Positions 1-64,000 of a stretch of 64,000 nucleotides of DNA are shown here, piece after piece (position 1 is the stretch's first letter; every line of letters begins with the position of its first letter). The stretch is taken from the NCBI GenBank assembly GCA_052327205.1, contig CM126209.1, positions 61,752,001 to 61,816,000 on the forward strand. The letters run 5' to 3'. The stretch is from Somniosus microcephalus (Eukaryota). The translations under genes were made by a program, and so were the position numbers. The notes beneath the pieces are model-generated. The model made no database searches. It saw only the letters and a list, made by a program, of their open reading frames with translations, and was not told where the DNA came from.

Positions 1-1876
1 TTCCAGGCACATCTTTATTCTTCAGACAATCGGAACTAGGTGATAATGGGCGAAACACAATAGGAGCTATTTTACTGCGTATTGTGAAGGGCGCATCTAT
101 AAGACCATCCCTGGTGCTGAATATTCACAGAGCACAACACCTCCTGCGATTCCTGGTTGAGTCTTGAGTACTCCTTTCACAGAGACTGCGCGTTAACATT
201 TTAGCATTGGTAAAACTATGTCAGCCCTGGTGAGCCGAGCACTTTAAATGTCAGGGAATGTGCAGCCGCCAATAAAAAGAGAGTATATTCTGTCGATTTT
301 ATACAATACTAATTATTATGTAATAAATTCAACGATTTCATTAACCTCTGGTTGTCTGTTGGTGAGTGAAAACCGGTCAGACTGCCTCCCGCACACTAGC
401 CGAGTTCATCCCGCGCTGAGTGAGTGAGTGACTGAGCAACACCTCTGGTCAATCACCTTCTCTGCAATTATTAGATTTGCAGAATGGTGAAATATAACGA
501 CGTTTCATTTGATGTGAACAACGGATTGAATCATTGTTTAGAAAGGTATAAGTAGTGGGTGTAACTGAAGGATTAACTATAATGGGATGTTTAGTAAGAC
601 GCCGCATCTGCCGCGCAAACAGATTGAACGGGACTCGTCTTCTCACTGAAACGGAACTCAAACCGACAATTAGCAACTGAATAGCACTATAAGTATTGTT
701 ACCTCCCTCCCCATCAGCGGTGCAGGTAGCAATATTCATTACTTATTAGTCTGCCCACAATTATAATTTGCATTGTAAAGGCCGGAATGTGATGGCTGAA
801 TGTTCCCCCCCCGCCCCTGTATAGAGTGATCTGCAGTACACAGTGATGGATACTTGAACTTCAGGAAGAGCAGCACCTGTTTGTGGATGTGGATGGACTG
901 GAGACAGCTGGTCGTGTCATTCTGGACACTTTTACATTGACCACTTCCAGCTAAAAGTCCAAACGGCTCTTCTTTCATTGTATCGCACCGCTAGCGGCAG
1001 TCCAAGCGGCGTCAATATTGTCCAGTGTCTCTCTGTAATATCCCATCACGATAAACGGGCTGTGCTTTCTGCTCAATTTTATTTCGGGACCCGTTCCCTG
1101 TAAAGCGATCCCTCCCCTTGCCACTCGGCAAATAGGATTCCGTGTGCTTGAATACTGCCAGAAAAATACTAATAAAGGTTGAAATTAGGAGCTTTAGAAA
1201 ACAGATATACAGCTTCAATAAAACACCGGGCATAGGCCTTATTTGAACTGTCTTGTTTAATTGCACAATTTGTAATCTTTTGGTTAAAATAAACAAGCCA
1301 TCCTTGTGAGAGGTTGGCAAAACCCGAGGCTGTTTCGGTGACCGGGACGCGTATGTGACCAGTCCCGGTAGAAAACACTGGGTCAGCAAGGGTTAACAAC
1401 TTGGAGCTGCGGAATTGCAGGAAAACGGAGGGTATCTGTCCATCATTGTTTCAATATGTACAAATGTGCCAAAGTATTAACTGATCAGTGGGTTTATTTG
1501 GAATGGATTGTAATAACCTGGCACTTAAACGGGCTGGGGCGGCTCATTGCTCATGATGGCCATACTCTCGAGCTGCGGCAAAGGGTATTTGTGGTTCTGT
1601 AATTAAATTTAAGAGCAATCAGATTAGAATTAAATAAACACTGCAGTTCAACCAAGGGGCAGCGGAGTTGTATTTTGCTTGTACATTTCAGTCATTTCCA
1701 GGAACCCAATACCTTCCTTTAAGAGCAACGAGTCGAATTCCCATTCTGCCTTGCAGACGGCTACATACATTGCGCCGGGTTATAGCCGCTGTAAATGTAC
1801 CTATAAAACTGTGGGTGGCAACGGCGACCGTGTTTACTTTCTGATATAACCTTGCTTTTCCACTGCTTTGCCTGGC

Positions 1877-1893
1877 TGACCTGGGTTTGAACC
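1877..1893 (-). promoter_or_regulatory. Distal DR5 RARE upstream of cyp26a1
   Basis: TGACCT gggtt TGAACC = GGTTCA n5 AGGTCA, perfect RG(G/T)TCA DR5, in CpG-rich, TE-free upstream DNA. Confidence 0.7.
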
Positions 1894-3014
1894 TCGAGCT
1901 AGCACGGGATCATAATTTTAGGAATTCGCATCTGAATGACGTTGTAGTTATGTTCTCACAGTTACCCAAAGGCGCGGTTTAATCTGCAGTCGGGGGTGAA
2001 CGCCAGGCCAGGCTGTTATTCCAGATAACTGTCACTCAGCCCCTGCGCCACGTCAACGCGAAACTTGGCTCCACGACAATGACATAATTAATCTTTACAT
2101 CAGCCAGGGCCCTTCTAACCAGGGGCGGGCGGAGGCAGGAACCCACCCACAACAAAACTCTTGGACTCGCAGCCCGGGTTTTACCAGGAAATCGTGCAGA
2201 ATACTTTTAAAAAATCGCACCCTGAATGTGTTATTAAATCTCAGGTCCAGCCCATTATCACAGCATGTAATCCTCATGGAGATGAGCGAGCCGAGGTGAC
2301 CACGGGGCATCAGCTATTAACCGTAACTTTTGAACTATATTCAACACACGATCGAGATGAGCAGATTTCAGCTCTGCTAAATAACTTTTCAGATTTACAT
2401 TCTTAAATATCCAAAAAAGACGTTACGTTGCCCGTGTCTTGATATACGTGGCCATTAGACATTATTACATGATTAGGTGCGACCGGAGTCAGCGTGACAA
2501 GTCTAGTACAATCTTTAATTTAAGGCATGCTTTTATAAAACCGTTCCATATGCTGAGGTACAATACAACGCAAGTGCTGCTCAGTGGGGTAAATGTAAAT
2601 CTGACCACTCACAGTCTATGGGCCAGTTGCCAATTTGCGGGTTATGTATATCATAAGGGACACATTACAAACTTAATAAAACAATTAAATTGAGCCACGG
2701 CAGCACTATAACGAATGGAGTACTTTTCGCTCAAAGACAGGTATCCCTGCCCTTACATTGATGAGCTGTAATGTGCTCTCCTCCCTTCTGACCTCAATGA
2801 TCGTTTCCATACACTTGAGCTCCTCCCCCCAAAATATTTCATAGAGTCTCCCAAGCCACGTATCACAGGCTGGATCATAAATCGAGGTGATCAGAAACTC
2901 ATGCTGTCCTCTATGGATAGCTCCACTTCTGGCTAACAATGGGTTAAAGATTTTTGGGCAGCGTCACTGAAACAGGCGGAGTCGGAGGGATGGCACAATC
3001 TACACAATTAAAGA

Positions 3015-3031
3015 TGAACTTTGTGTGAACT
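3015..3031 (-). promoter_or_regulatory. Proximal DR5 retinoic acid response element (R1-type) of cyp26a1
   Basis: TGAACT ttgtg TGAACT (AGTTCA n5 AGTTCA on the minus strand), in the CAATTAAAGA...AATT context known from vertebrate Cyp26a1 promoters; GC box at 2975-2980 and TATA-like TTATAA at 3074-3079. Confidence 0.92.
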
Positions 3032-3073
3032 AATTTAACTGACCAAGGTAAGAGGGGCTGAGACCTGGAGTGG

Positions 3074-3079
3074 TTATAA
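3074..3079 (+). promoter_or_regulatory. TATA-like box of cyp26a1
   Basis: TTATAA about 40 nt downstream of the proximal RARE and about 125 nt upstream of the ATG. Confidence 0.6.
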
Positions 3080-3202
3080 GGAGGGTTGAATCTGGAGTGT
3101 GAGCATTTGGGAGCCTCACTCGCCTCATCCTGAGAGCAGCAATACTTACAGGCTGAGGGTGTCCTGAGGGAAGAACTGAGAGGAGGTCCTGCTGCTGTTA
3201 AA

Positions 3203-3391
3203 ATGGTCTTATTTACACTTTGTGCTACTTTCTTGTGCACTTTCGTGCTGCCGCTGTCGCTCTTCCTCGCCGCGGTGAAGCTGTGGGAAGTTTACTGTAT
3301 AAGTGGAAGGGACCCCAGCTGTGAAAACCCCCTCCCTCCGGGCTCCATGGGGCTGCCGTTCCTGGGAGAGACTCTCCAGCTGGTCCTGCAG
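3203..3391 (+). CDS. cyp26a1: cyp26a1 exon 1 (coding part)
   Basis: ATG at 3203, MVLFTLCATFLCTFVLP...LPPGSMGLPFLGETLQLVLQ, donor CAG|gtgagg. Confidence 0.95.
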
Positions 3392-6300
3392 GTGAGGAGG
3401 TTCACTTACTTCAAAATAACCCGACTTTTTTTTTCCAAATCTAGGGGTCATGTCAAAATCCGTGACTTCCTCTGAGAGAAACCGAGCGCGAAGCGGTAAC
3501 GTTGACAATAAGAATAGAAAATATATTTTTTTAGAAAAGAGAGGATGAGAACAAATTGCAGCCTTGGGAGAGAAAACAGGTAGGCAGTGCTCAGCTCTGA
3601 TCGAGGCGTCCAGCATCTTTGGAGAATTGCATTCCAGTGTGTCGTCATTAATAAGAGCGCAGGATTTAACAGCAAGCGTCGCTGTGCAGAAAACAACCGC
3701 AACTTGGCTTGTTTGAATGGCTGCCAAACGGATTTATTTCGCAGCCTTGCTGGAAGTTTGATGCCGGGCTGTCACTGGTATCAAGCTGCAGCGGAAGTAT
3801 TCTAAAAGCAGTTTAAACTATTTCCTCCGCAGATTTAGGAATCGCACAAATTATGCAGCAACCTGAACACTAACCCCCAGAAGTGTCCCCCCCCTCGCCC
3901 CGAGTATTAATCGCACCTAACCGATTAACCTGCATCCATTTACAGAGATACAAGTTTCTTAAGATGAAAGTACGAAAGTACGGCCACATCTACAAGACGC
4001 ATCTTTTCGGGAGCCCGACTGTGCGGATCATGGGAGCTGAGAATGTGAAGCACATTTTATTAGGGGAACACAAGCTGGTGTCGGTGCAGTGGCCCGCCTC
4101 GGTGAGGACGATCCTGGGAGCCGGCTGCCTGTCCAGCCTGCACGATTCCGAGCACAAACACAGGAAGAGGGTGAGTGCACACTTTCCACATCTGACCCAT
4201 TAACCGAGAAAGGTTGCTGTCTAAAAGACTTCGTGAATCAAGCGTCTTGCAGTTTGCAAACTTCCAGCCTTTGAATCTCAGGCTGAACCAAGAGTAAGAA
4301 TAGGAAATCCCACAGAATCATTGGCATTAACCCATTATTAGAAAAGTCCAATTAGGCAGTGCTGGAGTCAAAAGTGCTCATTTAATAATCAGTTGCATAT
4401 TACATCAATTTTAAAAGTGGCTTCTTTTAAGTTCTTTTAAAAATACAAAACTGAGTTTATTTTCAATGTAGAAAGAGGAATAGGTGCTGGTTTAATCAGA
4501 TTTTTAAAAAATTTTAATAGGTGATTTTGAAAGCTTTCTCCCGAGAAGCTCTCGAGAACTACATCCCAGTGATGGGCGAGGAGATCAGGGCCGGGGTGAG
4601 GCGATGGCTGGAGAGCGGCCCTTGTGTGCTGGTTTACCCCGAGATGAAGCGCCTCATGTTCGGGATCGCGATGCGGATCCTGTTGGGCTTCGAACCCACG
4701 CAGACCAGCCCGCAGACACAGCAGCAGCTCATTGAGGCTTTCGAGGAAATGATTCGCAACCTCTTCTCACTGCCCATCGACGTGCCGTTCAGCGGCTTAT
4801 ACCGGGTAAGGTCCGGAGTCAAGATAACAGGGAGGGAGGGGATTGGGGCCGGGTAAATGGTGTGCAGGTTTTTGCTCCAATAGTAACTAAAGCACAGGAG
4901 ACTGAAAAATGTAACCTTTAAATGGCGGAGTGACACTGAGTGTGCCGTTATTTGGTGACAGGGGCTGAAGGCGAGGAATGTTATCCACGCAAAAATCGAA
5001 GAGAACATCAGGAAAAAGGTGGCGAAACGCGAGGCCACGGGCCAGTTCAAGGATGCTCTGCAGCTTCTGATCGAACACTCAGAAAAGAGTGACCAACCCC
5101 TGCGTTTACAGGTAAAGCTACTGCCCCGCCCCTGCCCCAGAACATCACCCCACACCGCTGCCCCTGCCCCAGAACACTGCCCCTGGACATTAACCCAGAA
5201 CACTGCCATTGCCCCACAACGTTGCCCTTCCCCAGATCATTACCCCAGAACACTGCCCACTCCTGCCCATTGCCCCAAAACATTGCCCTTCCCCAGAACA
5301 CTGCCCCTACCCCAGAACATTGCCCTTCCCCAGATCATTACCCCAGGACACTGCCCCTGCCCCAGAACATTGCCCACTCCTGTCGATTGCTGTAGATCAT
5401 TGCCCTTCCCCAGAACACTGCCTCTGGACATTAACCCAGATCACTGCCCCTTCCCCAGACCCAAACCCAGAACACTGCTCAATAACTAACACAACTCCTG
5501 ATTTTACACCGCAGTTGAACAAACTTAATATACACCATTTTTTTAAAGCAACGACGGGTTAAATGTTTTTCTTTCTTTAAAAGCTTAAATTCCAGTGAGG
5601 AGTCTCACTCCGGCTTCCTTCATCCTGCGGCAATGTGCAATGTGCAATGTCCAGATGAGAAATGCCATCGCCTCCCTGCACACAGGGCCCTGCTACCCGG
5701 TGGCTTCACGGGTGCAAATTGCAGAACATTTGCAGCAGTGGCAATCTTTGGGAGCATTGACGATCTTCAAGCGCAGTCTCTCTGCTGCAGGAGGTTCAGT
5801 GCCGGCACTCTTGGAACGTGCCTGATGTGTGTTTTGTTTTCTCTCCCTTTTTATTTGAAGGAGCTGAAGGAATCTGCCACCGAGCTCCTGTTTGGAGGAC
5901 ACGAGACGACAGCCAGCACCGCCACCTCCCTGGTCACTTTCCTGGCCCTGCATCCTGAAGTGCTGCAAAAAGTCAGAGGGGAATTGCAGGAGCAGGTAAG
6001 GCATCGCATACCAGTCAGAGCTTACTTTGCACATTCCCAGCCTCACATCCATCCTTGATCGGATTCCTTGGGTTGCACGGATTGCAACAACCAAAATCCA
6101 TTAGCAGCAAATTGAGAGTAATTTAAGCACCAATCCCGGATTTTGTTTTTGGTTTTAAATGTGGCTTCTCAATGGATTTGCAGGGATTACTGAGCAGCGA
6201 CGCTAAAGAGAACAAACAAATCACCATTGAAGTCCTGGAACAACTTAAGTATACCGGAAGCGTCATCAAAGAAACTCTTCGACTGAGTCCCCCGGTCCCC

Positions 6301-7799
6301 GGAGGATTCCGCGTGGCCCTAAAGACCTTCGTGTTAAATGTAAGCGGAAATTTGAGAGTCAGAAATAAGTGTTCTGTAAAACATTGGAGCCGTTTGAAAC
6401 CTTTACACCAGTCACCCTAAAAGCAATTCCTTGTGCACATTTAGAAAAAAAAATCAATTATCCCACAATTGATTTTACAATACCCTCCAGATTTTGTAAT
6501 GTCTAATCGTAAATATCGCTAAATCAGAAACAATATCCAATAGGTTTTAAGCGGGTCTCCACCACTTTGCATGGGCAACAATTAAGCATTCCTGCAGCCG
6601 TCGCAAGCTACAAACGATTTCCCTCTGCAGTATCAAGCAACATGAGAATCTAATTAAACCGCTCGTAGTTCAGCGATTGAGATTACACCAGGAGGAATCA
6701 TTGGCAGCACTATGGGATGGCACTGGTAGTCTAGTTCCACCCCTCCAGCCTTTTCGGTCCAGATATTGTGGGGGGGGGGGATGTCTGTGAACGTGTTTTG
6801 ATTGAACCCATTTAGGTTTAAACGATCGGATCGATTGGGAAGATTCTGGACAGCAAGAGTTCACAAGGTCATTTACATTAAGAGGCCGATAACATCGGAT
6901 CATTAATTCGCAGCCAATTTCATGCCCATCCTTTAGAGCCCACAGCCTACTAATGGGGACTGTATATGGCTCCAATAACCCCTCAGATTAGGAATGACCT
7001 GGGTACAGTCGTCTAATTTCAGACATTTTTAAAAATAGAAATCTGATTTAGAAGTGAAACAATTCACTTAAATTCCAAGGTGTATGATAGTAAATGTCAC
7101 AATCCTTACAGCAGAATTTATAAAACGTGCTGGATTGTAGAAACATAAGGAGGAGTAGGCTATTCGAGCCTGCTCCGCCATTCAATATGATCATGGCTGA
7201 TCCTTTATCTCAATACCATATTCCCGCTCTCTCCCCATACCCCTTGATGCCGTGTGTGTCTAGAAATCTATCGATCTCCTTAAGTGACTTGGCCTCCAGA
7301 GCCCTCTGGGGTAGAGAATTCCACAGGTTCACCACCCTGAGTGAAGAAATTTCTCCTCATCTCAGTCCTAAATGTCCTACCCCGTATCCGGAGACTGTGA
7401 TAAATTGTAGATAAATATAATACGTTAAAATAATCAAGTCAATTTCATTTCCAGGGATATCAGATACCAAAAGGCTGGAATGTTATTTACAGTATCTGTG
7501 ACACACATGATGTAGCCACAAATTTCTCGAAGAAGGACGAGTTTAACCCGGATCGCTTCATGGAGGGCTGTCCGGAGAAAGATTCCTGCAGATTCAGCTA
7601 CATCCCATTCGGCGGAGGCTCCAGGAGCTGTGTGGGCAAAGAGTTCGCCAAGATCCTGCTCAAGATCTTCACCGTGGAGCTGGTCAGGGCTTGCGACTGG
7701 GAACTTTTAAACGGGCCTCCTACAATGAAAACCAACCCCACCGTATACCCAGTGGACAACCTGCCCACAAAATTCACACCGTTCCCATACACAATCTGA
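3203..7799 (+). CDS. cyp26a1: Cytochrome P450 26A1 (retinoic acid hydroxylase), complete 7-exon gene, 494 aa: join(3203-3391,3946-4170,4521-4805,4962-5111,5861-5995,6184-6339,7455-7799)
   Basis: All introns GT-AG and phase 0; exons sum to 1485 nt with no internal stop. Motifs: N-terminal membrane anchor, PPGSMGLPFLGETL, I-helix FGGHETT, K-helix ETLR, NPDRF and heme-binding FGGGSRSCVG. Seven-exon layout, proximal DR5 RARE and adjacency to MYOF fit CYP26A1 rather than 26B1/26C1. Confidence 0.96.
3946..4170 (+). CDS. cyp26a1: cyp26a1 exon 2
   Basis: tttacag|RYKFLKMKVRKYGHIYKTHLFGSPTVR...HKHRKR|gtgagt. Confidence 0.95.
4521..4805 (+). CDS. cyp26a1: cyp26a1 exon 3
   Basis: taatag|VILKAFSREALENY...NLFSLPIDVPFSGLYR|gtaagg. 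Confidence 0.95.
4962..5111 (+). CDS. cyp26a1: cyp26a1 exon 4
   Basis: tgacag|GLKARNVIHAKIEENIRKK...DALQLLIEHSEKSDQPLRLQ|gtaaag. Confidence 0.93.
5122..5480 (+). repeat. C-rich minisatellite in cyp26a1 intron 4 (~16-19 bp units, core CCCCAGAACA(C/T)TGCCC)
   Basis: Roughly 20 degenerate tandem copies; generates the spurious Pro-rich ORFs in the ORF track. Confidence 0.9.
5861..5995 (+). CDS. cyp26a1: cyp26a1 exon 5 (I-helix)
   Basis: ttgaag|ELKESATELLFGGHETTASTATSL...ELQEQ|gtaagg. Confidence 0.95.
6184..6339 (+). CDS. cyp26a1: cyp26a1 exon 6 (ExxR motif)
   Basis: ttgcag|GLLSSD...LEQLKYTGSVIKETLRLSPPVPGGFRVALKTFVLN|gtaagc. Confidence 0.95.
6858..6871 (+). promoter_or_regulatory. Candidate DR2 RARE in cyp26a1 intron 6
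   Basis: AGTTCA ca AGGTCA, perfect DR2. Confidence 0.5.
7139..7398 (-). mobile_element. CR1 LINE 3' fragment in cyp26a1 intron 6
   Basis: Reverse complement resembles the 3' end of the CR1 at 31575-35935 (GATCAGCCATGATC...GAATGG...CCTACTCC). Confidence 0.8.
7455..7799 (+). CDS. cyp26a1: cyp26a1 exon 7 (heme-binding Cys, stop)
   Basis: ttccag|GYQIPKGWNVIYSICDTHD...FSYIPFGGGSRSCVGKEFA...PFPYTI-TGA. Confidence 0.95.
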   Translation, partial: GYQIPKGWNVIYSICDTHDVATNFSKKDEFNPDRFMEGCPEKDSCRFSYIPFGGGSRSCVGKEFAKILLKIFTVELVRACDWELLNGPPTMKTNPTVYPVDNLPTKFTPFPYTI

Positions 7800-8390
7800 C
7801 CTTTTCACGACACCCCGGGACTCTGCAGAGCCACCACCTCAACATTAGCGGCCCCCGGACGTGCCCGTAGTGTTCCAGTCAGTGTACCAATATGTGGGAG
7901 TGGAGTGGAGGGGGGGGGGGGGGGGGGAAGGGCGGGAAGAGAGGGAATGAATATTCTTCAGGAAGTCTTAAACTGGCAGAAGCTTCAATCCCATTTATAA
8001 ATGGTAGTTTCGTCCGGATCTTGACGTTGAAAACATTTCTCCCACAATTGTTTTTGCCTGTTCTTTCGCAGTGATTATAGAATCTGACTGTTTCGCACAG
8101 CTCATTTGTTCTTTATTAATTCTGTAAATAGGCTATTTTATACTACCGTATTTGTAATCTTTTCAAAACCACTGCTTTTAGATTATGAATTATTTAACTA
8201 CATTGTAGCTTTGTGATGCAACTGCTAATTTATGTTAAGCCTTGGAGTGTAAATATAATAATTTAAAGAACAGGCTGTCTGGCAAACATTGCAAGTACGT
8301 TTCAAGCACTAGGCCATGAATCAGGAGGATACATGGTGAGAGAGAATGTGTGTGTGTCCGTCCCTATATCAGGAATGTTCAACAACACGC

Positions 8391-8396
8391 AATAAA
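8391..8396 (+). terminator. Putative cyp26a1 polyadenylation signal
   Basis: First AATAAA I found after the stop codon, at the end of a ~600 nt AU-rich UTR. Confidence 0.6.
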
Positions 8397-8429
8397 AAGG
8401 ACATGAACCATAGAGTATTGGTGAAACGA

Positions 8430-8435
8430 TTTATT
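8430..8435 (-). terminator. Putative MYOF (distal last exon) polyadenylation signal
   Basis: TTTATT on plus = AATAAA on minus, about 680 nt past the MYOF stop. Confidence 0.55.
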
Positions 8436-8950
8436 AGCGGCCAACATTGCAGTTGTTAAAGTACAGCAACTACGCATTTAAATTACATTATTTTGGTCCA
8501 AATTCATATGCAGCAAAAAGTGGACTGGAAAAAACATTAAACACGGAGCTTTTGCCTAATGCAACACTGACTATATATAACCCTCCAAATGTCAACCGCA
8601 GATTTCTTCCATTCCAGTAGGATACATGCAAACCAAATGGAAGCATTTGTGCTTTTTCCATTAAGTACAATTTTGGAAAATATTATTGTATAAAAATCCC
8701 ATAATCTGAGTGTTTTAAACCTATATTGTAACAGATGAGCAAACCGAACACATTGAATAGCCATGATTTAAAACACACTTTTCAGCTTAGTTCACCGTTC
8801 CAAATACACAACAAAACCCTGGTATTTCATAACTAGAGAGGCACCTGCTAAACAAACAGCCAATTGCGCAAACGCCGGGATAAAACCAGCAGGGTCCTGG
8901 TCATCAGGGTCAGCACATTAACATGGAATCACTGATAAACGGCCCAGTCA

Positions 8951-8975
8951 TGACCCCATGAACCTTGCCTAACCT
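8951..8975 (-). promoter_or_regulatory. Candidate DR2 RARE with adjoining degenerate DR5, downstream of cyp26a1 and inside the MYOF 3' UTR
   Basis: TGACCC ca TGAACC ttgcc TAACCT. Confidence 0.45.
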
Positions 8976-9112
8976 TGGTAAATGTAGATCTTGTCACCCT
9001 CCTAACCTCAGTCCATTTCTACCCTTAAGGCCACGAGGTTGTAGACATATGAAATGAATGTTCCTGGACCAGCAATACAACAGAGTCGCTGCTGCGGGAG
9101 GACGAGCCAATC

Positions 9113-40667
<31,555 letters not shown>

Positions 40668-42019
40668 TCAAATAAAATCAGTTATAGGAAAAGGGGTCAA
40701 ACATAAACTACGTATACCAAAAATAACGACTTTGGCAGCAGATGATGTTTGGATTAATGTGCAATTGGCAAGGAGGGTCTAAATACACACACTTCCAATG
40801 TAAACTCCCACTCCCCCCTCCAAAAAAAATGTAAACTCAGATAAAGCAGAGAAACTGATGCAATAAAACATTATAAAAAGGACATTAATAAGGAGGATTA
40901 AAAATACAACAGGCCGGATCTGGCTGGAGCAGGGCATGCCCTATTAGACTAAATTTTTCAGTACCCTTCAGCGCAAACAATTTTGTGCTGTAATTTGCTG
41001 GAATGCAAGCTGATAACGGCGATGGCAACAAGACATCTGGGACCTGAATGAACTGAGACCAATAGTGTATCTCCTTAACCAATGAGATCTAAGGATTAAA
41101 AAACAGGGGAATATGAGAGAGGGGGGAAGAGGGAGGGAGAGAGGGGGGAGAGGGGAGAGAGGAGAGAAGAGAGACACCTTTGCTCTCTGCAGCGGGTTTA
41201 ATGGGCAATTATGTGCAAATCCAGCAAGTTGTAAAAGGGAGCCCAAGAATGAGATGCCGTGACATTGTAAATCAACCAGCATATCTCTGAATCCCCTGAA
41301 TTTGTTGGCCGATTTTCACATGAACAGCAAAAATCCCCATCAATCCGGTGTACTTTGGCACACATTTTCAACTCTTTGCCCCTCTTAATTTACCAAGTTA
41401 TAAGGATACCCCCAAATAACTAAAAAAGTATAAGAAAGCTCTTAGCTTCTCTCTGGAATGCATGGTTCCTTGGGAAACAGAAAAGGGGAGAGCAACGAGA
41501 CAGACAGACGGACGGTGATGGGAAGAGGAAGGGGAGGACTACAGAACAGCTTTTCCAGGGGCTCCCCAAACCTCCATGCACAGCATACACCTTTTGGGCA
41601 GGAAAAACAAGCTGCAATCTCACCAACTCACAAGCATCAACACCAAAACCAGCCTGACTCCAGTTTCCCAGTCCATGCCCACCCAACAGAGAAACAAATG
41701 GCCTCAAGAGAAATGGAAGATCCCACTGAAAAAAGCTGCACCAGCTCAGTAACAAATGGGTTCCAGGCCCCAAACTCCTCACAAATAGTTCTACACTCGC
41801 AAATAAAAAAGGCTGTAAAATGAAAGCACATTTTCATGTTTAGCACCTATATATGAACCCAGCGATACTGATGAGATGAAAGTCTTCTCTCTTGGATGGA
41901 TGTTAAAGTCCTGCGTGAAATTAGTTTGTGTTTCAATCCAATTCAGAGCAGGTGTGGGTCTATACTACAAAACTACCAAGCGTCAGCAATTCTACACAAT
42001 TTGATGCAAAACTCGCCGA

Positions 42020-42400
42020 ATCATAGAATGGTTACAGCACGGAAGGCGGCCATTCGGCCTGTCGAGCCCGTGCAGACTCTCAGCTGGTCCCACTCCCCTG
42101 CCCTTTCCCCACAGCCCTGCAATTTTCTTTTCCTTCAGACACTTATTCAACTCCCTTTTGAAAGATAAGATCGAGTCTGCCTCCACCATCCGTTCAGGCA
42201 GTGCATTCCAGGTCTTAACCACTCGCTGTGTAAAAAAGTTTTTTCCTACGCTGCCTTTGGTTCTTTTGCCAATTACCTTACATCGGTGTCCTCTGGTTCT
42301 CAACCCTTCTTCCAACAGGAACAGTTTCTCTCTATCTACCCAGTTCAGACCACCTCATGATTTTGAACATCTATCAAATCTCCTCTCAATCTTCTCTAGC
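42020..42400 (-). mobile_element. CR1 LINE 3' fragment
   Basis: TRGHRCKVIGKRTKGSVGKNFFTQRVVKTWNALPERMVEADSILSFKRELNKCL. Confidence 0.85.
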
Positions 42401-43879
42401 AAAGGTCATTGGTGACTGGCAAATTGCAAAAAATAACCATAATGCAGAAGGTGGTGCTCTTCAGAGCTATGGGTTAAGACACTGTTGGACAGTGTAGAGG
42501 GTGCTTTGCTCATGCTCCAAGACCTGAACTGGGCATGCTCGATCTCAACATTGGAGATTCCCCAGCACCAGTATCACCTACTTTATAAGTACACAAGGTT
42601 GCTTTTTCCCCCCCGAGTCTCTTGCACAATGCAGCTCTCCCTACAGAGGGGAAAAGGTTGGAGACTGGTTCCCAGATCACCACCAATGACATACTCCATA
42701 TATGGCATGCAAAAGCAACCATGGGCGATGGTATTTTTCCTCTGTGGGGTGGGGGGAAAGCAGGAAAGAGTACCACCTAATTTCTGCATGGTGTCATCCA
42801 AGGGAAACCCAGCCACAAATGAGAATTTTTATAGGTAATTACAGATGGCAACATACCCTACCACTGAAATGTTGCAGTATGAGTTCCTGCCAGTATGCAG
42901 GACAAATACCCTTTGCCATGCCTGTATGTAACACATACAAGGAGAGAAAAATATGTTTTCACATAGAAAGTACCAGTCAGGTTCAGTGTATAAACAAACC
43001 AGATCAGAATACTTGCAATTTAGCTTCGCCACTCCTACCCCACCCAAAGCTTCTCCACTTTTCTAAAATGCTGACTCATTACTGAAGTATGGTGCCTTTG
43101 CATTGGGCACCCCTCCAGTATCTTGCCCAACTGGTCATTCTTCATGTGTGAATCTAGCAAATACTGGAAGAATATTAAACTGTGGAGGTACCATAGCTGA
43201 GCTTGACCCCTGCTTAATGAGATATCCATACAGTACAATTAGTAGTGGGGGAAATCACTGGATAGCAATCAGGAGCAGGTACCCTGCCTGATTTTTACCT
43301 CCCTTGGAGGCCAAGTGGAACACCTTCAATTGCTGTCCTCCCCAAGATCAGCTAACACAGCAGACCAGAAATGTCACCTACCACCTTCTGATCTCTACAG
43401 CTTTTCAGAGTGTACCAAATGGTGCCTTTATCACACCACACACACCACACACACACACACTTTTTGTTCCATACATGAACATTCAATCCAGAAATAAAGC
43501 CTGCCGCTCAGGTCACTCATTGAGATCTCGCAATTTTTTTGGACAGCCTTCCATTCTTAACCTAGAGCAGATAGTTTGCAATTCTTTCAGCGACTCTCCA
43601 GCCTTTGTTCCAGCTTCATTACATGGTACAAATGAGCCTTCACCAAATTTTTTCCCCTTCTGCTCATCACAATGAACTGAAAGCTATAATCAGCTCAGTT
43701 TGCACATGTCAGAGCGTGATCATTATACCAGACAGGAGTTACATCTACAAATATGTAGCATATATTTTGTAATTCAAGGCTTTTCCCCCAACTTGACATA
43801 AATCTGTGCAAGCATTTGAAGTGGAACTACAGTGGTGATACAGCACACTGGCGAGTCAGCGTGCAATACCAATGGTAAC

Positions 43880-44020
43880 ATAAAACAAAAGTAAAGATCC
43901 TGCAGATGTTGGGAATCTGAAATAAACAGAAAATGTTGGAAACACTCAGCAGGTCAGGCAGCATCTGTGGAGAGAGAAACAGAGCCAACGTTTCAGGTCG
44001 ATGAACTTTCATCAGAACGA
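43880..44020 (-). mobile_element. Penelope-like terminal repeat fragment with a degenerate hammerhead motif
   Basis: Minus strand CTGATGA aagttcatcgacct GAAACGTT...CTCTCTCCACAGATGCTGCCTGACCTGCTGAG. Confidence 0.6.
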
Positions 44021-46661
44021 TGACATCCTGATCTCCACTTTGCTGCCAAAAACAAGCAGCAGCTAGAAATACAAAGACCTTTCCCCCACCTTATCAAACA
44101 GACAGGAAGGACACTGGAGAGCATTACTCTGGGCTGCGCACTCACATTTTTAGAACAGCTGGCTCTGCAGAATACAGAAAATAGAGTTTTGCAGATTCAG
44201 ATACGAGAGAGAAAAACTGAGATTTGAATTATTTTTCTAACTCCAACTTTAAATGTAAAATAACATTTTACGCCTGGAAATAACTGAACAATGTTATTGT
44301 ACAAACTTTTAACTGGCTCATAACAAATTCCTTTCTTTGCTATTCCAATGGGGCATTAACTCTATCATGTGCAATATAATTAAACTGACAAGGAGGTTAA
44401 ATCCTTGGTTAAAAAGCAGAGAAGAATTTGATTAGAATACATTGGCGTTTGAGCAACACTAATATCACTGCATTTATACAATGAGGGGTGTTGAATGTGA
44501 AATTTACAAAATGAATCACAGTTCACTACACTGCAGATGAACCAAGTTCATTTAATTTAAAAGATTCACTCCACCTGCCTGAACAGGCAGATAGAACATG
44601 ATATTTTATCAAATCTTTCTAATTTGGACAGTTAAACTTTGCAACCACACAGATTCTGCACACTTGCTACCTATGGATATGAACAGACATTGACAAATTG
44701 TCAAGCCTTGCATTCCCATGCTGGTCACAGAGTGCTGCTGTTTGTGTAGGTTTAGAAGCATCAGTAACTTAATATTTCCAAAGTTATTACATCCTGTACC
44801 AGATGACTGTTCCTTGTGTTCGGGAATAAATTCTAGCCTAGTTAATGGGTATATTTTTCCGATGCACACAAACTGCAACTGAAGTCACTGCTGTCCAACA
44901 TCCATCATGAGCATGCTGCTGTCAAAAGTTTTAAAGACCATATGTCACCTGGAATTTCTGGGTTGCAAGTCAGAATCTCCAGTTTCAAAAGTTGCATCAA
45001 CAAATTCATTCACAATGGAATTTTCTTTCTTTTAAAGCAAAAGTTTAAATGCAATTCCAGGCAGTATAAAAAACAAGGTACCCAACATGAAGTTTAAATG
45101 TATACCAAGATTCAGACTTGGACCATTACCAAGATATTCCATGATCGGTGAGCAATGCCACCATCTAACGCTAACCCATGAAAACACCTGTAAGTTTGTC
45201 TAAAGCGCAAGCATTTTTAACATTGATAAGTCATGATAATGTAGCTAAAAGGTTCATTTAATAGTTTTTAAATAATGTATTACATCAAATTAAACCATTT
45301 CTCTAGCGGCAAGTTTGACATTTAAGAACTGTAAATTTGCAGATAAAAATAAAGCACTAGTGCTTGCAGTTACTACACAATTGTTTCTTAATAAATAAGT
45401 CAACATTTCTGAATGAAGAAAAGGGACTATGGTACTGACAAGATGCAAGTGTTCCTGTGGCGTAATAAATAGCTGCGTGTGTTACGGCCATCATCCACAA
45501 CAAGACACCAGAGGTACCATTAGCACCCTTAAGTGTTATATAAATCAAATAGGTGCATAAAAAGCTGTCTGGGGCATTCTCCATGGCATGCAAACCACAT
45601 GAAGATCCCATCTGCTCGGCTAACACTACCCGAGTTGAAGGCTTTGGCTACCATGTAAGAAGAAGATTAAACCTACATCCATCAAGATGAAAGATAATTA
45701 TTGCCTTTGTCAGACACCACCTGTTTCTGCAGCATTCTTGAACTCAAAGGACATGCTGAAACTTTCCTCTGAAGTTCACGTTTGACAGTTGCTCCAGGCA
45801 TTTCTGTTCATACCTATACTGTAGCCTCCTCTTGCACTCCAGCATCTTGCAGGCTTAATATACATACTGTACAGGATAGCTGATCAGCTACATTTCCAAT
45901 GGCAACACAATCAAATGTGTGATGGTGCCTCTTAAAAAAAATAAAATCTTAAATCACGTACTAAATCCTCTCTTAGGAATGAGCCTATAAAAGTCAAAAG
46001 AACATTTTCTTTTCTTTCTACATGTACTAGTCAATACCCTAGGTAAGGACAAGCCTTTCCTTCATGATTACATTTTTGGAAATACAACATCGAAATTTAG
46101 ACCGCTCTTTTAATTGGGCAGTTTTTGCAGTCAGGTTAAGTATCAACATTGCAGAGATATGGAATGGTTTTCCCAATTTCTTGGTCTAGTGTCAGCACTA
46201 AACACTGCAAGATTGGATACAATTTCAGCCAGAAGTAAAATATCCCAACACTGACTTACCAGTGTACTGTAAACTAACCCCAGAATGCAATAATCCCAAC
46301 CCCAAAATAACACTCCCGACTGCACCAATGTGATTTTTTCTATTTCCATGACCAGCGATCTTTACAGCCTCTAAGGGAGACCGAATTTAGGTTATGGATC
46401 TGTGTTCACTAGAAATTAAGCTTGCAATTGTCCAAAAGTTTGAATGCGACAGAGATTTCATCCCATCGGTTTTGGCTAGATTCAAAATTCAGACAATAAG
46501 TAGACAGAACAAGTTCTCTTAAATACTTAAAAAGCAGAATACTAATTTGGTTCACATTATGATAACGAGACCAAAAAAAAATTCTAAGACAGTATTTTTG
46601 GAAACATCACTTGGAAAATGATTAATGTCCACTTGGGCAGGGTGGCAGCACCTATTGGAAT

Positions 46662-48050
46662 CATCACCTTCTTCGGCAGTCCCTTGGAACCGAGGATGAC
46701 TTGCTGCCACATTAAAAAGGAGTTCTCAGGTGACTGATGAGTCCAATGCGGGACCTACAGTCTGTCACAGGTGGAGCAGACGGTGGTTGAAGGGGCGGGT
46801 GGGTGGGGCGCTTCGGTTGACGTGCACTCCTTGCGCTGCCTGCGCTTGGCTTCCGCTTGCTCCCGGCGAAGAGACGAGGTGTTCGGCACCTTCCCGGATG
46901 CTTCACCTCCACTTTGTGCGGTCTTGGGCCAGGGATTCCCAGGTGTCAGTGCAGATGTTACACGTTTTCAAGGAGGCCTTGAGGATGTCCTTGAAGCGTT
47001 TCCTCGGCCCACCTGGGCTCTCTTGTTGTGCCGGAGCTCAGAGTAGAGCGCTTGTTTTGGAAGTCTCGTATCGGGCATGCGGACAATGTGACCCGTCCAT
47101 CGGAGCTGATTGACTCAGAGCTTCGATGCTGGGGATGTTGGCCTGAGCAAGAACACTGACGTTTGTGCACCTATCCTGCCAATGGATTTGCAGGATCTTG
47201 CAGAGGCAGCATTGGTGGTACCTCTCCAGTGCTTTGAGGTGCCTGCTGTACATGATCCATGTCTGTGAGGCATACAGCAGGGCAGGTATCACTGCTGCCC
47301 TATAGACCATGAGCTTAGTGCCAGGTTTGAAGTCCTGGTCTTCAAACACACTCTTCCTCAGGCGACCGAAGGCTGCACTGGCACACTGAAGGCGGTGTTG
47401 GACTTAGTCGTTGACGTCTGCCCTTGTTGACAGTAGGCTCCCGAGGTATGGAAAGTGGTCCATGTTGTCCAAGGCCTTGTCGTGGATTTTGATAATCGGG
47501 GGGGGCAGCACTGTGTGGCAGGGGCAGGTTGGTAGAGGACCTTTGTCTTACGGATGTTTAGTGCAAGGCCTATGCTCTCGTATGCTTCGGTGAAGGTGTT
47601 TACGATGGTTTGGAGTTTGACCTCAGTGAGCGCAGACGCAAGCGTCGTCTGCATACTGTAATTCGATGAGACGACCTTGGATCTGGACTGGAGGTGACGG
47701 AGGTTGAACAGTTTCCCGTTTGTTCTGTAAATTAGCTCCACTCCAGTGGGGAGCTTATGGAGGGTGAGGTGGAGCATTGCAGCAAGGAAGATTGAGAAGA
47801 GCGTTGGTGCGATGACACAGTCTTGCTTGACCCCGGTTCGTACGTGAATTGGGTCTGTGGTGGAACTGTTGGTCAGGATCACGGCTTGCATGTCGTCGCG
47901 AAGCAGGCAGAGGATAGTGACAAACTTTTGAGGGCAGCCGAATTTGAGGAGGACACTCCACAATCCCTCACGGTTGACAGTGTCGAAGGCCTTTGAGATT
48001 AAAGGCAGCCATGTACAGTGGTTGGTGCTGTTCCCTGCATTTCTCTTGGA
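46662..48050 (-). mobile_element. RTE (BovB-like) LINE, 3' half
   Basis: WSVLLKFGCPQKFV...TGVKQDCVIAPTLFSIF...GLALNIRKTKV, TKLMVYRAAVIPALLY, CRSRIGLISHLRT, (GAT)n-like tail. Confidence 0.88.
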
Positions 48051-48064
48051 ACAATAAAATGATA

Positions 48065-50940
48065 AAGAACAAAAAGGAGGCTATTCAGCCCATCATGCCT
48101 GTGCTGGCTCTTTGGTAGAGCTATCCAATTAGTCCCACTCCCCTGCTTTTCCCCATAGCCCTGCAATTTCCCCTCCCCCCAAAGTATTTATCCAATTCCC
48201 TTTTGAAAGTGACTATTGAATCTGCTTCCACCATTCTTTTAGGCAGTGCATTCCAGATCACAACAACTCCCTGTGTAAAAAAATGTTGCCTCAGGTCACT
48301 TCTGGTTCTTTTGCCAATCACTTTAAATTCATGCCCTCTGGTTCCTGACCCTTTTGCCACTGGAAACTGTTTCTCCTTATTTACTCTATCAAAGCCACTC
48401 ATGATTTTGTGCATCTATCAAATCTCCTCTTAACCTTCTCTGCTTCAAGGTAAACAACCCCAGCTTCTCCAATCTCTCCACATAACTGTAGTCCCTCATC
48501 CCTGGTACCTCGCCAAGGCCCTGACAACCTTCCTAAAAAGTGTAGCGGCCAGAATTTAACAATACTCCAGCTGAGGCCTAACCAGTGTTTTATAAAGTTT
48601 TAGCATAACTTCCTTGCTTTTGTACTCTATTCCTCTATTAATGAAGCCAAGGATCTCGTATGGTTTTTAACAGCCTTCTCAACTTGTCCTGCTACCTTCA
48701 AAGATCTGTGTACATACACCCCCAGGTCTGTGTTCCTGCACCCCCTTTAAAATTGTATCATTTAGTTTATATTGCCTCTCATTCCTCCTATCAAAATGTA
48801 TCACTTCATACTTCTGTTAAATTTCATCTGCCATATGTCTGCTCATTTCAAACACTATTTGCCTTTAATAAATCAGTGCTGTCTTTCATTTATTAGCCCA
48901 TACTTCTCCAAATGGCAATTCCTTTTGTCCCGGATTGTTGACTCAAAAGGCTGCAATTTTCCTTACCTTGGCAGGCGATGTCGGTGGCAGGTCCTGACCC
49001 CGCTGCTGGCTCCAGCCCGCTCTGTAGAAGGAATTTCGCCCGCCCAGCACATTTCCCGGTCCAACTGAAGGAAGTGGGGCGGAGGAAGTCATTTGATGGC
49101 ACGTTACCAGCCGGTTTCCTTAAAGGGACCATGCACAAATTTACTTTGACATTTGCGCAGTGTGCTAAAGCATTGAGGTGCATGGCTGCACCCAGGCTCT
49201 TCCATGACTCCCTCCATATGCTTCGAGGTTCTCTTCCCTTCCCATGGGTGGAAGACACCTCCCCAGGAGACCAATGCAGCCTGGTTGCACAGGAGGACAC
49301 AAGCAGGGATGTGGTCAGGAGGACCAGATTGCATTGGCGCAAACCTTTCAATGATCTCAGTAGATCACAAAACGTTACTGCAAAGCCACACTCAACTTCA
49401 TCCTACTGTGTCACTCATCACATCCCCATCACTCTGCCTTCCCTACCCTACTCCTGCACATCCTACTCTCACCAACTTACCTTGCACCTCCACCCTCCCT
49501 CTCTAGCTACATCATCACTTCTCCATCTCACTAGCTACCCCTCACACTCGCCCTCATCCTAGTCCAATCATACCAACTAACACACAAGGGTAGGCACTTG
49601 TGTGTTTTAGCCAATGTTCATGTGAAGTTTGTTAATGTGCTGTCAAACATGGAAATCTTTATTTTCAACACTTTGCATTCTTGGACAGATTTGTGTGCAC
49701 CTTTGGAAGTGGCTTAGTGAGTTGCAATGAATGGCGAGACAATGGTACCCCCCACAATGGTGATGAGTGTGAAAGGAATGGCTTGGGTATTGTAGGGATA
49801 CTTTTTTGTTGGTGTGGGGTGGTGCCAACCTGTAGTATCATGTGGCAACCAGGGTGTTCAGCACCAAGTAAATGTAGCCATGGTGAGGCCATCCCTGGCA
49901 GCAATGTGGTCGGGTGCTGATGCCCTCGGTCCTGTGCAGCATCAGGTGATTGCGGAAAAAGTTGGCGTGGTTGTTGGTGCTGCTGGTGACGTGGCTGATT
50001 GTTGTCAGATTCTGAGGGCGAAGGTGAGAAAGTATAAACCCTACCCATGCCGACGGAATAGATGGCTGGTGAACTTGAGATGACAGGAGCAACGTCAGTG
50101 GTGAGAGGTTGTTCCCATGAGGTGACACTGGATAGAGAGTTTGCTCCAAACACTTGCAACCTGCATAAAGCTTAAATCAGTCTTCCAAATGCAGAAAGCA
50201 ACAGCTTCTGAGCTTGGAAAATAAACAGAGAGAGGGGAGCTTTTATAGTACATTTCAAGCTGTCAAGTAATGAGCAGATTCCATGGCCATTCAACTCCCG
50301 CCCAGCTTAACAGACATGATCCCCGAGCAGCGTGGACCCCATTGGCGAGCTGGTAAATTCTAAAGGGGAGCTCAAAATTGTTGTTAATCCTCTGTTAACA
50401 AGGTCATAATGACTCGAATTGCCTCCCTCGCTGCTGCGTGCCTGATCTGCTCAGTGCAGGCAGACCTGATATTTGGAAAAGGCGCGTGGTGGCGGGTTCC
50501 CAACCCGCTGTCAAAGAAAAACACTTTCCTACTCGACCACCGATCGCGCCGGAAAATTCCCCCCAAAGTTTCCCCACCAGACGTTAGGCTGACTGGCATT
50601 AGTTGCCGGGTTTAATCCCTCTCCCCTTTTTTCTTTTTAAAAACAGGGGTGTAACATTTGCAATCCTCCAGTCCTCTGGCACCACCCCCATATCTCAAAA
50701 GGAGTCAGTCATTATGGCACAGAAGGAGGCCATTCGGCCCATCCCGGCTCTCTGTAGAGCAATCCAGTCAGTCCCATTCCCCCGCTCTATCCCCTCTAGC
50801 CCTGCAAGTTTATTTCCCCTCAAGTGCCTATCCAATTTGGAATATTGTGGCCAAAGCCTCTGCAATTCAACCCTTACTTTCCCCAGTAATCTAGGACGAT
50901 GCATCCAATCCGGAGTGGGTGACTTTTCTACCCCAACGAG
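48065..50940 (-). mobile_element. CR1 LINE fragments (48065-48948 and 50565-50940) interrupted by a Harbinger element
   Basis: TRGHEFKVIGKRTRSDLRQHFFTQGVVVIWNALP; host reads ...GACTCAAA|GTTTCCCCACC... across the insertion. Confidence 0.75.
48949..50564. mobile_element. PIF/Harbinger-derived DNA transposon, internally deleted
   Basis: Imperfect TIRs GGCTGCAATTTTCC / GGAAAATTCCCCCC, 3-bp AAA on both flanks, decayed Myb/SANT-like ORF (APRLF...VAQED...RTRLHWRKPFNDL). Confidence 0.7.
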
Positions 50941-51729
50941 CAGTTAATGGTTTCATGAGAGGAAAGGAAAACATTTTTAAAAGCTTTATCTTTAAGAATG
51001 CTATATTTGATAAATGCTACACTAATCTCTGCCATAGTTGAAACCAGCTACAAAGACTGTTGGGTTTCCCTGTGTAGTGTTTGGTTGTCAGTAGATGACT
51101 GTAGGTATGAACATATTTTGTATTATTACACCCCAAGAAAAGCAAGTGTCTTTCCAATTCCAGTCCCGAGCAGCAAAGGGGTGTTTTTAGAACTGCCCAC
51201 TACACAGCAGACCCATTCTCTACATTACAACAGTGGCTAGACTTCAAAAGTACTTCATTGGCTGTGAAGTGTTGAGACTGGGGTCATGAAAAGTGGCAAA
51301 TAAAAGTTCTTTCTTCTTTGGCGTATTAAGTAAACTTCTTGCTCATAAACTAGTCTCTTTTACTCGCTATCTTCTAAATTAGAACAAAAAAAAGACAAAG
51401 GTTAGTCACCTCAACATGGTCCCCTTGACCAAGAGGGCAGGGGACAAAAATTGGATTCCTGCATTTCTGATGCCCATGGATCCCTGGTTGGTTGCTGTGT
51501 GCCAAGAATGCAGTCAATGTTAATTTACACCACCCCCCCCCCCCCCCCCACACACCGGATCAAACATTCCAAAGCTTTGGATAATCCAGGTCATGCCATT
51601 TGTTGGCTGTAGTATCAGTTAAGTGACAAAAAAAAAAATCATACAAACTTAACCATGTACAGTTTGCCACCAGAGACCAAGTGAAGTAAAATTATTTTCA
51701 CAATCTTTAAAAAAAACCCTAAACTGCTT

Positions 51730-51910
51730 TGAGTAAATGCACTACCCAGTGTAGTACCAAGTGGCCAGAGCACACGGATCTCAGCAGAGGCAGGAGCAGG
51801 GGATGCTATAACTGACCTCGGTGTCCCCAGGCTAGGGAAAGGAGCAAAGAAAGAGAGAAACAAGCAGATTAGGTTCCCACTCCTGATCACCCTCCAGTGA
51901 CCTCTACTAA
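51730..51910 (+). mobile_element. Old tRNA-derived SINE fragment; related copies at about 11570-11715, 20155-20310 and 60050-60250
   Basis: Shared motifs CTACAATTG.CCTC.GTG.CCC.GG and CCCACTCCTGATC among dispersed copies. Confidence 0.5.
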
Positions 51911-53554
51911 AACAGTACAAGTATGTGAATGTTGATTTAAGGCATGTCTCCACTTCAATGCACTCCATGGTTGAATAGAACGCCAACATTCACCATCTAT
52001 CCTCACAGATAATGGCCACATGAGTGAGGTATTGGAAGGCTGCCAGTGTTGGTGGAACCATACTTCAGCATCAGTCATTGCCTTTTTGGGGGGGGGGGGG
52101 GGGGGGGGGTTGGGGGTGTGAAGGGAGGAGGAAAAATGCAAAAGAAAAGAAAACAGGAGGAACGATTGCCTCTGGACTACTAGATGATGCAATTGTTATT
52201 TAAAAAAAGGGAAAACACTGAAAATAGCAAACAAATTGTTTAGAGTTGACTCACTGGATGGCAGTCATTTTATCCACAACGGTTTAACACAGCCATTTTC
52301 CAACCACTACTGTGGAGTACAACAGGATGAATTTACCATCAAAATACTAGTTTGACGTAGGGCATAAAACAGCTAAGTGCAATACAGAACTCCGAGTACC
52401 AAGCTGCCTGTTCTTTTACACTCCTGATTGGGTCACTTGCACAAGGTGTTAGATTGACAGCATAGCAACTTTACATCAATTCCAACATAACAGAAGGAGC
52501 CAATACATTGGCTCACAATCCATCGACATGGTTGCTGTTATATTACTGCGGAGTTCATATCCTTGAGCTGACAATCACACCACAAAGTAACTAGTACAAG
52601 CTCGGCATTACTGGCTACACACAGAACACACCAATTGTTCAGATTTATGGATTGGCATGAGGTAGGTTTTATCTGATCACATACTGCTTGCATACGAGGT
52701 GTTCTGCTTTTGAGGGCTGGAGGTTGCATGGAAAGCATAACCTGGTTGGCACTTGAGGCACATCCAGCATATTGACCTGAGCAGCTGGGAGTGCATAAAA
52801 GCTCCATTACCAAGCTACTTCTCAATGAATTTCAAAGAGAGCCCATCTACTGTATCTCATGACAGGAGTGTTTTCCTGGACATTAATAAACACACAAGAG
52901 ATGCACATTACATGAGTGACAGTGACTGAATTTAATCCAAGCAGTGGCTGAGGACACTATTCTAAAACCACAGCGAGCAAATCAAGCAGAATATAAAAGC
53001 ACAATGGATTCATTATTGCTGTGCTATCTGAACTTCTAGAATTACATTAGGTTTCTTAAATTCTTTGTTGTAACATTTTGTTGTAGTGACTAATTGCATA
53101 TAGATGTGCCTTTTATGAGCTCAAGTGTTGAATAACTTCAGTTTTGTAGGATGCACTGAACCAGATGCATGTTATCAGTTCAGCACTAAATTGCTTTTGG
53201 AAAATAAATTTATAACTTCAGTTGACAAAGGGTGGCAATACATTCAGAGACCAACAATATACTTCAGCTGCACTCTTCTAGGTCATAGAAATTACTTTTC
53301 TCTTGCAGTTGCACATGCCTGGCAGAACACCAGTGCATGCAACGGACATTTTCCTACAGTGCAGAGTGGACCATTCAAGACAGGCCAGTTTCAAACAAGA
53401 ACACAACCATACCTACCTTAGCAACAGCAAGGTGCAGCCAGAAATATTTGCAAGAGGACAGCTCTCTCACAAACCTGACCCTAGCAGTTACTGAGAGCAG
53501 AGTCTGACATGGAGACATGGTTACAGGGTGGGCTGAATTATTAAGAGTCAGAAT

Positions 53555-53755
53555 CATACAGCACAGAAAGAGGCCCTTTGGCCCATCGTGTCTGTGCTGG
53601 CCATCAAGCCCTATCTATTCTAATCCCATAGCCTTGTATGCTATGGCGTTTCAAGTGCTCATCTAAATGCTTCTTGAATGTCGTGAGTGTTCCTGCCTCT
53701 ACCACCCTTTCAGGCAGCGAGTTCCAGATTCCAAGCACACTCTGGGTGAAAAAGT
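53555..53755 (-). mobile_element. CR1 LINE 3' fragment
   Basis: Reverse complement encodes FFTQSVLGIWNSLPERVVEAG plus a CR1-type tail. Confidence 0.75.
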
Positions 53756-54519
53756 TTAGTGGAAGGCTTGAAGATTAGCAAGTTATGCAGCCAATGTAGA
53801 ACGAAAACACACACACACTTTTCCATTTACTTTGTTTATCCACTAAGTAGATAGATAATAAATTTGTTCCTTCAGACACCATACATCAATAAATCTGTCA
53901 CCATTTGGAGCAGTTCTTTACCTTTACTGGCCATCTGTTTATGGTGCAGGGTTTAGAGTGAATATAGAAATTGACAAATTCAATTAATTTTCATCTTTTG
54001 TCTTATTTACCAAAGATCTCCACAACAATCCCTGCCAATAGCAAAAAAACCTTCCATGTTTAAAATCAGGACTTTTAGACTGTCCACCCAAACTTGAATA
54101 ATCCTTCCAGATACTGTCCTTGTGGAATTTGCTTGGTATATGACTGATTATAATAAACTAAGGCAGCTACTGCAACCATATGTGTACATTACAGAATGTA
54201 AAGACCTGCTACCATGCTGGCCAGTTTTCTCCGCTGCTGTATCTGGAATTAGCGGTTACTACACTTGCCGGCTATTTGCAAGAGTTAAGCTACCATATGA
54301 CAACTTTTGCTTTCAAATTAACTTCAGAAAATGCTGGACTTCACACTTTATATAGTGTTCTGATTTTGGATACAAAAAATTCCAGTTATTTCTGAAAAAT
54401 GGTTTCCTAGTCAGTTATTTTCCGGTGGTGTGGCAGGCTTACCAAGCACAAGTGCTGGAATGCTCGGTGAATGGCCAGTCTTGCTATCAATCAAAACATT
54501 CTAGAGTCTTATGCAGAGG

Positions 54520-55810
54520 TACATGCTGGCATCTACCAAACAATATGGAAAATTGTTCTGATATGTCCTGTCCAGAAAAAGCAGGACAAGCACCCCATCA
54601 GTAAATTGATGGAAGTCATTAACAGTGCTATCAAGCAATACTTAATCAATAACCTGCTCACCGATGCTCAGTTTGGGTTCAGTCAGGACCACTCGGCTCC
54701 AGATTTCATCCAAACATGGACAAAAGAGCTGAATTCCACAGGTGAGGAGAGTGACTACCCTCGACATCAAGGTAGCATTTGACTGTGTGGCACCAAGAAG
54801 CCCTAGTAAAACTGAAGTCAATGGGGACCAAATGGAAAACCAATGGCTGGGGTCATAACTAGCACAAAGGAAGATGGTTGTGATTGTTGAAGGCCAATCA
54901 TCTTGGTCCTAGGACATAGTCTAAAAATTAGAGCCAAACCTTTCGAGTGAAATTAGGAAACACTTCTACACACAAAAGGGTGGCAGAAGTTTGGAACACT
55001 TCCACAAATGGTAATTGATGCTAGACCAATTGTTAATTTTAAATCGAAGATTGATATCCCTTTGTACCTTTTTGGTTAACAAAGTTATGAGCCAAAGGCA
55101 GGGATATGGAGTTAGGTCACAGATCAGCCATGATCTCATTGAATGGCAGAACAAGCTCAAGGGGCTGAATGGCCTACTCCTGTGCCTATGGAGGTATTTA
55201 AGATAATTAAAGGTTTTGATAGGGTAGGGTAGATGGAAAGAAACTATTTCCTCTTGTGGGGCAATCCAGAACAAGGTGGGGTAGTCTTAAAATTAGAGCT
55301 AGGCTGTTCAGGGATGATGTCAGGAAGCACTTCACATAAAAGGGTCGTGGAAATCTGGCACTCTGCCACAAAAATGTGTTGCAGCTAGGGCAATTGAAAA
55401 TTTCAAAATGGAGATTGATAGATTTGAGTTAGCTAAGGGTATTAAGGGTTAGTTAAAAGAACCAAGGCAGGTAGATGGAGTTAAGATACAGATCAGCCAT
55501 GATCTAATTGAATGGCAGAACAGGCTCAAGGGGCTGAATGGCCTACTCCTGTGCCTATGTACAAGTGCCAGGCAATGATCTCCAATGAGAGAGCGAGAGT
55601 CCAAACACCTCCCCATGACATTCAATGGTATTACCATCAGAGCCCTCACCATTTACCAGACATTCAACTGCCAAATAAGGGGAAGGGGGGGGGGGGGGGA
55701 CTATTAGAGTACGTCAGAGGCAGTGGTACAACCACCACCAGAGGGCAACGAGGGATAGACAATAAGTGCTGCCCGTGCCAGCGAAACCCACATCCCGAGA
55801 ATGAATTTTT
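54520..55810 (+). mobile_element. Degraded Crack/L2-like LINE interrupted by two tandem CR1 3' fragments (about 54915-55190 and 55190-55560)
   Basis: AGIYQTIWKIVLICPVQKKQDK...LLTDAQFGFSQDHSA matches the element at 27405-27935; CAGATCAGCCATGATCT.ATTGAATGGCAGAACA.GCTCAAGGGGCTGAATGGCCTACTCCTGTGCCTATG occurs twice. Confidence 0.8.
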
Positions 55811-57813
55811 AAAAATCCCAATTCAATTTAGTTTGTTTCTGATGAAATTTCAGCCAGTCATGTGCAAGTGACAAATTTGCATATACATCCTTAACACAAT
55901 GTGTGATGGACAAGATAATGTTAGATGCAATATATGTCTATTTCTCAATACAAAAACTATTTGATATTCTTGTAGATTAGCATAACTCATGACTAGTCAG
56001 GAAAAACTTAGTGGGCGTAATAAGCTCCAATAGCAACCAACCCACCTACCCAGAAAGACCAGGTATGCATCCTCATCCCACCATCAAGGATTTTCTCTCC
56101 CTTCCTCTGCTCCCCAAACCCAAACTTAGCAAGATCTGTCTCCTTTTCCAACCCTCTCAAAAGTTCTCTGCCTTTCTTCTTGCTACTGCCCGTTAACTGG
56201 GAATCTATTCCCTTTATAGACTCTCCCTACTCCTCCACAAGGCGCATGCATGTACATTTTCTCCAATTTTCCAAGTTGAGAGATTGATCATTAAAAATAA
56301 GATAAAATATAGCCCAATGTTTTCCCTTAAACTAACTCAAAACAATCATTTTAATGAAAATCAATATAGGATATAAATAAATGCTGTTCTGTACAAGACA
56401 ACTTCACGTAATACTATTCTAGTCAAATGATTGCCGGTATTTTCTCCCTCCTCCACTTTTCCTCATACTCCTTCACTTATTGCTCTCTTCACTAATTTTC
56501 ATTTGCCCTGTCACTCCTCATTGAGCAGGCTAACATCAAGCCCAGTGAGCAGGCCACTGAACAGCAATTGTACAGAACAAGAGGGAGCACTATGCAGTGT
56601 TGTCGGACTTTTTCCAACACCTTGGCGGGGGGGGGGGGGGGGGGGGGGGATGGTGACTAGGAGTAAAGAGCATTTCTTGGAAACAGCAAGCCAGAGCATG
56701 CAATGTGAATGGTCAGTCCCGCTACCAATCTAAAAAAACCTGACGTGTAATGCCTGCCCTACTCCAAAATGTGCTGGCTTTTGTTATGCTACCATCTAAA
56801 GTTTGGAGTCTATGGAGTGACTGCCGAGTGATGCTGGTACATACACGCAGTTGCAGTCTCCGAACGAGCCGGGCCTCTTCAGGGGAGGTGATAGCAAACA
56901 GTGAGCTATGGAAAGCCTCAAGAACTCAAGTACCAGGTACCTGAAATCCAGGCAGACCTCCAGCAGGAAACATTGTTAGAGATTTTAAGCACAGAAAAGG
57001 GTGTATTTAATAATTGTGCGTGTTACAAAGTTGATTTTTTTTGTACATTGCCCTCATTATTGACAAAAATTATAAACTTCATTAGTTCCTTTCCAGTTGT
57101 TATATTAAATAGCAACTGTCTGTTGAATCTGGACAGTGGTATTCGTACCTCCTTGATTAGTAATGTTCATACCAACTTGCTGCTTGTTCAATGGTAGATT
57201 GCCTACTTGCTCAAGTACCATTTGTTACTGTTTTATGACTAGGACACAAACAAATAAGGTGCAGTTTGACAAATACTTTCTGGTAATTCCAGAAGTGTGA
57301 CCAATGCTCACTAGAAAAAAAATTATATACATCTCTTTATATCTCAGTCAGTTCTCTGTAGCAATGCTCAACAGGGAGCTGGGAGTGTGTAACGGGGATA
57401 GTGTGACAGAAAGCAAGTGTGATAATTACAGGAAGTGTATGCTACACGCAGAATATGGAGATATATATTTTGACAGAAAAATTACTTGTATTGGTTTCAA
57501 ATGATAAGTTTCAGAACCATATATATAGTTATTAGCCCACAGCAACCAATACAAGTAGCTGGTATTTTCTGAATGCTTATATTTATAAAAATATAAGCCT
57601 CATTTCTTTGACCCATTCACGAACAGATCAATAAGCCTTCAAAGTATTTACAAATGGTCTTACTGAGTTAAGAAGTGCAACCCGCAGCAAACTCTGGCTT
57701 GTTCCAGTAAACTCCCAGCCCTGCAGCATGTGAAATCGGATAGGAAGCTTTGACTGTCAATGCTGCTGTGACTTGTCCTGGGGAAGCCTCCAATATGGGG
57801 GGGGGGGGGGGGG

Positions 57814-58079
57814 GGGTCAAACAGAGTTCAGTGAACTGATGAACCAACACAATATCAGCTTTCCCAAGGTACTCCTTTCACTTATCTCCAATCCCTGCTC
57901 GTTATTAAACTGATGGCTTACGCTAAGTAAATAAAAGAACATTTTCCCCTGCCAAATGACCCAGACACGGACCCGTACGCAAGATTCTGCCGACAAAAAA
58001 CTTTCTGCTGGGTTGATTTAGACCGTTGTGCAGCGACAAATACGAATAGGAGTTCAAAAGTTCAGATGAACCATGAACT
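57814..58079. promoter_or_regulatory. Candidate RAR/RXR enhancer: two cassettes of four nuclear-receptor half-sites
   Basis: GGGTCA aacag AGTTCA g TGAACT ga TGAACC (57814-57845) and AGTTCA aa AGTTCA ga TGAACC a TGAACT (58051-58079). Confidence 0.65.
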
Positions 58080-59730
58080 TTGCCATTTCACAGCAGGCTA
58101 TTCCACAAATATAGCCAAAAAGGGAAAAGTGGCTAAGTCCCTCAGGGACTGATGAAACTTGTGGCCTATAGGTAAAGTAAGTTTGTCAACAAAGTAAGTG
58201 TCTTTCCTCCCAGGGAGTTGGGGAGGGAGGGAAAAGGGAAAATAACTATTGGAGAGCTAACTATGGACTAATAGGGTAAAGTTATTTGCTTTTAGTCCTT
58301 CCATAGATTTGATCTGGATTTCTAAACTTCCTGCCCACATGCTCAGCAAGTTATCCAAAAGAGTCAGGTTTTGTATTTCTGCTCCTGCCTGCTCATCGCT
58401 GCAGCAGCATTCCTCTCCGCCAGGAACTTAGTGGAAAAATCAAAACAAATGGGTCATGACTTTCTGTATTTGCTTAAAGCTGAGCTGCATGTCATCCTGT
58501 GATGTGGCCTTGGCCCCAACTATGTAAAACAGTACAAAGCATAACTAGGTTGGGAACGATAACAAACATGTGCTGCATGTGCCTTTAACATTATGTGCTA
58601 TCAAGGAAATTACTCATTCAGGGTTTCAAAGAAATGAAAACACGCACATACTTTGACATCTTACTAATACCAAGACAGGCAGCTACAATCACCCAGTGGA
58701 AACAAAATCTTGCAAGACAAGCAGCCTAAAACCAATTTGTCAGTTATTAGACACAATTTACCATACTGGTGCCCCCAAAAAATAACATTTGCTTAGCAAA
58801 ATCCTAACAAGGCTTCAGGGAATAGTAATACTGTAGTACAAGTTACAAAAGCTTTTTTCCAATTAGATCCGAACAGGCTTCAAGTCCGACAACAGAATAG
58901 GCTATTCACAGTACTATAAAACTTGGAGGAGCAAAGGATTAGAAAAACTATAAAAGTGAAAGTTCGATGGGGTAGATACGGACCTCATGTTTTGAACCCA
59001 TCGGAAAGGAGAAGACTGCACCATAGTTGTGGGAAGAGAAGGTGGAAAAGATTGTGGACAGATTGCGGTTAGGTGGAAACTTATATAGAACACATTTAAA
59101 GATAGTCAGTACGCGCGCACACACACACTCGATTGTACTGCAGGTGAACTTATCCCTCTTCAGATAGTTGGAGATGGTAAGCTACATTAAGATGCAAGAC
59201 CTAGAGGCTGAAATTCATACGCTCATTAATTTTAGCAAACAAATAAAATGAGCAAAAGGATTTTCAGCAGCCAAATGTTAAGTTGTAGCCCAACAGACAC
59301 CATTCAAGGCTACCTTTGTGAAGGGAGCTCGGAAGCTGCCACAGACAGCTAGGAATGACCTTCACCTGACTGGGGGTGAGAGAATAGCTCGTTCATCACT
59401 AGTAAATTACCATGAAATATAAACTTTGCTAACCTTTGTTTAGTAATAGGCTCCTATGGTATTCATACCAAGGGTAAACTTAAGTGCATTCTACATAGTA
59501 GAGGGGAGCCCCTCCTCACATCAAACACAATGGAACCTACATTCCACTAAAGAAAGGAGAGGAAGTAGACAAACTGAACTATTAATAGGCTGTGACAAAT
59601 GCAATTCCGATTCAATTTTAGGGGGAAAAAAAAGAGTGCAAGGAGAATCCCATCACTGTGTCATGCAATGAGAGGGCTGCAACAATATTTTCAGTAGACT
59701 ATAAATACAGAACCACAACGAGCTAGTATT

Positions 59731-59770
59731 TTTCCTCAAGATATATTATTTTTCCTCAAGATATATTATT
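59731..59770 (+). repeat. 20-bp perfect tandem duplication
   Basis: TTTCCTCAAGATATATTATT x2. Confidence 0.85.
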
Positions 59771-62700
59771 TTGTGGCATAAAGTAATGCAAAATGCGCAT
59801 GCAGATGATGCTTCTGTGCAGCAGTATTAAGGGTACTATGCTGATGTAATAGGGAGAAAATATGGGACGTCCTATTGGAGGACCAACTATAGGAGTATGA
59901 AAGAGATCGTGGTTGTGTACAACAACAATTTATATAGCACCTTTAACATAGTAAAGCATCCTAAGGCACTTCATCGGCATGTTATAAGACAAAAATATCC
60001 AATAGAACAGAATTAGGTTTAGGCTTTTCAAAAATTACTTGCTACTCTAATGACTGAGTAGCTAAGCAATACAGACCAGGAAGGCTCCAGATTCACTTAC
60101 TAATCTCAGTTACAATGGCACTAGGGGTACTACAATTATCATTGGGCAACTGAAAAAACTCAAGATACCTGTGCCAGATAACTATCAGTGGTATTCACCG
60201 TCAAGGCTCACATGAATAATTGTCACCTGGATGAAGTACTGAGCGCCCAGCAGCTGCGGAAATATACCTCTGAAAAGGAGCAGACGCCTACAGGAGACCA
60301 GAGTAGAACATTGGCAGATGGTAAGAGTGAAAATGTACTGGAATTATTTGAAGTGATACTGAATTTCAAAAGGGTTCAAATGCAAAACATAATTTCTATT
60401 GTGATGCATGTTTTTGTATACACCTCATAGCTTCAGTCACAGGGTATATAATTGATGGAAATCCTCATGCTTAACCATGCCCCCATCAAAGCCAAATTAA
60501 ATGGAGGCTTCAGTTCTTCAATTCAAGCCTTCTCTCTCATCAAGTTTGACTGGAATCTCAAGGTAAAGATACAGTAGGCCAAAAAAACACTAGATCAGCA
60601 AGGCTTTACAATGGCTAGAATGGGCTCTCTTCAAATAATGTTAGTGTGAAAGCTTGAAAAGGGAATGCTAGGAAGGCATAGGAACCAGTATGAAACTACC
60701 TATGTTTATTACTGTCTTGAACCAGATAATTTTTTTCTCCAACAATTTCATCCCCTTCTCTTTGGAGGGCACTGACTCCTTGAAGTATGGTGTCAGAATT
60801 ACTAGGTGCTTGCCAGTACCTTGCCCAAATGGCCATTATATGTTTGAGTCCCGACACTTTAGGCAGGAAGAGAGCATCACAGCCAGGTTTGTTCCTTTTC
60901 TTTTCTGCACATCAAGATGGTTCTGCTGAAGTAGTCTCAAAAGAATTGTGCAAGAAACCATGGAAATGTCTGCTAGGCTTCACATGGAGTGAGACAATCC
61001 CAAAGTCTGGAAATGAAGATCCCATAAAAGTCAGATCCTGAGCAAGCTTTGAGACTTTAATTTTCTCATCAACTCTCTCAGAACAAGTTTAAGGTTTGCG
61101 GCGAACATAGCCATCCAAGTGGCAGTGCATTTGAACAAATTACCTACAAAGAATACCACAGCTGCTATTGGTGAACACTCTGGCTCCTGATAAAGAGTAT
61201 ACCTTGAATTTGTAATCATTTCCTTGGACATTGTACCTCAAGTACATGTGATGTTGCTGCTTTATGGCAACGCAGAAACAAGTATTTTGAAACATATAGT
61301 CAGCCATGTTCCAGATGCAATTATTATTACTTCCTACTTGTATTACTTGCTGTAGTGGGGAAATCTTCAATGTTTTATGAAATTGTTCAGGAGCTTTATT
61401 TTCAAGATTATTTGTCCAATCTACGTCATGGAGAGTACAAGTAAAACTCTCAATTTCTTGGCAAAAATGTACCCGTGGTGGGTGAATGAAACCAAGTAAC
61501 TGGCTGAATCAAATATACTTGAATTGATCTGATGGGGTAATCTTCAGGAACTGTGGGAAATTTACCTTTTAGGGGGGGTGGGGGAAGAAAGAGAAACAAC
61601 CATCTCCGACTTAAATTATGCACATTATAACCATTAAAATAGCAGTTAAGACATATTAGGAGTGGGAGGGGAACCTTGGTACAATGGGCGTGCATGTACA
61701 TGGCTATTTTCTACCTCCAAATCTTCACGACATTAGGAATGAATTATTCTTGTGTGCCCGAAAGTAAAACGGGCAACAGCCCTGCCTTCTTCGAATTGTC
61801 ATGCTGTTAGAACAATATTGTCGAGAAGCACCATCTGGGATGTTAGCAGGTTTTGGTGGTGCTTTTGAGCTTTCACATCTCAAATCGGTTTGGTAAAGGC
61901 TCTTCTCTCTGAAATGTTTTAGGATGATGTTCCGGGAGGTTGGCGAGTTGAAATGTTGAATCATCAGCGATAAAGGATAGCCTTGGTAGTCTACATTGAC
62001 CAAGACATGCATTATGTATTACTGATACAAGTCAATTACTTGCAAGATGTCTTGTACAAATGGTATATGGAATGCCAAGGACAAAACTGGCTCAGTAAAT
62101 TTATCTGAAAAGATTCCTGGGGATGAACTTTCCTTCCCAGAAATCCAGATACTTGGATTTTTGCAGGGCAGGGAGAAGAGAATGCATCAAGAGCAATTAG
62201 TTAATTTTATATCATCTGCATAAAGGAAACCATTGTGGAATCAGGGGCTTGGAAGTTAGGGATTAAGTGGATCTCTGAAGTTTGTCCACTTGGGTGGAGA
62301 ACATCTGACCAGATGTTTTTCAGTTCAATACAGAAGGGAATCTATTCAGTTCATGCAATCTACAAGCAAAGATCAAAATTAAAGCAGCTACTGGTCACGA
62401 GATCACATTTGCCAGTGACCATGCTGTATTGGTTTACACATTAGAAGACCTCCATGCCATGAACTGGTCTGCATCGAGGAGAGAGACCATTGGTCCATCA
62501 ATCAGGTGAAAACTGGGGTTCTGTTCCAGACAGCAGATCACTTGCAATACACACTATTATCCCTATTCAGTGAAGGAGCAGAGGTCAGTCCAGAAATGTA
62601 TTTATCTCAGTAGGATCCCATCATTAAGAACAAACAAATGTGCATTCATAGCACTTCTCACATCCTCAGGATACAGAATTTGGAGGAGAAACCACCTGAT

Positions 62701-64000
62701 CAAATGCCATTGTTGTTCCAATATGCAACCAAGCATAATCCAAATGTGGCCATATTAGTGGCCAGGATTGGAAACACGATTGAAGAAAACATCCTGGCCC
62801 ACAGCAGTGTTCTGGAGCCAGAACTGATCCATGATAACTTATTTTGAACATTGGGACACACTCATTTACACCCAAAATGCTTCTGAATCACACTCACTGA
62901 AGAGATCATCCTTAGCCAAGAGCTACAAATTCAAATCTTGTTTCCAGATGTTCAGACTGCATGGAAATCAATCAGGATTGGACCAACTAGAACACATTTC
63001 ATTCACAGCATCAGCTGCTCAATGGCAGCTTCCATTGTGGTAAATCACTATGTATAATGGATTGAAGTGGTGCATTTGCCGATGCCAAAATCATGGTAAT
63101 ACTCTTGCTGAGGTACCTAGCCTTGTACATAGAGGAAGAATGGTATTGCATTACAAAAATTTACTTCACACAATTAGATAAAAACTTTGGCAAAAGCTGT
63201 TGGCATGACCAAGTCTGTTTTGTCTTGAGGTAGCAACACTAAAGCACAGGTAGACAAACTCTATGCCAATAAAGCTAATATGGGTGGCAACTGGTACTCT
63301 ATCAGATTGCCCACAGCTGGAATGAGACATCTTTTTAGGTGATCATAGCAATAGGTTGGAGGATGATTTTTGCAACAAGAATGGAAAGACTCCTTAGATC
63401 GTTCAATAAATGATCCATCACAGGCTTATCCTCAGAGTTCAGCCATTGTTGAAGTACCATTTCTTGGTTGGGTTCAGAAATCTTTGCAGTGTATACATGA
63501 AGTTATGGCGAGCCCAACTCCACCAATATTTTGACACGAGTGCTGAAATAATGAGTGATAATTCCACGACTAGATGTCCCAATCAGGCGCATTGTAATTG
63601 GAGCTTAAAAGGATGCATGTCATTTCTATCAACTATTTCAGAACCGATTGCAATTAACTTTCAGCTCAACCTAACCATATATATTTGAAGACAACAAATT
63701 TTTCTCAAGACATTTTAAAAATGATACTCATTCCCTTGCAGTTAAGTTTCTAATTCTATCTAGCACTGTGCCAGACAAAAAGTGTGATTCCCACAGAAAA
63801 AGAGAAGTTATGATCTTTCTTTTATTCATTACACACTGCCACAAACAGAACCCCGTAACAGGACACCTGCTTGTCTTCCTGTTGGGCAGAGAGCAACACA
63901 ACAGGCATAATATTGGAAATTTGAATGAAGCGTTTTTATTTTGAATAAGTAGGCATTTTGTTGGGTGCCATCCACCACATACTTATTTGAAGAACATCAA

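Follow-up and report, generated by a model that had tools for sequence, protein, structure and literature searches.

A probable orthologue of the mouse distal Cyp26a1 enhancer, carrying two four-half-site RARE cassettes, in a MYOF intron of the shark Somniosus microcephalus

The window analysed here is a stretch of 64,000 nucleotides from Somniosus microcephalus (assembly GCA_052327205.1, contig CM126209.1, positions 61,752,001 to 61,816,000). It includes two compact cassettes of four RAR/RXR half-sites each, located in an intron of MYOF and 54.6 kb from the start codon of cyp26a1. We consider it highly probable that these cassettes form the conserved core of a long-range RA-responsive enhancer of cyp26a1, whose probable mouse orthologue is the distal enhancer about 91 kb from the Cyp26a1 promoter. 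A long-range RA enhancer for cyp26a1 had been proposed in the original prediction. The proposal is now supported through this probable orthology with a mouse element for which RAR/RXR binding, promoter contact and a knockout have been described. Enhancer function in the mouse was thus known already, while deep conservation, the four-half-site layout and the intronic position were not found in the literature searched.

Organization of the cassettes

All eight half-sites are perfect. They begin at 57814, 57825, 58051 and 58059 on the forward strand and at 57832, 57840, 58067 and 58074 on the reverse strand (Table 1). The composition, the forward-forward-reverse-reverse geometry and the spacers first described for both cassettes proved exact, and the distance between them, given as about 205 bp, is 205 bp by count. 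With RAREs defined as direct repeats spaced by 1, 2 or 5 bases (PMC4446430), the four direct repeats (DR5, DR2, DR2 and DR1) all have canonical spacing. A ninth, unpaired half-site, absent from the earlier description, occurs at 57957 between the cassettes. The window includes 171 half-sites in total, equivalent to 0.71 expected per 266 bp (rather than the approximately 0.5 per 270 bp first estimated), and nine are present. The CpGs said to be retained between the cassettes are reflected in an observed/expected ratio of 0.75 in the element against 0.34 in the window, and the IR0-like site reported at 58451 is real and falls within a second conserved block. We do not present the cassettes as tandem duplicates of each other: their cores align and their flanks do not.

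Gene context

The cassettes are indeed hosted by a MYOF intron with GT-AG boundaries, some 55 kb from cyp26a1 as predicted, with cyp26a1 on the forward strand and MYOF on the reverse strand. The exon upstream of this intron lies just past the window at 64382-64470 and the junction is in frame. Ferlin C-terminal exons were identified on the reverse strand at 19.8-22.1 kb, their best homologues being myoferlins. The MYOF exons are collinear across 264 kb by tblastn, and no second copy of the last five was found in that interval. The coding regions of cyp26a1 and MYOF are only 12 kb apart in the shark. The last exon of cyp26a1 shares 94-96% identity with proteins bearing the name CYP26A1 in three sharks, and a second CYP26 gene, cyp26c1 by its position, is found 15-39 kb before the window begins.

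The promoter-proximal DR5 of cyp26a1 is probably the known R1 element, a name inferred from its position (the CYP26A1 promoter RAREs have been named R1-R3; PMC10350081), and another promoter-side DR5 starts at 1877. Perfect DR5 or DR2 pairs occur at 1877-1893, 6858-6871, 8951-8964 and 23825-23838 and also 3.2 kb upstream of the window. Each is single in 464 kb, and they are candidate counterparts of the known RAREs on either side, upstream and downstream, of the mouse and zebrafish genes. The 14-mer at 8951 also occurs near DYSF.

Several other features of these gene families were observed. The large MYOF 3′ introns carry LINE-type reverse-transcriptase/endonuclease fragments (24585-28364, 32839-35136 and 47361-48080). 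Three matches to a P450 last exon at G000:C8:143.2-143.5 Mb (L030, L031 and L033), with 45-50% identity to cyp26a1 and two of them with internal stops, may be CYP26 pseudogenes; they share the contig with cyp26a1 at a distance of 81 Mb. At least seven equal-score matches with 58% identity to a ferlin exon (G000:C7:239.5-241.5 Mb and contigs C218, C354 and C516) may be a multi-copy ferlin segment or assembly duplicates. The paralogous DYSF intron (3 kb) includes no half-site pair, and the 200 kb around it include no chain of three half-sites and no homology to the conserved block. An element of whole-genome-duplication age common to the CYP26B1-DYSF locus is therefore not seen in this intron and the surrounding 200 kb.

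Table 1. Features of the cyp26a1-MYOF window (positions in the window; "." denotes no assigned strand)
Feature	Position	Strand	Characteristics	Basis
cyp26a1 promoter-proximal DR5	3015..3031	-		sequence
cyp26a1, likely target gene	3205..7796	+	ATG at 3205; P450 exons 3874-7796	
MYOF, last five coding exons	19833..40614	-	between cyp26a1 and the element	
MYOF, terminal exons	near 40464-40614, 39372-39476, 23427-23627, 21949-22047, 19833-19988	-		tblastn
Host MYOF intron	40615..64381 (window ends at 64000)	-	fifth from the 3′ end; 23,767 bp; GT-AG	
Block conserved in four other organisms	57462..58830	.	near-continuous alignment in X18, X17 and X8; ~1.4 kb	
Deeply conserved core with both cassettes	57707..58128	.	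70% over 433 columns against L062, E=2e-50	
Match to mouse RARE-1 left guide, 5′ 13 nt	57768..57780	-	12/13	
Cassette 1	57814..57845	.	DR5 (+), IR1 centre, DR2 (-); spacers 5/1/2	sequence
Cassette 2	58051..58079	.	DR2 (+), IR2 centre, DR1 (-); spacers 2/2/1	sequence
Match to mouse RARE-1 knockout reverse genotyping primer	58083..58102	-	17/20; 3 mismatches	
Second conserved block, IR0-like site at 58451-58462	58407..58479	.	81% over 74 columns against L062, E=7e-12	

Rarity of the cassettes

To assess how often such clusters arise, a chain was defined as four half-sites with gaps of at most 5, and the window was compared with simulated Markov windows and random placements. The window has two chains. 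None was seen in 300 order-2 Markov windows, and one in 300 order-5 windows (generated by a model which had the window itself as training data); 20,000 random placements gave 18. The two cassettes are also the sole chains of four in the 264 kb around the locus.

The entire genome (6.45 Gb) was then scanned for forward-forward-reverse-reverse arrangements whose outer gaps measure 1-5 and whose centre is IR0, IR1 or IR2, an everted layout serving as control. Two IR1-centred sites were found, cassette 1 and one other, and a single IR2-centred site, cassette 2; the IR0-centred layout is absent from the 6.45 Gb. The cassettes thus represent two of the three IR1- or IR2-centred examples in the genome. 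Chance alone predicts about 0.35 sites per pattern genome-wide, and a pair within 300 bp is expected about 2e-8 times. The remaining sites are therefore at background. These are a DR1, IR1, DR1 cassette at G000:C36:81168577-81168603 (L035), in GC- and CpG-rich DNA adjoining a tandem repeat and with no gene identified within 3 kb, and one everted four-half-site cassette at G000:C8:18688343-18688375 (L057).

The 321-bp element has one match genome-wide, in a search which skips very common words, and no further copies within 464 kb. This agrees with the initial statement that no recognizable repeat is present and runs against a high-copy origin. No Rfam family matched 56500-59500 at E values up to 0.1, and a structured non-coding RNA is thus not supported. 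The cassette pattern was found in none of the prokaryote genomes and none of the viral contigs. Repeats bearing a perfect or near-perfect DR5 do exist in the shark: members of one family occur in the DYSF region and 78 kb upstream of the window (the L002-L021 region). Besides the DR5 at -78067 (relative to the window), 464 kb contain 36 more copies, and the family inflates naive RARE counts.

Conservation in a distant sequence

Metagenome contigs scanned with the cassette 2 pattern yielded 15 loci. Fourteen (L058-L061 and L063-L072) were set aside as unrelated, since they align with the element over the pattern itself only or not at all. These contain palindromes of GGTTCA/TGAACC units without CpG depletion, several with similar flanks, and are possibly a family of prokaryotic intergenic repeats. 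The remaining contig, L062, has a depleted CpG ratio of 0.42 and, judged from its sequence, looks like vertebrate host DNA. It aligns with the shark window over both the core and the second conserved block (Table 1).

Seven of the eight half-sites are identical in L062, with unchanged spacing. In cassette 1 the first three are identical, although the spacer letters have changed, and the fourth retains four of six positions; across cassette 2, 33 nt are identical, but L062 was selected by the pattern of this cassette. Identity amounts to 46/48 positions in half-sites compared with 6/13 in spacers and 248/356 in the rest of the core (p=1.8e-5). Since cassette 2 was itself the search pattern, cassette 1 provides the fair test of conservation and, taken alone, retains 22/24 positions (p=0.013). 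In this one distant sequence the half-sites are therefore conserved above their spacers and flanks. The cassette centres are 234.5 bp apart in the window and 233.5 bp apart in L062.

Two further observations concern this contig. A long G run at 57796-57816 abuts cassette 1 upstream in the shark. Since L062 has only four G at this place, the run is a recent expansion which spared the half-site. The segment L062:1-420, about 1 kb before the conserved core, is GC- and CpG-rich with apparent splice sites, has no shark counterpart and is possibly the start of a non-coding transcript.

Conservation in near relatives

Parts of 57600-58300 are contained in 24 runs (8 studies and 10 labelled organisms, with one more run unlabelled); the best-covering runs may include the sample from which the window itself derives. 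Four runs from four organisms were aligned to 56700-59100; runs with a small share of words in common (organisms D and E) are not counted as evidence. Within the block at about 57460-58830, substitutions amount to 6.0% in X18, 7.2% in X17 and 5.2% in X8. The left flank, on the other hand, aligns only in patches covering 42% (X18) and 26% (X17), with 13-14% substitutions. A stretch of 95 bp (58136-58232) is unaligned in X17. X18 is without about 16 bp somewhere in 57996-58076, a loss which could touch cassette 2, and we make no claim of strict spacing between the cassettes. No substitution falls in a half-site among 40 of the 287 substitution rows, with 57788-57826 (the G run) left out. Conservation in these four organisms is accordingly claimed for the block and not for individual letters. 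At its left edge, within 57387-57456, a stretch of 40-55 bp is matched by many unrelated contigs in all four aligned runs; this is a short relic of an old repeat.

Relationship to the mouse distal Cyp26a1 enhancer

A distal enhancer of mouse Cyp26a1, described only in 2026, occupies mm10 chr19:37,788,057-37,792,531 and includes two units, RARE1 and RARE2 (PMC13738024). According to the text of that study, it binds RAR/RXR in dependence on RAR-alpha/RXR-alpha, recruits p300, acquires H3K27 acetylation and contacts the Cyp26a1 promoter in 4C, and its deletion lowers Cyp26a1 induction, so that it is needed for full induction. An independent dynamic RAR/RXR ChIP-seq peak at mm9 chr19:37,863,886-37,864,386 (PMC4446430, supplement) converts, with an offset derived from published coordinates, to mm10 37,789,396-37,789,896, inside the deleted enhancer. 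The "downstream site" of Fig. 2E in PMC4446430 is not equated with the enhancer; it probably corresponds to the peak at mm9 37,776,768, immediately 3′ of the gene.

The two elements were compared through the published oligonucleotides, of which 4 of the 12 RARE oligos, chosen by eye, were examined. The RARE-1 knockout reverse genotyping primer has its sole match in the 64 kb next to cassette 2 (0.01 expected) and matches L062 at 18/20 positions. For the RARE-1 left guide, the 13 nt at its 5′ end likewise match only once in 64 kb (0.09 expected, for a length chosen after looking), 34 bp upstream of cassette 1. The order and strand of these matches, one on either side of the cassettes, are as expected. 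The other two oligos gave no match, and the chance of one among 12 oligos hitting the core is about 8e-4. Location agrees as well: both elements lie downstream of Cyp26a1 towards MYOF, at +54.6 kb in the shark and +90 to +95 kb in the mouse. On the strength of the two matching oligos, the shark element and the mouse distal enhancer of Cyp26a1 are very probably orthologous. The match of the reverse primer begins 4 bp past cassette 2, which, barring an insertion in the mouse, leaves the right guide no room there; mouse RARE1 therefore probably corresponds to cassette 1.

Likeness to the mouse enhancer therefore extends to the location on the MYOF side, the presence of two RARE units and the flanks recognized by two RARE-1 oligos. 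The mouse element differs in being intergenic, about 91 kb from its promoter and 106 kb short of Myof, whereas that of the shark is intronic. The sections of PMC13738024 that we consulted give no spacing, four-half-site layout or non-mammalian comparison, and the words "myof" and "intron" do not occur in its main text; its figures or PDF supplement may show the half-site layout.

Proposed mechanism and alternative explanations

The shark element most likely functions as its mouse counterpart does, for which each step has been shown: RAR/RXR heterodimers would bind the DR5, DR2, DR2 and DR1 pairs and ligand binding would lead to recruitment of p300. The element would then reach the cyp26a1 promoter by looping across the last five MYOF exons and would constitute a second feedback tier for clearing RA, beside the proximal DR5 sites at 3015 and 1877. 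Clustering of half-sites may raise occupancy or cooperativity and may also allow other nuclear receptors to bind. RXR occupies the 5′ half-site on DR2 and DR5 while RAR occupies that on DR1. With this polarity, RAR would face RAR across IR1 and RXR across IR2. Occupation of each cassette by two head-to-head heterodimers is putative, however, and is not supported in L062, where the fourth half-site of cassette 1 has been lost. In zebrafish, RARaa peaks at +33 and +48 kb from cyp26a1 count in favour of a downstream enhancer, and we do not claim that they are orthologous to the shark element.

The element might be an RA enhancer which in the shark mainly serves cyp26c1 or its host MYOF. The closeness of cyp26c1 and the location inside MYOF are compatible with this, as is the late induction of mouse Myof by RA (48 h in F9 cells), and Myof may be a second target. 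We nevertheless judge it improbable as the main function: the mouse deletion and 4C results tie the element to Cyp26a1 (PMC13738024), the mouse element stayed with Cyp26a1, outside Myof, and RA in zebrafish lowers cyp26c1 and raises cyp26a1. A cluster arising by chance, or a functionless transposon relic, is hardly credible. Isolated DR5 pairs do arise from repeats here, as the family at -78067 illustrates, and single four-half-site clusters occur elsewhere in the genome at about the chance rate. But the element is single-copy, it is 70% conserved in the distant, vertebrate-like L062 with its half-sites selectively kept, and two cassettes 205 bp apart are expected some 2e-8 times; the L062 conservation and the mouse oligo matches already contradict such an origin.

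The four-half-site layout could also have been kept for other nuclear receptors, as an integration or repression hub besides or instead of an RAR site. FXR/RXR binds IR1, and COUP-TF, TR2/TR4 or PPAR/RXR bind DR1 and inverted repeats. In cassette 1 of L062 the third half-site was kept although its DR2 partner decayed, so that DR5 and IR1 are preserved, which leaves room for an IR1-binding receptor; a conserved IR0-like site is present 370 bp away. Composite elements have been proposed as multi-receptor hubs (PMC4446430), and of the phase-I genes Cyp26a1 shows the strongest alteration in the liver of Fxr-null mice, an effect which the authors of that study themselves suggest to be indirect (PMC5045554). 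Given this, the dependence of the mouse element on RAR-alpha/RXR-alpha (PMC13738024), and a search of the literature which found no binding data for other receptors at the element, we regard a hub of this kind as improbable, while noting that it is compatible with an RA enhancer as an added layer.

Position relative to MYOF and the CYP26A1-MYOF synteny

In the mouse, Cyp26a1 ends 197.5 kb before the Myof 3′ end, and the enhancer is 106.5 kb outside Myof and 90-95 kb from the promoter. The shark element, in contrast, lies behind five MYOF exons, and its position relative to MYOF is therefore not the same. Since the enhancer is intronic in the shark and intergenic in the mouse, the order of the enhancer and the last five MYOF exons has changed in one lineage. 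Such a change could come about if MYOF, or its terminal exons alone, underwent duplication with subsequent loss, or if the enhancer moved; a local misassembly may also lie behind the shark order. MYOF does not appear as a bystander host of the regulatory block across lineages: the mouse element is outside Myof, and 117 proteins used as queries revealed no ferlin exon in 4,686 bases of L062.

These positions bear on the synteny of CYP26A1 and MYOF, which reaches lamprey (PMC10350081). It had been suggested that an enhancer hosted in the neighbouring gene could help explain this linkage. The explanation fails in the mouse: with about 106 kb between the Myof 3′ end and the orthologous enhancer, the latter cannot hold the two genes together. 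A more speculative proposal, which we think unlikely, is that the shark intronic state is ancestral. The mammalian CYP26A1-MYOF desert of about 200 kb would then be the remnant of MYOF introns left by duplication of MYOF (or of its last five exons), the copy on the CYP26A1 side losing its exons and keeping the enhancers. In the same proposal the cassettes, about 234 bp apart, would form a cooperative platform for several RAR/RXR dimers and give CYP26A1 a steep response to RA.

Comparison with known systems and significance

RAR/RXR peaks commonly contain composite elements in which more than two half-sites fall within 9 bp, and these resemble the cassettes in that respect (PMC4446430). As described in the parts of that source consulted, they favour DR2 or DR5 with DR0 and ER2, and a doubled arrangement of direct repeats opposed across an IR1 or IR2 centre is not among them. 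The RARE in skap1 intron 4, which serves the HoxB cluster, is an RAR site that is likewise deeply conserved and intronic to a neighbouring gene (PMC8608873). Fish and mouse both have it within the intron, and it consists of a single DR5-like motif, in contrast to the four direct repeats and the intronic/intergenic switch of the shark element. The promoter-proximal CYP26A1 RAREs R1-R3 share target gene and receptor with the element but are simple DR5 pairs within a few kb upstream. Among RAR sites conserved between zebrafish and mouse in Table S6 of PMC8608873, the cyp26a1 peaks (4 rows) are on the promoter side only. The enhancer treated in the consulted text of PMC8643627 is a different, upstream one, and that of PMC11040003, PMC12923738, PMC9049972 and PMC12776276 includes nothing specific to the element. 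No report of the element outside mammals, of its cassette layout or of its intronic position was found in the literature searched, which consisted mainly of the text of openly available papers.

In humans, rs61861121 (10:93,191,324), associated with Meniere disease (PMC13393102), and rs72815193, associated with glaucoma (PMC5814451), fall in the CYP26A1-MYOF interval. The mammalian desert of about 200 kb between these genes holds glaucoma, myopia and Meniere association signals. The element offers a site with which the human association signals in this interval can be compared.

Sharks and mammals diverged about 450 million years ago, and orthology, probable on present evidence, would date the mouse enhancer back to this split. 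The comparison also pinpoints the bases kept by selection and so indicates precise mutations for mouse or human cells; the mouse RARE1 deletion probably spared one four-half-site cassette. Finally, the switch between intronic and intergenic positions represents an unusual case in which an enhancer and five coding exons have swapped order.
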